DNA of 64,000 nucleotides from Alphaproteobacteria bacterium (lineage in GTDB: Bacteria > Pseudomonadota > Alphaproteobacteria > UBA7887), in NCBI GenBank assembly GCA_965216755.1, contig CBDCGL010000011.1, positions 3,626,963 to 3,690,962 of the forward strand, read 5' to 3'. The position numbers were made by a program, and so were the translations under genes. Below the pieces are notes generated by a model. It saw only the letters and a list, made by a program, of their open reading frames with translations, made no database searches and was not told where the DNA came from. Numbering within the stretch: the first letter of the stretch is position 1; each line of letters starts with the position of its first letter. Of the stretch, positions 1-64,000 are shown piece by piece.

Positions 1-1218
1 GCCTGCGACTGGGTCATTTTGGTTGATGATGGCGCCAGCGCGGTGTCGCTGCCGGAAGTGCCGTTGCTGGCAGTGCTACCAGGTACGGGTGGCCTGACGC
101 GGCTGGTCGACAAACGCAAAGTGCGTCGTGACCGCGCCGACTTTTTCTGCACCACAGCCGAGGGCTTGCGCGGACAACGGGCGCTAGACTGGGGTCTGGT
201 GGACGAACTGATCAAGCCGTCGGCGTTGCAAGACGGCGCCCGCGCCCGGGCGCAAACACTGGCCGGGACAACCAATTCCGGGCGCATTGGGATAACACTG
301 GATCCGCTAGCCCGCACCGTCACTGACGACCTGTTGCGCTATCCCTTTTTGGAGGTCGCCTTGGATCGGGGCGCGGGCATTGCGACCTTTCGCATTGATG
401 GCCCAGACCCGGCGCCGCCTGCCGATGCAGCCGGGCTGCATGCCCAAGGCGCCGACTGCTGGCCGTTGGCTTTGGCCCGGTCGCTTGACGACGCAATTCT
501 GACCTTGCGCAGCAATCACCCGGACATCGGAACTTGGGTGATCACGACGTCCGGTGATGCCGGCCAAGTCGCCGCCTACGACGATTTCCTGCTCGGTCAC
601 GAGGGGGATTGGCTGGCGCGCGAAATTCGTGATTACTGGAAGCGGGTGCTCAAGCGCTTGGATCTATCGGCACGGAGTCTGATCGCCGTCATCGGCCCAG
701 GGTCGTGTTTTGTCGGCACCTTGCTGGAATTGTCTTTGGCCGCCGACCGCAGTTACATGCTCGATGGGCCGATGAATGATCAATTGCCGCCAATCATCCG
801 AATGACCGCCATGAATGCCGGTCGGTTGCCGATGGCGACCGGCCTCAGTCGCTTGCATACCCGCTTCATCAACGATGCGGATGGGCTGGCGGCGGCGGAG
901 GCGGTGATCGGTCAGGATTTGGACGCCGCGGCGGCGGACGCGGCCGGCCTGGTGACCTTCACGCCCGATGACATCGACTGGGACGACGAAGTCCGACTGG
1001 CGATTGAAGAGCGCGCGAGTTTTTCGCCGGATGCGTTGACCGGCATGGAAGCCAATTTGCGTTTTCCCGGACCTGAGACATTGGAAAGCAAGATTTTCGG
1101 TCGTTTATCGGCATGGCAAAACTGGATTTTCCAGCGCCCCAACGCCGCCGGCGACCAAGGCGCGCTGAAACTCTACGGCACGGGTCAACGCGCCAAGTTT
1201 GACAAAACGAGGACATGA
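1..1218 (+). CDS. boxC: benzoyl-CoA-dihydrodiol lyase (BoxC, crotonase superfamily), 5' end cut by window edge
   Basis: The frame is open from base 1. SLPEVPLLAVLPGTGGLTRLVDKRKVRRD...LRGQRALDWGLVDE resembles BoxC as I remember it. The stop overlaps the boxB start (ATGA). Confidence 0.7.
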   Translation, partial: ACDWVILVDDGASAVSLPEVPLLAVLPGTGGLTRLVDKRKVRRDRADFFCTTAEGLRGQRALDWGLVDELIKPSALQDGARARAQTLAGTTNSGRIGITLDPLARTVTDDLLRYPFLEVALDRGAGIATFRIDGPDPAPPADAAGLHAQGADCWPLALARSLDDAILTLRSNHPDIGTWVITTSGDAGQVAAYDDFLLGHEGDWLAREIRDYWKRVLKRLDLSARSLIAVIGPGSCFVGTLLELSLAADRSYMLDGPMNDQLPPIIRMTAMNAGRLPMATGLSRLHTRFINDADGLAAAEAVIGQDLDAAAADAAGLVTFTPDDIDWDDEVRLAIEERASFSPDALTGMEANLRFPGPETLESKIFGRLSAWQNWIFQRPNAAGDQGALKLYGTGQRAKFDKTRT

Positions 1219-2639
1219 TCGCCATGGCCATCGACTATCAAGAACGGATCCCCAACAACGTCAATTTGGCCGGCAATCGGCGCTTACAGCGGGCTCTGGA
1301 ATCGTGGCAACCTCGATTTCTCGATTGGTGGGCGGAGATGGGGCCGGCCGCTTTTCAGGCCAACGAAATTTATTTGCGCACCGCGGTCAGTGTCGAACCC
1401 GGTGGCTGGGCCAATTTCGGCCATGTCAAGATGCCTGACTATCGATGGGGCATCTTCTTGGCCGATCCGGAACCCGACCGAAAGATCGCGTTCGGCGATC
1501 AAAAAGGCGAACCGGCCTGGCAAGACGTACCCGGCGAACATCGCAGCGCCCTGCGCCGATTGATCGTCACCCAGGGCGACACCGAGCCCGCATCGGTGGA
1601 GCAACAACGCTTGCTGGGGCAAACCTGTCCGTCGCTGTACGATCTGCGCAACCTGTTCCAGGTCAATGTCGAGGAAGGCCGGCATCTGTGGGCGATGGTC
1701 TATTTGCTCGATGCATATTTCGGCCGCGACGGCCGCGAGGAAGCCGAAGCCTTGATCGAACGCCGTTCGGGCGACCCCGATCGGCCGCGCATTTTGGGCG
1801 CCTTCAACGAACGCACGCCTGATTGGTTGGCGTTTTTCATGTTTACCTATTTCACGGATCGCGACGGCAAATACCAACTGGCGTCATTGGCCGAATCGGC
1901 GTTCGATCCGTTGTCGCGCTCTTGTCGCTTCATGCTGACCGAGGAAGCGCACCACATGTTTGTTGGCGAAACCGGGGTCGGTCGTGTCGTGCAACGCGCC
2001 TGTGAACTGATGCGCGAACATAAAACCGACGACGTGCGCGCCCATGGCGGTATCGATTTGGCGACGCTGCAACGTTACATCAATTTCCATTACAGCGTAT
2101 CCGCGGATCTATTTGGCAGCGAACAATCGACCAACGCCGCGACCTATTACACGACCGGGCTCAAGGGGCGTTATCAAGAGACCAAAATCGATGACGATCA
2201 TCAGCTGAACCAGGATCATTACCGCGTGCCGATCTGCGACGACGGCGAAGTCAATGCGATCGACGCGCCGGCACTCAATGCGCTCAATGAACGCTTGCGT
2301 GACGACTATCGTGTTGATTGCCAACGCGGCGTCGACCGTTGGAACAAAATCATCGCCGATCACGGCGTTGATATGATGTTGCGCCTGCCGCATGTCGCGT
2401 TTCACCGGCGTATCGGCACGTTTGCCGGGCACCATTTCACCCCTGATGGCCGCGCAGTCAACGCCGAGACGTGGCAGCGCGAGCAAAGCCGCTGGCTACC
2501 CTCCGACGCGGATCGCGCCTTTATTGCCAGCCTTATGAAACCCGTCACCGTGCCGGGACAAATGGCGCAATGGATCGCGCCGCCGGCACGCGGCATCAAT
2601 GGCCAACCGCTGGATTTCGAGTATGTGCGCTCGACGTAA
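1215..2639 (+). CDS. boxB: benzoyl-CoA 2,3-epoxidase (oxygenase) component B
   Basis: 474 aa. The N-terminus YQERIPNNVNLAGNRRLQRALESWQPRFLDWW...YLRTAVSVEPGGWANFGHVKMPDYRWGIFLA is typical of the diiron protein BoxB, and the gene is coupled to boxC. Confidence 0.8.
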   Translation: MIAMAIDYQERIPNNVNLAGNRRLQRALESWQPRFLDWWAEMGPAAFQANEIYLRTAVSVEPGGWANFGHVKMPDYRWGIFLADPEPDRKIAFGDQKGEPAWQDVPGEHRSALRRLIVTQGDTEPASVEQQRLLGQTCPSLYDLRNLFQVNVEEGRHLWAMVYLLDAYFGRDGREEAEALIERRSGDPDRPRILGAFNERTPDWLAFFMFTYFTDRDGKYQLASLAESAFDPLSRSCRFMLTEEAHHMFVGETGVGRVVQRACELMREHKTDDVRAHGGIDLATLQRYINFHYSVSADLFGSEQSTNAATYYTTGLKGRYQETKIDDDHQLNQDHYRVPICDDGEVNAIDAPALNALNERLRDDYRVDCQRGVDRWNKIIADHGVDMMLRLPHVAFHRRIGTFAGHHFTPDGRAVNAETWQREQSRWLPSDADRAFIASLMKPVTVPGQMAQWIAPPARGINGQPLDFEYVRST

Positions 2640-2663
2640 GGTGGCGGCGCGGGAGCGGCGGTT

Positions 2664-3371
2664 ATGTCCGATCTCGGCACCGCGCTCGCCCTCGCGGTCG
2701 GCCTGATTGCGGCCGGCGACGCGGCTCTCGCCGAGATTGTCGCGCGTTCGCTGTATGTTAGCCTGACGGCGACGGTACTTGCGGCGGCCATTGCCCTGCC
2801 GCTCAGTGCGCTGATTGCGGTCTATCGGTTTCCCGGCCGGCGCGCCGTGATCGTCTTGTTCAGCGCGCTGATGGGTCTGCCGCCGGTCTTTGTCGGCCTG
2901 CTTGCTTATTTGCTGTTGTCGCGCGCCGGTCCACTCGGGTTTCTCGGACTGCTCTATACGCCGACCGCGATGATCCTGGCCCAAGCGGCCCTGGTCTTGC
3001 CGATTGTGCTAACCATCGCCCACCGTTCGCTGCGCGACCTGTATGAAGACTATATGGAGCAACTATGTTCCTTGGGTGCGCGGCCATGGCAAATGATTGC
3101 CACCCTATTGTGGGACGGACGCGGGCGCTTGGCGACAGCCGTGATGGCGGGCTTTGGGCGCGCCACGGCGGAAGTTGGGGCGGTGCTGATCGTCGGTGGC
3201 AACATCGCCCATGTGACCCGGGTCATGACCACGACCATCGCGCTGGAAACCAGCAAGGGCAATCTGGCTCTGGCCTTGGCGCTCGGCATCATCTTGGTGG
3301 CGATTGCCTTGGCGGTTAACGCGGCCGTCGCGCTGATGCGCGTGCCTCGACGCGCGCGTCGGCACGCCTGA
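2664..3371 (+). CDS. ABC transporter permease (tungstate/molybdate TupB-like)
   Basis: 235-aa polytopic membrane protein immediately followed by an ABC ATPase and a TupA-type binding protein. Confidence 0.7.
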   Translation: MSDLGTALALAVGLIAAGDAALAEIVARSLYVSLTATVLAAAIALPLSALIAVYRFPGRRAVIVLFSALMGLPPVFVGLLAYLLLSRAGPLGFLGLLYTPTAMILAQAALVLPIVLTIAHRSLRDLYEDYMEQLCSLGARPWQMIATLLWDGRGRLATAVMAGFGRATAEVGAVLIVGGNIAHVTRVMTTTIALETSKGNLALALALGIILVAIALAVNAAVALMRVPRRARRHA

Positions 3372-3374
3372 AAC

Positions 3375-4088
3375 ATGGCCATTCTGCCCCTGAGCCTAGA
3401 AGCGGTGAGCTACCGCTTGGACGGCCGAACGCTGATCGACGCGGTGACTTTAACCATCGACGCCGGCCCAAAAACCATGGTTTTGGGCCATAACGGTGCC
3501 GGCAAAAGTTTGTTGATGCGTCTCTGTCATGGATTAATTGGCCCCAGTGCCGGGACCCTACGCTGGCAAGGCCCCGATGGCGCTGCCGCGCGGCGCCGGC
3601 AGGCCATGGTGTTCCAGCAGCCGACCATGTTGCGCCGTTCGGTCCGCGCCAATGTCGCCTACGGCATGAAACTGCGTGGATTGCCACGCGCCCAACGCGC
3701 CACGCGGACCGCCGCCGTGCTGACTCGCACCGGCTTGCTCGACCGCGCTGATCAAGCCGCCACCAGCCTGTCTGGTGGCGAACGCCAACGCCTGGCCTTG
3801 GCGCGCGTTTGGGCACTGCAGCCCGAGGTGCTGTTTCTCGACGAGCCCAGTGCCAATTTGGATCCCGGTGCGACCGCGGCGGTTGAAGCCATCATCGAGG
3901 AAATCCATCGCGCCGGCACGAAAATCATCATGACCACGCACGATGTGGGCCAAGCGCGACGATTGGCCGACGAAGTGCTTTTTTTACACAAGGGACAGAT
4001 CGTTGAGCGCGCTACCGCCACAGACTTTTTCGCCGGGCCGGCATCTGAGCCGGCGCGCGCGTTTCTCGAGGGTCGATTGCTATGGTGA
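3375..4088 (+). CDS. ABC transporter ATP-binding protein
   Basis: Walker A GHNGAGKS, ABC signature LSGGERQR, Walker B LFLDEP. Confidence 0.9.
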   Translation: MAILPLSLEAVSYRLDGRTLIDAVTLTIDAGPKTMVLGHNGAGKSLLMRLCHGLIGPSAGTLRWQGPDGAAARRRQAMVFQQPTMLRRSVRANVAYGMKLRGLPRAQRATRTAAVLTRTGLLDRADQAATSLSGGERQRLALARVWALQPEVLFLDEPSANLDPGATAAVEAIIEEIHRAGTKIIMTTHDVGQARRLADEVLFLHKGQIVERATATDFFAGPASEPARAFLEGRLLW

Positions 4089-4921
4089 GGATGTCGGCGC
4101 GCGTTTTTGCTTGGTTGGCGCTTTTTACCATGGTTCCCACGGTTGACGCCGGACATGCACAAGATGACTTCATCGTCGTTGCGTCAACCACATCGACCGA
4201 GAATTCCGGGTTGTTTGAGCGTATCGTGCCGATATACGTGGCTGCAACGGGCATTGACGTGCGCGTGGTCGCGGTCGGCACCGGCCAGGCGCTGCGCATC
4301 GCGCGCAATGGCGATGCCGACGTGCTGTTGGTCCACCACACATCGTCGGAAGAACAATTCGTGGCCGACGGTTTCGGCGTCGCGCGTTATGATTTGATGT
4401 ATAACGATTTCGTCATTGTTGGGCCGCGCGATGATCCGGCCGCGATTGCCGGGACTGCGGATGCGGCGGCCGCTCTGGCCAAAGTCGCCGCGGCTCAAGT
4501 CACCTTTGTCTCGCGTGGCGATGACAGCGGCACCCACAAGAAAGAACTGCGTTTGTGGCGGGCTGCGTCCGTCGATGCGGCCGCGGCCAGCGGTACATGG
4601 TACCGCGAGCTTGGCACCGGTATGGGGGCGACGCTGAACACCGCCGCCGCCATGGCCGCCTATGCCTTGACCGACCGGGCCACTTGGACGAACTTCCAAA
4701 ACCGCGACGACATGGCGATCTTGGTCGAGGGCGACCTGGCGTTGTTCAATCAATATGGCGTGATTTTGGTCAACCCGGCGCGCCACCCCCACGTCAAGGC
4801 CGAACACGGCCAGGCGTTCATCGACTGGCTGCTGTCCACAGATGGCCAAAACGCGATCGGCGCGTTTCGTGTCGACGGTCAGCAAGTGTTTTTTCCCAAC
4901 GCCGCGGTGGACCACGAGTGA
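4082..4921 (+). CDS. periplasmic oxoanion (tungstate-type) substrate-binding protein
   Basis: Signal peptide present. The VASTTSTENSGL motif is characteristic of TupA-like binding proteins. The start overlaps the ATPase stop. Confidence 0.7.
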   Translation: MVRMSARVFAWLALFTMVPTVDAGHAQDDFIVVASTTSTENSGLFERIVPIYVAATGIDVRVVAVGTGQALRIARNGDADVLLVHHTSSEEQFVADGFGVARYDLMYNDFVIVGPRDDPAAIAGTADAAAALAKVAAAQVTFVSRGDDSGTHKKELRLWRAASVDAAAASGTWYRELGTGMGATLNTAAAMAAYALTDRATWTNFQNRDDMAILVEGDLALFNQYGVILVNPARHPHVKAEHGQAFIDWLLSTDGQNAIGAFRVDGQQVFFPNAAVDHE

Positions 4922-5715
4922 GGATCGAAACCGTCGCGGCTGGCGGCCACGATGTTGCCGTTGCGTTTCATGGCCCGAAAGCGGATGCCGCGCCAACGCT
5001 GGTCTTTTTGCACGAAGGGTTGGGCAGCATTGGCCAATGGCGCGACGTGCCGCACAAGCTCGCGGTGTCCACCGGTTGCGGCGCCCTGGTTTATGACCGT
5101 TGGGGCTATGGCATGTCCGCGCCTTTGCCGCCGCCTTATGCACGGCCGGCGGATTTCATGCAACGGGAGGCACGCGGCGCCTTACCCGATCTGTTGTCCC
5201 ATTTCGGTGTTCGCGACGCCGTGCTGATCGGCCACAGCGACGGCGGCACCATCGCCCTGATTGCGGCCGCCGGCAGCGACGCCCGTATTGCCGGCGTGAT
5301 CGCGATCGCGGCCCACAGTTTCGTCGAACCGATTTCGATTGAAAGCATTCAGACCATTGGTGAACGTTGGCAAACAAGCGATTTGCGCGCCAAACTGGCA
5401 CGTTTTCACGGCGACAGGGTCGACGGTGCCTTTCTCGGCTGGGCGCGCACCTGGTTGGATCCCGAATTTCGCGATTTTGACATCCGGCCCTTGCTCGGCA
5501 AGATCGGTTGTCCGGTATTGGCCATGCAGGGAACCGACGATGCCTATGGCACTGCCGCCCAGATTTCAGCGATCGCCGACAATGTCTCCGGCCCGGTGCA
5601 GACGTTGATGATCGCAGATTGTGGTCATGCGCCGCACCACGAAGCGCCAGATCAAGTACAATCGGCGATGGTCGCGTTCATCCGAATGTGCGCGAATCGG
5701 CCCCGTTCGAAGTAA
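4918..5715 (+). CDS. alpha/beta hydrolase
   Basis: The in-frame GTG at 4918 overlaps the preceding stop. LVFLHEGLGS oxyanion region and GHSDGG nucleophile elbow. The long upstream part of ORF 4555..5715 is Arg-rich out-of-context sequence. Confidence 0.75.
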   Translation: MRIETVAAGGHDVAVAFHGPKADAAPTLVFLHEGLGSIGQWRDVPHKLAVSTGCGALVYDRWGYGMSAPLPPPYARPADFMQREARGALPDLLSHFGVRDAVLIGHSDGGTIALIAAAGSDARIAGVIAIAAHSFVEPISIESIQTIGERWQTSDLRAKLARFHGDRVDGAFLGWARTWLDPEFRDFDIRPLLGKIGCPVLAMQGTDDAYGTAAQISAIADNVSGPVQTLMIADCGHAPHHEAPDQVQSAMVAFIRMCANRPRSK

Positions 5716-5821
5716 CGCGATTGCGCCAGGGGGTCGACAGACGCGGCCACGATTGGTATCAGCAAGCGCGCCCGCCGCGCCGCGATTTTCCGATTTTGTT
5801 TCTGACTAAAGGAGATGGACC

Positions 5822-8503
5822 GTGACCGCATTTGGTCGTGACAGCCTGAACCTGCGCCGCACGCTGACCGTCAACGGACGTGACTATGATTATTTCAGCA
5901 TAACCGAGGCTTCCAAGGCCGGCCTGGGGGACGTGGCGCGGTTGCCCTTCTCCTTGAAGGTGTTATTGGAAAACTTGCTCCGCTATGAAGATGGTCAGTC
6001 GGTGACGCCGGACGACGCCCGGGCGGTGGCGGCATGGCTCAAGGAGCGTCGCTCCGATCGCGAGATCGCCTACCGACCGGCGCGCGTGTTGATGCAGGAT
6101 TTTACCGGCGTGCCGGCCGTCGTCGACTTGGCGGCGATGCGCGACGCGATGGTCGCGCTTGGCGGCGATCCCAAGCGGATCAATCCTTTGTCACCGGCCG
6201 ACCTGGTTATCGACCATTCGGTGCAGGTAGATAGCTTTGGCTCCGCCGACGCCTTCAAATCCAATGTGGATTTGGAAATGGGCCGCAATGGCGAGCGCTA
6301 TGCCTTCCTGCGTTGGGGCCAACATGCCTTCGATAATTTCCGGGTCGTGCCGCCAGGCACCGGCATATGCCACCAAGTCAATCTCGAACATCTGGCTCAG
6401 ACCGTGTGGACCGCCGATGACGATGGGCGCACCGTGGCCTACCCGGACACGCTGGTCGGTACTGATAGCCACACCACCATGGTCAACGGTCTTTCGGTGT
6501 TGGGCTGGGGCGTCGGCGGCATCGAAGCGGAGGCCGCCATGCTCGGCCAGCCGATTTCCATGCTGATTCCGGAAGTCATTGGGGTGCGCCTGACCGGCGC
6601 CGTGCCCGAAGGCACGACGGCGACGGATTTGGTGCTGACCGTCACCGAAATGCTGCGCGCCGAGGGCGTGGTCGGCAAGTTCGTCGAGTTTTTTGGCGAT
6701 GGCCTTGGTCATCTGCCGCTCGCCGATCGCGCGACAATCGCCAATATGGCGCCCGAATATGGCGCGACTTGCGGATTCTTCCCGGTCGATGCTGAGACGA
6801 TCCGTTTTCTCGAATTCACCGGCCGTGCACCGGAACGGGTCGCCCTGGTCGAAGCCTACGCCCGCGCCCAAGGCTTGTGGCGTGACGCCGATGCACCCGA
6901 TCCGCTGTTTACCAAGACCTTGTCGCTTGACATGGCAACGGTCGAGCCCAGCTTGGCGGGGCCGAAGCGGCCGCAGGATCGCATTGCGTTATCGGGTGCG
7001 GCTGACGCGTTCGGCAAACTGTTGGCGGATGGGTACGGACGCTCAGCCGGCAAACGGGTGCCGGTCGACGGCGCGGGCCACGACTTGGGCGATGGCGACG
7101 TCGTTATTGCGGCGATCACCAGTTGTACCAACACATCGAATCCAAGTGTCATGGTCGCGGCCGGATTGGTGGCGCGCAACGCCCTGGCGCGCGGCTTGAA
7201 GGTCAGGCCGTGGGTGAAAACCTCGTTGGCGCCGGGATCGAAAGTGGTGACCGACTACTTGGCGGCCGCCGACCTGCAAAAAGATCTCGACGCGCTCGGC
7301 TTCAATTTGGTCGGCTATGGCTGTACCACGTGTATTGGCAATTCGGGGCCGCTGCCAGGGCCGATCGGCGAAGCGATCACCAATGGCGATTTGGTCGCGG
7401 CGTCGGTGCTGTCGGGCAATCGCAACTTCGAAGGCCGTGTTCACCAGTTGGTGCGCGCCAATTATCTCGCCTCGCCGCCACTGGTCGTGGCCTATGCGCT
7501 GGCCGGATCCCTGCAGGTTGACTTACGCAAAGACCCGATCGGCACGGGAACCGACGGCCAGGACGTTTATCTGAAGGATATCTGGCCGTCGAATGCCGAT
7601 GTACAGGCGGCGCTTGGGGCGGCGGTCAAGCCGGCCATGTTCGCCACCCAATATGCCAATGTTTCCGAAGGCGATGACGCATGGCGGGCGATTGCGGTGC
7701 CGACCGGTGATACTTATGCCTGGCCCGAGTCGACCTATGTCCGCAACCCGCCTTATTTTGCGCAAATGAGCCGTGACATCGGCGCCGTCACCGATATCGA
7801 AGGTGCGCGCATATTGGCGTTGCTAGGCGACAGCGTGACGACCGACCATATTTCACCTGCCGGATCGATCCCGAAAGACACCCCGGCGGGGCAATATCTG
7901 ATTGCCCAAGGCGTCGCTCCGGCCGATTTCAACAGCTTCGGCGCGCGCCGTGGCAATCACGAAGTGATGATGCGCGGCACTTTCGCCAATATCCGCTTGC
8001 GCAACGAGTTGGCGCCGGGCACCGAAGGCGGTTGGACACGCCACATGCCCGCCGGCGAACAAATGTCGATTTACGACGCGGCAATGCAATATGCCGACGA
8101 AGGTGTGCCGTTGGTGGTGATTGCCGGCAAGGAATACGGCACCGGGTCATCGCGGGACTGGGCCGCCAAGGGCACCAATCTGCTCGGCATTCGGGCGGTA
8201 ATCGTGGAGAGTTTCGAGCGGATCCACCGGTCCAACTTGGTCGGCATGGGCGTCTTGCCCCTGCAGTTCGCTGCCGGCACGTCGCGCAAGACTTTGGCCC
8301 TCGACGGCACGGAAACGCTCAGCCTGACCGGCTTGTCACGGGATCTTGAACCGCGCGCCACCTTGACCTGCCGGATCGATCGCGCCGATGGCCGCCAAGA
8401 GCTCGTACCCTTGACCTGTCGCATCGATACCGAGGACGAGTTGAGCTATTATAAGAACGGCGGAATTCTTCACTATGTCCTGCGCAACCTGGCGGCGGTA
8501 TGA
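5822..8503 (+). CDS. acnA: aconitate hydratase A
   Basis: 893 aa with [17 protein letters not shown] and CTTCIGNSG Fe-S cluster ligand motifs; overall AcnA/IRP architecture. Confidence 0.95.
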
Positions 8504-8628
8504 CCGACCGGCCGCCAAGGCGGTGAACGGCGCTCTGGTCCGTTCACGCGCGCCTCAATCAGAAGTGATTGGCCGCTGCGTCTGACGATGCCTACGTTTT
8601 AGAACCGACCTGGGCGAAGTAGGCGAGC

Positions 8629-9357
8629 ATGAAACGGTACATTTATATCGCTGCACTATCCATAGGGCTTGTCTGGCCGTTGGCGACCGCCGGCGCCGGC
8701 GACACGCCCATTTTGGTGGAGATGTTCACGTCAGAGGGTTGTTCCTCATGCCCACCAGCCGACCGGTTCGCGGGCGAGCTGCGGCAGCGCGACGACGTTG
8801 TGGTGTTGAGCTTTCACGTCAACTATTGGGACTATATCGGCTGGGCCGACCGGTTCGCGACCGATGAGACCACCAATCGCCAACACGCTTACGCGCGTGC
8901 CCTGGGGCAGACCCATGTCTATACGCCGCAGGCCGTGATCCATGGTACGACGCACAAGGTCGGTTCGGATCACGGCGCGGTCAATGCCGCGATCCGCGCC
9001 GCCGCGCTGGGTCAAAGCCCGCAGCCCTCAATCGCCTTTGAACAAATCCATCGGTCGACGGTGCGGATCAGCATTGGTGACGCGCCCACAGACGAACCGG
9101 CGGAGGTTTTCCTGGTCGGTTTCGCGAGTGAGGGGGAAAGCGAGGTCAGACGCGGCGAAAACGCGGGCCGCACCCTGAAAACCTACAATGTGGTGCACGA
9201 TATCCGCCGGCTGGGAACCTGGTCCGGCGCCGCCACGGTGTTTGATTTGGCGGCCACCGAAATCATGGCTGACGGCAGCGACAATTGCGCGGTCATTGTG
9301 CAGGCGCGCGGCAACGGTCCGGTTTTCGCGGTCGCCGCATTCGAGATGGCCAAATAA
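8629..9357 (+). CDS. DUF1223-family secreted thioredoxin-like protein
   Basis: Signal peptide, FTSEGCSSCPPAD motif, about 240 aa. Confidence 0.7.
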   Translation: MKRYIYIAALSIGLVWPLATAGAGDTPILVEMFTSEGCSSCPPADRFAGELRQRDDVVVLSFHVNYWDYIGWADRFATDETTNRQHAYARALGQTHVYTPQAVIHGTTHKVGSDHGAVNAAIRAAALGQSPQPSIAFEQIHRSTVRISIGDAPTDEPAEVFLVGFASEGESEVRRGENAGRTLKTYNVVHDIRRLGTWSGAATVFDLAATEIMADGSDNCAVIVQARGNGPVFAVAAFEMAK

Positions 9358-9379
9358 ACGGTTATTGCCGGTTGTTGCG

Positions 9380-11257
9380 TTAACCGACCGCGATTCCTTT
9401 TTCCATCATTGTTGTCATGCGTTTGGAAAACGCCGCTGGGTCGGGGATCGTGTCGCCTTCGATGATGCGCGCTTGGTCCAACAGCAACCAGGCAGCATCG
9501 TCGATAAGTGAATCCGCCGGGTGGTCCTTGGCCCGCGCCACCAATGCCCTGATCAGTCCGTTTTTCGGATTGACCTCCAGAATACGTTGCGACACGCCGT
9601 GCATTTGATCGTGTTGGCGCAACATCCGTTCAAGATGCATATCCAGGCCGGTTTCATCCGCGACCAGACAGACGGCACTGTCGGTCAGTCGGCGCGAGAC
9701 TCGGACGTCTTTGACCGCTTCGCCGAGGGCTGTCTTGAGGCGCGCGATCAACAGGCCAACATCGGCCTGCGCCGGTGATTCGCCGTCGTCTTTGGTTTCG
9801 GCCGGCCCACAGGGTGCGTCGATCTTGTCCAAGTCGATATCGCCGCGGGTCACCGATTTAAACGGTTTGTCGGCGAAACTGTCGACGCGTGACAGCCAAA
9901 ACTCATCGACCGGATCGGTCAGCAGCAACACTTCGACTCCGCGGGCAACCAAGCCTTCGATCTGTGGCGAATTGCGCAATTGTTGCTCGGCGTCGCCCGC
10001 GACATAGTAGATCGCGTCTTGCCCGGGACGCATCCGCCCGACATAGTCGTCCAACGTAACCAGGTCGTCGCCATGGGTCGATTGGCATCGCAACAATGCC
10101 AAGAGCTGTTCGCGCGCGCCGTCTTCCTCGTACAGGCCTTCTTTGATCACCGCGCCGAAATTGTCCCAGAAGGTGGCGAACGCTTCTGGTTCCTTGTCGG
10201 CTTTCTTTTTCAATTCATTGAGCACACGTTTGACGAGTGCGGCGCGAATCTTGGCAACGATCGGATTGTGCTGCAGCATCTCGCGACTGATGTTGAGCGG
10301 CAGATCTTCGGAATCGACAATGCCGGTCACGAAGCGTAGCCAGCTCGGCATCAGGTCTTTGCAGTCGTCGGTAATAAACACCCGGCGCACGTAAAGCTTC
10401 ACGCGGTGTTTGCGCTCCGGCTGGAACAGGTCGAACGGCCGCGTGGACGGTACGAACAGAAGCGACGCATATTCCAGCCGCCCTTCGGCCTTCATGTGCA
10501 CGGTCAGCCACGGATCATCGAATGCGTGCGCCACGTGATGGTAGAACTCTTTGTATTGTTCTTCGCTGATCTCGTTCTTGGGGCGCGTCCACAGGGCCGA
10601 TGCGGTGTTGATGGTGTCTTCCTTGCCGTCTTCCGCCAGCAAGATCGGCAGGGCGATATGGTCGGAATAGGTCTTGACGATCTGCCGCAGTCGCGCGGTC
10701 TCCAGAAACTCGCTTTCGCCCTTGCGCAAATGCAGGACCACTTCCGTGCCGCGACGTTCGCGTGGCACCTCGTCGATGGTGTATTCGCCCGTGCCGGCCG
10801 AGCGCCATTGCCACGCTGTATCCGCGCCGGCTTTCGCCGTGGTTACGGTCACATCATCGGCGACCATGAAAGATGAATAAAATCCAACACCGAACTGGCC
10901 AATCAGCGTCGCGTCTTTGGCCTGGTCGCCGGTCATCTGGTCGACGAATGCGGCGGTCCCCGAGCGCGCGATGGTGCCTAAATTCTCGACCAGGTCGTCG
11001 CGATTCATGCCTATGCCATTATCGGTGACGCTGATGGTGCGTTTTTTTGCGTCGACGGCGATGGTGACTTTGAGATTGGGGTCGTCAACCAGCAACTCCG
11101 GCTGTGTCAGACCGGCATAGCGCAACCGGTCGCAGGCGTCGGATGCGTTGGAAATCAGTTCACGCAGGAAAATATCTTTGTGACTGTAAAGCGCGTTGAC
11201 CATGAGGTTGAGCAGCTTGCTGACCTCGGCCTCAAACGCGCGCGTTTCAGCGCCCAT
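9380..11257 (-). CDS. htpG: molecular chaperone HtpG (Hsp90)
   Basis: FEAEVSKLLNLMVNALYSHKDIFLRELISNASDA and GQFGVGFYS motifs. Start set at the internal ATG (11257), because the upstream 38 codons of the ORF are Arg-rich and not Hsp90-like. Confidence 0.95.
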   Translation of the reverse strand: MGAETRAFEAEVSKLLNLMVNALYSHKDIFLRELISNASDACDRLRYAGLTQPELLVDDPNLKVTIAVDAKKRTISVTDNGIGMNRDDLVENLGTIARSGTAAFVDQMTGDQAKDATLIGQFGVGFYSSFMVADDVTVTTAKAGADTAWQWRSAGTGEYTIDEVPRERRGTEVVLHLRKGESEFLETARLRQIVKTYSDHIALPILLAEDGKEDTINTASALWTRPKNEISEEQYKEFYHHVAHAFDDPWLTVHMKAEGRLEYASLLFVPSTRPFDLFQPERKHRVKLYVRRVFITDDCKDLMPSWLRFVTGIVDSEDLPLNISREMLQHNPIVAKIRAALVKRVLNELKKKADKEPEAFATFWDNFGAVIKEGLYEEDGAREQLLALLRCQSTHGDDLVTLDDYVGRMRPGQDAIYYVAGDAEQQLRNSPQIEGLVARGVEVLLLTDPVDEFWLSRVDSFADKPFKSVTRGDIDLDKIDAPCGPAETKDDGESPAQADVGLLIARLKTALGEAVKDVRVSRRLTDSAVCLVADETGLDMHLERMLRQHDQMHGVSQRILEVNPKNGLIRALVARAKDHPADSLIDDAAWLLLDQARIIEGDTIPDPAAFSKRMTTMMEKGIAVG

Positions 11258-11343
11258 TGTGTCCCGTCCCCTTCGTTTCATCCGATCTTCGAGCCGCGCG
11301 CGGCCCCGCACGGTGCGTGCGCGCGCGACCGTCCCCGCGCTCG

Positions 11344-11372
11344 ATATGTGGAAGCCCGCTAAACAGTTCAAG
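11344..11372 (-). promoter_or_regulatory. candidate sigma-32 (RpoH) heat-shock promoter of htpG
   Basis: Minus strand reads CTTGAA-N15-CCACATAT about 87 nt upstream of the htpG ATG; compare the E. coli consensus CTTGAA-N13-17-CCCCATNT. Confidence 0.5.
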
Positions 11373-11463
11373 GCGTGTGGTAATTGAGGCGCCCGCGAAA
11401 GCGACCCGCGCGTTGGCCTTAACCCTTGTCAGGGCGATCTAAAATGCCCATTCTCAAGTCCGC

Positions 11464-13977
11464 ATGCAGGTTCAGACCGCGAACGGCCGCATCACAGCCG
11501 TCCTCGGCCCGACCAATACGGGCAAGACGTATTTGGCCGTCGAGCGCATGCTCGGCCACGCCAGTGGCATGATCGGGTGCCCCTTACGCCTATTGGCGCG
11601 CGAGATTTACGATCGCGTGTGTGCGATACGGGGGACCGGGCAGACGGCCCTGATCACCGGTGAAGAGCGGATCATTCCCGCGCGGCCGCGCTATTTCATT
11701 TGCACGGTCGAATCGATGCCGATCGACCGACAGGTCGAATTCGTCGCGATCGATGAAATTCAGCTCGCCGCCGATCCCGACCGCGGCCATGTTTTCACCG
11801 ATCGCTTGCTGCATGCGCGTGGTTTGTCAGAGACCATGTTTCTGGGCGCCGAAACCATGGCGCCGATCATTCGGCAATTGGTCCCGAAGGCCCAATTCGT
11901 GTCGCGGCCGCGCTTTTCAACCTTGCGATACACGGGCGAACGGAAACTCACCCGGTTGCCGCCCCGCAGCGCCGTGGTCGCGTTTTCGGCGGCCGAAGTT
12001 TACGCTTTGGCGGAAGTCATTCGCCGCGTGCGTGGCGGTACCGCGGTGGTGTTGGGCGCCCTGAGTCCGCGCACACGCAATGCCCAAGTGGAGTTGTATC
12101 AATCGGGCGAGGTCGATTATCTGGTTGCCACGGACGCGGTCGGCATGGGTCTCAACATGAACGTCGACCATGTCGCGCTGGCGGCGACGCGGAAGTTCGA
12201 CGGGCGCATGCTCAGGTCCCTGCACGCCGCCGAAATCGCCCAGATTGCTGGCCGTGCGGGCCGCCACATGCGCGACGGCACCTTTGGCACGACCGCAAAT
12301 ATCGGCGCTCTGGATGGTGCGGATGTGTTGGCCGTTGAGAGCCACACTTTTCCCGCCTCGGCCTCGGTGTTTTGGCGCAACACGGATTTGGATTTGTCAT
12401 CGGTCGCCGGCTTGTTGGCCGACTTGGAGCGAAAGCCACGCGCCGATTGTCTACGTCGCGCGCCCGAGGGCGAGGACCTGATCTCGCTGCGCGCGCTTGC
12501 CGCCATGCCCGCGGTCGCGGCCCGCGCCACCGATTACGATCGTGTATCGCTGCTGTGGGACGTGTGCCGTATTCCCGATTTTCGCAAGGTCATGGTCGAC
12601 GCACACTTCCGCTTGCTGGCACAGATCTATGGCCATCTCACGGGTCCCAGCGAACAGCTGCCAGACGCTTGGGTTGCGCGCTTGGTCAACCATCTTGATC
12701 GCACCGAAGGTGATATCGACACCCTGGCACAGCGGATCGCCCATATTCGCACCTGGAACTATGTTGCGCACCGGCCGGGTTGGGTGGTCGATGCCGCCGG
12801 TCTGCAGGATCGTGCTCGCGCCATTGAAGACCGTCTGTCTGATGCCTTGCACCGGGCCCTGACCAATCGCTTTGTCGATCGACGCACGGCGGCGCTGGTG
12901 CGGGGGTTGCGCGCCCGCGACACGACCTTGGCGTCGGTTGGATCGGACGGCACCGTCTGTATCGAAGGTGAGCCGGTCGGCCGCCTGACTGGCCTGTCAT
13001 TCTCACCCGACAACCGCACATCTTGGCAGGCCGATCGAACCCTGCAAGCCGCGGTGCGCAGGGTCTTGATACCGGCGGTCGAAGGTCGCGCCGCGCGGTT
13101 GATCGCGTCCCGCGATGACACTTTCGCGGTCGGACAAGACGGCACGCTCTTGTGGCGCCAGGCGCCGGTTGGTCGGATCGTGCCCGGGCCCTCGTGGCAA
13201 GATCCAGCCGTGCGCATGGCCGGTAACGACTATCTCGATGGGGCGCGGCGCGAACTGGTTCGCGGTCGTTTGCAGGCGTGGCTGCGCCGCTACATCGATC
13301 AAGCGTTTGCCACCTTGCGCCGTGCCCAGCAGAGTGACACCAGCGCTGCGGTGCGCGGTTTGATGTTTCAACTGGCCGAGGCCGGGGGATCGATGCGCCG
13401 CGCCGATGTCGATGCCCAAATCAAGCTGTTGGATCGCGCCGACCGACGGCAACTCGCGCGTCTTGGAATCCGGTTGGGGCGCGACAGCGTTTATGCGCTG
13501 GACATGATCAAACCGCACGCGATCGCGGCACGGCGGCTGTTGTGGCAGGCCCAGCACGGTGAGGCCCCCGATCTGCCACCGGCGGGGGCCACGTCGGTGC
13601 CAGACGACGGCAGCGTGACACCGGATTTCTATGAGGCCATTGGCTATCGGGTGGTTGGCCCGCGGGCGATCCGGATCGACATTTTCGAGCGACTCACCGC
13701 TGCCTTGCGTCAGCGGGCGCGGACCGGGCCGTTTCCGGCCGATGCCGCGTTGCTGGCGCAAGCTGGTTGCCGCCGGGACGAGTTCGATAGTCTACTCAAG
13801 GCGTTGGGTTATACGGCCGTGGCCCGCGACGGTGCCGACGGACCCCAGCTTTACGCCTTTAAACGCCGACAGACTCGCAAAAGGCGTGCGCGGTCAAAGG
13901 CCGACGGCGCGCAGCGGCGCGGGTCACCCTTTGCGGTTCTCGCGCAGTTGCGCGGCGCCACCCAGCGTTCCACATAG
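11464..13977 (+). CDS. Suv3-like ATP-dependent helicase-related protein
   Basis: Walker A GPTNTGKT, DEIQ box, ATDAVGMGLN and QIAGRAGR helicase motifs, with a long C-terminal extension. Confidence 0.8.
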   Translation: MQVQTANGRITAVLGPTNTGKTYLAVERMLGHASGMIGCPLRLLAREIYDRVCAIRGTGQTALITGEERIIPARPRYFICTVESMPIDRQVEFVAIDEIQLAADPDRGHVFTDRLLHARGLSETMFLGAETMAPIIRQLVPKAQFVSRPRFSTLRYTGERKLTRLPPRSAVVAFSAAEVYALAEVIRRVRGGTAVVLGALSPRTRNAQVELYQSGEVDYLVATDAVGMGLNMNVDHVALAATRKFDGRMLRSLHAAEIAQIAGRAGRHMRDGTFGTTANIGALDGADVLAVESHTFPASASVFWRNTDLDLSSVAGLLADLERKPRADCLRRAPEGEDLISLRALAAMPAVAARATDYDRVSLLWDVCRIPDFRKVMVDAHFRLLAQIYGHLTGPSEQLPDAWVARLVNHLDRTEGDIDTLAQRIAHIRTWNYVAHRPGWVVDAAGLQDRARAIEDRLSDALHRALTNRFVDRRTAALVRGLRARDTTLASVGSDGTVCIEGEPVGRLTGLSFSPDNRTSWQADRTLQAAVRRVLIPAVEGRAARLIASRDDTFAVGQDGTLLWRQAPVGRIVPGPSWQDPAVRMAGNDYLDGARRELVRGRLQAWLRRYIDQAFATLRRAQQSDTSAAVRGLMFQLAEAGGSMRRADVDAQIKLLDRADRRQLARLGIRLGRDSVYALDMIKPHAIAARRLLWQAQHGEAPDLPPAGATSVPDDGSVTPDFYEAIGYRVVGPRAIRIDIFERLTAALRQRARTGPFPADAALLAQAGCRRDEFDSLLKALGYTAVARDGADGPQLYAFKRRQTRKRRARSKADGAQRRGSPFAVLAQLRGATQRST

Positions 13978-13991
13978 CCGATGAGAGCAAT

Positions 13992-14420
13992 TTGAGCGAC
14001 GCACCGGATGCCGCTAACCAGGCGGTCCAAAATGGCACTGAGAATGGTGGCGCTTTGCGGCTCGACAAATGGCTTTGGTATGCACGCTTTTTCAAATCGC
14101 GCAGCCTTGCTGCACGGCTTTGTGCCGGCCAACATGTGCGCCTCAACCGACGCCGCGTGAGCAAGCCGCACACGCCCGTTCGCGTCGGCGACACACTGAC
14201 TTTTCCCCAAGGGCGAACGATCCGCGTGGTGCGCGTGGCGGCGCTCGGGGTGCGCCGCGGGCCGGCCCGCGAAGCCGCCTTGTTGTATGAGGACCTGTCG
14301 CCGGCGGCCACCGATGGTGGCGCCACGCGGCCCACGACGGCGGCACAGCGGGCGCCGGGCGCCGGACGGCCGACCAAGGTCGAACGACGCGCGATGGAAC
14401 GGCTCAAGGGTCACTCTTGA
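13992..14420 (+). CDS. RNA-binding S4 domain protein (Hsp15/HslR-like)
   Basis: LRLDKWLWYARFFKSRSLAARLC is an S4 motif. The start is non-ATG (TTG at 13992) and uncertain. Confidence 0.65.
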   Translation: MSDAPDAANQAVQNGTENGGALRLDKWLWYARFFKSRSLAARLCAGQHVRLNRRRVSKPHTPVRVGDTLTFPQGRTIRVVRVAALGVRRGPAREAALLYEDLSPAATDGGATRPTTAAQRAPGAGRPTKVERRAMERLKGHS

Positions 14421-14582
14421 GCCGAAGGTCCAACTTGCTCACCGACAAAGGCGTGTGATAGATGAGGCGCGGTTCGGGACCGACGATTTCAGCGGCACTA
14501 TCCGGCATGGCCCGATACCCAGCGGCGTGGGTGATCCCGCGAACCGACGCAACGGCTGTAAGAACCCCAGGTTAAGGTCGTC

Positions 14583-15047
14583 ATGATTAAGAAGATCGCG
14601 GCGCTTTTTCAAGCCGAGCCAGCGGCCGTCGCGCGCACCGCGACACACGACGATGACGACAAACGCGTCGCGGCGGCGGCCTTGTTGATCGAAGCGGCGA
14701 TGATGGACAGCCAGTTCGATGATGATGAGCGCGCGACGATCGCGGCGCTGGTGCAGCAGCGTTTCGACTTGGAACCCGACGAAAGCGAAGAATTGATCGC
14801 GCGCGCGGCGCGTGCCGTCGACGAGACCCAGCAGCTTTATCGATTTACCCGCGTCATCAACGACACATTCGCGCCCGAGGAACGTGTCGAACTGATCGAA
14901 ATGTTGTGGGCGGTGGTCTATGCCGATGGCGAACTGCATCACTATGAGGCCAACCTGCTGCGCCGCGTCGCCGGATTGTTGTATGTCAGCGACAAGGACC
15001 GGGGCCTGGCCAAGCGGCGAGTCTTACAGCGTTTGGGCCTCAGCTAA
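14583..15047 (+). CDS. TerB-family (tellurite-resistance-like) protein
   Basis: 154 aa. The acidic helical pattern ...MLWAVVYADGELHHYEANLLRRVAGLLYV is typical of TerB-like domains. Confidence 0.6.
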   Translation: MIKKIAALFQAEPAAVARTATHDDDDKRVAAAALLIEAAMMDSQFDDDERATIAALVQQRFDLEPDESEELIARAARAVDETQQLYRFTRVINDTFAPEERVELIEMLWAVVYADGELHHYEANLLRRVAGLLYVSDKDRGLAKRRVLQRLGLS

Positions 15048-15195
15048 CGTTCTTGCGCGCAGTGCGCGCCTGCCGAACACAAGAATTCATTGAATAAAGT
15101 GTCCGCGTGGGCCAGAAACAGGCGGTTGAGACAACGGGGCTACTGTTGGCGCTGTGCCCGGGCCGCCGATGCGCCGGTTTGAGGAGAGGGTGAGA

Positions 15196-15537
15196 ATGAC
15201 CTACGTCGTGATCGATTCATGCATTCGCTGCAAATACATGGATTGTGTTGAAGTGTGCCCGGTGGACTGCTTCTACGAAGGTGAAAACATGCTGGTCATT
15301 CATCCGGATGAATGCATCGATTGCGGCGTTTGCGAACCGGAGTGCCCGGCCGAGGCGATATTGCCCGACAGTGAGGGCGAGCTCGACAAATGGCTGAAAT
15401 TGAATCGCGATTATGCCGAGAAGTGGCCGAATATTACGCGCAAGGGCGAGTCACCGCCGGACGCCGATGAATACAAGGATATGGATGGCAAGTTCGAAAA
15501 GTTTTTCAGCGACAAGCCGGGCAATACGGACGGTTAG
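15196..15537 (+). CDS. fdxA: 7Fe ferredoxin FdxA
   Basis: [29 protein letters not shown]...[12 protein letters not shown] cluster motifs; GAGGAG RBS region upstream of the ATG at 15196. Confidence 0.9.
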
Positions 15538-15936
15538 CTGGCGTACTGGCCCGGGCGCGATCGCTGGCCGGGCCGGGTGACGCGAATGATCCAATGCGAA
15601 CTTTCCCTGCCGCCGCGGATCACGTCGCCCTGAGCGTGACGGGTATGGCAGCTACGCGGGCCGTTTCTGCCAAAACATTGTATTTCTGCAACAATTTGTG
15701 ATACTTTCTTGAAGCTGGTTAGTGGGAAGTCGTTCGTGCCCCGCCGTAACAATGGCCGGGGTGTCATCATCCGAGCACTGACGAACGAGACTGTCGCGGG
15801 CAGGCCTTAGAACGTGGGGCTGGCGCCGTGAAGGTGACGGTTCGCCAATTTGGCCATCAACGCTATTGCCTATGCCCAGCGCCCGCGGCGACAGCCAAAG
15901 CCGCATTGAACCTAAGCGGGAAGAAAGACTTTTGAC

Positions 15937-16434
15937 ATGATGGACAAGCGGAAATTCGACGCGGGTGACTTTGTCGTCTATCCGTCGCATGGCCTGGGCC
16001 GTGTCATCGGCCTGGAACAACAGACCATAGGCGGGATGGAGCTCAATCTGTATGTGATTGATTTCGCTAAAGATAAGATGACGTTGCGGGTGCCGATCGA
16101 AAAGGCTCTGGATTCAGGTATGCGGCCCATCAGCTCCCACGCGCAAATGGGTAAGGCGGTCAAGACTCTGAAGGGCCGCGCCCGCGTCAAGCGCACGATG
16201 TGGAGCCGGCGCGCACAGGAATATGAGGCCAAGCTCAATTCGGGCGACCCAGTATCAATTGCCGAAGTCCTGCGCGATCTGCACCGCGCGGCGGGGCAAC
16301 CCGAGCAATCCTATAGCGAGCGACAACTTTATGAAGCCGCGCTTGACAGGCTGGCGCGTGAGTTCGCCGCCGTCGAGAATATCGATACGGATGCGGCGAC
16401 CAAAAAACTTGAAGAGGTCCTGGAGGCGGCCTAG
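15937..16434 (+). CDS. carD: CarD/CdnL family transcriptional regulator
   Basis: FDAGDFVVYPSHGLGRVIGLEQQTIGGMELNLYVIDF is the N-terminal Tudor-like CarD motif; 165 aa. Confidence 0.9.
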   Translation: MMDKRKFDAGDFVVYPSHGLGRVIGLEQQTIGGMELNLYVIDFAKDKMTLRVPIEKALDSGMRPISSHAQMGKAVKTLKGRARVKRTMWSRRAQEYEAKLNSGDPVSIAEVLRDLHRAAGQPEQSYSERQLYEAALDRLAREFAAVENIDTDAATKKLEEVLEAA

Positions 16435-16623
16435 CGTGGCCTGAACGTCGTCGACCGGTTATCGTTCCATCGATATCACTTGTGTTGCGTTAGCGTGCCA
16501 CGCCAAGCACCGACCGCGATGGCGGTTGGTTGTCGTCGCCGCGCCAGTGGGTATGATGCACTTTGTGGCGACCTTGCCGAATTGATTGCGGCAAGTCGTC
16601 GGTGTTGAGGGCCGTCGACGCGC

Positions 16624-17430
16624 GTGGCTGGGGGGCAACAGGGTAAATTTGCAGTGTTGGCGCATCCGCGCCGGGTTTGGGCCGTGGCAGCCGTCCACGG
16701 CGCTGCGGCACGACTGCGTGCCCTCCACGACAGTTTGGAGCGCCGGTTCGTCGCCGGCGATCGCTTGGTTTACACGGGCAATCTGTTGGGCCGCGGCGAT
16801 GCCGTTCGCGAAACGGCGGACGAGGTTCTGCTGTTTCGACGCGCCTTGTTGGCGCGCTTTCTTTTGCAAAACGAGGACATCGTCATATTGCGCGGTGGCC
16901 AGGAAGAGATGTGGCACAAGCTTCTGCAGCTGCATCTGGCGCACGCACCGGCCCAGGTCGCGGAATGGATGTTCGCCAATGGCGCCGCCGCGACCCTGGC
17001 TTCATACGGCGGTGATGCGGACGAAGCGCGCATGCGCTGTCGCGAAGGCGCGCTGGCGTTGGCGCGATGGACCGGTCAACTGCGCGAGGCGGTGCGCCGC
17101 CATTCCGGTCACGAAGAGCTGTTGTTTTCACTCCGGCGCGCGGCCGTCAGCGACAATGGCCGCTTATTGTTTGTTCATTGTGGTCTCGACATCACGCGGC
17201 CCCTGGCCGATCAGGCCGACAGCTTTTGGTGGGGCGCCAGCGATTTTCAGGCCATCAATGAACCCTACGAAGGGTTTGCGCGTATTGTGCGCGGCTACGA
17301 TCCCAATCATGCCGGCGCCGACAATGGCGCCGTTGCCATAACGATCGACGGCAACTGCGGTTTTGGCGGCGAATTGGTCGCGGTGTGTTTTGACTCCGAT
17401 GGCGCGATGGTTGATCAGATCACTGTCTGA
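16624..17430 (+). CDS. metallophosphoesterase-like protein with degenerate metal-binding motifs
   Basis: PPP-family layout, but the motifs read AAVHG (GDxHG), GNLLGRG (GDxVDRG) and RGGQEE (GNHE). GTG start. Confidence 0.55.
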   Translation: MAGGQQGKFAVLAHPRRVWAVAAVHGAAARLRALHDSLERRFVAGDRLVYTGNLLGRGDAVRETADEVLLFRRALLARFLLQNEDIVILRGGQEEMWHKLLQLHLAHAPAQVAEWMFANGAAATLASYGGDADEARMRCREGALALARWTGQLREAVRRHSGHEELLFSLRRAAVSDNGRLLFVHCGLDITRPLADQADSFWWGASDFQAINEPYEGFARIVRGYDPNHAGADNGAVAITIDGNCGFGGELVAVCFDSDGAMVDQITV

Positions 17431-17608
17431 GCGCTGATCATTCGGCGGTCGCCGACCGAACGTGTTCCCCAATTTGAGCTGTATTTCCGCGGTTTCTGCG
17501 TAAGCCATTGGCCCTTAACGCTTTGGTAAGCATTGGCGGTTGTTAATACATTCACCGTCAAGAAATAGGCGGGCAATTATTCAACCAAGAATGTGGTCAG
17601 GTTCAACA

Positions 17609-18487
17609 ATGGCTGTTGCAGAAAATCCCGCCACGCAAAGTGCAAATCGGCGGTACATCAATCGGTCCATGAAGACGGCGCTGCTGACGCGTGAACGCGA
17701 GTTCGAGCTGGCGCGTCGGTGGCGCGATTCGCAGGATGAAGAGGCATTGCACGAATTGGTCAATGCCTACTCTCGGCTGGTCATCAAGATCGCGGCGCGG
17801 TTCCGCAACTACGGGCTGCCCATGAGTGACCTTGTGCAAGAAGGCAACATCGGCATCTTGCAGGCGGCGGCGCGTTTCGAGCCGGAACGCGAGATCCGCT
17901 TTTCGACCTACGCCTCTTGGTGGATTCGCTCGGCGATGCAGGACTATGTGCTGCGCAACTGGTCGATTGTCCGTACCGGAACGACCGCCGCTCAAAAAGC
18001 GTTGTTCTTTAATCTACGCCGCATGCGCGCCAAATATGCGCGCGATTTGGACGGCTGGCTGGATGAAAAAAGCACACGAAAAATCGCCGACGAGCTACGC
18101 GTCAACACCTCGGATGTTGGCGACATGGAAATGCGCTTGGCCGCCAATGACCAGTCGCTGAATGCCTCCGTCGCCGATTCTAGCGAGGACGAGTGGCAGG
18201 ATTTCTTGCAAGACGACCAAGCTGGCCCGGAAGAGGTGGTCGTTGAAATGCGCGACCACGAGACCCGCTCGCGTTGGCTTGCTCAGGCGCTAGAGGAGCT
18301 GTCGCCACGTGAACGGACGATCATCAGCGAACGGCGCTTGCGCGAAAACGCGGTGACTCTGGAGGAACTTGGCAAGACCTTGGGAATCAGCAAGGAGCGC
18401 GTCCGCCAGATCGAACATAAGGCTTTGCAAAAACTGCGCACGTCGGTCACCAAGCGCGAGAATCCCGAACTCGATCAGGCGGCGTAG
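17609..18487 (+). CDS. rpoH: RNA polymerase sigma-32 factor
   Basis: DLVQEGNIGILQAAARFEPEREIRFSTYASWWIRSAMQDYVLRNWSIVRTGTTAAQKALFFNLRRM includes the RpoH box. The start could be 17591 or 17609. Confidence 0.9.
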   Translation: MAVAENPATQSANRRYINRSMKTALLTREREFELARRWRDSQDEEALHELVNAYSRLVIKIAARFRNYGLPMSDLVQEGNIGILQAAARFEPEREIRFSTYASWWIRSAMQDYVLRNWSIVRTGTTAAQKALFFNLRRMRAKYARDLDGWLDEKSTRKIADELRVNTSDVGDMEMRLAANDQSLNASVADSSEDEWQDFLQDDQAGPEEVVVEMRDHETRSRWLAQALEELSPRERTIISERRLRENAVTLEELGKTLGISKERVRQIEHKALQKLRTSVTKRENPELDQAA

Positions 18488-18532
18488 TTTCGACGCGTTG
18501 CCAATCTGATTGCGCGCGCCGGGGCCGAGTGG

Positions 18533-19339
18533 TCAGAACAACAGCTCGATTTGTTCGGGGTGGGTCGCATCGATGACCGGGCCATTGAATTCCTCGATCC
18601 AGCCCCGCGCCCGCAAATCACGGCCGACCAGCTCCTCGAACACATAGCCCTCGGCCTCAAATAGGCGGCGGTCGCGCGGGGCGATGGATATGGTGAAGTC
18701 ACTTCGCCAATCTTCGCCAAAGTTCAAATAGGCGCGGCCGCGCACCACCGCCGCCGAAACCACTGTGCCCTCGACCAACTGGAAGCTGCCAATATCATCG
18801 TCGACCTCGACCACGTCCCGGATCGCGTAAAAGGGGTGGCGCCAAATTCCCGCCGCCGCCTCGCGGGCGGCACGCTCGCGGTCAAGCAAATCGCTGACGC
18901 AAGATCGATTGTCGGCAAAAGTGTAGACGCGCGCCATCCCGGCGCTGACCATCTCACCCTGCACCCACAGCGAATCATCCAAATATAGATGAGCCAGCAA
19001 TCGACCATGGCGGTCGACCTCGCGGCCGCCATGCGCCAGCTGCACGTTACGTCCCAGGACCAATTTTTCCAACGCCTGCTGGGCCTCGTCGGCGAGCGGC
19101 CAAGCCACGAAGTTGCGGCGTCCAAGTGGCAACTTCGGCGCTTGGGTGCCGACCAGGCGGACTTCTCGGCCGCTCTCAAGGACGACCGTGTCACCGTCAA
19201 TCACTTCAACAACCTGTTGGCCCGGACCGACACGCTCAAGATCGCAGGCATCGGCCGGTTTGCCCCAGATCATGAGCGCCAGCGCCGGCAGCAATCCAGC
19301 AAGCAAACGACCACGGCCATGTTTTTGCCATGATGTCAT
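18533..19339 (-). CDS. thermonuclease (SNase-like) family protein
   Basis: Signal/TM segment, then VIDGDTVVL...VRLVGTQAPK...DRHGRLLAHLY...QGEMVSAGMARVY staphylococcal-nuclease motifs. Confidence 0.75.
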   Translation of the reverse strand: MTSWQKHGRGRLLAGLLPALALMIWGKPADACDLERVGPGQQVVEVIDGDTVVLESGREVRLVGTQAPKLPLGRRNFVAWPLADEAQQALEKLVLGRNVQLAHGGREVDRHGRLLAHLYLDDSLWVQGEMVSAGMARVYTFADNRSCVSDLLDRERAAREAAAGIWRHPFYAIRDVVEVDDDIGSFQLVEGTVVSAAVVRGRAYLNFGEDWRSDFTISIAPRDRRLFEAEGYVFEELVGRDLRARGWIEEFNGPVIDATHPEQIELLF

Positions 19340-19379
19340 CGCGTCGCTAGTATCCCCCTTCTTCACTTCACCATCGTCG

Positions 19380-20339
19380 ATGTCACAGATCAACCTTTAC
19401 CCGACCATCGAGCCCTTTGCCAGCGGCCGGCTGCCGCTTGGTTCGCCGCATGTCATGTATTGGGAACAATCGGGCCATCCGGACGGCTGCCCGGTTGTCT
19501 TCTTGCATGGCGGGCCGGGCGCCGGGGCGTCACCGTCCAACCGGCGTTATTTCGATCCGACCCACTATCGCATCATCATCTATGACCAACGCGGCGCCGG
19601 CCGCTCGGCCCCTTTGGGCAGCTTGGTTGACAACACGACGCAACATTTAATCGACGACCTTGAGCAGCTGCGGCGGTTCCTGAAAATAGAGTCATGGATC
19701 GTGTTTGGCGGTTCCTGGGGCAGCACACTTGCGTTGGCATACGCCGAGGCGCATCCAGAGCGGTGTCAAGCGCTTGTATTACGGGGCATTTTTTTGTGCC
19801 AGCCGGAAGAGATCGAATGGTTTCTGCACGGCATGGGGCGGTTCTTTCCAGAGGCCTGGACCGAGTTTGTGGGCCATCTGCGGGCCGACGAACGCGACGA
19901 CATTCTCGCCAACTATTATCGGCGCCTCATCGATTCCGATCCGGCCGTACACGTGCCGGCAGCGCTCGCCTGGAGCCGCTATGAAGGGCGTTGCTCGACC
20001 TTGTTGCCGAGCCTCGAGACCGAACAAGCCTTTGGCAAGGAACGAATGGCCTTGGGGCTCGCCCGAATCGAAGCCCATTACTTTGTCAATCGGCTGTTCT
20101 TGCCAAGTGGCGCTTTGCTGACGGCGATCAAACGGATCCACGATATTCCCGGCTATATCGTACAGGGCCGCTACGACATGGTGTGTCCGCCCCGCACCGC
20201 CGACATGCTGCATCGCGCTTGGCCAAGGTCGCGTTTGAAAATGGTTCCCGAGGCCGGGCATTCGTCACTGGAGCCGGGCATTAGTCGCGCTTTGGTCGCC
20301 GTTATGGACACATTGCGCGACCAAGGCTCGGGCGGGTAA
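19380..20339 (+). CDS. pip: prolyl aminopeptidase (proline iminopeptidase)
   Basis: YPTIEPFASGRLPLGSPHVMYWEQSGHPDGCPVVFLHGGPGAG and GGSWGSTLALAYA motifs. Start at the ATG at 19380. Confidence 0.9.
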   Translation: MSQINLYPTIEPFASGRLPLGSPHVMYWEQSGHPDGCPVVFLHGGPGAGASPSNRRYFDPTHYRIIIYDQRGAGRSAPLGSLVDNTTQHLIDDLEQLRRFLKIESWIVFGGSWGSTLALAYAEAHPERCQALVLRGIFLCQPEEIEWFLHGMGRFFPEAWTEFVGHLRADERDDILANYYRRLIDSDPAVHVPAALAWSRYEGRCSTLLPSLETEQAFGKERMALGLARIEAHYFVNRLFLPSGALLTAIKRIHDIPGYIVQGRYDMVCPPRTADMLHRAWPRSRLKMVPEAGHSSLEPGISRALVAVMDTLRDQGSGG

Positions 20340-20406
20340 ACAGGTCAACACTGCGCCAGTTTGGGCGCGCATTCGCAAGAACAAGCGATATCGAAAGATC
20401 TGGGGG

Positions 20407-20925
20407 GTGACGATGCGAGCGATGCGGGTGGCCGTGTTATTGGCTGTATGGTGTGCGACATTGATAGCAGGCGCGCGCGGCGTGCGCGCCGCCGACGAAC
20501 CGGATTTCCTGGTACTTGGGGTCGGCGCCTACGATGTTCTTGATGACTTCATCGCGACAGAGTTCGACGCGCAGTTTCGTTTCAATGAACGGCTTTGGTT
20601 TATTCGACCGATGGTCGGCGCGATGGCCACCACCGACAGCGCTTTTTTCGCTTATGCCGGGATATTTGCCGACATCAACCTTGGTCAGAGACTGGTCGTG
20701 ACACCAAGTTTTGGCGCCGGCATCTACCACGAAGGCGACGGCAAGGATTTGGGCGGCAATCTGCAATTCCGCTCGGCGGTAGAATTCGCCTATCGATTCG
20801 ATGATCGGGCGCGATTGGGGGTTGAACTCGGCCATTTGTCGAACGGCAGTATTTTGGATACCAATCCGGGCGAGGAATTTATCATCGTCAACTATTCACT
20901 GCCGACCGATGTGTTCACACGATAA
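20407..20925 (+). CDS. acyloxyacyl hydrolase (PagL-like lipid A deacylase family)
   Basis: Signal peptide and small beta-barrel pattern, with a C-terminal GHLSNG...NPG motif containing the His/Ser typical of PagL-like proteins. Confidence 0.65.
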   Translation: MTMRAMRVAVLLAVWCATLIAGARGVRAADEPDFLVLGVGAYDVLDDFIATEFDAQFRFNERLWFIRPMVGAMATTDSAFFAYAGIFADINLGQRLVVTPSFGAGIYHEGDGKDLGGNLQFRSAVEFAYRFDDRARLGVELGHLSNGSILDTNPGEEFIIVNYSLPTDVFTR

Positions 20926-21518
20926 CCGGCGCGCAACCGTCGATATCGCAGGAAAATGATCGTCGCGAAGATCGGCGCGCCCACCGCCGCCAAGATCAAG
21001 AACGGCTGCAACCAGCCAAGCCACGCGACTGGCGCAACGATGAACAATGTGTCGTCCGGGTCAAAACCACCACGGCCGGGAATGGCCTGCGTGCCCGGAG
21101 GTAGCATCGCGTCGATTTGGGCGGCCAGCCAAAAGGTCGCGGTGACCGCCAGCCCCGCGAGTACACCCATGGCCGGCGCCCACCAACCGAGCCCGCTGTT
21201 GACCAGGCCGGCGCCGATACCGACAAAAAGCAGTGCCGTGACGACATTGTCACAAATCAGATCATAGACGTGACCCCAGGCGGATGATTGGCTGGTCATG
21301 CGCGCCAACACGCCGTCGGCACGGTCCAAAAGCATCGATAACACATAGACGATTGCGGCCACCCAATTCCACGTCGCCGCGCCCATCGCGAACAGACCCG
21401 CCGCCGCCAGCCCCGTCACCAGGCGGGCGGTGGTCAAGTGATTCGGCGTGACGGCGGTCCCGGCCAATGGCCGCACCGCCGCCGTAACCACTCGGTGCGC
21501 CCAGGTATTATGACTCAT
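20892..21518 (-). CDS. CDP-alcohol phosphatidyltransferase family protein
   Basis: Perfect D-x2-DG-x2-AR-x8-G-x3-D-x3-D motif (DRADGVLARMTSQSSAWGHVYDLICD) in a polytopic membrane protein. Confidence 0.9.
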   Translation of the reverse strand: MSHNTWAHRVVTAAVRPLAGTAVTPNHLTTARLVTGLAAAGLFAMGAATWNWVAAIVYVLSMLLDRADGVLARMTSQSSAWGHVYDLICDNVVTALLFVGIGAGLVNSGLGWWAPAMGVLAGLAVTATFWLAAQIDAMLPPGTQAIPGRGGFDPDDTLFIVAPVAWLGWLQPFLILAAVGAPIFATIIFLRYRRLRAGYRVNTSVGSE

Positions 21519-22284
21519 CGCCGTTGCCCGCCGTCGCCGGTGATTGGGGAAGGGGCTGAAGTTGCGGCCAAACACAGCGTTCGGCCATGTCGATGTCGTC
21601 GGGAAAATCGATCTCGGTCCAGGGCAGTCCGGTAATGTCCTCGAAGCCGAAAGCCCCCGGCGGTTCCGCGATCAACAAGTCGCGCAGCGCCTCATCATAG
21701 TAGTCGGTGGTTTGGCCGGCATCGATATAGCGGCGAGTGGCGTCGGCCAGGCGTCTGGCCATGTGCCCGGACAGGCGGAAAAAGCCGACCGATTCACCGT
21801 GCCAATCGTGAGCATGCTCTGGTTGTTTGCGAAAGTCGACCAATTGGCCGTTCTTCACGCAAAGTTTCGCCGGCTCGTCACCGGGTTCGATATTACGGTC
21901 AAGCAAGAAGCAGTTGGCGTGGCGCGAACCGAGCAGTCGCGCGATCATGCGCTGATCGTAAAGGACATCGCCGTCCATCAGCAACACGTCGTCGCCGGCC
22001 GACAAATGGGCGCGCAGCGCCCATTGGGTCACGATGCTGCCCGCGCGATAGTCCGGATTGTGGACCGTCTCAATCGGAATGCCGGCAACGGACTGGGCCA
22101 GTTCGTGCGTGATATCGGCGGCACGATAACCGGTTGCGACGACAATTCTATCGACTCCGCAACTCTGCAATATGCGAACATGTCTTTCCAACAGTGTGTG
22201 GCCGCCAAAGCGCAGCAGAATCTTCGGCCCGTCAACGCCGATCAACCGGTCGCCGACACCGGCGGCAAACAGACACGCGCGCAT
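21508..22284 (-). CDS. LicC-like nucleotidyltransferase (phospho/phosphono-alcohol cytidylyltransferase type)
   Basis: AAGVGDRL (GxGxRL) N-terminal motif and NTP_transferase fold pattern. The ATG at 22284 overlaps the upstream stop; the 106-codon upstream extension is Arg-rich and rejected. Confidence 0.8.
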   Translation of the reverse strand: MRACLFAAGVGDRLIGVDGPKILLRFGGHTLLERHVRILQSCGVDRIVVATGYRAADITHELAQSVAGIPIETVHNPDYRAGSIVTQWALRAHLSAGDDVLLMDGDVLYDQRMIARLLGSRHANCFLLDRNIEPGDEPAKLCVKNGQLVDFRKQPEHAHDWHGESVGFFRLSGHMARRLADATRRYIDAGQTTDYYDEALRDLLIAEPPGAFGFEDITGLPWTEIDFPDDIDMAERCVWPQLQPLPQSPATAGNGDES

Positions 22285-23270
22285 CAAGATACGCCGCGCG
22301 ACCGCGCGCGCCACCAGCGGTGCCCCTCGATCGCCTGCCAGGCAATCAGGCCGGGGACGCCGCCCAGGATTTCGCGCATCCGTCTGACGATCGCAATGGC
22401 GAGGCCGACATCGGCGCCGAGACCCAACACGCCAGCCACGATCATATAGCCGCCTTCCTGAAGGCCGAGCCCGCCGGGTACGGCGAACGCCGCGCTGCGC
22501 ACCGCTTGCACCAAGCCCTGAATGATCAAGGCTTCGACCATGCCCGCCGGGACCCCCATGAATGCCAATGCCAGATACACTTCGCCGGCGCCGAGCGCCC
22601 AACTCACCAGATGATAGACCGAAGCGACCGCCATCTCGCGGCGTCTGCCATAGGTCGCGCGTACGGCGCGGTCCAACCGGCGCGCACCGCCAACCAAGTT
22701 TGCCAGACTGTCGCCGCCCAAGCGCTCGATAAATCCGGCAAGAAACCCAAACAAGCCGCGTTGTTGAACGGCGGCGAAGCCGACAACGGCGGCAAAGAAC
22801 AATGCAGTAACCGCAAGCACAGCGCCGGTTAACTCGCGACCGCCATCATGGTGCGCAACCAAAAGGCCCAAGGCCACCAAGGTAAACAGGGCCTGCATCA
22901 GCACGATCAACGTCATATCGACGACCAAACTGGCCGCGGCCAGCGGCCCCGGCATGCCGCGCACGATCAAAAGTCGCGCCACCACCACATCGCCGCCGAT
23001 CTGTGCGACCGGCAGCAGTTGGTTTACCGACTGGCGAATCCAACGCATTTTCCACGCCACCAACAGCGACGGGCGCGCCCGGGTCGCCGCCACGCGACGC
23101 CAGCCAAAGGCGTCGGCCAATAGCGGAATGGCATCGAAGGCGACGATGATCAAGATCCCCCAGCCAACCGTGACTAAGGCTTCGGCCAAGGTATCGGCGC
23201 CACGCCACACAACCAAACCCGTAAACAGCGCCAAGCCGGCCAAACCAAACAGGACCATGAGCCGTTTCAT
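22284..23270 (-). CDS. UPF0104 / lysylphosphatidylglycerol-synthase-TM-region (HpnL-like, flippase-like) membrane protein
   Basis: 328-aa polytopic protein starting MKRLMVLFGLAGLALFTGLVVWRG..., resembling the HpnL/UPF0104 family. Overlaps both neighbours by 1-4 nt. Confidence 0.7.
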   Translation of the reverse strand: MKRLMVLFGLAGLALFTGLVVWRGADTLAEALVTVGWGILIIVAFDAIPLLADAFGWRRVAATRARPSLLVAWKMRWIRQSVNQLLPVAQIGGDVVVARLLIVRGMPGPLAAASLVVDMTLIVLMQALFTLVALGLLVAHHDGGRELTGAVLAVTALFFAAVVGFAAVQQRGLFGFLAGFIERLGGDSLANLVGGARRLDRAVRATYGRRREMAVASVYHLVSWALGAGEVYLALAFMGVPAGMVEALIIQGLVQAVRSAAFAVPGGLGLQEGGYMIVAGVLGLGADVGLAIAIVRRMREILGGVPGLIAWQAIEGHRWWRARSRGVS

Positions 23271-25900
23271 GGCTCTTGGGTCCTCGCCGTGGCGATCGTC
23301 ATCAGGGCCGGCAACAATAGGATCGTGGCCGCGAATGTTACGCCAACGCCAATGATCAGCAGCATACCCATACTTGCCGTGCCGACATGTTCGGACACGG
23401 CCAAGGCCCCGAAACCAGCCATGGTGGTCGCCGCGCTCAACAAGGCGGCGCGCGCCGTCGATGTCGCCAGGACGGGTTGTGCCGGCGCGGCGCGCTGGCG
23501 CCGCATCAGGTGAATGGCGCTGTCGACACCAATGCCCAGCAGCAGGGGCAGTACGATGACATTGGCGAAGTTGAAGGTCATCCCGGCAAGCGTCATGATC
23601 GCGGCCGTCAACAGCGCGCCCAGCAACAGCGGTGCCATCACCAAGGCGACGTCGATCGGACGCCGGGTTACGATCAGCAACAATGCGGCGATCGAAACCA
23701 ATGCGGCCAGCAGAGCCTGAATAAAAGCCGTTATCACGGTATCGCCTGCTTCCAACACCAAAACCGGTTGATCGGTGATATCTTCAGCAACCGTTCGCAC
23801 GGCATCGACAAAGCGCACCAAGGCGTCATTGTTGGCGACGATGTCCTCGGCCGGGAAGACCTGAACCCGTTGGCCGCCATCGCGCGCCTGGAATTGCGCC
23901 CGCAGGTCCTCTGGCAGCGCCGATTCGGTAAACGGCGCGGCGGTAAGCGATGCGTCCAACAGGGCGATCTGATAGGGCAATGCACCGAGCCAGGCGTCGC
24001 GAATAGCCGCCAGTGAGATCGACCTGTCGTCACCGGCGCGCAGGGCGCGATCCAATGCGGTGCGCAGGTCGGATACGCCGGCGGGCGCGTCAGGGCGCGC
24101 TGTGGCAACTTGGTCAAGTGCGCGCAGCAGGGCCTTCAAGGCGAGCTGTTCTTCATCCGGTGTGCTCGCGGTGCCGGGCGCCAAAGCAAACGGATCTGGT
24201 TCAGACACAAACGCAATGTCTTGGATGATTTCGTATTTCGTATCTTGATCTGCGGGCACGAAGTCGTCCAATGTGATGGCTTCGTCAACTTCGGGCAGCT
24301 GTTCGAAGGCGGTCTTGAGAGACGCCGCCTCGGCGCGGTCGGCGGCGACAACGGACGCGGTCCACGGCTTGGTCTGGGTGTCGTCCAGCAAAGTGCGCAG
24401 CGCGGTGACCGATTCACGTGCCGGATTTTGTAGGTTGAGCGGGTTCGGGTCGAAGCCGACCTGTGGCGCCACCGCCAAGCCGACCAGTGCCAGCACGGCG
24501 GCACCAATCGCGATCGGGCGCGCGTTGCGGTGCGGCCAGTGCGCGAATCGGTTTGCGCGTTGTGACCGCGGGCGCACTGAGCCGGGTGGCAACACCAGCG
24601 TCAACAGCGCCGGCAAAACCGTCAGGTTGGCGAAGAGACTGACGAACATGCCCGTGCCGGCGATAACGCCCAACTCCGACACACCGTCATAGTCGGTCAG
24701 CAAAAAGGCATAAAACCCGACCGCGGTCGACACGGCGCACAAGGTCAGGGCACCGCCGACGGCGCGTCCGGCTTTGGCAACGGCCGCGGTTGGATCGAAG
24801 CCGGCGGCGACCATCTCGCGGAAACGCAATCCATAGTGGATGCTGGCATCGATCCCAAGACTGACGAACAGAACCGCAAACGCGATCGAGATCAGGTTCA
24901 AATGTCCGACCAGGACCGCGGCAAACCATGCCGTCCACACCAGGCCGATGGCCAACGTCACCAATGCGGCGATCACCAAGCGGATAGAGCGTAAGCCAAC
25001 TAACAAAATCACCGCGACCAAGAACAACGCCACCAGTCCGGCGTGCTGCGCGCCCAATTGGGCGGATTCAAGCTCGTCATGGCCAAGCGCAACCGTGCCT
25101 GTCAATGACACCGTGACTCCGTTGGTCGGCGTTAGGGCCGCCGCGGCCGCGATATCGCGAATCGACTGTAGAACCGCCGCGCCCGGCATCAGCTGCGCGT
25201 AGTCGAGTGCGGCCGGCTGGACAACGATCACGGCGCGTAGGTCGGCCGCGGTCGGCGCGGTCCCGTGCATGATCTCAACCCAAGACAACTGCGCCGGGAC
25301 GCCGTCCAACAGGTTCTCGATCACACGCCCCATGCGTGTGAACAGCAACGCCAAATCTTCCAGCGGAGCCGCTTTGGTCAAGGCATCGTCGATGCCCAAC
25401 CGCAAGACCGCGGAAAGACCGCGCAGGCTCATGTCCTGGCGCAGGCGCTGCAACAGCGGCTGTGCCTCGCCCAAATCGTCGAGCAGGTCGAGAAGTTCCG
25501 CCTCGCTGAGATAGAACAAACCATTGTTGGCAAAAAACGCGCCGGCGCCCGGGGCGTAGACATAGGGAAAATGTTCCGGCTGGGCGTTAAGCGCGGTGGT
25601 GAGTGTGTCGCGCGCGGCGCGGACGCGATCGGGCGTGTCTGCTTCCAACAGAACGGTGACCGTGTCGTTCAGGCGCGGGAACTGCGCCTTGTAGGCTTTG
25701 TAAGTTCTCAGAAACGGTGTTTCGTCGGAGATCAAGTCCAAGGTGTCGGTATCGATTGTCATGGTCGCGACCGTATAGGGAACGGTCGCGGCGGCGCTGA
25801 CAATGGCCAAGATCACGACCCACACTGCGTATCGCTGAACAGTACCGAGCCACGTCGCCAAGACACGATCGAGCGGGGCTGTCGGTTGGCGATCAGACAA
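23267..25900 (-). CDS. HpnN-like RND/MMPL family lipid exporter
   Basis: 877 aa with two 6-TM bundles and two periplasmic loops. The N-terminal ...TIDTDTLDLISDETPFLRTYKAYKAQFP... matches the hopanoid-transporter HpnN-type pattern. Confidence 0.8.
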   Translation of the reverse strand: MSDRQPTAPLDRVLATWLGTVQRYAVWVVILAIVSAAATVPYTVATMTIDTDTLDLISDETPFLRTYKAYKAQFPRLNDTVTVLLEADTPDRVRAARDTLTTALNAQPEHFPYVYAPGAGAFFANNGLFYLSEAELLDLLDDLGEAQPLLQRLRQDMSLRGLSAVLRLGIDDALTKAAPLEDLALLFTRMGRVIENLLDGVPAQLSWVEIMHGTAPTAADLRAVIVVQPAALDYAQLMPGAAVLQSIRDIAAAAALTPTNGVTVSLTGTVALGHDELESAQLGAQHAGLVALFLVAVILLVGLRSIRLVIAALVTLAIGLVWTAWFAAVLVGHLNLISIAFAVLFVSLGIDASIHYGLRFREMVAAGFDPTAAVAKAGRAVGGALTLCAVSTAVGFYAFLLTDYDGVSELGVIAGTGMFVSLFANLTVLPALLTLVLPPGSVRPRSQRANRFAHWPHRNARPIAIGAAVLALVGLAVAPQVGFDPNPLNLQNPARESVTALRTLLDDTQTKPWTASVVAADRAEAASLKTAFEQLPEVDEAITLDDFVPADQDTKYEIIQDIAFVSEPDPFALAPGTASTPDEEQLALKALLRALDQVATARPDAPAGVSDLRTALDRALRAGDDRSISLAAIRDAWLGALPYQIALLDASLTAAPFTESALPEDLRAQFQARDGGQRVQVFPAEDIVANNDALVRFVDAVRTVAEDITDQPVLVLEAGDTVITAFIQALLAALVSIAALLLIVTRRPIDVALVMAPLLLGALLTAAIMTLAGMTFNFANVIVLPLLLGIGVDSAIHLMRRQRAAPAQPVLATSTARAALLSAATTMAGFGALAVSEHVGTASMGMLLIIGVGVTFAATILLLPALMTIATARTQEP

Positions 25901-25915
25901 GGGACGCGTGAGACC

Positions 25916-27097
25916 TTAGACGGTGGCCAAATGGCGGCGCAATCGTTGCGCGACCGCTGCTGGCGTGACCGTTGGGCGCGGCAGACCAGCCGGGACGCCG
26001 GGCCGGGTGGGCAGGTGCACAAAGTGCGGCCCGGGCCCCTGTTCGCCCAATCTATTCGCCAATACATGCGGCGTCGTGACACGTTGGGTGGTGGCATAGC
26101 CGCACGCGGCTGCGACCGCGCAAAAATCGACGGTGTGCGAAACGGTCGCTTGACCGCCGGTCGATTCATGCATGCCGTTGTCGAATAGAATATGCACCAG
26201 ATTGTTGGGGCGCGCCGCGCCGATCGTGGCCAGTGCACCAAGGCGCATCAAGGCGGCACCATCGCCATCCAAGGCAATCACGCGCACGTCTGGCCGCGCC
26301 AGCGCGAGCCCCAGCGCAAGGCTGGATACGCAGCCCATCGAACCGACCATGTAGAGCTGGTTTGGCCGGTCTTCCAACCCATAAAGGGCGCGGCCGGTAA
26401 ACCCCGTCGTGGCGATGATCACGTCGCGCGCGCCGCTCGTCGCCTGCACCGCCGCCAGCAGTTCGTGGCGCGTCGCGTCGGCGGGCGTCGCGACCGTCGG
26501 TATAGCGGTGCGCGGCGCCGGTCGGTTGGTCTCGTTCTGGGCTAGGGGATAGGGCGCGACACTCCCCTTCGACATCAAAAGGGCATACGGGCGACCGGTC
26601 TTGCGGCGCTGCGCGTCGGCGCGGTCAAAAACGCCGGCGACCGCTTCGGATGTGCGCGGAAACGGCTCCCACGGCACCTGCAACAGTTCCAATTGGCGAC
26701 CGGTTATGGGGCCCATCAGCCCATGTTGCGGTTCATCCCCGGCGCCGCCCGGCTGGCCCCGCCAAGTGACGATCAGCAGCAACGGGATGTTGAAGATGTG
26801 GGTCAACGACGACAATGGGCTGACCGCGTTGCCTAGCCCGGAGTTTTGCATCATCACCACACTGCGCCGACCACCGAGCTCGGCACCCGCCGCAATGGCG
26901 ACCGCATCGCCTTCATTCGTCGCACCGACATAGTCCAATCCGTCGGCCCCAATCACGTAGTTGATGAACGGGGTCAGATAGGAACAAGGCACGCCTGTGA
27001 ACAGATCGTAGCCGCGCGCTTTGGCGGCGCCTATAAACGCCTCGGCGTCGATCACAATGTCACACGAAATTGCCGGCGACCAACAGGTCGTCGACAT
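25916..27097 (-). CDS. ppd: phosphonopyruvate decarboxylase
   Basis: [10 protein letters not shown]-terminus; ThDP motif [31 protein letters not shown]. Start uncertain: ATG 27097/27100 (overlaps pepM) or GTG 27055 just after the pepM stop. Confidence 0.9.
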
Positions 27098-28721
27098 CAT
27101 CGATGTCGAGCCAATGCCCGGTTGTGTAGACGACCCGCACCTTCTGGCCCGCGCCAACCAAGCGATTGAACAACGCATCGATGCCGGCGTTTTCGAACGC
27201 CACGCGATCGTCGTCGCGCCAGCCCGTGAGGGTTTCAAAGGCCACCTGCGCGCCGGCGGCCGTGAAGCGCGCCACCCCCATCCACTCGCCGTGGATCTTG
27301 CCGGATAGTGCCGGTCCCATCTCGGCCAGCCAGACCGGGGCATAGTAGGCCTCGCGGCTATTGGGCAGTGAACATTTAACATAGTCGGCCGCCCGATTGG
27401 CGCCGCGATTGCGGCTGGTTTTCCAGTTGGTATCGACGGCAATGGTGATGTCGGCGTCGCTTTCCGTCAGCATGTCCAGCACATAACGACGAAACAGCAC
27501 GTCGCCATAGGATACGAACACGTCCCTGGTCGCAGGTTGCAGTGCCAGCGCCAGGGACACGATCTCTTGCGTGGTGTCGTAAGCGAGATTGTCGACATAA
27601 TCGAGGGCGGGCAGGTCGATCTTGTGCTTGGCATAGCCGCGCACCACGGTGATGTCTTTGACATCGGCTTTGCGGTAAACCTCGGCTATGTGCGCCAAGA
27701 TCGGCTTGCCGGCCACATCCAGCATTGCTTTCGGCTTGTGCTCGGTCAGGGCGCCCAATTCGCGGCCGCGCGAGGCAGCCAAAATGATCGCCGTCGCGGC
27801 GCCCTGGCTGGGTAGATAAGTTTCCTCGGCCCGCTTCAGTTCATCGGCGCCTTGCAAGCGAAACACTTCCGCCACCGGCGCGATCGCGTGTTCGACGCCA
27901 AGCAAATTTTCGTCGTCATGAATGGTCGCCGCGGTGCGCTGCATGGCGGTGATTGCCGCGCGCAGCAAATGATTGGCCCAAATCACCATCGAAACGCCGT
28001 GATCGCGGAACGCGTCGGTGGGGGTGGTGTAGTATTTGGTCGGTACCAACACCACCGGGCAGCGCCGATCCCAGGCGCGCAAGAAGCTGAACACTTCATC
28101 AGCGTTGGATCCGGCACTGTGAATCAAGATCGCGTCGGCACCAGCCGCATGATAGGCGCGCGCCCGGCGCAAGGCCTCCTCGAGCCCCCAACCGGCAATG
28201 AATGCTTCGACCCGTGCGACAATGGAAAAATCCGGATCGTGCTGGGCCGCCTTGCCGGCCCGAATCTTGCCGCAAAACTCATCGATGTCAGCCAGCGGCT
28301 GTGTGGCGCCGGCAATGAAGCTGTTGGTCTTCGGGAACTGTTTGTCCTCGATGCAGACCGCCGCCACGCCACGGCTTTCCAACTTTTGCACGAGCCGGCG
28401 CATATTGTTGAAATTGCCATATCCAGTGTCGCCGTCGAGCATGATCGGCACGGTGCACGCGTCGTTCATGAATTCGACCACTTCAAGCACCTGGGTCCAG
28501 CTGGCCTCATTGTTGTCGCGCACACCAAGCGCCGCCGCCATTGACAAGCCACTGGCCCAAACCGCGCCGAACCCGGCCTCCTCGGCGATTTTCGCGCTCA
28601 GGCCGTTATGTGCCTCGCACACAAAACTAAGTTCCGGGGTGTTCAAGGCGGCGCGGAAACGGGCAGCGCGCGACAGTTGCGCGCGTGGCGCGGTCTCGAT
28701 CGGTACGGCAGGTGCCTGCAT
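27060..28721 (-). CDS. pepM: phosphoenolpyruvate mutase fused to a C-terminal nucleotidyltransferase domain
   Basis: PepM-specific EDK-x5-NS motif ([13 protein letters not shown]) in the N-terminal ~300 aa. The C-terminal ~250 aa has [10 protein letters not shown]...KPKAML (GxG-type NTP-transferase motif). Confidence 0.9.
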
Positions 28722-28820
28722 TATGGTGCTATACAGATCGCTTCAATGGTCCACAATGTCCGTTTGCGTCCGCGGCGGACGCATTCCAAACCGAACGGCG
28801 GCACCATAGCACGTGTGACG

Positions 28821-29153
28821 ATGGCAAAGGCACCCTCAACCGGTTCTGATCGTGTCGCCAGCGACAAGGTGGTGTGTCGGACGCCGACACCCAACAAACG
28901 GCCGACTCGGATTCCACGTTGGAAATTCGACGCGGTGGCCGACGCTATTCGCACCGTAGTCCCGCGGGCGGGAGATGGCGTGGTGTTCAAAGACCTTCCG
29001 GGCTTGGTGGCCGGTGTGCTTGGCGACGATGTCAAACACCAGCTGGGATCTGTGGGCTGGCATGTGGCGACGGTCAAGTTGGAGCTGGAAGTACGCGGCG
29101 AGTTGGTTCGCGTGCCCCGCGCCAAACCGCAGCGCCTGCGGCGCCGTTCGTGA
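28821..29153 (+). CDS. hypothetical protein (110 aa, basic)
   Basis: ATG at 28821, high GC3 and a coherent sequence; divergent from pepM. No motif recognised. Confidence 0.45.
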   Translation: MAKAPSTGSDRVASDKVVCRTPTPNKRPTRIPRWKFDAVADAIRTVVPRAGDGVVFKDLPGLVAGVLGDDVKHQLGSVGWHVATVKLELEVRGELVRVPRAKPQRLRRRS

Positions 29154-29293
29154 CCCCGATTGCGCGTTTGTGTTCCGTACCTGGTGTGCGGACGGTGCAT
29201 AGCGTCGATGTGTCGCCGGATGCGTGTGCGATTGCCGAGAATATGAAATGATCGCCGGCGGCGTGGCGCTTAGCGGAGAGGGACTTAGGCAAA

Positions 29294-30268
29294 ATGAAAG
29301 CGATCCTGGCGCATGAATTCGGCGGACCCGAGGTTCTGAAGTACGAACAGACGGCGGACCCGGTCGCCGGCCCTGGCGACGTCGTGATCGACGTGAAAGC
29401 CGCCGGAATTAATCCGGCAGACACCTACATGCGCGGTGGCGCCTATGCGATTGTGCCGCCCTTGCCGTACACGCCGGGCGGCGATGCGGCGGGTGTGATC
29501 GCCGCCGTCGGTGCGGGGGTCAGTGATTTCGCAGTTGGCGACCATGTCTTCGTTGGCACGGCGATGGGCTTTAACATGACCGGCTGCTACGCGGAAAAAG
29601 TCGTGCGGCCGGCAACCGATGTGCTGCCGTTGCCCAAAGGCGTCAGCTTCGCCCAGGCCGCCGCCCTCGGCGTGCCGTATGCCACCGCGCACTACGCCCT
29701 GTTCGCGCGCGGCGGCGCCGAAACGGGCGAAACCGTATTCGTCCATGGTGCGTCGGGCGCCGTTGGCACGGCCGCGATCCAGCTTGCCAAACGCGCCGGT
29801 CTGACCGCAATGGGTTCCGCCGGTACAGAACGCGGATTGACTTTGGTGCGCGAACAGGGCGCGGCGCACGCCGTCGATCACAGCAAAGAGGGATATATCG
29901 AACAGCTCCGCGGGCTAACCGGCGGTACCGGGCCGGCGCTCATTCTGGAAATGTTGGCCAACGTCAATCTCGCCGCCGATCTTGATCTGGTGGCGAAATA
30001 TGGTCGCATCGTCGTGATTGGCAATCGCGGCGAAATCACCATCAACGCGCGCGTGGCCATGATGAAGGAATTGGACGTGCGCGGCATCGCCCTGTTCAAT
30101 GGCGCGGCGGCCCAGATGCGCGAGATCATGACAGATCTGGTCGCGGGGCTTGAAGATGGGACGCTCAACCCGATTGTCGGTCGCGAGATGCCGCTGGCTG
30201 AAGCGGCGGCGGGCCATGTCGCCGTGTTGGAGCCTGGCGCTTTCGGCAAGATCGTGCTTGTGCTTTGA
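29294..30268 (+). CDS. NADPH:quinone oxidoreductase (MDR/zeta-crystallin family)
   Basis: MKAILAHEFGGPEVLKYE...PGGDAAGVIAAVG...VHGASGAVGTAAIQLAK Rossmann motif. Confidence 0.85.
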   Translation: MKAILAHEFGGPEVLKYEQTADPVAGPGDVVIDVKAAGINPADTYMRGGAYAIVPPLPYTPGGDAAGVIAAVGAGVSDFAVGDHVFVGTAMGFNMTGCYAEKVVRPATDVLPLPKGVSFAQAAALGVPYATAHYALFARGGAETGETVFVHGASGAVGTAAIQLAKRAGLTAMGSAGTERGLTLVREQGAAHAVDHSKEGYIEQLRGLTGGTGPALILEMLANVNLAADLDLVAKYGRIVVIGNRGEITINARVAMMKELDVRGIALFNGAAAQMREIMTDLVAGLEDGTLNPIVGREMPLAEAAAGHVAVLEPGAFGKIVLVL

Positions 30269-30278
30269 AATTGTTGGC

Positions 30279-30746
30279 ATGCGTCGCGGCGCTGGCACCC
30301 CGGCGTTGTTCATGGCGATGGTGCTTGCGCTGGTTTCGGCCCATCGGGGCGCGATCGCCAATGACGCCGATGGCGTGTTCCGATTGGCGAATGTGGCCTG
30401 GCCTAACTATTGTCTTGGCACCGACGGGCGCAACATACGCTTGACCCGGTGCGACCTGGCACCGCAATGGACCGTGAGCCGCGATGGTCAATGGTCAATC
30501 TCGGCTGCCGGCCGGCCGACCTGTCTCACCGCGCAGATCACGGCCGGCGTTCCGGACCTCCACTCGCACCTGCGCATTTTGGCGTGCAGCGGCGCGGTGA
30601 TGCAGCGATTCTCGGTGGGCGATGGTCGCTTACGTGGTGCCGATGGCCGGCGCGCAACAGCCGCCGGACCTGACTTGCCGGTACGCTACGGCGGGAAAGC
30701 TTCGTTGGTGGGCACGGATATGTGGCGCCGTTTGCACGGGCCCTAA
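30279..30746 (+). CDS. secreted protein, possible ricin-B-type beta-trefoil lectin domain
   Basis: Signal peptide, paired Cys residues and QxW-like motifs (PQW, GQW). Weak assignment. Confidence 0.4.
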   Translation: MRRGAGTPALFMAMVLALVSAHRGAIANDADGVFRLANVAWPNYCLGTDGRNIRLTRCDLAPQWTVSRDGQWSISAAGRPTCLTAQITAGVPDLHSHLRILACSGAVMQRFSVGDGRLRGADGRRATAAGPDLPVRYGGKASLVGTDMWRRLHGP

Positions 30747-31046
30747 GGCGGGGCCGATGTGACCATTGTCGGCGCTGGCTTGGTATCGTTGCGGGACCCC
30801 GTGTTGGGCCCGCGGCGGCGGGCGCGATCGGCGGCGCAATCAGCACCGTCGCCGACGCGATCAATCTTCGTTGATACGATTGCCTTTGAAGGAAGCCAAT
30901 TTCATCGATATCAAATAGATAGAGCAAGTCATGCGGAAGTATCTGAGCGTGACATGCTCTAGACTTTGGTGCGGAAGTTCGATCAGACCGCGGACAACGG
31001 ACGTTCAACTGTTAATCTGGCGTGGCGACGTACAAGTGGGTCCGAA

Positions 31047-32252
31047 ATGGCGTTGCATACCGTCTTCATAACCTTGGGTGGGCTGTTTATCGTCGGGCTG
31101 GCGACGGACGAGATCGGCCGGCGCACGCGATTGCCGCGGGTCACCTTGCTGATCTTGTTGGGCGTTCTGGCTGGCCCGGTGGGCTTTGATGTGCTGCCGT
31201 CAGAGGTCGCGGATTGGTTCGAGTTCTTGGCGACAACGGCGCTGACGATGGTGGCTTTTTTGCTCGGCGGCAAATTGTCGCGCGACCAGCTGCGCGATCA
31301 TGGTCGCGAGATCTTGGTGATTTCGCTTGCGGTGGTGGTCGCAACGGTGATCCTTGTCGGCGGCGGGTTGATGGCGATCGGCGTCGCCCCGGAACTGGCG
31401 ATTTTGTTGTCCGCCATCGCCACCGCCACCGCACCGGCGGCAACCCAAGATGTCATCCGGCAAAGCGGCGCCAAGGGACCGTTCACAGACACTTTGCAGG
31501 GCATCGTCGCGATCGATGACGCGTGGGGCCTGATCGTGTTTTCGATGATCTTGATTGGCGTCAATGCGATGCTTGGCAACGGCACGGTGGCGGTGCTGCA
31601 ACAAGGATTGTGGGAGCTGGGCGGCGCCATCGCTGTCGGTGTCGGCATTGGTGTGCCGGCGGCCTATCTCACCGGCCGCCTACGCCCGGGCGAGCCGCTC
31701 CAGGCCGAAGCTCTCGCCGTTGTCTTTTTGTGCGCCGGCGTGTCGGTGTGGCTCGACTTGTCCTTTTTGCTTGTGGGTATTGTCGCGGGCATGATCGTGG
31801 TTAACTTTGCCGAGCATCACACGCGCGCTTTTCACGAGATCGAGAATGTCGAATGGCCATTTATGATCTTGTTTTTCTTTCTTGCCGGCGTGTCGCTCCA
31901 TGTTGAGGGGGGGCGCGGCTTTGGCCTGATCATTTTCGGCTGCTTGCTGCTGCGCACGGTCGCGCGGATCGTTGGCGCTTGGTTTGGTGCGCGGGCGGTT
32001 GCCGCGCCGCCGATCTATCGGCGATGGATGGGGGGCGCCTTGTTGCCGCAAGCCGGCGTGGCCATGGGCATGGCCTTGGTCGCCGGCAACAATGTTCCGG
32101 AATATCGCGAGGTCGTGCTGGCCGTAACCATCGCGACGACCGTTGTCTTCGAGCTGTTCGGGCCTTATGCGACCTTGGTCGCGCTGAGCCGGGCGGGTGA
32201 GACCGAAGCAGCGAATACGGAGCCTGGCGCATTGTCGAACACAGAACATTGA
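31047..32252 (+). CDS. cation:proton antiporter (CPA family)
   Basis: About 400-aa polytopic protein. The N-terminus LGGLFIVGLATDEIGRRTRLPRVTLLILLGVLAGP is typical of Na+/H+ exchanger family proteins. Confidence 0.8.
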   Translation: MALHTVFITLGGLFIVGLATDEIGRRTRLPRVTLLILLGVLAGPVGFDVLPSEVADWFEFLATTALTMVAFLLGGKLSRDQLRDHGREILVISLAVVVATVILVGGGLMAIGVAPELAILLSAIATATAPAATQDVIRQSGAKGPFTDTLQGIVAIDDAWGLIVFSMILIGVNAMLGNGTVAVLQQGLWELGGAIAVGVGIGVPAAYLTGRLRPGEPLQAEALAVVFLCAGVSVWLDLSFLLVGIVAGMIVVNFAEHHTRAFHEIENVEWPFMILFFFLAGVSLHVEGGRGFGLIIFGCLLLRTVARIVGAWFGARAVAAPPIYRRWMGGALLPQAGVAMGMALVAGNNVPEYREVVLAVTIATTVVFELFGPYATLVALSRAGETEAANTEPGALSNTEH

Positions 32253-32431
32253 TCGAAACGGTGCACCCGAGACACGTCCATGAGATGGCGGCACTGTCTG
32301 ACGCCCGTGCCACAGGTCTTGATCAAGGGCTGCTAAAGTTCAGTTCGCCAACTGTCCGTTCGAAATGAGGCGCGTTCATCAGGGAGGAATTGGCCGACAT
32401 GGCGGCCGTTGATGTGGTGTCAACCGCGCCA

Positions 32432-32926
32432 TCACTCTTGCGGGCTCGTCGGTGTGGCCGCCCATTCGCTCGCTAATCGTTGTGATTTGGCGATCTGTTC
32501 CGAGGTCATCAGCTGCGCGACGAAATCGCGGTCTTTGGCGGCGCCGGTGTCACCCTGTGCGGCGGCGATGTCCAGCCACATATGGGCTTGGACGAGATCT
32601 TGCGCGATTCCGCGACCGTTGGCGTACATTAGCGCCAGATTGTATTGTGCGTTGGTGTAGCCCTGGTCGGCCGCCAGGCGATACCATTTGATCCCGGCGG
32701 CATGATCGCGCGGCACGCCGATCTCGTTGTCATACATGAATGCCAAGTTGTATTGGGCCGGCGCACTGCCTTGTTCCGCCAATTGACGCCACAGTTCAAA
32801 CGCGGTGTCGTAGTCGCCCTGATCGAAGGCGGCGACCGCATCGTCGAATGGCTCGGCGGCGGCCGGCACGGCGAGCGCCCAAAGTGCGGTCATGGCGACC
32901 AGAATCGCTTGAATCATTTTTTGCAC
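32432..32926 (-). CDS. Sel1-repeat (TPR-like) secreted protein
   Basis: Signal peptide plus three Sel1 repeats (AQYNLAFMYDNEIGVPRD..., AQYNLALMYANGRGIAQD...). Confidence 0.85.
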   Translation of the reverse strand: MQKMIQAILVAMTALWALAVPAAAEPFDDAVAAFDQGDYDTAFELWRQLAEQGSAPAQYNLAFMYDNEIGVPRDHAAGIKWYRLAADQGYTNAQYNLALMYANGRGIAQDLVQAHMWLDIAAAQGDTGAAKDRDFVAQLMTSEQIAKSQRLASEWAATPTSPQE

Positions 32927-33097
32927 GGTCTCCTCCTCGCTATTGTTGGTGCTCGGGAAATTTCGATCGACAAATCGCGATCACGCATGGGCGCCCGAAC
33001 GCATGGCGTCTGCCAACATCGAACGATGCAAACGTGCCACTATGCTCACAGCACAATCGGCCGCTGTCAAAACATCGATTCCCACAGCGCTCGAAAA

Positions 33098-34054
33098 TCA
33101 ATTGCCCGATACTGAGTCCACTGCGCCAAAGAGCACATGGAGCCGTTCCAGGCACGGCGCGGCCAGTGGCTCGTCCAGCAATGACGAGACATTCGCCGCC
33201 AGGTGGTCAACGCGTCCGGTCCCGGTCAGGACCACATCAACGCCGGCCTGATGTCGGCAAAATCGATAGGCGCCATCGACGATTGATCGTGCGCCCCCCA
33301 ATTCGACAAGGAAGCCCAACGGGTTGTCGCGCCGCACGGCGTCGCGTTCGATGACAGCGCCACGCAACAGGTCGTCGATCACGACCATCAAGGCCTCAGG
33401 GTCGCTCAGGGCGCGGCGCACCGCGAACATGACCAATGTGCCGATGTGCCGGGCCCGCGCCGGCGCCAGGACGCGCGCAGCGGCCGACGGATTGATCACA
33501 TTGAAACCGGTCATCACCACGTCCCAATGCGTATCGTCAAGCGCACGCACCAGCATGCGGTGTTGGGGGTCGTGGATGAAACGCTCCGTCAGGCCCAGAA
33601 ACCGAACCTTGCCTTGGCCCCGGAATCGATCAAGCACGGGCAGCAACATCTCGATGCAATAGTCATATTGATCCGGCATGACGCCGTGCAGATGCAGGAT
33701 ATCGATGTGACTTGTGCGAAGCCGGCCCAGGCTGGCCTCTATGTCGCGGCCGAATGCGGCCGGGTCGACCATTGTACTTCCCGTTGGCGACGCGCCACGC
33801 GCGACGACCCGCACTTTGGTCGAAAGCACCACCGAGTCGCGGCGTGCGCGGACAGCCTCGCCGACAATCTCTTCGGTGCCGTAGGCGGCGGCCGTGTCGA
33901 TGACGTTGATGCCGAGATCAAGGGCCTCTTCGAGCACGCGCAACGAATCACTGCGGCTCAAACCATAGCTTTGGCCCAGGCGGCTGTGGCCGCCGCAGCC
34001 GAGACCGGCGACACTGACCCGCAATCCCGTGCGACCGAGCGTGACGTATTCCAT
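33098..34054 (-). CDS. aldo/keto reductase
   Basis: MEYVTLGRTGLRVSVAGLGCG...INVIDTAAAYG... AKR motifs. Confidence 0.85.
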   Translation of the reverse strand: MEYVTLGRTGLRVSVAGLGCGGHSRLGQSYGLSRSDSLRVLEEALDLGINVIDTAAAYGTEEIVGEAVRARRDSVVLSTKVRVVARGASPTGSTMVDPAAFGRDIEASLGRLRTSHIDILHLHGVMPDQYDYCIEMLLPVLDRFRGQGKVRFLGLTERFIHDPQHRMLVRALDDTHWDVVMTGFNVINPSAAARVLAPARARHIGTLVMFAVRRALSDPEALMVVIDDLLRGAVIERDAVRRDNPLGFLVELGGARSIVDGAYRFCRHQAGVDVVLTGTGRVDHLAANVSSLLDEPLAAPCLERLHVLFGAVDSVSGN

Positions 34055-34290
34055 GGCGGCTCCGACGGTTTCACACAACCTCGGCCAGCGTAAAGCTTAT
34101 CGCTGGCACGCGCGATCCCCAGCCATGGTCAGGTTGGTTTGTAAACACGAACCATCGGCGCCAGCATGCCTCGCTGGCGATTGTGTCGATCAATGGTCGA
34201 CCCGAAGCCCGGCGGGATTCGGACTTGCCGGCAAAGCCGCGCCAGGCGATGGTGCCAAACATCAATTCCCAATCGAAGGAGCGATTTGTG

Positions 34291-34926
34291 ATGGCGTTGG
34301 ATGTCATCGATGTTGGGCTCGGCCGCACCGGGACCATGTCTCTCAAACTGGCGCTGGAACAGCTCGGGTTTGGTCCTTGCCACCACATGGAGGAAGTGCT
34401 CAAGGCGCCAGACCAGGCGCAGCAATGGCTGGCCGCTGCCGATGACAACCCGGTCGATTGGGATGCGGTATTCAACGGATATCGCGCGGCCGTCGACTGG
34501 CCGACTGCGCGCTTCTGGCGCGCGATCATAGATCAATACCCCGACGCCAAAATCATTCTGACGACGCGCGACCCGAACAGCTGGTTCAAGAGTATCTCGG
34601 GAACCATTCATTTGGTTCTTGAGGGGCGTGAGAAAATCGGCAACCCGGTCATGCGCCAGGTCATGGATATGGCGCATCGCATCATTTCCGATCAGACATT
34701 TGCCGGTCGTCTCGGCGAGGCCGCGCACGCAACAGAGGTCTTTCGACGACATAATGCGGCGGTGATCGAAGCGGTGCCGCCGGATCGTCTGCTCGTGTTT
34801 GAGGTTGCGCAAGGTTGGGGGCCGCTCTGCGACTATCTCGGATGCCCGGCGCCGGATACGCCGTTTCCGCGGGTCAACAGCACGAAAGAATTTTGGGAAC
34901 TGGTCGAACAGGCAAGCGGTGGTTGA
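34291..34926 (+). CDS. sulfotransferase family protein
   Basis: VIDVGLGRTGTMSL (PAPS 5'-phosphosulfate-binding loop-like) and ILTTRDPNSWFKS (3'-phosphate-binding-like). AAGGAG RBS upstream. Confidence 0.65.
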   Translation: MALDVIDVGLGRTGTMSLKLALEQLGFGPCHHMEEVLKAPDQAQQWLAAADDNPVDWDAVFNGYRAAVDWPTARFWRAIIDQYPDAKIILTTRDPNSWFKSISGTIHLVLEGREKIGNPVMRQVMDMAHRIISDQTFAGRLGEAAHATEVFRRHNAAVIEAVPPDRLLVFEVAQGWGPLCDYLGCPAPDTPFPRVNSTKEFWELVEQASGG

Positions 34927-34937
34927 GTGCGAGCGCG

Positions 34938-35489
34938 TTAGAGATTGAGTCCGGGGATTGGCCCAATCGGCGCCGGTGAGGCCCGGCGCTGTTCCGTGTG
35001 TCGCTGCCAGAACCCGACATCGTGCCAGCGACCAAACTTGTAGCCAATTTCGGTCAGCGTGCCGATATGGCGAAACCCGAATGTCTCGTGCAGGCCAACA
35101 CTGGCATCGTTGGGTAAGCCGATAACGGCCACCTGGGTGTGAAACCCCTGTTGATCGGCGAGCGCCATGAGCTGTTCATAAAGGGCGCGGCCAATGCCCC
35201 GGCGTGCTGCGTCGGCGGCGACATAAACTGTTGATTCGACGCACCAATCATATGCGGCCCGAGTATGCCAGGGCGAGACATAGGCAAGCCCCACCACACG
35301 CCGGTCTCGGCTTGCCACCAGCCACGGGTAGTGCGTGTGCGACTTTTGCCAATCTGCCGTCCAATCGCTGGGGTCTTGCGGCGCAGTGCGGAAATTGATC
35401 ACCGTGGTGCGAATGTAGTGATTCACAATCTCGCACACGGCCGTCATATCGGCGGCCTCGGCAAAACGTACGCTTACGGCTGACGACAT
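34938..35489 (-). CDS. GNAT N-acetyltransferase, phosphinothricin/methionine-sulfoximine acetyltransferase-like
   Basis: IVNHYIRTTVINFRT...RRGIGRALYEQL...GFRHIGTL...GYKFGRWHDVGFWQ is typical of the PAT/Bar family. Confidence 0.8.
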   Translation of the reverse strand: MSSAVSVRFAEAADMTAVCEIVNHYIRTTVINFRTAPQDPSDWTADWQKSHTHYPWLVASRDRRVVGLAYVSPWHTRAAYDWCVESTVYVAADAARRGIGRALYEQLMALADQQGFHTQVAVIGLPNDASVGLHETFGFRHIGTLTEIGYKFGRWHDVGFWQRHTEQRRASPAPIGPIPGLNL

Positions 35490-35698
35490 AACTTCTCTGC
35501 CAAAAGGCGATTACAGCTGAAAAGGATAGCGCGATGCCGGACAAGGCTCCAACCAACGCGTCTGTCGCCGATGATCCATGCCGGCACTCTGTTGCGTGGC
35601 CGTTTAACACGGCACGACGGTACGGTCTACTTTGGGTCAGCTCAACATAAATGCGGCGATGTTCGTATGCGCGCGTGTCGTCTGCGGTGGTTGCTTGA

Positions 35699-36030
35699 TT
35701 ATCGAAGCTGAAGACCGGCCATATATGTCGCGACGGCGCCGATCTCGTGCGCGGTCAATTGGCGATCGGGCATATGCCTGTGTGACATGCGTAGTGTTTG
35801 CGCGAGGCGATGGTAGTCGGCATCGGGGCGGCCGGCCAAGTTGGCAAATGACGGATACCAGAGTGTGTCGGTCTGCGATTGCCCCCGGCAACTCCGTGGC
35901 ACCCGGAACATTTCTCAACCGCTACGGCTTTGCCGCGATCGGCACCCACGGCCGTCACTGTGGTCGACTGCAGCATGCCGCCACACAAAACCGCAGCCAA
36001 GGTCACACGAACGATCGCCGTCGACGCCAT
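35699..36030 (-). pseudogene. class I c-type cytochrome interrupted by a 1-nt frameshift in a G5 (plus-strand C5) run
   Basis: The N-terminal frame gives a signal peptide plus CSGCHGVAGG. The continuation QSQTDTLWYPSFANLAGRP...HRHMPD...TYMAGL is in another frame, and the two join if the run at 35882..35886 had one more base. Confidence 0.7.
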
Positions 36031-36086
36031 TGCCGCTCCGACGGGGTGTTCGAAATTCCCGTCGCACAGCGCAATAGACGGGTCTT

Positions 36087-36380
36087 TCACTCCGATGCCT
36101 TAGCAACCAATTCGGCGAACGAGTGCATATAGCTGCTGTCGCCATACGGGCGATGGCACGCCAGGCACGCAGTGGCATCGTTGTTCTTGATCTCGCCAGC
36201 CGCGCTGAACAGGCCGTAATCCCAGTCGCCGTTGCGCAGTTCGTCGCTATAGGCGGCGCCCCAGCCGGCGCGCTTTTCCATCACCGCGATCGCTGCCAGA
36301 TCGCCCGGGGCCATCCGGTTGGCATAATCGCGCAGAATGTTTCCGGACTCGTCCATCTTGGGTTTGTAGACTTCCATCAC
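36087..36380 (-). pseudogene. cytochrome P460-family remnant (C-terminal part only)
   Basis: 97-aa ORF with heme motif CLACH near the C-terminus and P460-like MEVYKP...AIAVMEKRAGWG. No signal peptide or N-terminal ~50-70 aa in frame; an in-frame stop lies 35 codons upstream. A P460-like stretch (LRWHRTIGDPNEIELR) appears in a different frame further upstream. Confidence 0.55.
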
Positions 36381-36633
36381 GACCTGGGCGCCAACGGTCC
36401 TGGGAGCGTCGCTGGCGGATTCAATCAGTCCCCATTCGTTTCTTGTCGATCCGGAGCTCGATCTCGTTGGGATCGCCGATGGTCCGATGCCATCTCAGAT
36501 CTTCGCCGCGCGGTCTGGCACCACGCAAGTTGCCGAAATTAGCGATGGCTTGTCCGAGCGGTTTATGGCCGGGGGCCCAACACATGCGCATGTCGCCCCG
36601 CCATCAATCCGCAGCGGTCATAGTGCCGCAAGC

Positions 36634-36993
36634 GTTGTCGATGTCAGTGTATTGGAGACGTTTACCGTTTCCACCGAGCAAAAGGTTGTCTCGGTCTTGC
36701 CGGTGATGGCAAACGGCACTTATCGTTTCGATCGAGGCGGCCCGTTCACGCCATATGTCGGCGGAGGTATCGGTTTCGCCTTTGTCGAGGCGGACCTCTA
36801 TCGCCCTGGCGCGCCGTCAGGTGACACGGCATTGGCCTATCAAGGCGTTGCCGGTGCCGACTACGAGATCTCCGACAAGATATCGGTGGGCCTGCGCTAC
36901 AATTATTTGGCGACTATGGGCCGCTTCCACGGCGGTACAGAACCCGCCGTAACAGCACATAGCGTCAGCGCCATCGCGCGTTTCGTGCCGTAG
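36634..36993 (+). pseudogene. outer-membrane beta-barrel (Omp25/OMP_b-brl type) C-terminal fragment
   Basis: ...VMANGTYRFDRGGPFTPYVGGGIGFAFVE...LAYQGVAGADYEISDKISVGLRYNYL...SAIARFVP shows alternating beta-strand patterns and a terminal aromatic residue. There is no signal peptide or N-terminal half. Confidence 0.55.
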
Positions 36994-37088
36994 TGTTTTG
37001 GGCTCTTTTTTGACAATATCGAGCCTGAGCTCGCAAGGCACGAGGGACTTCACCCTGGGTGCCCCGCGAGCTGTGTCCCACCTCCGAA

Positions 37089-37532
37089 CTATTGTTCTTG
37101 TGGGATGAAATCGGCCCTTTTGTGCTGGTGTAAGAAAATGATGCAGTCCTCTGGCCCGATACAGGCGTCGCCATGCATGGCTTCGCCGGGTTGGAAGACA
37201 TACGATCCGGGCGCCAGTTCCCGTTCTTCGCCGGTGTCGAACGAATGACGCCAGTTGCCGGTCAGATTGATCCCGTGATAGTCGCCGGTATGGGCGTGAA
37301 CAGGCGCGACGAATCCCGCCGGCAGTTTGACCAACCGGCCATGGTCGCCGTCCGCTTCCGCTGGATCGCCCCAAAGCACGGCGATGCTGACGGGTGATCC
37401 GGGCCGCGCCGGCGCCCACTCAACGTCGGTGGCCAATGTCATCGTGCCGTGATTGGCATGACCGGCCGCGTAACCCAATCCCGCCGCGGCGATCAGCGAC
37501 ATGCCGACCGCCAGAGCTAGTTTCTTGGTCAT
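37089..37532 (-). CDS. secreted cupin-domain protein (DUF4437/ChrR-cupin-like)
   Basis: Signal peptide, then ...KLPAGFVAPVHAHTGDYHGINLTGNW...PGSYVFQPGEAMHGD cupin His motifs. Confidence 0.65.
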   Translation of the reverse strand: MTKKLALAVGMSLIAAAGLGYAAGHANHGTMTLATDVEWAPARPGSPVSIAVLWGDPAEADGDHGRLVKLPAGFVAPVHAHTGDYHGINLTGNWRHSFDTGEERELAPGSYVFQPGEAMHGDACIGPEDCIIFLHQHKRADFIPQEQ

Positions 37533-37799
37533 CGTTCTCTCCCGTTTCGGTTTTTTTTCCTCGCAGATTCCGGCCGTCACGACGGAGTTGGTCGCTACCG
37601 CGCATGACTGTTTGCCTTTCGCGCGGCTGTCGGTCGACCTATCGAAAGCCTATTCGCATGGCGGCCACGCGCGCAAGCGTGCGGCTAGAGCCTTTCACGC
37701 TCACCTGCGTTCACGTGTGAGGCTTTATCTCTTTGATATCGGTCAACTTATCTTCGATCAAACGATTCCGTTTGATCGCAGGTTGATCTGGCGGGGTGC

Positions 37800-38141
37800 T
37801 TATGGCGTGTCTGTCAGGCTCAAGAAATACGCCAGGACGTCTTCGCGCGTCTGGCCGTCAAGACGGGGGATCGGCATCAGCAAATGGGTCTTGGTCAAGG
37901 TTTCGCGAAATGCCGCGTCGTCGGCGGCCTGGTCACGGGCGATGGATCGGAAATCCGGCGGCGCGATGGTCAGATCCGGCGCCGGCGGCACACCGGTTTC
38001 GGTCTCGTGACAAGGGGCGCACCATTCGGCGACAAAAGCTCGTCCCCGCTCACTCTCCAGCGATGGAGACGCGTGGACAAGTGCCGCGGCCGTGCCGGCA
38101 ACCGAGGCGGTGATGACAACAGTGCGGGCAAACGACATCAT
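37800..38141 (-). CDS. c-type cytochrome (monoheme)
   Basis: Signal peptide, CAPCH heme-binding motif and a downstream LLMP candidate Met ligand. Confidence 0.75.
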   Translation of the reverse strand: MMSFARTVVITASVAGTAAALVHASPSLESERGRAFVAEWCAPCHETETGVPPAPDLTIAPPDFRSIARDQAADDAAFRETLTKTHLLMPIPRLDGQTREDVLAYFLSLTDTP

Positions 38142-38314
38142 TCATAGGCCTTGCTTCTGGTCTTGGGGTTGTCACGGTGGTGACACGACTCGTTTAACTC
38201 ATTTACGTGCGTCAAAGTGCTGATCTTGATCAGGGAACGGCCCCCCATGGCACATGAAAATGAACCTGCCGCCCCGGTGGTCGGCCGCGGCTGTCTGTTG
38301 TGGTGTGAACGCGC

Positions 38315-39463
38315 GTGACCGCGAAACTTTTTGAGATCGGGTTTGTTCTTAATCCTATAGCTGGCATGGGTGGCCGCGTCGGTCTCAAGGGTACAGACGG
38401 CGTCGCCCCGGAAGCACGTCGGCGCGGCGCGACACCGACGGCGCCGGGCAAGGCTGCGTTGGCGCTGGGCGCCTTGCGGGATTTGCTGGGCAAAATGCGG
38501 CCGCCGCTGGATCTGATATGGCGCACCGGCGGTGGCGTTTTGGGGGCAACGGCACTCAGCGAAGCGGGATTTCGTATCGTTGACATTGTCCATGAACCCG
38601 CTGGTGCGACAACCGCGACAGATACGAAAACAGTGGCTCGTGCGGTCCTTGAACGGGGCGTCGACTTGATTCTTTTTTGCGGTGGCGATGGCACGGCGCG
38701 CGATATCGCCGCGACGGTCGGTGAGCGCGTCCCGATACTGGGTATACCCGCCGGCGTGAAAATGTACTCTGGTGTATTCGGCGTCACGCCGGCCCGCACG
38801 GCCGAAATCGTGGTTGCATTCGCGCGCGGTGCAATCACGGCGGAAACAGTCGAGATTCTCGACCTGGATGAAGAGCGCTATCGGCAGGGCGTATGGGCTG
38901 TGCGTTTGTATCACGCGGCGCGCACGCCGATCGCGCCGGCTTTTACCCAAGCCAGTAAGGCACTGATCACGGCGTCCAGCGAAGACGATGCCAAGGCGGA
39001 TATTGCCAAGACACTTATCGAAGATTTCGCTGGTGCGTCTACGATCTTGATTCTGCTAGGGCCGGGCAGCACCGTCCGTGCGTTTGGCGATGCGTTGGGG
39101 ATCGAGACCACTCTGCTCGGCGTGGACGCAATTGTTGGTGGCGTGCTTGTGGGCGCCGATCTCTCGGAACGAGGGATTCTGGAATTGCTCGATCGTTATC
39201 CGGAATGCAAATTGATCCTCAGCCCAATCGGCGCGCAAGGTTTTATCCTCGGGCGCGGCAACCTGCAGCTCAGTCCCAAGGTGATCCGTCGGATCGGACG
39301 CGACAATATCGTTGTCGTGGCGACGCCCGCCAAACTTCGGCAGACCAACGCCCTGCGTTTTGACATGGGCGACAGGGACCTCGACGAAGCTCTCGCCGGC
39401 ACCGGATATGTTTCCGTTCTGGTCGGCTATCGCACCAGTCAGCTTGTGAAAATAGCAACATAG
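38315..39463 (+). CDS. ATP-NAD kinase family protein (AcoX-like)
   Basis: NPIAGMGGRVGLKGTDG, FCGGDGTARD and GIPAGVKMYSGVFG motifs. GTG start. Confidence 0.8.
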   Translation: MTAKLFEIGFVLNPIAGMGGRVGLKGTDGVAPEARRRGATPTAPGKAALALGALRDLLGKMRPPLDLIWRTGGGVLGATALSEAGFRIVDIVHEPAGATTATDTKTVARAVLERGVDLILFCGGDGTARDIAATVGERVPILGIPAGVKMYSGVFGVTPARTAEIVVAFARGAITAETVEILDLDEERYRQGVWAVRLYHAARTPIAPAFTQASKALITASSEDDAKADIAKTLIEDFAGASTILILLGPGSTVRAFGDALGIETTLLGVDAIVGGVLVGADLSERGILELLDRYPECKLILSPIGAQGFILGRGNLQLSPKVIRRIGRDNIVVVATPAKLRQTNALRFDMGDRDLDEALAGTGYVSVLVGYRTSQLVKIAT

Positions 39464-39715
39464 GTCGCGCGGCCACATCCGGCATATGGTGCGATACAGA
39501 ATCCCAAGTACCGGCGGAAGCGCCGGTCGCTACGCCGTGCACGCACAACAGCCCATGTTCGCGCGCATTTGTTTGGTTATCGCGGCGCGCGTATCGTAAC
39601 AGTAGAAAGCACGTGGCCGGCGCGGGGATCGATCCGTATTTGGCGCAATCGTGGTGTACGAGCATCCTGTTGTCGCGCCAGGTCGATCCCCCAAAATGTT
39701 GTGGAGGAAACGGCA

Positions 39716-40798
39716 ATGGCTGTGCAGCGTCGATCATTCCTGAAAGGGGGTGCCGCTGGCGCGTTGGTGGCCGCGTCAACGTTGCCGAAACCGGCACTAT
39801 CGCAAGGCCGCTTACGGTGGAAAATGGTCACCTGCTGGCCAAAGAACTTTCCTGGCCTCGGCATGACCGCCAATCAGATTGGCGAGCAAATCACCAAAAT
39901 GAGCGAAGGCCGGCTTGAGGTGCGGGTCTACGGCGCGGGTGAAATCGTGCCCGCGTTCGAAGTCTTTGATGCCGTGCGCAGCGGCATCGCCGAACTTGGT
40001 CATGGCTGGGATGGCTATTGGATAGCCAAGCATCCAGGGGCGCCGTTCTTTGGCGGCGTGCCAAACGGATTAGGGCCACATGAGCAAGTATCTTGGATCA
40101 TGCACGGCGGCGGCCAGGAATTGTGGGAAGAGCTGTACGCGGACTTTGACGTGCAACCGTTCATCGCCGGAGTCAATCCGCCGTCATTTTTCGGCTGGTA
40201 TCGTCGCCCGGTCGAATCGCTTGACGACCTCGGTGGCTTGAAAATTCGTATGGCCGGGTTGCCGGGAGAGGTTCTCAATCGTCTCGGTGCGACGTCGGTC
40301 AACATCCCTGGCGGCGAGATCATGAGTGCCCTGCAAGCCGGCGTCGTCGATGCCGTTGAATGGGGCGGTGCATGGGCGGATCTTGCCTTCGGTTTCCAGA
40401 AGATCGCCAAAATTTGCTATTGGCCGGGCATACACGAGCCCGGGGCGTCGAATTCCTTGCTGGTCAACAAGGCTTTGTTCGATGCACTGTCCGATGACTT
40501 GAAAGAGATCGTCAAGGTCGCATCGCACAACGGGATCAATCGGCTTTATGCCGAATCCACCCATCAAAACGCGATCAGCTACCAAGTCCTGCAAGACAAA
40601 CATGATGTTGCGTTCAAACGGCTGCCGGATGATGTGATCGCTGCATTCCTGAAAGTTAGCTTGGATGTGATGCGCGAAACAGCCGAGAAAGACTCCTTGG
40701 CCTTGCGTATCCACGATCATTTCATGGCGTTTCGCGAACGGGCGAGCGCCATAGCCCCTGTGGTCGAGCTCGGCTATCTAAGTGCCCGCTCGGCGTGA
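39716..40798 (+). CDS. TRAP transporter substrate-binding protein (DctP family), Tat signal
   Basis: RRSFLKGGAAGAL twin-arginine signal and DctP-like body. GGAGGA RBS. No dctQ/dctM adjacent. Confidence 0.8.
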   Translation: MAVQRRSFLKGGAAGALVAASTLPKPALSQGRLRWKMVTCWPKNFPGLGMTANQIGEQITKMSEGRLEVRVYGAGEIVPAFEVFDAVRSGIAELGHGWDGYWIAKHPGAPFFGGVPNGLGPHEQVSWIMHGGGQELWEELYADFDVQPFIAGVNPPSFFGWYRRPVESLDDLGGLKIRMAGLPGEVLNRLGATSVNIPGGEIMSALQAGVVDAVEWGGAWADLAFGFQKIAKICYWPGIHEPGASNSLLVNKALFDALSDDLKEIVKVASHNGINRLYAESTHQNAISYQVLQDKHDVAFKRLPDDVIAAFLKVSLDVMRETAEKDSLALRIHDHFMAFRERASAIAPVVELGYLSARSA

Positions 40799-40843
40799 CG
40801 CGATCACCATGCGGACTACAAACTGGCGACGGAGGAGCAGCTG

Positions 40844-41749
40844 ATGACCCTGACCATAACGCCGCTCGATGCGACCCTCGGTGCCGTTGTTCGAGGTGTC
40901 GACTTGGCCTCGATCGACGATACGCAATGGCACCAGATCGAGGACGCGTTTCACCACTTTGCGCTGTTGGTTTTTCCCGACCAAAATTTGGGCGAAGACG
41001 CGCAAATCGCGTTCGCGCGCCGCTTTGGCGAGATCGAATTGTTGCGCCCGGAGTCCGATCAAAAGGCGGTCGAGATCAGCAACAAGAAACCGGACGGTTC
41101 GGTTGTTGCCGCCGACGAGTATCACTACAAGGTGTTGCGCGGCAACGAGGGCTGGCACACGGACAGCTCATATATGCCACTGGCGGCCAAAGCTTCGGTA
41201 TTGTCGGCTCAGGTCGTGCCGCCCGCGGGCGGTGAAACCGAGGTGGCCGACATGCGCGCCGCTTACGACGCGCTCGACCAAGACACCAAGGATCGCATCA
41301 GTACTTTGTCGGCCCATCATTCTCTTTATCAGTCGCAAGCCAAGATCGGCTATGAGATCGAAACCGGCGCTGGCTACGGCTACCACACCAAGGGCGCGCC
41401 GCTGCGCCCCTTGGTGAAGGTACATCCGGTGACTGGCCGCAAGGCCCTGTTCATTGGCCGTCACGCTTTTCGCATACCGGGTCTCGACGACGGCGCGGCG
41501 CAAAAACTGCTGGATGATTTGGTCGCGTTCGCCTGTCAGCCGCCGCGCACTTACACGCATCATTGGCAGGTCGGCGACGTCATCATGTGGGACAACCGCT
41601 GCGTCCTGCATCGGGCACGCCCCTATGATTACGGTGTGCCGCGCGTTCTCAGGCATACCCGTATCGCCGGCGATCCGGCCAGCGAGCTAGCGCCGACCGC
41701 GCCGGACGAACGGGCCAGCGGCTATGAAGCGTCGACGTCAAACCGCTAA
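40844..41749 (+). CDS. TauD/TfdA family Fe(II)/2-oxoglutarate dioxygenase
   Basis: WHTDSSY (HxD facial triad), ...ETEVADM..., downstream His and ...R..RHTRIAG. Confidence 0.85.
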   Translation: MTLTITPLDATLGAVVRGVDLASIDDTQWHQIEDAFHHFALLVFPDQNLGEDAQIAFARRFGEIELLRPESDQKAVEISNKKPDGSVVAADEYHYKVLRGNEGWHTDSSYMPLAAKASVLSAQVVPPAGGETEVADMRAAYDALDQDTKDRISTLSAHHSLYQSQAKIGYEIETGAGYGYHTKGAPLRPLVKVHPVTGRKALFIGRHAFRIPGLDDGAAQKLLDDLVAFACQPPRTYTHHWQVGDVIMWDNRCVLHRARPYDYGVPRVLRHTRIAGDPASELAPTAPDERASGYEASTSNR

Positions 41750-41776
41750 CGCCTTCGGGGCAAAAGGGGCTCCACA

Positions 41777-42865
41777 ATGAAAATCGATCGTCTTGATGTG
41801 GACTTGTTCCGGATCCCCTTACCGGAACCGGTGGAAGCAGCGGCCGCGGGCGTTATCGCCGGTTTCGACATGGTCACCGTCCGCATCACCGACAGCGATG
41901 GCGCCGCCGGCATTGGCTATACGGTTTTGCACCAACACCAAGGCGCGGCCGTCGCAACGATCATTGACAAAGTCTTTCGCGGCATGTTGCGCGACGCCGA
42001 TCCGCGCTTGATCGAACAGCTCTGGCAACGCTTGTGGCGCGCCCACCATTATGCCGGACGCGGCGCGCCGCTGAGCTTTGCGTTGGCCGCGGTGGACACC
42101 GCCCTTTGGGACTTGCGCGGTCGCAGTTTGGGTGAACCCTTGTGGCGCTTGCTGGGCGGTTATGCGCCACGGGTCAAGGCCTATGCCGGCAATATCGATT
42201 TGAATTTTCCCTTGGTGAAACTGTTGGCCGGGGCCAGCGCCAGCCTGGCGCAAGGGCACACGTCGGTCAAAATGCGGCTGGGTCGGCCGAGTTTGCGCGA
42301 AGACATCGCGCGGGTTGCCGCCATGCGCGAACATCTCGGCCCGGATATCGAGCTTATGGCCGATGCCAACGAAGCCTGGCGGGTCGATCAAGCGGCGCGC
42401 GCGCTGAACGCGTTGCAGGCGTTTGACTTGGTGTGGCTCGAGGAACCCATCGCGCCCGATAATTTCGCCGGCTATGCACATTTGCGCCGTCTCGGCCGGA
42501 TTCCGTTGGCGGCCGGAGAGAACCTGCACACGGTGGCTGAGTTCGCCCAATTGATCGCTGCCGGGGGCGTCGATTTTCCCGAACCTGATCTGACCACATG
42601 CGGCGGCATTACACCCTTCATGAAAATCGCGCGGCTGGCTCAGGCGCATGACCTGCCCGTGATTTCGCACGGGGCACACGACGTGCACGTGCACTTGTTG
42701 GCGGCGTGCCCGAATGGCGCTTACCTGGAGATACACGGCTTCGGGCTTGAGAAGTTCATGGCCACGCCGATGGTCGTGTCGGACGGCCATGCGGTGGCGC
42801 CCGATCGACCGGGTCACGGCATCGATTTCGATATGGGCGGTCTGGCCGTCTATCGCGTGGATTGA
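41777..42865 (+). CDS. mandelate racemase/muconate lactonizing enzyme family (enolase superfamily) protein
   Basis: KMRLG...MADANEAW...WLEEP...AAGENL metal-ligand spacing (D, E, E/D) is typical of the MR subgroup. Confidence 0.85.
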   Translation: MKIDRLDVDLFRIPLPEPVEAAAAGVIAGFDMVTVRITDSDGAAGIGYTVLHQHQGAAVATIIDKVFRGMLRDADPRLIEQLWQRLWRAHHYAGRGAPLSFALAAVDTALWDLRGRSLGEPLWRLLGGYAPRVKAYAGNIDLNFPLVKLLAGASASLAQGHTSVKMRLGRPSLREDIARVAAMREHLGPDIELMADANEAWRVDQAARALNALQAFDLVWLEEPIAPDNFAGYAHLRRLGRIPLAAGENLHTVAEFAQLIAAGGVDFPEPDLTTCGGITPFMKIARLAQAHDLPVISHGAHDVHVHLLAACPNGAYLEIHGFGLEKFMATPMVVSDGHAVAPDRPGHGIDFDMGGLAVYRVD

Positions 42866-42890
42866 GGGTCCGAGCGATGGCGTATCGAGC

Positions 42891-43808
42891 GTGGACGAGC
42901 TTGAGCCGATTACAAACGTGACCTTTTTTCCGGGCTTTGAACTGCGGCATGTTGCCGTGCCTGGCGGCACGCTCAGATTGCGTCGGGGTGGCAATGGCCC
43001 ACCGCTGTTGTTGCTGCACGGCAATCCGCAGACTCATGCCATGTGGCATCGGATCGCGCCACGTCTCGCCGACAACTTCGACGTGGTTTGCCCCGACTTG
43101 CGCGGCTATGGCGGGTCGTTCAAGCCGGCGGCCAGCGCCGATCACGCGCCCTATGCCAAACGGGAAATGGCGAATGACATGGTGGCGTTGATGTCGGCTC
43201 TTGGTCACGAGGGCTTCCATTTGGTCGGCCACGACCGTGGCGCGCGGGTCGCCCATCGCCTGGCGCTCGACCATCCGCGTTCCGTGGGCAAATTGGCGCT
43301 GCTCGATATCGTGCCGACGCTCGAGCATTTCGAGCGCGCCGACATGGCCTTTGGTCTGGGCTACTACCACTGGTTCTGGTTGGCCCAGCCGCACCCCTTT
43401 CCGGAGACTCTGATCAACGCGGCACCCGAGGCCTGGTTCCACGCCCATACATCGCGGGAGCCGAAGCCCGACGATTTTTTCGATCGCGCTGCGCGCGCCG
43501 ATTATCTGTCGGCGGTGCGCCAGCCGGCGATGATCACGGCCATGTGCGAGGATTATCGTGCCGCCGCGTCGATCGATTTGGTTCACGATCGCGAAAGCCG
43601 CGCGCGTGGCGACAAGATCCAGTGCCCGTTGCTTGTGCTGTGGGGATCCAAAGGCAGAATCGGCCAATGGTATGATCCGCTGCCGCTGTGGTCGTCCTAC
43701 AGTGCTCGCCCGGTCACCGGCGGCGCGGTCGAGAGTGGCCATTATCTGGCGGAAGAAGCGCCGGCGACAGTGCTCGATCACCTGGTGCGGTTCTTGGACG
43801 ATCGGTGA
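42891..43808 (+). CDS. fluoroacetate/haloacetate dehalogenase-like alpha/beta hydrolase
   Basis: Close to my recollection of R. palustris RPA1163: PPLLLLHGNPQTHAMWHR, GHDRGARV (Asp nucleophile plus Arg pair), YYHWFWLAQP (His-Trp halide site), CEDYRAA, ESGHYLAEEAP. GTG start at 42891 (alternative 42918). Confidence 0.8.
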   Translation: MDELEPITNVTFFPGFELRHVAVPGGTLRLRRGGNGPPLLLLHGNPQTHAMWHRIAPRLADNFDVVCPDLRGYGGSFKPAASADHAPYAKREMANDMVALMSALGHEGFHLVGHDRGARVAHRLALDHPRSVGKLALLDIVPTLEHFERADMAFGLGYYHWFWLAQPHPFPETLINAAPEAWFHAHTSREPKPDDFFDRAARADYLSAVRQPAMITAMCEDYRAAASIDLVHDRESRARGDKIQCPLLVLWGSKGRIGQWYDPLPLWSSYSARPVTGGAVESGHYLAEEAPATVLDHLVRFLDDR

Positions 43809-43886
43809 CAGCTTACTAAATATGCTAAATAGAGCCGCTCCAAAACATAGGCATGCAAAATGTAGTGTATTTAGTAAACTGTCACC
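43804..43886. repeat. AT-rich palindromic element copy 1 (MITE/REP-like), ~19-bp terminal inverted repeats
   Basis: GGTGACAGCTTACTAAATA...TATTTAGTAAACTGTCACC with one mismatch between arms. The left arm contains the dehalogenase stop codon. A second copy is at 60458..60539. Confidence 0.8.
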
Positions 43887-44043
43887 AGAACTAAGCCACT
43901 GGCATGTCGACTATGATTCGCGACGGTGGTCGGGGCTCTGACGACAACCGCCTATGGGGCGATACCAGCGCTGCCCGGTCGCGCGCAGGTTGACGCAACC
44001 CGCGCCGTGCCGACCTGACAAATCTCACAGACGAAGAGACGCC

Positions 44044-44865
44044 TCAGTCCGGCCAGACGACATTGGCGGACAAATCAGGCCAGCCGATCGGTGCACCCGC
44101 CTTTTCCGCGGCTTCGGCGGGATCAATTCTCGGATCCCAATGGCCACCGACAAAGCGACGGCCGGTCACCCGATCTGCCGCTTGTGACACCAACCAGCGC
44201 AAGGGCGGCCCCATCACTTCGGGGCGCAACATTTTGGATCGGTCCAACTTTGAGCCCGCGCCGATAAACGGCGTATCGGTGGGGCCGCCCGGGACCAATA
44301 CATTGACCGTCACCCCCGTGCCGTCCAGCTCTGCCGCCCAAACCGCCGACGCAGCTTCCAAGGCCGCTTTCGAGGCGCCATAGGGCAGCAGGCGCAACAT
44401 GGTGAAAAAACTGGTGGTGTTATTGATTACGCGTCCCCAGCCGCGTTTCGCCATATGCGGCGTCGCCAGGCGCGTCAACATGAACGGCCCGGCGACATTG
44501 ACATCGAAAAAGCGCCGCCATGTGTCGGGCGTGATCTCGGCCAGGCCGGGGTGGTTGGTTTCGGCGTCTGGACGGATCGAACTTGCGCCAATCCCGGCAT
44601 TGTTGATCAGCACATCCAGCGACCCAAATCGGTCGAGGACATGGTCGATCGCCCGCGCGCAGTCGGCCGCATCGGCGACGTCGCCCAGCACTGCCGATGT
44701 GCGCGCGCCTAATGTGGCGGCAACCGCCTCTGCGGCGCTTTGCGGCAAGTCCATCAACACGACCCTGACTCCGTCGGCCAAAAGGCTGTCGGCCATGGCT
44801 TGCCCAATGCCTCCGGCGCCGCCTGTGATCAAGGCAACACGGCCGTTTTGCGTTTCACTTGTCAT
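44044..44865 (-). CDS. SDR family oxidoreductase
   Basis: TGGAGGIG cofactor motif, NNAG, and YGASKAAL catalytic YxxxK. Confidence 0.9.
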   Translation of the reverse strand: MTSETQNGRVALITGGAGGIGQAMADSLLADGVRVVLMDLPQSAAEAVAATLGARTSAVLGDVADAADCARAIDHVLDRFGSLDVLINNAGIGASSIRPDAETNHPGLAEITPDTWRRFFDVNVAGPFMLTRLATPHMAKRGWGRVINNTTSFFTMLRLLPYGASKAALEAASAVWAAELDGTGVTVNVLVPGGPTDTPFIGAGSKLDRSKMLRPEVMGPPLRWLVSQAADRVTGRRFVGGHWDPRIDPAEAAEKAGAPIGWPDLSANVVWPD

Positions 44866-44949
44866 GGGTTGCGCTCACTCGCTCGTGCTGGATCGGTGCA
44901 CAGCCTATCGCCGTGTCACGTCTGAGTCTCGCCGTCTACGGTATCACCC

Positions 44950-45969
44950 TCAGGCACTTTCGCGACGGACGATCTCAAAGCCGAAATCAAGCCGTGCGGG
45001 ATGCGCGGTGACCGCGCTCAGCCGATCCAAGATGACCTGGGCGGCGGTTCGCCCGATATCGTAACGGGCAATGCGCACGGTGGTCAGCGCCGGCACCGTT
45101 TGGGCGGCGATCTCGAAATCCCCGAACCCGGCAATTGCGATCCGTCCGGGCACCGGCCAGCCGCGCCGCTGGCAGGCAAACAACGCGCCGGCGGCGGCAC
45201 TGTCACTGGCCGCGAACACCGCTTCGGTCGCCGGGTGATCTGACAGCAACGCTTCAACGGCGCGCCCGGCGGCAGCCATATGATGGCTGTCGACGCTGAT
45301 CGTGCGCGCGTGGTCCGATAGACCATGTGCCGCGAGGCAGCGTTGATATCCGGATTGGCGCGCGACGCTGCGCGATTCATCGGACCTGCCCAGAAATGCA
45401 ATCCGCTGATAGCCGGCCGCGACCAAGGCTTCGGTCATGGCGTAGCCGGCAGCCTGGTTGGAAAAGCCGACGACACTATCGATGGGTGTATCGGTCAATG
45501 TCCAGGTCTCGACCACGGGCAACCGGGCTTGCAGAAGCATGTCGCGCAAAGCGCCGGTGTGTGCGGCGCCGGTCAGAATGAGCCCGTCGGGGCGCCGGCC
45601 GAGCATGGCGCGCGCCAATCGTTCTTCGCCAGCGAGCGAATAGCGCGATTCACCGATGATCAGTTGGTAACCCGCGGCGCCTATACAGTCAGAGATCCCT
45701 TGAACGCTGTCGTCGAATATGGAGCTGGCCACCGTTGGCACGATGACGGCAATAATCCCGCTGTGCCGTGACGCCAGGCTGGAGGCGACCAAATCGGGCA
45801 CATAGCCAAGATCGTGCATCGCCGCTTCGACCCGTTGGCGCGTGGCCGCGGCAACCTTGTCAGGCGCCCGCAAGGCGCGCGACACGGTCATCGCAGAAAC
45901 ACCGGCCAGCGCTGCGACGGCTTTCATATCAGGACGCTGCCGCGCGGCGCTTCGCTCGGTTCTGGCCAT
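44950..45969 (-). CDS. LacI family transcriptional regulator
   Basis: MKAVAALAGVSAMTVSRAL HTH plus a periplasmic-binding-protein-like effector domain. Confidence 0.9.
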   Translation of the reverse strand: MARTERSAARQRPDMKAVAALAGVSAMTVSRALRAPDKVAAATRQRVEAAMHDLGYVPDLVASSLASRHSGIIAVIVPTVASSIFDDSVQGISDCIGAAGYQLIIGESRYSLAGEERLARAMLGRRPDGLILTGAAHTGALRDMLLQARLPVVETWTLTDTPIDSVVGFSNQAAGYAMTEALVAAGYQRIAFLGRSDESRSVARQSGYQRCLAAHGLSDHARTISVDSHHMAAAGRAVEALLSDHPATEAVFAASDSAAAGALFACQRRGWPVPGRIAIAGFGDFEIAAQTVPALTTVRIARYDIGRTAAQVILDRLSAVTAHPARLDFGFEIVRRESA

Positions 45970-46002
45970 TGTGGACAGGGCGTGTCGGCCGGGTGGCCTT
46001 GC

Positions 46003-46863
46003 CTAGCTCAGCAAGTGCGGGCGTCCGGTGGCGCGCTGGTTCTCGTAAATCGACCCTTGATGGATGGCCGGCGGAAATGGCATGCGCACCGGCACCGGCT
46101 CAAGCCGCGGTTCGACCGACGGCGCGCCCGTCAACAGCAGCGACTTAAAATAGTCCGGGTCCAAGGTCTCGTGGATCGGCCATGCATCGGCGGCCCGATA
46201 CTGATGCAGCAACAAGCGGCGCGGCCCGTGCGAGAGATTGGGCGTAGACCCATGCACAATGCGAACATGGTGGATGCTGATGGCGCCGGCCCGGCCGGTC
46301 AGCGGTACCGCTTGAGCATACAGTGGATCGGCCGCCGCATCGGTGATGGCGCCGCAAAACCGCCCATCCGCATGGTGATCGTAGATCGGCCCGCGGTGGC
46401 TGCCGGGCACGACCATGAGCGGGCCGTTTTCTAGCGTCACGTCGTCGAGCATGAACCCAACGGCGCACAAATCATCGTTGGTGTGCGGGTAAAACGCCCA
46501 ATCTTGATGCCATTCGACGGCCGCGCCACCCGCCGCCGCTTTGACGTTCAGCTTACTGTTGTCAAAACGGACACCGGGTCCAATCAACGCTTCCATGACT
46601 TCTAGGACAAGCGGATGGGTGACCATGGCGTGATAGGTCTTGTGCCATTTGTGCGGCGTCTTGATGCGCCGCACCCGCGGCTGATCGGGCTTGTGATCAT
46701 CTTCCAAGTCATAGACTTCGTTATGGGCGGTGACGTCGCCCGACTGGCGAATAAGCGCATCGGTCGTCGCGCGTAGGCGGTCGATCTCGTCGGCACCCAA
46801 CACGTCGTCCACAACCAAATATCCGTTCTCGCGATAAAATGTGACGTCGGCGTCAGCGAGCAT
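46003..46863 (-). CDS. phytanoyl-CoA dioxygenase (PhyH) family protein
   Basis: FYRENGYLVVDDVL..., WHQDWAFYPHTNDD (HxD) and a distal His ...ISIHHVRIVHGS. Start at the ATG at 46863. Confidence 0.8.
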   Translation of the reverse strand: MLADADVTFYRENGYLVVDDVLGADEIDRLRATTDALIRQSGDVTAHNEVYDLEDDHKPDQPRVRRIKTPHKWHKTYHAMVTHPLVLEVMEALIGPGVRFDNSKLNVKAAAGGAAVEWHQDWAFYPHTNDDLCAVGFMLDDVTLENGPLMVVPGSHRGPIYDHHADGRFCGAITDAAADPLYAQAVPLTGRAGAISIHHVRIVHGSTPNLSHGPRRLLLHQYRAADAWPIHETLDPDYFKSLLLTGAPSVEPRLEPVPVRMPFPPAIHQGSIYENQRATGRPHLLS

Positions 46864-47090
46864 CGGCGTTTCTCCAACCTTCGTATCCGACCCTAGGGCG
46901 CGCCCGCACGTTAGCGCTAACATTGGCCCAAGACAAGAGCTGACTGACGCACCCCGGCTGGCCATGGCTGTCTCCGGGTTTGTTCAATAAGTCAAACGTG
47001 TAGGTCGAAGATTTGGTGTCAGAAAGTTTACACGGGACCTGACCCGGTTCGTCGTGCGCATGTGGCGAGGCTGCGTCATACGCTGGTTTC

Positions 47091-47121
47091 AAAAACCGCC
47101 AAATTCAGCTCTTTTTGGCGG
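47091..47121 (-). terminator. hairpin plus T-run (read on the minus strand) inside the long intergenic region
   Basis: Minus strand: CCGCCAAA-N10-TTTGGCGG followed by TTTTT. No annotated minus-strand gene lies upstream of it. Confidence 0.35.
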
Positions 47122-47292
47122 CTGTCGGGTGGCCGGATCAGGGCCGTCGCCGGCACCGCCCGCGGCTTTTCCGGTTGATCGTTAACTTTTGCGTTTCGGC
47201 GTTGAAACAAACGTCGCGCGGCTATCGCTTAACTCTGTGAGGTATTTCTAATTTCTAAAATGAAATCAATTAAATAGTAATTTTTCGAAAAT

Positions 47293-47308
47293 TGGCACGG
47301 GTCTTGCT
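47293..47308 (+). promoter_or_regulatory. sigma-54 (-24/-12) promoter
   Basis: TGGCACG-GGTC-TTGCT exactly fits TGGCACG-N4-TTGCW. It lies about 145 nt upstream of the ATG at 47453 and directly follows the only strongly AT-rich stretch in the window (47236..47290). Confidence 0.75.
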
Positions 47309-47452
47309 GGGAAGGGGCCGCTAGGTAGTGAGGCGCACGACGCTGTTCATGACCTGGGGGGTCTTGGCGTGTGTCGACAAAGGGAACGCAACAAGCCAGA
47401 CACGCGCGATGGCCCCGCTCATGAGGACATAGGGACCTAGGAGAACAAAATA

Positions 47453-48640
47453 ATGAGGACCGGTACCTTGCTTTCCGCAGCCTCGGTCTTGGCGTTCAGC
47501 ATCGCGCTGAGCGGCACCGCCGCAGGTCAGACGCTCGACGACAACCAGCTCAATGTTGGCGCGTTGTTTGGGCAAGCAAATGGCAACGCAAATGATCGCA
47601 GCCGCGCAGACAACGACTTCATCGACGCCGACGTAACGCTGACCGACAACAATGCCGGGTTCGGCAACGCGTCGGGCGGCAGCACGGCCGACAATGACGG
47701 CATCGACAATAAGGGTGGCACGATCGACAACGATGGCTACGACATCGACGTCAAAGATGTCACCGTCAAGGCTTCCAACGTCGAAGACAGCAACAACAGC
47801 AACGCCCTGTATTGGTGGTACAACTCGCTCAACACCGTGAATGTCGATCACAGTATTCACGACAACATCGCGATGCTCAGCCGCACCGATCTCGAAGCCA
47901 TGGTGTCGGGCGTCAACATGTTCAACCTGAACGCCCATGGCGCGGCCACCGGCGGTGCCGGCCTCGCGTATGCTGGCGGCGAAGCCAATGCGAAAGCCAA
48001 GGGCAAGGTCAAAGCCAAAGCTGACGGCGACTCGACGGCGCGCAACAAAAACCGCACCGACGCCGACTCTGGCGGATTCGCGCTGGGCGCGGCCGGCGGC
48101 AACACGGGCGGCGACGCCACCAACACGGCCGGCAGCTCGACGGCCCATGGCGGCGGTGCACTCAACGCCACCGATGGTACGGCAGCCGGAATCTTCATCG
48201 GCTTTGCGGCGAACAAGACCGAATCCACGGACGGCAGCGGCGACGCGGCCGGCGCGTCGGGTGCGGGCGGCACGGCAGCCGGCGATGCCGGCGATGTCGG
48301 CGACACCTTGGGACTCGCGGTGGTCGATGCCGACGCCACGTCAGGTGCGGCCAAGGCCGACGCCAAGTCCGGCAATATCGGCAACATGGCAGCAGCCGGT
48401 AACACTTCCAGCGCGGACGCCAGCAACAACTCGGCAGCGACCATCGAAGGTGGCACGCAAACAACAACCCTGGATGTCAACTTCGCCACCGGCAGCATCT
48501 CCAGCATGATCAGTGATCTGCGCGGCATCAACCCGATCGTTCAGAACACTGGCTTTGCTTCCAACCAAAACGTCTCGATCAGCGTCAACGCGATGGTCGC
48601 CAGCGTCAACGGCGGCGGCACCATCGGTAGCGGCCGCTAA
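47453..48640 (+). CDS. secreted Gly/Ala/Asn/Asp/Thr-rich protein of unknown family (paralog A)
   Basis: AGGAG RBS, Sec signal peptide (…SIALSGTAAG), 395 aa, no Cys. Alignable end-to-end with the downstream gene. Confidence 0.8.
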   Translation: MRTGTLLSAASVLAFSIALSGTAAGQTLDDNQLNVGALFGQANGNANDRSRADNDFIDADVTLTDNNAGFGNASGGSTADNDGIDNKGGTIDNDGYDIDVKDVTVKASNVEDSNNSNALYWWYNSLNTVNVDHSIHDNIAMLSRTDLEAMVSGVNMFNLNAHGAATGGAGLAYAGGEANAKAKGKVKAKADGDSTARNKNRTDADSGGFALGAAGGNTGGDATNTAGSSTAHGGGALNATDGTAAGIFIGFAANKTESTDGSGDAAGASGAGGTAAGDAGDVGDTLGLAVVDADATSGAAKADAKSGNIGNMAAAGNTSSADASNNSAATIEGGTQTTTLDVNFATGSISSMISDLRGINPIVQNTGFASNQNVSISVNAMVASVNGGGTIGSGR

Positions 48641-48685
48641 TCGATTGTCGTCAAAGGTTTGAAGCAGGCTCTCTAGGAGGCAAAA

Positions 48686-49861
48686 ATGAGAAAACTCACC
48701 TTGTTGACCGCTGCGTCGGCCATGGCCCTGGGCTTGGGTCTTGCGCAGTCGGCGCAGGCCGTGGATGTGACCAACAACCAAGCCAATGTTGGTATCCTCG
48801 GCACCGCCAACAACAACGCCAACGATCGCAGCGTCACCGACAATGACGGTCTGGATCTGGATGTCAAAGCCGACAGCAACAATATCGGCTTCGGCAATGC
48901 CAGTGGCGAATCGACCGCAGACAACGACTTCGTCGACAACAAAGAAGGCACCATCGACAATGATGAGGTCGACGTCGACGTCACCGGCGTGGATATCACC
49001 CTGTCCAACAAAGAGCGCAGCGGCAACACCGCCGTCTGGGCGATGATGTGGGGCTCGGGCAACAGCGCGTCATATGACGGCAGCATCCACAACAACATCG
49101 CGCAGCTGAGCCACACCCAGCTGAGCGCTGCGGTGACCGAAATCCAGATGTTCGATATCGAAGCCGGTGGCTACGCCTTTGGTGGCCTCGGCGCCGCGGT
49201 TGCCGACGGCGAAGCCAAAGCCCGGGCCAAGGGCAAGGTCCGCGCTAAGGCCGATGGTGACTCGACGGCCAAGAACCGCAACAAAGCGGATGCTGACGCG
49301 TTTGGCGCCACGGCGGCGGCGGCTGGCCACAACGAAGGTGGCACGGTCGAAAACGAAGCCGGCAACTCCGCCGCCAATGGCGGCTTGGCCATTAACCTCA
49401 CCGATGGTGACGCGATCGCCTTGCTCGGTGCCGCGGCCAACTGGACCAAGTCCGAAGATGGCGGCAACGATGCCAAGGGCATGTCCGACAAGGGCGGCAG
49501 CGCCGAAGGTGCCGGCGGCGACGTCGGCGACACTGCCGCGGTTGCTTTGGTCGATGCCGACGCCAACTCTGGCGACGCCACCGCGACGGCGACGTCGGGT
49601 GACGTGGCCAACACGGCCGTTGGTGTCAACGAGTCGACGGCCACGGCGTCGAACGACACCGAAGCCACGCTTGGCGGCTCCAGCCAAGAAACCAAAGTGG
49701 CGTTCAACTTCACGACCGGCGGCCTCCTCGGGTCGGTCGGAAGCCTGCGCGGAATCAATCCGGTCATGCAAAATACCGGCTTCGCGCACAATCAGAACGT
49801 TGGCGTCAGCGTTAACGCGTTGGTCGGCAGCGTCAACGGCTCGGGCTCGATCCGGCCGTAG
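48686..49861 (+). CDS. secreted Gly/Ala/Asn/Asp/Thr-rich protein of unknown family (paralog B)
   Basis: AGGAGG RBS, signal peptide (…GLAQSAQA), 391 aa. Shares the NANDRS..DND, AKGKVxAKADGDSTA and LRGINPxxQNTGFAxNQNV blocks with paralog A. Confidence 0.8.
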   Translation: MRKLTLLTAASAMALGLGLAQSAQAVDVTNNQANVGILGTANNNANDRSVTDNDGLDLDVKADSNNIGFGNASGESTADNDFVDNKEGTIDNDEVDVDVTGVDITLSNKERSGNTAVWAMMWGSGNSASYDGSIHNNIAQLSHTQLSAAVTEIQMFDIEAGGYAFGGLGAAVADGEAKARAKGKVRAKADGDSTAKNRNKADADAFGATAAAAGHNEGGTVENEAGNSAANGGLAINLTDGDAIALLGAAANWTKSEDGGNDAKGMSDKGGSAEGAGGDVGDTAAVALVDADANSGDATATATSGDVANTAVGVNESTATASNDTEATLGGSSQETKVAFNFTTGGLLGSVGSLRGINPVMQNTGFAHNQNVGVSVNALVGSVNGSGSIRP

Positions 49862-49891
49862 TAGCAACAACAGTCCTTCGACACACACACT

Positions 49892-49927
49892 GCGGTGGGA
49901 GGCCCCCCTCCCACCGCTTTTTTTTTT
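49892..49927 (+). terminator. Rho-independent terminator of the paralog pair
   Basis: GCGGTGGGAGG-CCCC-CCTCCCACCGC followed by T10. Confidence 0.9.
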
Positions 49928-49946
49928 GTTCCGATCAGAAGCGCCG

Positions 49947-50951
49947 CTAACGCGGTAACTCGATCGCGTAATCGGGCAGCGGCGCCGGCGCCTCGATCAA
50001 ACCTTGTTCGGCCAGGAACGCGGCGAAACGCTGGTAACGATTTTGATCCAAACTGCCCGGTCGCAACGCAAATCGCGGCAGCGTGTCGCGCCAGGCACGC
50101 CGGTTCAGCTCGTCATTGATGCTGTCACGATAGGCGACGAACAAGTCCCAAGACTCATCAGGATGATTGACCAAAAAATGGGCGGCGCGTTCCAGGGCGT
50201 CGACGAACCGGCCCAAGCGCGGCTGGTCGATCGCATTGCGTTGCGCGACGATGATCAGCTCGTCGTAAGCGGGCACGCCATGTTCCTCGACAAAGAAAGC
50301 ACGGCCTTGATGGCCCTCGATGGCCAGCTGGTTGAGTTCAAAATTGCGATAAGCACCGATGACCGCGTCAACCTGACCCGACAGTAACGCCGGGCTCAAC
50401 GCGAAATTCACGTTGATCAGTTCCACATCGGCCAGTGCCACCCCATGCTTGGCCAGCATGGTGCCCAAGAGCGCATCTTCGAAGCCGCCGACGGAGTAGC
50501 CAACCTTGCGCCCCGCCAAGTCGGCGATTTTCGTGATCGGCCCGTCGTCGAGCACCAGCAATGTGTTTAGTGGCGTCGCCACCAAGGTGGCCACGCGCAC
50601 CAAGGGCAGCCCCTCCGCGACGTGCAAATGCAATTGCGGCTGATAGCTGACGGCCAAATCCACTTGTCCGGCGGCCACCAATTTTGGCGGCAATGTCGGA
50701 TCGGCTGGTTCGCTCATGGCGACTTCAAGCCCGGCTTCGGCGAAATAACCCTTTTGCTCGGCAATGACCAAAGTGGCGTGATCGGGATTGAGAAACCAAT
50801 CCAACATCAGCGACAGCGGCTCGGCCGTGGCCTTGCTGGCGCCGCCGGCATTCAAGGCAACAAGGAAAACGAGCGTCAGCGCCCTTGCCACGACCGGTCG
50901 ACGAAGACCGCCAAGACTATGTCCAAAATTGAATTGTCGGGTTCTCGACAT
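49947..50951 (-). CDS. NMT1/THI5-like (ThiY-like) periplasmic substrate-binding protein
   Basis: Signal peptide; LMLDWFLNPDHATLVIAEQKGYFAEAGLEV...DLAVSYQP is typical of the NMT1/ThiY family. Preceded by a TPP riboswitch. Confidence 0.8.
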   Translation of the reverse strand: MSRTRQFNFGHSLGGLRRPVVARALTLVFLVALNAGGASKATAEPLSLMLDWFLNPDHATLVIAEQKGYFAEAGLEVAMSEPADPTLPPKLVAAGQVDLAVSYQPQLHLHVAEGLPLVRVATLVATPLNTLLVLDDGPITKIADLAGRKVGYSVGGFEDALLGTMLAKHGVALADVELINVNFALSPALLSGQVDAVIGAYRNFELNQLAIEGHQGRAFFVEEHGVPAYDELIIVAQRNAIDQPRLGRFVDALERAAHFLVNHPDESWDLFVAYRDSINDELNRRAWRDTLPRFALRPGSLDQNRYQRFAAFLAEQGLIEAPAPLPDYAIELPR

Positions 50952-51029
50952 TCGCGCCGCCTCCGCTGCAATGGGCGTGCGGGAAGGGGCGGTTCGGCCT
51001 CACGGCGCGCATGTGTGTGCGAACGGCAA

Positions 51030-51130
51030 TCGGTTCCGCTCCCTTCGCCGGCATGACCCGGATCAGGTTCAGAGGGTCACCGCCTGCACGGTATCTCAGC
51101 CCTTCAACAAGGCCCCCCTGGGATGACGGC
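51030..51130 (-). ncRNA. TPP (THI-box) riboswitch
   Basis: Minus strand reads GGGGGGCC..GGGCUGAGAUACC...ACCCUCUGAACCUGAUCCGGGUCAUGCCGGCGAAGGGAGC. This matches the conserved CUGAGA and ACCUGAUCnGGnUnAUnCCnGCGnAGGGA cores, about 80 nt upstream of the binding-protein ATG. Confidence 0.9.
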
Positions 51131-51176
51131 CATGGTGACGACTTGCCACCCCCCGGTCAAGCATGGGGCGTCGCGC

Positions 51177-51464
51177 CTAGAGTGCGAACAGCAGAAACGC
51201 GCCGAGTGTCACCACATAAATAAAGCCGTAGACCATGACCTCTTCGCGATCCATGTGGCCATTGGTATCGCGGTCGATGGGCAATGTAGGCTGGCTTCGC
51301 GGCTGGCCCTGGGCAAGCGCGTTTTTGACCATGGCGACGGTCTCTTCCTCGCGTTGTGGCTCTCGTCGCTGCTTAACTTTGATCATCTCACTGGTCAAGC
51401 TCGCCGCTTCATGGCCCGCGGCCTCGGCGTGCGTATCGGTTTCGGTGATTGTTGTCGCGGTCAT
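51177..51464 (-). CDS. small tail-anchored membrane protein with a single EF-hand-like loop
   Basis: 95 aa with an acidic/charged N-terminal part. DRDTNGHMDREE fits the EF-hand loop positions 1,3,5,6,8,12, and the C-terminal TM segment is VMVYGFIYVVTLGAFLLFAL. It starts 15 nt after the RHH gene. Confidence 0.5.
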   Translation of the reverse strand: MTATTITETDTHAEAAGHEAASLTSEMIKVKQRREPQREEETVAMVKNALAQGQPRSQPTLPIDRDTNGHMDREEVMVYGFIYVVTLGAFLLFAL

Positions 51465-51478
51465 GAGTGACAACCCCA

Positions 51479-52051
51479 CTAATTGCGTTTGGATCGGGCG
51501 AGCGGCCGGATCCGACGGCCGTCCGTAGCCGACGTCGCGTCGTCTGCTTTGGGATGGAGGCACGCGCACGATTTTGCCGCGCCGTCATCGACGGCATGGC
51601 TGACATACGCATCAATGGCGTCGGTGAGGGCATCTTGGATGTGCAGGCGACGGTGTGCGGCGATCAGACGTAATTTGAAGTGACGCTGTGGGTCTAGCCG
51701 CACTGAAAGCCGCACCCGTCCGGTGCGGTCGCGCTTCAATTCCGCCTCGGCGGCAATCTCCACCGCGCGCGGCGATCGCTGTTTGGTGTTCGACCGGGTG
51801 CTGGGCACAGCGTCGGTTGCCAACCGATCCAAGTCAGGCGCGCTCAATTCGGCAACGGCAGGACGTGGCGGCGCCAGACGGAGCAATGCGTCCGAATCTT
51901 CAATGGCCGGCAATAAGGCCAAATGATCGGCGATGTCGCTGAGGTCGTCCCGATGGTCGACGTCGCGCGCGAGCGGCGCGTCGCCAAGTCGCGACGGTGC
52001 CGCCGCACCCTTGCGGGCCAAAAGGCGGCTGGTCAAGGGCGCCGACTTCAT
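51479..52051 (-). CDS. ParG-like partner protein: disordered N-terminus plus C-terminal ribbon-helix-helix-like domain
   Basis: The ATG overlaps the parA-like stop (ATGA). RVRLSVRLDPQRHFKLRLIAAHRRLHIQDALTDAIDAYV resembles an RHH/CopG fold. Confidence 0.55.
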   Translation of the reverse strand: MKSAPLTSRLLARKGAAAPSRLGDAPLARDVDHRDDLSDIADHLALLPAIEDSDALLRLAPPRPAVAELSAPDLDRLATDAVPSTRSNTKQRSPRAVEIAAEAELKRDRTGRVRLSVRLDPQRHFKLRLIAAHRRLHIQDALTDAIDAYVSHAVDDGAAKSCACLHPKADDATSATDGRRIRPLARSKRN

Positions 52052-52752
52052 ACAGCGGCCATCCGCGTCGGGCCGACAATGGCATCGCTGCCGGTGCCCG
52101 TGCGCGCCGAGGTAAACGCCGGTGGTGTCGCGGCGCGGGCGAGGCGCACCGCCAAATATTGCCACAGGTCATGGATCTCCTGCGCTGATTTGGAGCGTTC
52201 ATTGAGCTCCATCACGGTGCGACCGTCGATCATGCTGGCGGCGAAATCGGTCCTTTGGTGAATGGTTATCGGCGCCACGGTGCCATGCTGCGACAAGGCG
52301 ATTGCCGCCTCGGCCGTGATCCGGGCCCGTGGCGCGGCGCCGTTGATGACAAATGTCAGGGGTTTGCCCAGCCGTTCGACCAATTCGACCGTCGCGCCGG
52401 CGGCGCGCAAGTCATGTGGGCTCGGTCGTGTCGGAATTGCCACCAAGTTGGCCAAGCGCACGACATGTTCGATGGTTGCGGTGTTGGCTGGTGGTGTGTC
52501 GAAGATCAACAATTTGATGCCACGTGCGCGCATGGCCTGCATGTCTTCCGCCAACCGCGCGACAAATGTATGTGCGAAGACGGGCGTGTCGGCCGCGCGT
52601 TCGTTCCACCAGTCAGCCAAACTGCCTTGGGGGTCCGTATCGATCATCGCAACCGGGCCGTGGCCGGCGCGTTCGGCTTGCACGGCCATATGGCCGGCCA
52701 AGGTGGTCTTTCCGGAACCGCCTTTTTGCGATGTAAAAGCCAATACTTGCAT
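52048..52752 (-). CDS. ParA/MinD-family P-loop ATPase (small type Ib-like ParA)
   Basis: Deviant Walker A SQKGGSGKTT, IDTDPQGS, and LLIFDTPP Walker B. Confidence 0.85.
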   Translation of the reverse strand: MQVLAFTSQKGGSGKTTLAGHMAVQAERAGHGPVAMIDTDPQGSLADWWNERAADTPVFAHTFVARLAEDMQAMRARGIKLLIFDTPPANTATIEHVVRLANLVAIPTRPSPHDLRAAGATVELVERLGKPLTFVINGAAPRARITAEAAIALSQHGTVAPITIHQRTDFAASMIDGRTVMELNERSKSAQEIHDLWQYLAVRLARAATPPAFTSARTGTGSDAIVGPTRMAAV

Positions 52753-53006
52753 GTGCCATCCTTCCGCGCATCAATGGGTCTTGCCAGTCCGGCGCGTTGA
52801 TGTTCGCGTGGCAAATCACGCTGGCGCCCGAACCGTGGCCATTGTTCGGCGAGAGATGGTCGAAAAAACATACCGCTCGTCACATATGCGCCAAATAATG
52901 CCGCGCCATGGCACCGTGCGGCGTGACACCCGCAATGCTGGCGTCGTGGCCCCGCCAAATGCACGTAGTGGGATACCTCGCGGGACCGTGACGATGTTCA
53001 AATTGC

Positions 53007-53042
53007 AGAAAAACCAAGGGCCGGCCCCATTGGGTCCGGCCC
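53007..53042 (-). terminator. candidate intrinsic terminator after the gcrA-like gene
   Basis: Minus strand: GGGCCGG...CCGGCCC GC-rich hairpin followed by TTGGTTTTT. Confidence 0.5.
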
Positions 53043-53077
53043 CATCCCATAATGAAATTATCGCCGCATCAATGCGA

Positions 53078-53416
53078 TCAGGCGGCCTCCTCCGCCTTGC
53101 CCCTATAGGCTAACGCGCAATGTTCGCGACAATATGGCCGCCCCTGTTGCCGGGGTTCGGCACAGAACCGAAAGCCGGGTTCGCCCGGATGACCAATCGG
53201 CCAACGACACATACGTTCGGTCAAATTCAATCCGCTGATCCGTTCCGCCGCGTCTGAGGTACGCGGCTTGCCCCGATTTGATAGGCCCAACCGATGAGCC
53301 TTGCCGATAACGGCGTTGCGGCTGATGTTGCCGAGGCGCTCCCCTATTTTTCGCGCACTCAAGCCCTCAGCCCAAAGGGTCTTCAAGGTATTAATGGCCT
53401 CCTCGGTCCATTCCAT
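53078..53416 (-). CDS. gcrA: GcrA-family cell-cycle regulator (short form)
   Basis: MEWTEEAINTLKTLWAEGLSARKIGERLGNISRNAVIGKAHRLGL and a C-terminal CRWPIGHPGEPGFRFC...GRPYCREHCALAY. Confidence 0.85.
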   Translation of the reverse strand: MEWTEEAINTLKTLWAEGLSARKIGERLGNISRNAVIGKAHRLGLSNRGKPRTSDAAERISGLNLTERMCRWPIGHPGEPGFRFCAEPRQQGRPYCREHCALAYRGKAEEAA

Positions 53417-53603
53417 GATGTGTACTTCCCTGTTATCCCTATTGGCTGCCTGCACAGATTTTGTAGGTGAATTTATCGAAGCCTACAAGATGTGGTCTTT
53501 TGGGTCGCGCAACTTCTCACGCGCATCGCTGCTTGACGAGTGAGCCACGACCGTTCGAATATTATCCGGAAAGCTGCCGGGCGAACAACCGCGAGCGACA
53601 AAT

Positions 53604-54755
53604 ATGAGTGTAGCATTGGCTCCCAATCATGATTTGATTGGCATCAAAGGTGGATTTGGCCGACTCAGCACACCGGCCTTGGTGCTCGACCTCGACGCCA
53701 TGGAGGCGAATATCCAGGCCATGGCGGCCCATTGCGGGCGCACCGGGCAAGCGCTTCGGCCGCATGCCAAGAGCCACAAGTCGGTCGCGATTGCTCGCCG
53801 GCAGATCGAGGCCGGTGCCGTCGGGCAGTGTTGCGCGACCATCCGCGAGGCCGAAGCCATGGCCGATGCGGCGGTGCCGGGTGTGCTGATCACCTCGCCG
53901 CCTACGGGGCCCGCAAAAACTGCCCGGCTCATGGCGCTGCATGCCAAAGCGCCGGACGCGATGGTGGTTGCCGATCATCCGGATACCGTCAGGGCCTTGG
54001 CCACAGCGGTGGCCGATCAGGGTGGTGGCCGGATGCTTCGCGTTTTGGTTGATTTCGATGTCGGCCTGGCGCGTACCGGCGCGGCGGATGCGGCGTCGGC
54101 AGCGGCGCTTGCACAAGCTATCGACGCGGCGCCGCAACTCAGATTTGCCGGTGTCCAAGCCTATTACGGCCAACTGCAACATGTTGCGCGCTTCGCTGAG
54201 CGGACTGATCTGGTCATGGCCCAGGCGGCGCGTGTGCGTGAACTGGTCGACCGCCTGGCCGACCAGGGTCTGGCACCCGAATTGGTCACCGGCGGCGGAA
54301 CCGGAACCCATGACATCGATCATCGTGCTGGCGTGTTCAACGAACTGCAGGCTGGCTCGTACGTGTTTACCGATGTTGACTATAACGCCGTTGACCTGAC
54401 CGCGGACCAACCGCGTCCGTTTGCCCCGGCGCTGTTCGTGATGGCGACCGTGGTCAGTGTAAGCCATGATAGCCACGCGGTTATCGATGCCGGTTTGAAA
54501 AGCTTTGCCACCGACGGGCCGGCACCGGTGTTTGGCGATGGCGCGCCGGCCGGCGCCACGTACAAATTCATGGGTGACGAACATGGTGCCGTGGTCTATG
54601 CGGGTGGCGAAAACACGCGCCTCAAAATTGGTGACGCTGTTCGATGCGTCGTGCCCCATTGTGACCCGACTGTGAACCTGTACGACCACTATCATTGCTA
54701 TCGAGACGACACTTTGGTCGATATCTGGCCGGTCGACGGTCGCGGTAATCCCTGA
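53604..54755 (+). CDS. DSD1-family PLP enzyme (D-threonine aldolase / D-serine dehydratase-like, alanine-racemase N-terminal fold)
   Basis: TPALVLDLDAMEANI...LRPHAKSHK (PLP lysine)...YVFTD and a C-terminal HCDPTVNLY. Confidence 0.8.
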   Translation: MSVALAPNHDLIGIKGGFGRLSTPALVLDLDAMEANIQAMAAHCGRTGQALRPHAKSHKSVAIARRQIEAGAVGQCCATIREAEAMADAAVPGVLITSPPTGPAKTARLMALHAKAPDAMVVADHPDTVRALATAVADQGGGRMLRVLVDFDVGLARTGAADAASAAALAQAIDAAPQLRFAGVQAYYGQLQHVARFAERTDLVMAQAARVRELVDRLADQGLAPELVTGGGTGTHDIDHRAGVFNELQAGSYVFTDVDYNAVDLTADQPRPFAPALFVMATVVSVSHDSHAVIDAGLKSFATDGPAPVFGDGAPAGATYKFMGDEHGAVVYAGGENTRLKIGDAVRCVVPHCDPTVNLYDHYHCYRDDTLVDIWPVDGRGNP

Positions 54756-54835
54756 TCTGCTCATGTCGCGCGGCGCGCGGCCGCCAATACCGCTATAGTG
54801 CTGGCCGCACCGATTGTGGCAATGAAGAAACAGCT

Positions 54836-57166
54836 ATGGAAAAGTTTGGTGTTGGCCAACCGCTGACCCGAAAAGAGGACCTGCGTCTGCTCACTGGTCG
54901 TGGCCGCTTCATCGAAGACGCCACAGCCACCAACATGGTGCACGCCCGTTTCGTGCGGGCGCCCCATGCGCATGCACGCATTGCCGGGATCGACGCGGCG
55001 GCGGCGCGCGCCTTGCCCGGGGTGGTGGCGATCGTAACCGGCGACGATCTGGCCGATCAGGGGCTTGGCACCATGCCATGTGTGTTTCAACCCAAAGGTG
55101 TTGATGGTCGCCCGCCGATCGTGCCGAGCTATGGGCTGTTGGCGGTTGACCGCGTGCGCTTTGTCGGTGATTTGGTGGCGATGGTGATCGCCGACAGCGC
55201 GGCGCAGGCCGCCGACGCGGCCGAAGCCGTCGCGGTCGACTATGAGGCGCTGGCAGCGGTCACCGATCTGCGCGCCGCCGCGGCGCCCGATGCGGTGTCG
55301 GTTTGGCCCGAGGCACCCGGAAATGTCAGCCTAGAGTGGCAATTGGGCGACGCTGTGGCGACGGCGGCGGCGTTCGAACGCGCCGCGCAGACCGTGACCT
55401 TGACCGTGATCAACAACCGGGTCGCTGTCACCGCCATGGAAACGCGCGGCGCCTTGGCGGCGTATCACGCCGACAGCAATCGTTGGACGCTCATTACGAC
55501 CACCCAGTTGCCGCACCCGATGCGCGCAGAAATTGCCGAGGTGCTGGGTGTTGATGCCGACCGCCTGCGCATAGTGGTGAAAGACGTTGGGGGCGGTTTC
55601 GGGGCCAAGAACTCGGCCTATCCGGAGCAGGTGTTGGTGTGTTGGGCGGCGCGCGCTTACGGCCGGCCGGTGCGTTGGATCGAGGAGCGCGCCGAGTCTT
55701 TTCTGGCCACGTATCATTGCCGCGACAATGTGACCGAGGCCAGCCTGGCGCTGGACGAGAACGGCCGCTTTCTGGGCCTCAAGGTCGACACGCTGGCCAA
55801 TCTTGGCGCGTACATATCGGGCCGCGGCGCACTATCGCCGATAAACAACGCCGCCGCGCTGATCAACACCTATCGGACGGGCGTTGCCCATGTTCGGGTC
55901 CGCGAGCTGTTCACCCATACGGTGCCGACCGATGTCTATCGCGGTGCCGGCCGGCCCGAGGCGCTATACGCCATCGAACGGCTGGTCGATGTCGCTGCGC
56001 TCACCTTGGGCCTGGATCCGGCCGTGCTACGGCGGCGCAACATGATTCCACCCGACGCGCTGCCTTATGAGACACCGCTTGGGCTGACTTACGACAGTGG
56101 CCTCTACGAGCAGACCATGGATGATGGCCTCGCCGCCGCCGATCTCACCGGCTTTGCCGATCGCCGCGCGGCGGCCGGCGCCCGTGGGATCTTGCGGGGA
56201 CTCGGCTTTGCCAATTTTGTCGAACGCTGCGGGGCTGGGGTCAGCGAGGCGGCCGAACTGCGGATAACGGAGGATGGTCGCGCGCAGGTCCTGATCGGGA
56301 CCATGTCAAATGGCCAGGGTCATGAAACCGCTTTCGCCCAGGTGGCCGGCGATTTGCTGGGGCTTGATCCGGCGTTGGTCGACGTCATTGAGGGTGATAC
56401 CGATCGGGTGCGTGATGGCAAGGGTACCGGCGGATCGCGTTCAATCCCGCTTGGCGGCGCGGCCATTAAGCTGACCAGCGAGATATTGATCGACAAGGCG
56501 CGCACCATCGCCGGCCACCATTTGGAGGCGGCGGTGGCTGACATCGAATTCGTCGGCGGGCGATTCGCTGTCGCGGGGACCGATCGCGTGCTGACATGGG
56601 CCGAGCTGGCGCGCATTGCCGGTGATCCGGCGGTGCTCCCCGATGGCATGGCGCCGGGTTTGGAGGCCCATGCCACGTTCAATCCGCCCAACCATACGTT
56701 CCCCAACGGCTGCCATGTCTGTGAGGTCGAGATCGATCCCGACACCGGCGCATTGACGGTGGCCCGCTACACTGTTGTCCATGATTTCGGGCGGATCCTG
56801 AATCCGCTTTTGCTCACTGGTCAGGTTCATGGCGGCGTCGCCCAGGGATTGGGCCAGGCCATGTTCGAACAGATCGCTTATGACCCGGGGTCCGGTCAGC
56901 TTCTATCGGGTTCGTTTATGGATTATCCAATCCCACGCGCCAGCCAGGTCCCCATGTTTGACGTCACCAATCCGCAGACGCCGTGTCCGTCGAACCCGAT
57001 GGGGTTCAAGGGCTGTGGCGAGGCCGGTGCAGCCGGCGCGCCGCCAGCCTTGGTCAACGCGGCGATCAACGCCTTGTCGCCGTTAGGTATCCGTCACATC
57101 GATATGCCGCTCACCCCGGAACGGGTTTGGCGGGCCATTCAGCAGGCGAAGGAAACACAGCTATGA
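54836..57166 (+). CDS. xanthine dehydrogenase/CoxL-family molybdopterin-binding large subunit
   Basis: 776 aa: GVGQPLTRKEDLRLLTGRGRFIED N-terminus, ...GGGFG..., and a C-terminal ...GCGEAGAAGAPPA. Confidence 0.9.
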   Translation: MEKFGVGQPLTRKEDLRLLTGRGRFIEDATATNMVHARFVRAPHAHARIAGIDAAAARALPGVVAIVTGDDLADQGLGTMPCVFQPKGVDGRPPIVPSYGLLAVDRVRFVGDLVAMVIADSAAQAADAAEAVAVDYEALAAVTDLRAAAAPDAVSVWPEAPGNVSLEWQLGDAVATAAAFERAAQTVTLTVINNRVAVTAMETRGALAAYHADSNRWTLITTTQLPHPMRAEIAEVLGVDADRLRIVVKDVGGGFGAKNSAYPEQVLVCWAARAYGRPVRWIEERAESFLATYHCRDNVTEASLALDENGRFLGLKVDTLANLGAYISGRGALSPINNAAALINTYRTGVAHVRVRELFTHTVPTDVYRGAGRPEALYAIERLVDVAALTLGLDPAVLRRRNMIPPDALPYETPLGLTYDSGLYEQTMDDGLAAADLTGFADRRAAAGARGILRGLGFANFVERCGAGVSEAAELRITEDGRAQVLIGTMSNGQGHETAFAQVAGDLLGLDPALVDVIEGDTDRVRDGKGTGGSRSIPLGGAAIKLTSEILIDKARTIAGHHLEAAVADIEFVGGRFAVAGTDRVLTWAELARIAGDPAVLPDGMAPGLEAHATFNPPNHTFPNGCHVCEVEIDPDTGALTVARYTVVHDFGRILNPLLLTGQVHGGVAQGLGQAMFEQIAYDPGSGQLLSGSFMDYPIPRASQVPMFDVTNPQTPCPSNPMGFKGCGEAGAAGAPPALVNAAINALSPLGIRHIDMPLTPERVWRAIQQAKETQL

Positions 57167-57876
57167 TCCCATCCGCGGTCAAGGCGCTTACGTTCGACGT
57201 GTTTGGCACGGTCGTTGATTGGCGCAGTTCGATCATTCGCGAAGGGGCGGCGTTCAATGAACGTCACAACACCGGGGTGGATTGGACCGCCTTTGCCGAT
57301 GCCTGGCGCGGCATGTACCAGCCGGCCATGGAAGAAGTGCGCGCCGGTCGCGCGCCATGGGCCAATCTGGATCACTTGCACCGCCAAAGCCTGGACCAGC
57401 TTTTGCCGCAATTCGATCTGGACCATCTGGATGAAGTGTCGCGCGATCAACTTAATCGCGTCTGGCATCGGCTGGATCCGTGGCCGGATTCGGTCGCCGG
57501 GCTGTCCCGCCTGAAGCGCGATTTCGTGTTGGCGACATTGTCCAACGGCAATGTCGCGCTGCTGGTCAATATGGCAAAACGGGCCGGCTTGCCTTGGGAC
57601 GCGGTGCTGGGCGCCGAAGTGGCCGGCCACTATAAGCCGCAACCGGAGGCGTATCTCAAAACGGCCGCGTTCCTCGGATTGCCACCGACGAACGTGATGC
57701 TGGTCGCCGCTCACAATGGTGACTTGGCGGCGGCTGCCGCATTGGGTTTTCGCACCGGCTTCATTTATCGTCCGACCGAATATGGGCCCGATCAAACAAC
57801 CGATCTGGCGCCGACCGGCGATTGGGACGTGGTTGCCGACGATCTTGTCGATCTTGCGGAAAAGCTTGGTTGCTAA
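57163..57876 (+). CDS. haloacid dehalogenase type II (L-2-haloacid dehalogenase-like HAD)
   Basis: LTFDVFGTVVDW (DxxGT-type nucleophile motif), LSNGN, HYKPQPEAY, AAHNGDL. The ATG overlaps the coxL-like stop. Confidence 0.8.
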   Translation: MIPSAVKALTFDVFGTVVDWRSSIIREGAAFNERHNTGVDWTAFADAWRGMYQPAMEEVRAGRAPWANLDHLHRQSLDQLLPQFDLDHLDEVSRDQLNRVWHRLDPWPDSVAGLSRLKRDFVLATLSNGNVALLVNMAKRAGLPWDAVLGAEVAGHYKPQPEAYLKTAAFLGLPPTNVMLVAAHNGDLAAAAALGFRTGFIYRPTEYGPDQTTDLAPTGDWDVVADDLVDLAEKLGC

Positions 57877-57879
57877 GCG

Positions 57880-58773
57880 ATGACGATTCCGTTCCGGCGC
57901 GATCTGGCCTTTGCATATGGCGCGGTTGCCCAGGTCACACCCTTGATACGGCGGGTGGTGGCGCGCAACCCAAGCCCGTTCACTTTTCATGGCACGGGCA
58001 CCTATATCGTTGGCCGAGGCGATGTCGCGATCATCGATCCGGGCCCGGATAACGACGCCCATACCGCGGCATTATTGGATGCGGTGGCAGGCGAAACCGT
58101 GACCCACATCTTGGTCACCCACACCCATATCGACCATTCACCGGCGACGGCGGCAATCAAGGTCGCGACCGGCGCGCCGTCCTATGGGTTCGGCCCACAC
58201 GGCACCGGCCCGGGGGGGCCGGACGTGGAAGAGGGCGCCGATTTCGGCTTTGTCCCGGATCACACATTGGCGCATGGCGATATGGTCACGAGCCGAGACT
58301 GGTCGATTGAGGCGGTCCATACACCGGGCCACACGTCGAACCATCTCTGTTTCGCGCTGGCCGAGGAGAACACGTTGTTTTCCGGCGATCATGTCATGGG
58401 ATGGTCGACCACGGTGGTGTCGCCGCCCGATGGCGACATGGCGGCCTATATGGCATCGCTGCGCCTGTTGCGCGGCCGTGGCGATACGCTCTATGTCCCG
58501 ACCCATGGCCCGACAATCCCCGACCCGGGGCCCTTTGTCGATGCGTTGATCCATCACCGACAGGAGCGCGAAAGCCAAATTCTGCGGTGCCTGGCGGACG
58601 GCATCGAGACGATCCCGGACATGGTTGAACGGCTTTACGCCGATGTGGATCGCCGCCTCCACGGAGCCGCCGGGTGCTCGGTTTTGGCCCATCTGATCCA
58701 TTTGGTCGAGACCGGCCGCGTGCAATGCGACGGTATTGCCGGGTCAAGCTCTGCCTATCGTCTGTTGCCCTGA
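57880..58773 (+). CDS. MBL-fold metallo-hydrolase
   Basis: THTHIDH metal motif and downstream HTPGHT. Confidence 0.85.
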   Translation: MTIPFRRDLAFAYGAVAQVTPLIRRVVARNPSPFTFHGTGTYIVGRGDVAIIDPGPDNDAHTAALLDAVAGETVTHILVTHTHIDHSPATAAIKVATGAPSYGFGPHGTGPGGPDVEEGADFGFVPDHTLAHGDMVTSRDWSIEAVHTPGHTSNHLCFALAEENTLFSGDHVMGWSTTVVSPPDGDMAAYMASLRLLRGRGDTLYVPTHGPTIPDPGPFVDALIHHRQERESQILRCLADGIETIPDMVERLYADVDRRLHGAAGCSVLAHLIHLVETGRVQCDGIAGSSSAYRLLP

Positions 58774-58792
58774 TTTGCCGGGTCGTTAGCGA

Positions 58793-59491
58793 CTAATCTT
58801 GTTCAAATGAGTCGCGGCCGCGCACCCTGTGGTAAAGCGGCACGTGGCGGCGCGTTCGCCCGACATCGTCCAACTTGACCAGGCCGGCGACCTCGGCCAG
58901 GACCTGAATGGTGATCTTGGGCAGCGGCAGTTGCAGGGCGTCATCGACGGGCACCCAATGAATGTGCTGCAGCTCGCCGTCACTACGGATCTCGCCGCGC
59001 AGGAGATCGGCATCGGCCATGAAGAACCGCGCATTAAAGCGCCGTGGCCGCTGGGGCGGCGTGATGGCGCGAAATATGTAGTCGAGTGCGTCCAGCGCCG
59101 GCGCCAAACCATGTGCCGCGAAGGCCGGCCAAGGGGCGGTTTGTCGCGCCAGCCCCTCCGTCGCGGCGGGTTTGCCGAGCAACAGGCCGGTTTCCTCGAA
59201 CGTCTCGCGGATCGCGGCGATGGCCAAGGCTCGCGCCCGCGGCGCCGTCGCCGACCGCCGCAAACACAAAGCCACATCGTCGCGCAGTTCGGTCGCGGCC
59301 GGGACCCGATGGTCATTGGGGTCGACGCGGCCGCCGGGAAACACATAGCGGTTGGGCATAAAGACATGACCGCTGTGGCGTTGCCCCAGCAATACCGAGG
59401 GGGTCGCGCCGTCACGTTTCACCAGAACCAGTGTCGCGGCGTCTTTGGGTCGTAGGGTTGCGCGATCCTGACGCGGCAATGAGGCATCCAT
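58793..59491 (-). CDS. NUDIX hydrolase
   Basis: FPGGRVD...AAIRETFEETGLLL Nudix box. Confidence 0.8.
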   Translation of the reverse strand: MDASLPRQDRATLRPKDAATLVLVKRDGATPSVLLGQRHSGHVFMPNRYVFPGGRVDPNDHRVPAATELRDDVALCLRRSATAPRARALAIAAIRETFEETGLLLGKPAATEGLARQTAPWPAFAAHGLAPALDALDYIFRAITPPQRPRRFNARFFMADADLLRGEIRSDGELQHIHWVPVDDALQLPLPKITIQVLAEVAGLVKLDDVGRTRRHVPLYHRVRGRDSFEQD

Positions 59492-59613
59492 GGCGGCAGT
59501 CTAGATGAGGTGCCCCCGGTTCGGATAGCCCGCTTGCAATTATCGCAGCTGTTCCTTTTTTTCCGCCATGGTTTGATGCCGCCGCACGCAATTCTCGCGC
59601 GAAGGGCAGTTCG

Positions 59614-60432
59614 ATGGCGACAATCAACACCGATCATGGCCGCATATGGTTCGAGAGTTTCGATATGACCGCACCATGGATCGACAATCCGGAAACGGTG
59701 GTTTTTCATCATGGCGTCGGCATCGACCATGGGATCTGGAGCCGCTGGTTGCCGCTCTTGGCGGATCGCTACCGGTTGGTGTGGTTCGACATGCTGGGGT
59801 TCGGTGCGTCGGAAATTCCGCCCGATAATTACGAATGGTCGATGGCGGCCCTGGCCGATTGCGCCCTGGCCGTGGCCGATGCCGTCGAGGCGCCACGCTT
59901 TCACTATGTCGGCGAGTCGCTGGGCGGCGCGCTTGGCTTTTATTTGGCCCTACACTATGCGGGGCGATTGTTCTCGATCACGCCCTGCGCGGCGCCGGCC
60001 CACGGTGCGGCGGTCGACTGGCTCCAGGAATGGCGCCAGTTCATTGCCGATAATGGCATGGCCGCCTGGTCGAAACGGATGATGGAGCGCCGCTTTCCGC
60101 CCGGTGTAATCAGTGCCGATTTGTGGGCATGGTTTGATGGCGTGCAGGCGGCATGCGCGCCCGAGTCGATCCTGGGTAGCGGTGAAATGCTGATCGGTGT
60201 CGACCTGCGCGCACAACTGCCGAATATTCGCACCCCGACATTGCTCATTACCGCCGATCGAAGCCCGTTTGTGACCGTCCCGATGTCGCTCGCGAACCGG
60301 GACTTGATACCGGATTCCGACCTGACCATCATGGCTGGTTCGCGCCACGGCGCGGTGTTTTCCCATGGGCCGGCCTGCGCGCGCGCGTTTCGCGCTTTCC
60401 TCGATCGCCGCGGCCCATTTGCGTTGGATTAG
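59614..60432 (+). CDS. alpha/beta hydrolase (3-oxoadipate enol-lactonase-like)
   Basis: VVFHHGVG and GESLGG nucleophile elbow, plus a C-terminal ...GSRHG... Confidence 0.8.
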   Translation: MATINTDHGRIWFESFDMTAPWIDNPETVVFHHGVGIDHGIWSRWLPLLADRYRLVWFDMLGFGASEIPPDNYEWSMAALADCALAVADAVEAPRFHYVGESLGGALGFYLALHYAGRLFSITPCAAPAHGAAVDWLQEWRQFIADNGMAAWSKRMMERRFPPGVISADLWAWFDGVQAACAPESILGSGEMLIGVDLRAQLPNIRTPTLLITADRSPFVTVPMSLANRDLIPDSDLTIMAGSRHGAVFSHGPACARAFRAFLDRRGPFALD

Positions 60433-60457
60433 GGGCGATTGGGCATCTCTCTATTTT

Positions 60458-60539
60458 GGTGACAGTTTACTAAATACACCATATGTTGGCGATGCTCATA
60501 GAGAAGCACCGTATGTGGTGTATTTAGTAAACTGTCACC
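60458..60539. repeat. AT-rich palindromic element copy 2 (MITE/REP-like), perfect 23-bp terminal inverted repeats
   Basis: GGTGACAGTTTACTAAATACACC-N36-GGTGTATTTAGTAAACTGTCACC, extended to 27 bp by flanking TTTT/AAAA. Lies between convergent genes. Confidence 0.85.
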
Positions 60540-60568
60540 AAAAGTCCAAAAGTCACCAAAAAATGTGA

Positions 60569-60898
60569 CTAGGCCGGCACCGCTACCCGTGCCTTGATAT
60601 CGTCGACATAGCGGCCGATGGCGTCGGCGCGCGCGCCCCAGGCGGGTTGCCCCATGGTTTGCATATCCATGCCCGCATCCAGGGCTTTTGCGCACGTGGC
60701 CATGGCGTCCTTATGGGCCGGATTGCTGTCAACGGCGCTGCGCAAGGCGTTCACGTGCGGCGACAAGCGTTGCCACGCTTCCGCCATAAGTTGCTCTCGC
60801 TGTGCGCCGCCGCGGGACAGCTTCATACGAAACCGGTGCAGTTCGTTGCCGACAATCGTGGCGTGACGACGGATTTCATGCTGAGAGATCGAGCTCAT
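60569..60898 (-). CDS. hypothetical helical protein (109 aa)
   Basis: Internal ATG at 60898 and a coherent charged/helical sequence. The upstream part of the ORF is Arg/Pro-rich and overlaps the neighbouring gene. Confidence 0.45.
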   Translation of the reverse strand: MSSISQHEIRRHATIVGNELHRFRMKLSRGGAQREQLMAEAWQRLSPHVNALRSAVDSNPAHKDAMATCAKALDAGMDMQTMGQPAWGARADAIGRYVDDIKARVAVPA

Positions 60899-61026
60899 GG
60901 GTTCCCGGTGCCTGCGAGTTGGAATGGGCCGAGCCGGTCGGCGGTCATCAAGGGAAATAAGCTCAAAAGCCGATCTGTAAAGACGTGTGGGCGGTGGCAC
61001 ATGCGACTCCGCCCGCACGGGGCCCG

Positions 61027-61842
61027 TCAATAGATCTTGCCAAAATCGCCATGGCGGCCGAGCCCATCCTTGAAACGGGTCGCACCGGCAATTCCTTCGG
61101 CTACCAGTGCCGGGCGGCCATTGTACCATTCCTGAATCAACGCATCGCGCATGTCCAAGCCATGGCTGCGGATCGCCGAGCGCCGGTCGGCGCGCGCGCA
61201 GACTTGTGGAAACCGGGCAATCTGATGGGCGATCTCTTCAGCGGCCTCACGGGCCGTGCCGTTCGCCACCACATATTCGCACAAGCCGATTCGCAAGCAT
61301 TCTTCCGCCGGCACCTTGCGGCCGGTCAAAATGATTTCCAGCGCGCGCCCTTGGCCGACCAGCCGGGGCAGGCGCACCGTGCCGCCATCGACCAGTGGGA
61401 CGCCCCAACGGCGACAGTAGACGCCGAGATAGGCATCTTCCTGCATCACGCGAAAGTCGCACCAGAGAGCCAATTCCATGCCGCCGGCGACCGCCGGGCC
61501 GGCAATCGCGGCGATGACCGGTTTGTCGAGCTCGAGGCGCGACGGCCCCATCGGCCCGCGCGGGATGTCGCCGCCATTGCCGCGCGCCTGCGCCGGTGGG
61601 ATATCGAGGTGGTCCAGCGGGCCGTCTTGATCGAGACTGCTGGCATATTTCAGATCGAAGCCGGCGCAAAAGGCGCCACCGGCGCCGTAAAAGACCGCAA
61701 CCGCGGCGTCGGGATCTGCATCGAAGGCCAAGAATGCATCGGTCAGGGCGTCCGCGCTGGCCGGATCCATCGCGTTGCGCGCCTCTGGCCGATCGTGAAC
61801 CACGGTCCAGACTTTGTCATGTTTGTCGATCGTCACTGTCAT
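61027..61842 (-). CDS. enoyl-CoA hydratase/isomerase (crotonase) family protein
   Basis: RPEARNAMD...VFYGAGGAFCAGFDLK oxyanion-hole motif. Start at the ATG at 61842. Confidence 0.85.
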   Translation of the reverse strand: MTVTIDKHDKVWTVVHDRPEARNAMDPASADALTDAFLAFDADPDAAVAVFYGAGGAFCAGFDLKYASSLDQDGPLDHLDIPPAQARGNGGDIPRGPMGPSRLELDKPVIAAIAGPAVAGGMELALWCDFRVMQEDAYLGVYCRRWGVPLVDGGTVRLPRLVGQGRALEIILTGRKVPAEECLRIGLCEYVVANGTAREAAEEIAHQIARFPQVCARADRRSAIRSHGLDMRDALIQEWYNGRPALVAEGIAGATRFKDGLGRHGDFGKIY

Positions 61843-61997
61843 CTTGGGGCTCCTGGTGAGCGGCCACAGAACCGTTTGCGCGCCATGCGCACGGGTCATG
61901 GCCTTGATCAAGTTGGGCGGGTCGGGAAAGATAACGCATGCCGGTCGCGCGCCTTGCACAAAGCGGCGCCCAACATCATCGAAAGGAGCCGCCTGCC

Positions 61998-62993
61998 ATG
62001 CGACACACGGTCTTTGCTTTGGCTGCATTGCTGGTCTTGACCGCCGCGTCGATCGCGCGGTCCGCGGATGCCGACGAGTTCGCCATCGAGGCACCGCCAC
62101 AAACTGTCGCCGCCGGCTCTATCGGTGGCTCTTGGTTTATTATTACGACGTCGTTTTTCGAGTTGTTCGCCAACCACATCGAGAATCTGCAATACACCAT
62201 CGTGCCCGGCGGCGCGATCTCCAACCCGATCGCGGTCGACCAAGGCATGGCGACCCTGGCCATGGGTTACACATCGATGCTGAAGGCCGCGCAAGACGGT
62301 GTGCATCCGTTTCAGAGCGCCATGCCGGATTTGCGCGGCATCGCCAATATCAATGCCGCGGGCGTCGTGCACGCGTTCGTTTTGGCCGACTCGGGGATCG
62401 AGGCGTGGGAAGACTTGGCGGCCAAATCCTATCCGCTCAAGGTCGATACTGGTCCCCGTGGCACCGGCGGCGAGCTGGCCGCGAGTCGGGCCCTGACGCT
62501 GGTTGGCGCCGGCTACGACGCATTGCGCGATTGGGGCGGATCCATCACCCATTCGTCGTATCGTGAGGCGACCGACCGCATGAAGGACGGTCACATCGAA
62601 GCGTTTATCAATGACGACATCATTGGCAATCCCACATTTGTCGATCTGGCCTTGGCGCGCGACGTCGTGTTGTTGCCAATGCAACAGACTATGATCGACG
62701 AGATGGTGGCGACACACGGTTACGTGCCCGCCGTCATCCCGGCCAACACCTATGAAGGTCAAACGGTGGACATACCGTCGACGGCGCAGCATTTCGTTTT
62801 CATGGGCCACAAGGACACACCGGACGATCTGGTCTATGCGATGACCAAACTAATTTTTGAGAACAAGGACCATCTGGTCGCCACGCATCAGATCTTCGCC
62901 GCGCTCGACGTTGCGGTCGGACCCCGGCATTTTCCGATCCCGTTGCATCCGGGGGCGGCGCGCTACTACCGCGAGGTCGGCGTGCTCGACTAG
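61998..62993 (+). CDS. TAXI-family TRAP transporter solute-binding subunit
   Basis: AAGGAG RBS and signal peptide, ...AAGSIGGSWFIITTSF..., and a C-terminal PLHPGAARYYRE typical of TAXI receptors. Confidence 0.85.
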   Translation: MRHTVFALAALLVLTAASIARSADADEFAIEAPPQTVAAGSIGGSWFIITTSFFELFANHIENLQYTIVPGGAISNPIAVDQGMATLAMGYTSMLKAAQDGVHPFQSAMPDLRGIANINAAGVVHAFVLADSGIEAWEDLAAKSYPLKVDTGPRGTGGELAASRALTLVGAGYDALRDWGGSITHSSYREATDRMKDGHIEAFINDDIIGNPTFVDLALARDVVLLPMQQTMIDEMVATHGYVPAVIPANTYEGQTVDIPSTAQHFVFMGHKDTPDDLVYAMTKLIFENKDHLVATHQIFAALDVAVGPRHFPIPLHPGAARYYREVGVLD

Positions 62994-63004
62994 GGCGCGG
63001 ACCC

Positions 63005-64000
63005 ATGGCGTCCGCGATTTCAGTCGGCGGTCAGCGCGATCTGCGGCGTTGGGCCGGCGTCGCTGTGCGTTGGTTTTGCGTCGCCATCATTGGCTATCAT
63101 TTGGCGGCGGCCCAATTCGGCGCGCCCGAGGTGCTCAAGTTCCGGCCCACGCACATGGCCATGTATGTCTGCCTGATCATGCTGGTCTATGGCCTGCGCG
63201 GGCGCGACGAACGCCATGTGCCGCCCTGGTGGGACTGGGTGTTGGCCGCCTCGGCGTGGGCGCCGGTGGCCTATATCTACGCCAACTATAGCTATGTGGT
63301 TGAGCGCTATCCGTACGTGACGCTTCTCAAGCCCGCGGATTGGGTGGTTGGCGTGCTCGCCATTTTGCTGGTCGTCGAAGCATGCCGTCGCGCGGTTGGC
63401 CTGACGCTGGTGCTGCTGCTGCTGTTCTTTGTTCTCCACGCGCTGTTCGGACCCTATTTTCCCGGACCGTTGGCGCAAGCGGCAGTGGCGCCAATGCGCC
63501 TGGTCGATCATCTGTTCATGACCACATCGGGTTTGTACGGATCGATCACCGGTATTTCCGCCACCTACGTGCTGATGTTCGTGTTGCTGGGGGCGATGCT
63601 GGAACAGGCCCGTGGCGGCGATCTATTCATGAACTTGGCCGCCGGGCTGATGGGCCGCGCACCGGGCGGGCCGGGCAAGGCGGCTGTATTGGCGAGCGGC
63701 TTGTTTGGTTCGATTTCCGGGGCGGCCGTCGCCAATGTCTACGCGACCGGCACGTTTACCATTCCACTGATGATCCGGACCGGGTTTCAGCGGCGATTCG
63801 CCGCCGCTGTCGAGGCGGTCGCGTCCGCGAGTGGCCAATTGGTGCCGCCGATTATGGGCTCGGCGGCGTTCCTGATCGCTGATTTTACCCGCACCCCCTA
63901 TCTGGACGTGGCCGCCGCCGCCGCCGTGCCGGCGTTGTTCTATCTTTTTGCCGTTTACGTGATGGTCCATTTGGAAGCAATGCGTTTCGACCTGCCGGCG
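63005..64000 (+). CDS. TRAP transporter fused permease (TAXI-associated DctQM type), 3' end beyond window
   Basis: Not in the ORF track because there is no stop. Translating from the ATG at 63005 gives an uninterrupted polytopic sequence (…LLLLFFVLHALFGPYFPGPL…LFGSISGAAVANVYATGTFTIPLM…) to base 64000. Confidence 0.8.
   Translation, partial: MASAISVGGQRDLRRWAGVAVRWFCVAIIGYHLAAAQFGAPEVLKFRPTHMAMYVCLIMLVYGLRGRDERHVPPWWDWVLAASAWAPVAYIYANYSYVVERYPYVTLLKPADWVVGVLAILLVVEACRRAVGLTLVLLLLFFVLHALFGPYFPGPLAQAAVAPMRLVDHLFMTTSGLYGSITGISATYVLMFVLLGAMLEQARGGDLFMNLAAGLMGRAPGGPGKAAVLASGLFGSISGAAVANVYATGTFTIPLMIRTGFQRRFAAAVEAVASASGQLVPPIMGSAAFLIADFTRTPYLDVAAAAAVPALFYLFAVYVMVHLEAMRFDLPA

Follow-up and report, generated by a model that had tools for sequence, protein, structure and literature searches.

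A chromosomal type Ib ParA/ribbon-helix-helix gene pair and an adjoining orphan ORF in an alphaproteobacterial genome

INTRODUCTION

Cassettes formed by a type Ib ParA and a ribbon-helix-helix (RHH) protein are textbook plasmid-stability modules. ParF/ParG of plasmid TP228 and delta/omega of pSM19035 combine a small ParA without HTH with a downstream dimeric RHH protein whose flexible N-terminal tail carries Arg/Lys, an organization shared by the gene pair analyzed here. McdA/McdB, PpfA/TlpT, ParC/ParP and PomXYZ rely on a nucleoid-bound ParA-type ATPase and on partners with a short basic N-terminal activating peptide. In the VirC1/VirC2 pair of Agrobacterium Ti plasmids, VirC2 also adopts an RHH fold.

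The locus described in this work lies in a window of 64,000 nucleotides (the whole stretch of DNA that was analyzed), which belongs to a 4.85-Mb alphaproteobacterial contig. A previous sequence-only reading had proposed that three linked ORFs, encoding a ParA ATPase, an RHH partner and an EF-hand tail-anchored protein, constitute a cargo-positioning module. Our analyses indicate that the pair of ParA and partner is real and interesting, and that it falls within the type Ib (ParF/ParG-like) family of partition systems, while the trio is not a conserved module.

RESULTS

Organization of the locus

The three ORFs were found on the minus strand where they had been placed: a ParA-family ATPase of 234 aa (52048..52752), a small type Ib form without N-terminal HTH; a partner or adaptor of 190 aa (51479..52051), in which a disordered linker joins an N-terminal peptide to an RHH domain with a CxC motif after it; and a third ORF of 95 aa (51177..51464), acidic at its N-terminus, which contains a long helix and a DxDxNG loop and ends in a transmembrane (TM) helix. 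The partner ATG (52049-52051) overlaps the ParA TGA (52048-50) in the ATGA arrangement reported before, and the third ORF follows the partner stop codon after 14 nt, not 15 nt as earlier claimed. At one end the module is bounded by a hairpin and a T-run after a GcrA-like gene, read by eye and not reported by the terminator scan, and at the other by a TPP riboswitch that starts 48 nt past the stop codon of the third ORF. Read depth over the locus was flat, at 5-10x, in metagenomic DNA contigs from all runs holding it, and no strain variants of the third ORF appeared in those runs. A high-depth spike at 51040-51077, considered as a possible repeat element, was rejected as such and corresponds to the conserved core of the TPP riboswitch.

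Besides the riboswitch, the neighbours of the module are metabolic genes and the GcrA-like gene, a short paralogue that matches phage protein families. No carboxysome, chemoreceptor or polyhydroxyalkanoate (PHA) cargo genes are adjacent to the pair. The scan of ORFs from 44.0 to 63.0 kb of the window revealed no rep, integrase or conjugation genes, and neither relaxase genes nor a tRNA were found around the pair; no GC anomaly or composition break occurs at the locus, window composition being native, and no repeat array was detected near the two genes. The absence of replication, conjugation and integrase features and of parS-like repeats, as well as the view that the locus does not look like a plasmid remnant, were thus borne out: the pair is chromosomal, it is not visibly within a plasmid or ICE remnant, and a single palindrome stands upstream of ParA.

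The ParA ATPase

The deviant Walker A motif of the ATPase is complete (KGGSGKT at residues 10-16, within SQKGGSGKTT), as noted before, and the protein shows the attributes of type Ib ParAs, namely a small size (about 200-235 aa), a KGGxxK[ST] motif and no N-terminal HTH. In Pfam it matched CbiA (1.7e-11) and, above cutoff and over the full length, VirC1 (32 bits vs 24). The NCBIfam model ParA_partition (NF041546) was matched over its full extent with E=1.4e-46, but at 158.6 bits, below the 180-bit cutoff, and the NCBIfam VirC1 score (33.7) fell far under the cutoff of 313. The nearest solved structures were TP228 ParA (5u1g) and ParF (4dzz), with E values of ~2.5e-15 to 2.7e-15 over residues 1-188. 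Thousands of alphaproteobacterial chromosomal proteins are 62-78% identical to this ParA. Chromosomal copies from other orders, at 67-78%, are closer to it than any plasmid ParA, a few of which reach 62-66%, those of alphaproteobacterial plasmids showing 52-58%.

The partner protein

The partner begins with the peptide APLTSRLLARKGAAAP (residues 4-19; 51995..52042, minus strand), a putative ParA-ATPase-activating motif by analogy with the N-terminal tails of ParG and ParB. Residues L6, T7, L10, L11, A12, R13, K14, G15, A16, A17 and P19 are invariant in the partner alignment (A1), and a peptide HMM built without window sequences retrieved the partner as top match in the window (E=3.7e-7). Partners encoded by plasmids start with the same motif, e.g. 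ASLTSGLVAKKGQAAPA.

An RHH domain could be assigned to residues about 111-152 (GRVRLSVRLDPQRHFKLRLIAAHRRLHIQDALTDAIDAYVSH; 51596..51721, minus strand) by comparing a C-terminal profile (A2) with the PDB. This 23-sequence profile matched ParG (1p94, E=2e-4), omega (2bnw, 1.2e-3) and CopG-family proteins, in agreement with the ParG/CopG-like C-terminus previously proposed, and these profile matches support ParG and omega as the most similar RHH proteins. The Pfam Antitox_RHH match was weak (0.027), and the AlphaFold2 (AF2) monomer was poor overall (pLDDT 54.6), with the RHH region at pLDDT 63-84 and its helices merged, so that the model did not confirm the fold. By profile match, then, an RHH protein of the centromere-binding type adjoins ParA and is ATGA-coupled to it, and since the adaptor carries an RHH, DNA rather than an organelle would be its default cargo.

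Just past the RHH lies a C-A-C motif (C162-C164; 51560..51568, minus strand). Eight related loci from different orders (L013, L014, L018, L020, L028, L065, L089 and L091) have a C(A/P/I)C motif in the corresponding position, and plasmid partners lack it. The motif might have a metal or a redox role.

A palindrome, CCGAAC-N10-GTTCGG (52828..52849), located 76-97 nt upstream of the ParA ATG and present as a single perfect copy in the window, is a candidate operator that the RHH partner might bind; two relatives (L004 and L005) carry TCCGAACTTGTTCGGA at -68. In the centromere search neither GTGGCCATTG nor CCGAAC-N10-GTTCGG was locally enriched beyond single copies, nor were the half-sites. Hence the genes are accompanied by one palindrome upstream of ParA and not by the iterated centromere repeats of type Ib cassettes.

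A chromosomal clade in Alphaproteobacteria

The partner evolves fast and found no related loci when used as query, so related loci were gathered with ParA. Downstream of ParA, 86 of 98 loci contain an ORF with the N-terminal peptide, 76 of these with an RHH. The window copy falls in a chromosomal alphaproteobacterial clade that includes Sphingomonadales, Kiloniellales, Dongiaceae and Kordiimonas, with >550 species genomes. In a neighbour-joining tree without support values, drawn from the 80 best matches and only 7 plasmid sequences, the chromosomal ParAs clustered apart from the 7 plasmid ones, and Sphingomonadales formed one taxonomy-consistent branch. Housekeeping genes (mutS, malic enzyme, sucAB) surround the pair in L001, L002 and L004. 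The clade appears to have been inherited vertically on alphaproteobacterial chromosomes.

Downstream of the pair, relatives carry a gene of PAS_5-like or of TPR-SPOR type, and some of them carry the two. The PAS_5-like gene is the third gene in 21 loci, and wherever TPR-SPOR is present (61 of 61 loci) it is immediately downstream and has the same orientation. A CtrA-box-like motif, TTAA-N7-TTA[AG], was detected ≤300 bp upstream of ParA in 61/87 chromosomal loci, which are not phylogenetically independent, vs 0/309 control windows. The adaptor peptide is fused to TM and SPOR segments in L022 and L060 (SPOR 3.6e-12), and L021 and L023 carry it on TM proteins; this grafting onto non-DNA-binding membrane or SPOR proteins makes a role beyond plasmid maintenance plausible. 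PAS_5-like and TPR-SPOR genes are absent from the window as judged by tblastn, with no PAS_5-like trace in any frame, and the CtrA-like box is absent from the window and from its nearest relatives (L010, L087, L013 and L020).

When 13 window proteins were compared by tblastn with 86 related loci, only ParA and its partner were recovered. The trio does not stand as a conserved module: ParA and partner are kept in 86/98 loci, and the third ORF had no homologue in any of the 86. Neither does the pair represent a new kind of adaptor system, since ordinary type Ib cassettes of plasmids are its homologues and share its N-terminal peptide and its RHH.

The third ORF

Beyond the related loci, no homologue of the third ORF was found in 5.8e9 proteins (word-indexed search, which returned only the protein itself) or in 1.84e9 representatives (full HMMER scan). 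The sole additional hit of the latter scan, the repeat protein P0181 (1197 aa), matched through a DxDxNG repeat, at motif level and not by homology, and was discarded. By these searches the third ORF is a lineage-specific, one-genome orphan and not a conserved component. It sits in the slot held by the PAS_5-like gene in relatives; an origin as a stub of that gene was tried and left no tblastn trace in the window, and the HMM of the third-gene family peptide did not match the ORF. Likewise, blastn showed no duplication from the 5' end of the partner.

The loop DRDTNGHMDREE (D64-E75; 51240..51275, minus strand) had been described as a canonical EF-hand loop. Extended by one residue, DRDTNGHMDREE(V) matches PROSITE PS00018 and is the sole match in a six-frame translation of the window (128 k residues); in the related loci the pattern occurs once per 2.08 M six-frame residues, a rarity which indicates that the match is not a chance commonplace. 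The 12-residue loop, DRDTNGHMDREEV, conforms to the pattern. Pfam EF-hand models gave no match even at E=10, and an entering helix was not supported by the AF2 model, in which the Pro-rich segment before the loop is predicted as coil (residues 52-72, Pro at -2 and -5, pLDDT only about 56-59). The exiting helix is present in the model as the start of the TM helix. EF-hands are normally paired and a single loop is unusual; the third ORF has one EF-type loop only.

The TM helix placed at the extreme C-terminus was recovered by hydropathy and AF2. The last 20 residues (76-95, VMVYGFIYVVTLGAFLLFAL; 51180..51239, minus strand) form a hydrophobic helix with a Kyte-Doolittle 19-residue mean of 2.2, and AF2 models a helix at 73-94 with pLDDT 91-95. 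With this single predicted TM segment at residues 76-95 of 95, an acidic, helical N-terminus and no signal peptide, the protein has the features of a tail-anchored protein. The idea of a calcium-binding tail anchor derives from these motifs.

The segment AASLTSE (residues 20-26; 51387..51407, minus strand) resembles the first half of the partner N-terminal peptide. The partner-peptide HMM ranked the third ORF second window-wide (E=0.64; p ~5e-4 as single pre-chosen target), against a background in related loci of ~7 matches ≥5.5 bits per 8915 segments, and we regard the likeness as suggestive only.

DISCUSSION

Our results leave several readings of the locus to be weighed. One could see the pair as what is left, stranded, of an integrated plasmid or other mobile element, kept only by autoregulation or drift and devoid of host function in this genome. 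This notion would fit the identity of the ParA to ParAs of genuine plasmids, the partners of which have the same peptide and an RHH, the lack of the accessory genes and the CtrA-like box of relatives, and the nature of the flanking genes, one an orphan ORF and the other a short paralogue of GcrA-like type with matches to phage protein families. We nevertheless judge it improbable, since the surroundings hold no rep, integrase or relaxase gene, tRNA or composition break, both ORFs are intact with their conserved motifs in place, the ParA sequence is closer to chromosomal homologues from other orders than to any plasmid copy, alphaproteobacterial ones included, and the partner is long, as in chromosomal copies, and not of the 80-115 aa of the plasmid form. 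Somewhat less easily dismissed, though still on the unlikely side, is that the third ORF is not a functional gene, but arose by chance or is what erosion has left of the 5' end of an ancestral PAS_5-like gene. The failure of every homology search and the occupation of the exact PAS_5-like slot point that way, as do a weak ribosome-binding site (GGGG at -13 to -10) and the proximity of the TPP riboswitch to the stop codon. However, its GC by codon position (0.625/0.417/0.698) is gene-like and typical for window genes, the source annotation calls it as a gene (P0060), a rare EF-type loop and a clean terminal TM helix would hardly coincide in noise, and the stub version finds no PAS_5-like trace in any frame.

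Were the third ORF functional, the trio might still constitute a non-DNA cargo-positioning module, with the RHH protein as adaptor for ParA and a calcium-binding tail-anchored protein providing calcium-responsive membrane tethering. The statistically unusual EF-type loop, the clear TM tail, the tight linkage and gene-like codon-position GC, the resemblance of AASLTSE to the ParA-contact peptide and the relatives that fuse the adaptor peptide to membrane proteins all speak for this proposal; against it, the third ORF is an orphan, the AASLTSE match covers 7 residues and lacks the invariant R-K-G, the unpaired EF loop has neither an HMM match nor an entering helix, and no cargo genes lie nearby. 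We consider this proposal unlikely as well. What survives of the cargo-positioning idea is the plausibility of a role beyond plasmid upkeep; the RHH of the adaptor and the absence of adjacent cargo genes do not favour the remainder.

In our opinion, the pair is probably a type Ib system that has become fixed on the chromosome and that in this clade would serve a host cell-cycle or nucleoid-envelope task more likely than plasmid upkeep, the window copy being a reduced one. Such a host task is suggested by the operon that relatives have with genes for a PAS_5-like protein and/or a TPR-SPOR protein of the envelope, often preceded by a CtrA-box-like motif. By homology, ATP-bound ParA dimers would coat the nucleoid, and the partner would dimerize through its RHH and bind specific DNA, probably at least the palindrome within its promoter and perhaps sites elsewhere on the chromosome. 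The flexible N-terminal LLARKG peptide of the partner would then, also by homology, contact ParA and elicit ATP hydrolysis, and the ParA gradient so formed could move or space whatever the partner holds. The window version would be a reduced one: besides ParA and its partner it comprises, in the PAS_5-like slot, a predicted tail-anchored protein of 95 aa that is lineage-specific and may be a membrane client of ParA.

A bolder extension, to which we give little credence, is that the clade is an undescribed vertical positioning system, CtrA-regulated in many lineages, in which one ParA-activating peptide is mounted on interchangeable modules (RHH on DNA, bitopic TM-SPOR at septal peptidoglycan, small TM proteins, perhaps PAS_5-like) and thereby links the nucleoid, or some site on the chromosome, with the envelope or the place of division; here the EF-loop tail-anchored protein would be the membrane-side client and would render the tether calcium-sensitive. 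In the full-text literature, within incomplete coverage, we found no description of the chromosomal clade and no biochemical or localization data for any member, so that it is apparently both widespread and unstudied. If true, the residence of such a copy on the main chromosome throughout entire orders of Alphaproteobacteria would clearly exemplify how a partition system is taken over for host purposes, perhaps for handling the terminus or the nucleoid when cells divide, and the system would lend itself to direct tests in culturable Novosphingobium or Sphingomonas. For the window, the lesson is narrower: the pair is a reduced member of the clade, and the third gene is an orphan confined to this genome, with a role that is hypothetical.

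Among the described systems, VirC1/VirC2 resembles the window pair in that the window ParA matches Pfam VirC1 above cutoff, but the locus has no T-DNA border, relaxase or T4SS context and the NCBIfam VirC1 score is a small fraction of its cutoff. McdA/McdB, PpfA/TlpT, ParC/ParP and PomXYZ follow the same general logic, and the clade peptide is likewise borne on varied cargo-side domains (RHH, TM, TM-SPOR). However, no sequence relationship to the adaptors of these systems is apparent, the window adaptor has an RHH of the DNA-binding type, and its neighbours are unrelated metabolic genes with no organelle or receptor genes adjacent. ParF/ParG and delta/omega gave the best PDB matches by sequence (4dzz, 2.7e-15; 1p94, 2e-4; 2bnw, 1.2e-3). 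Unlike these two systems, the window pair lies on a chromosome, with neither a replicon nor iterated centromere repeats in evidence, and its relatives are operonic with PAS_5-like and TPR-SPOR genes; unlike ParG (76 aa), its partner has 190 aa, with a ~90-residue disordered linker and a CxC motif. The nearest mobile relatives are uncharacterized cassettes of a ParA and an 80-115-aa partner in Comamonas pZM22-2, Deefgea piscis and Methylomonas plasmids. Their ParAs are 62-66% identical to that of the window and their partners carry the same A-S-L-T/S-x-G-L-V/I-A-K/R-K-G-x-A-x-P peptide followed by an RHH, but these cassettes lie beside rep genes, whereas the window locus is not on a plasmid or mobile replicon beside such genes, and they have short linkers and no CxC and branch outside the chromosomal alphaproteobacterial clade to which the window pair belongs.

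Results

The locus consists of three ORFs arranged head to tail on the minus strand: ParA (52048-52752, 234 aa), its partner (51479-52051, 190 aa), whose ATG overlaps the ParA TGA in an ATGA just as the sequence-only reading had it, and a third ORF (51177-51464, 95 aa). The tight linkage of the latter was also borne out, with a gap of 14 nt past the partner TAG instead of the 15 nt originally claimed. ParA carries the complete deviant Walker A motif previously noted (KGGSGKT) and matches Pfam CbiA and VirC1, as well as NCBIfam ParA_partition (E=1.4e-46, 158.6 bits, under the 180-bit cutoff). Its closest solved structures are TP228 ParA (5u1g) and ParF (4dzz), with E ~2.5e-15 over residues 1-188; both are type Ib plasmid ATPases, and ParA is a member of this family.

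A search of 5.8 billion proteins gave partner homologues of 165-256 aa, all with two islands in common, an N-terminal peptide (A)SLTxSLLARKGAAxP, which reads SAPLTSRLLARKGAAAP in the window, and a C-terminal block GRVRLSVRLDPxRH..L+...A......Q....A.D.Y. The stretch between them is Pro/Ala/acidic-rich and unalignable, and AlphaFold2 gave a pLDDT <50 at partner residues 17-103. A profile of the C-terminal block built from 23 sequences found ParG of TP228 on top (E=2e-4), then omega of pSM19035 (1.2e-3) and CopG-family ribbon-helix-helix (RHH) proteins; therefore the initial ParG/CopG-like RHH assignment is correct at profile level, the AlphaFold2 monomer model leaving the fold unresolved. The partner combines the N-terminal peptide with a ParG-like RHH. 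A C-A-C motif lies a few residues past the RHH in the window and in many chromosomal relatives, and is absent from plasmid partners. In Sphingomonadales (loci L025, L039 and L063), the otherwise disordered linker contains a short conserved DD(L/C)GWND(M/W)G, which might serve another protein as a docking site; residues 35-44 of the window partner (DDLSDIADHL) loosely resemble it.

ParA was matched by tblastn in 2549 of 72,556 plasmid records, including four plasmid ParAs 62-66% identical to it (Comamonas resistens pZM22-2, a Methylomonas plasmid, a Deefgea piscis plasmid and an uncultured plasmid). Gene context was read in three records, those of Comamonas, Deefgea and Xanthomonas citri (ParA 55% identical), where ParA is followed by a hypothetical protein of 80-114 aa, with a replication initiator next or nearby. 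The Comamonas partner reads MSKT(K)ASSLSAGLIAKKGQAVPA ... YKALTVKLNRARYEKLK and that of Deefgea MSKTASLTSGLVAKKGQAAPA ... YKALTVKLDRERYEALK, which match the window partner in both peptide and RHH; in X. citri this layout is kept in more diverged form. Since peptide and RHH are common to the plasmid proteins, the window pair is homologous to a plasmid partition cassette of the ordinary type Ib kind.

Relatives of ParA occur in at least 550 species genomes, with >7900 ParA-like proteins at E<1e-40. The top matches among those listed, at 70-78% identity, belong to Kiloniellales, Dongiaceae and other Rhodospirillales-like MAGs, followed by those of Sphingomonadales (62-71%; Novosphingobium, Sphingomonas, Erythrobacter, Porphyrobacter, Allosphingosinicella, Pacificimonas) and Kordiimonas (67%). 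Many matches are carried on contigs of 0.1-5 Mb, and some are flanked by housekeeping genes, for example mutS, malic enzyme and sucAB, or rpoA, rplQ and rluD-like. In L001, L002 and L004 (6244-6976) and in L005 (3753-4415), a second gene for a ParA-like protein (VirC1 type, 220 aa) is located just upstream of the ParA-partner-PAS_5-like operon, and the whole unit is flanked by the malic enzyme gene and sucAB. Neighbour-joining placed all chromosomal ParAs in one group, with seven plasmid ParAs outside, including two of alphaproteobacterial plasmids (52-58% identical); Sphingomonadales appeared as a single branch with genus-level structure, and the window ParA fell among Rhodospirillales-like sequences beside L010 and L087. 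These observations agree with a resident module inherited vertically, the tree being without support values and its sampling biased to the query.

In 86 of 98 loci the peptide HMM detected an N-peptide ORF directly behind ParA, with an RHH present in 76 of these 86. Elsewhere the putative ParA-contact peptide, ASLTSSLLARKGEAEP, is followed, in place of the RHH, by a bitopic protein of 500-640 aa with a C-terminal SPOR domain (Pfam 3.6e-12; L022, L060) or by a small transmembrane (TM) protein (L021, L023), and in L019 and L026 the peptide heads another helical domain. Downstream of the partner, two patterns are seen among relatives. In 21 Rhodospirillales-type loci the next gene encodes a protein of 190-300 aa with a weak PAS_5 (PF07310) match (L002 8653-9288, L008 7173-7904, L089 8111-8953, L091 8200-9090 and 17 more), bearing past an acidic stretch a conserved N-terminal motif of its own, (A/G)SL(x)G(I/V)x(I/V)RR, which may be a second ParA-contact peptide and was not detected by the partner-peptide HMM. 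The other pattern is a TPR+SPOR lipoprotein (~420-540 aa), located directly downstream of the partner on the same strand in 61/61 loci having one (L039 7394-8767, L025 7447-8793, L063 7330-8712 and 58 more), that is, all sampled Sphingomonadales with enough sequence plus the Kiloniellales L008 and L009.

The CtrA-box pattern TTAA-N7-TTA[AG] was found within 300 bp upstream of ParA in 61/87 chromosomal loci vs 0/309 equal-sized control windows from the same loci, these counts being consensus matches in phylogenetically non-independent loci; the exact TTAA-N7-TTAA form occurred in 0/7 plasmid loci. The motif appears in at least two separate branches, as TTAAC-N6-TTAAC at about -150 to -190 in the L001 group, L009, L011 and L089, and as TTAAC(C/T)CTAAATTAGG at -72 to -100 in Sphingomonadales; examples are TTAACCGTGAATTAAC (L004, -162) and TTAACTCTAAATTAGG (L068, -76). 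Such boxes suggest that the chromosomal clade, a large group that has accessory genes and a promoter motif of its own, is under cell-cycle or CtrA-regulon control. The window carries a reduced version of what this clade has: no CtrA-like box was found in it with one mismatch allowed, its nearest relatives also being without one, and tblastn detected no PAS_5-like or TPR-SPOR homologue anywhere in it. Upstream of ParA it has a single 22-bp palindrome, CCGAAC-N10-GTTCGG (52828-52849), with TCCGAAC-TT-GTTCGGA at similar distance in L004 and L005; this single site, for which no enrichment was observed, looks like a candidate operator and not a centromere array.

The gene unit is delimited on both sides. 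Directly upstream of ParA lies a short GcrA-like gene (53078-53455, minus strand, 125 aa; Pfam GcrA 4.2e-37, NCBIfam 105 bits vs a cutoff of 280), which also matches phage protein families (PHROGs) and neighbours ParA in 0/86 related loci. It is followed by a hairpin GGGCCGG...CCGGCCC with a T-run, read by eye and not listed by the terminator scan, and therefore ParA probably has a promoter region to itself, ~325 nt long. On the downstream side, a TPP riboswitch (51023-51129, minus strand; Rfam RF00059, 68.8 bits) starts 48 nt after the third-ORF stop as leader of an NMT1/THI5-like gene (49947-50951). Five runs contained the locus, all as metagenomic DNA contigs, and the depth spike of 100-600x at 51040-51077 is explained by the conserved riboswitch core. 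Beyond it are tandem secreted paralogues at 47453-48640 and 48686-49861 (plus strand; 395 and 391 aa, 54% identical), D/N/G/A-rich proteins with signal peptides and no Pfam or NCBIfam family, in a region of strong AT skew (+0.2 to +0.3).

Discussion

Our findings are best accounted for by a type Ib partition pair that has been domesticated, its default cargo being DNA, and by a third ORF that is not conserved, a reading that we regard as probable. The ATPase would operate through a ParA gradient mechanism, with the LLARKG peptide activating its ATPase and the partner RHH binding DNA, and the pair might be linked to division or the envelope. An inert plasmid remnant, to which the likeness to plasmid cassettes could lend itself, seems improbable given the chromosomal clade. 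In line with the sequence-only reading, the locus itself bears no mobile-element mark: the window has no tRNA and a flat GC of ~0.60-0.65, and the ORFs scanned at 44.0-63.0 kb have ordinary metabolic functions.

The same reading had proposed a three-gene module with a calcium-binding membrane protein, of which ParA and the RHH partner stand and the third gene turned out to be an orphan. The third ORF comprises an acidic N-terminus, a predicted long helix (residues 12-51), a Pro-rich coil, an EF-type loop (D64-RDTNGHMDRE-E75) and a hydrophobic C-terminal helix (residues 76-95), the putative TM helix claimed earlier. The "canonical single EF-hand loop" holds as a rare PS00018 match (1 in the window's 128 k six-frame residues, 1 in 2.08 M residues of related loci) and finds no support as a full EF-hand, with no match to any Pfam EF-hand profile even at E=10, no entering helix predicted and no second EF-hand; a DxDxNG-type loop abutting a tail anchor describes it best. 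No homologue was found in the 86 loci, 5.8e9 proteins or 1.84e9 representatives (full HMMER), so that the trio is not a conserved module; the single extra HMMER match was rejected, since it is to a DxDxNG loop that recurs within a 1197-aa repeat protein unrelated to the ORF. A calcium-dependent trio is accordingly unlikely. A non-functional third ORF, rated separately, is a less remote prospect, albeit still a doubtful one: codon-position GC (0.625/0.417/0.698, like neighbouring genes) and the call in the source annotation (P0060) count for a real gene. Its residues 20-26 (AASLTSE, then MIKVKQRR) resemble the partner's putative ParA-contact peptide, and an HMM of the latter built without window sequences gave the third ORF the second-best rank in the window, behind the partner itself. 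The match, short, lacking the invariant R-K-G and noticed post hoc, scored E=0.64 window-wide and about 5e-4 as single target, with a similar background rate in related loci. Because relatives attach the peptide to membrane proteins, the third ORF could, by analogy, be a membrane client of ParA, a conjectural role.

No description of the chromosomal ParA clade was found by full-text searching of a literature collection of incomplete coverage. Favouring a domesticated partition pair, we note that the ParF-like ATPase and the ParG-like RHH are of known kinds. Features that look new are that the pair resides on the chromosome, that the partner has a long linker and a CxC motif, that its peptide recurs on TM and SPOR proteins, that SPOR and PAS_5-like genes share the operon, and that a CtrA-type box is present.
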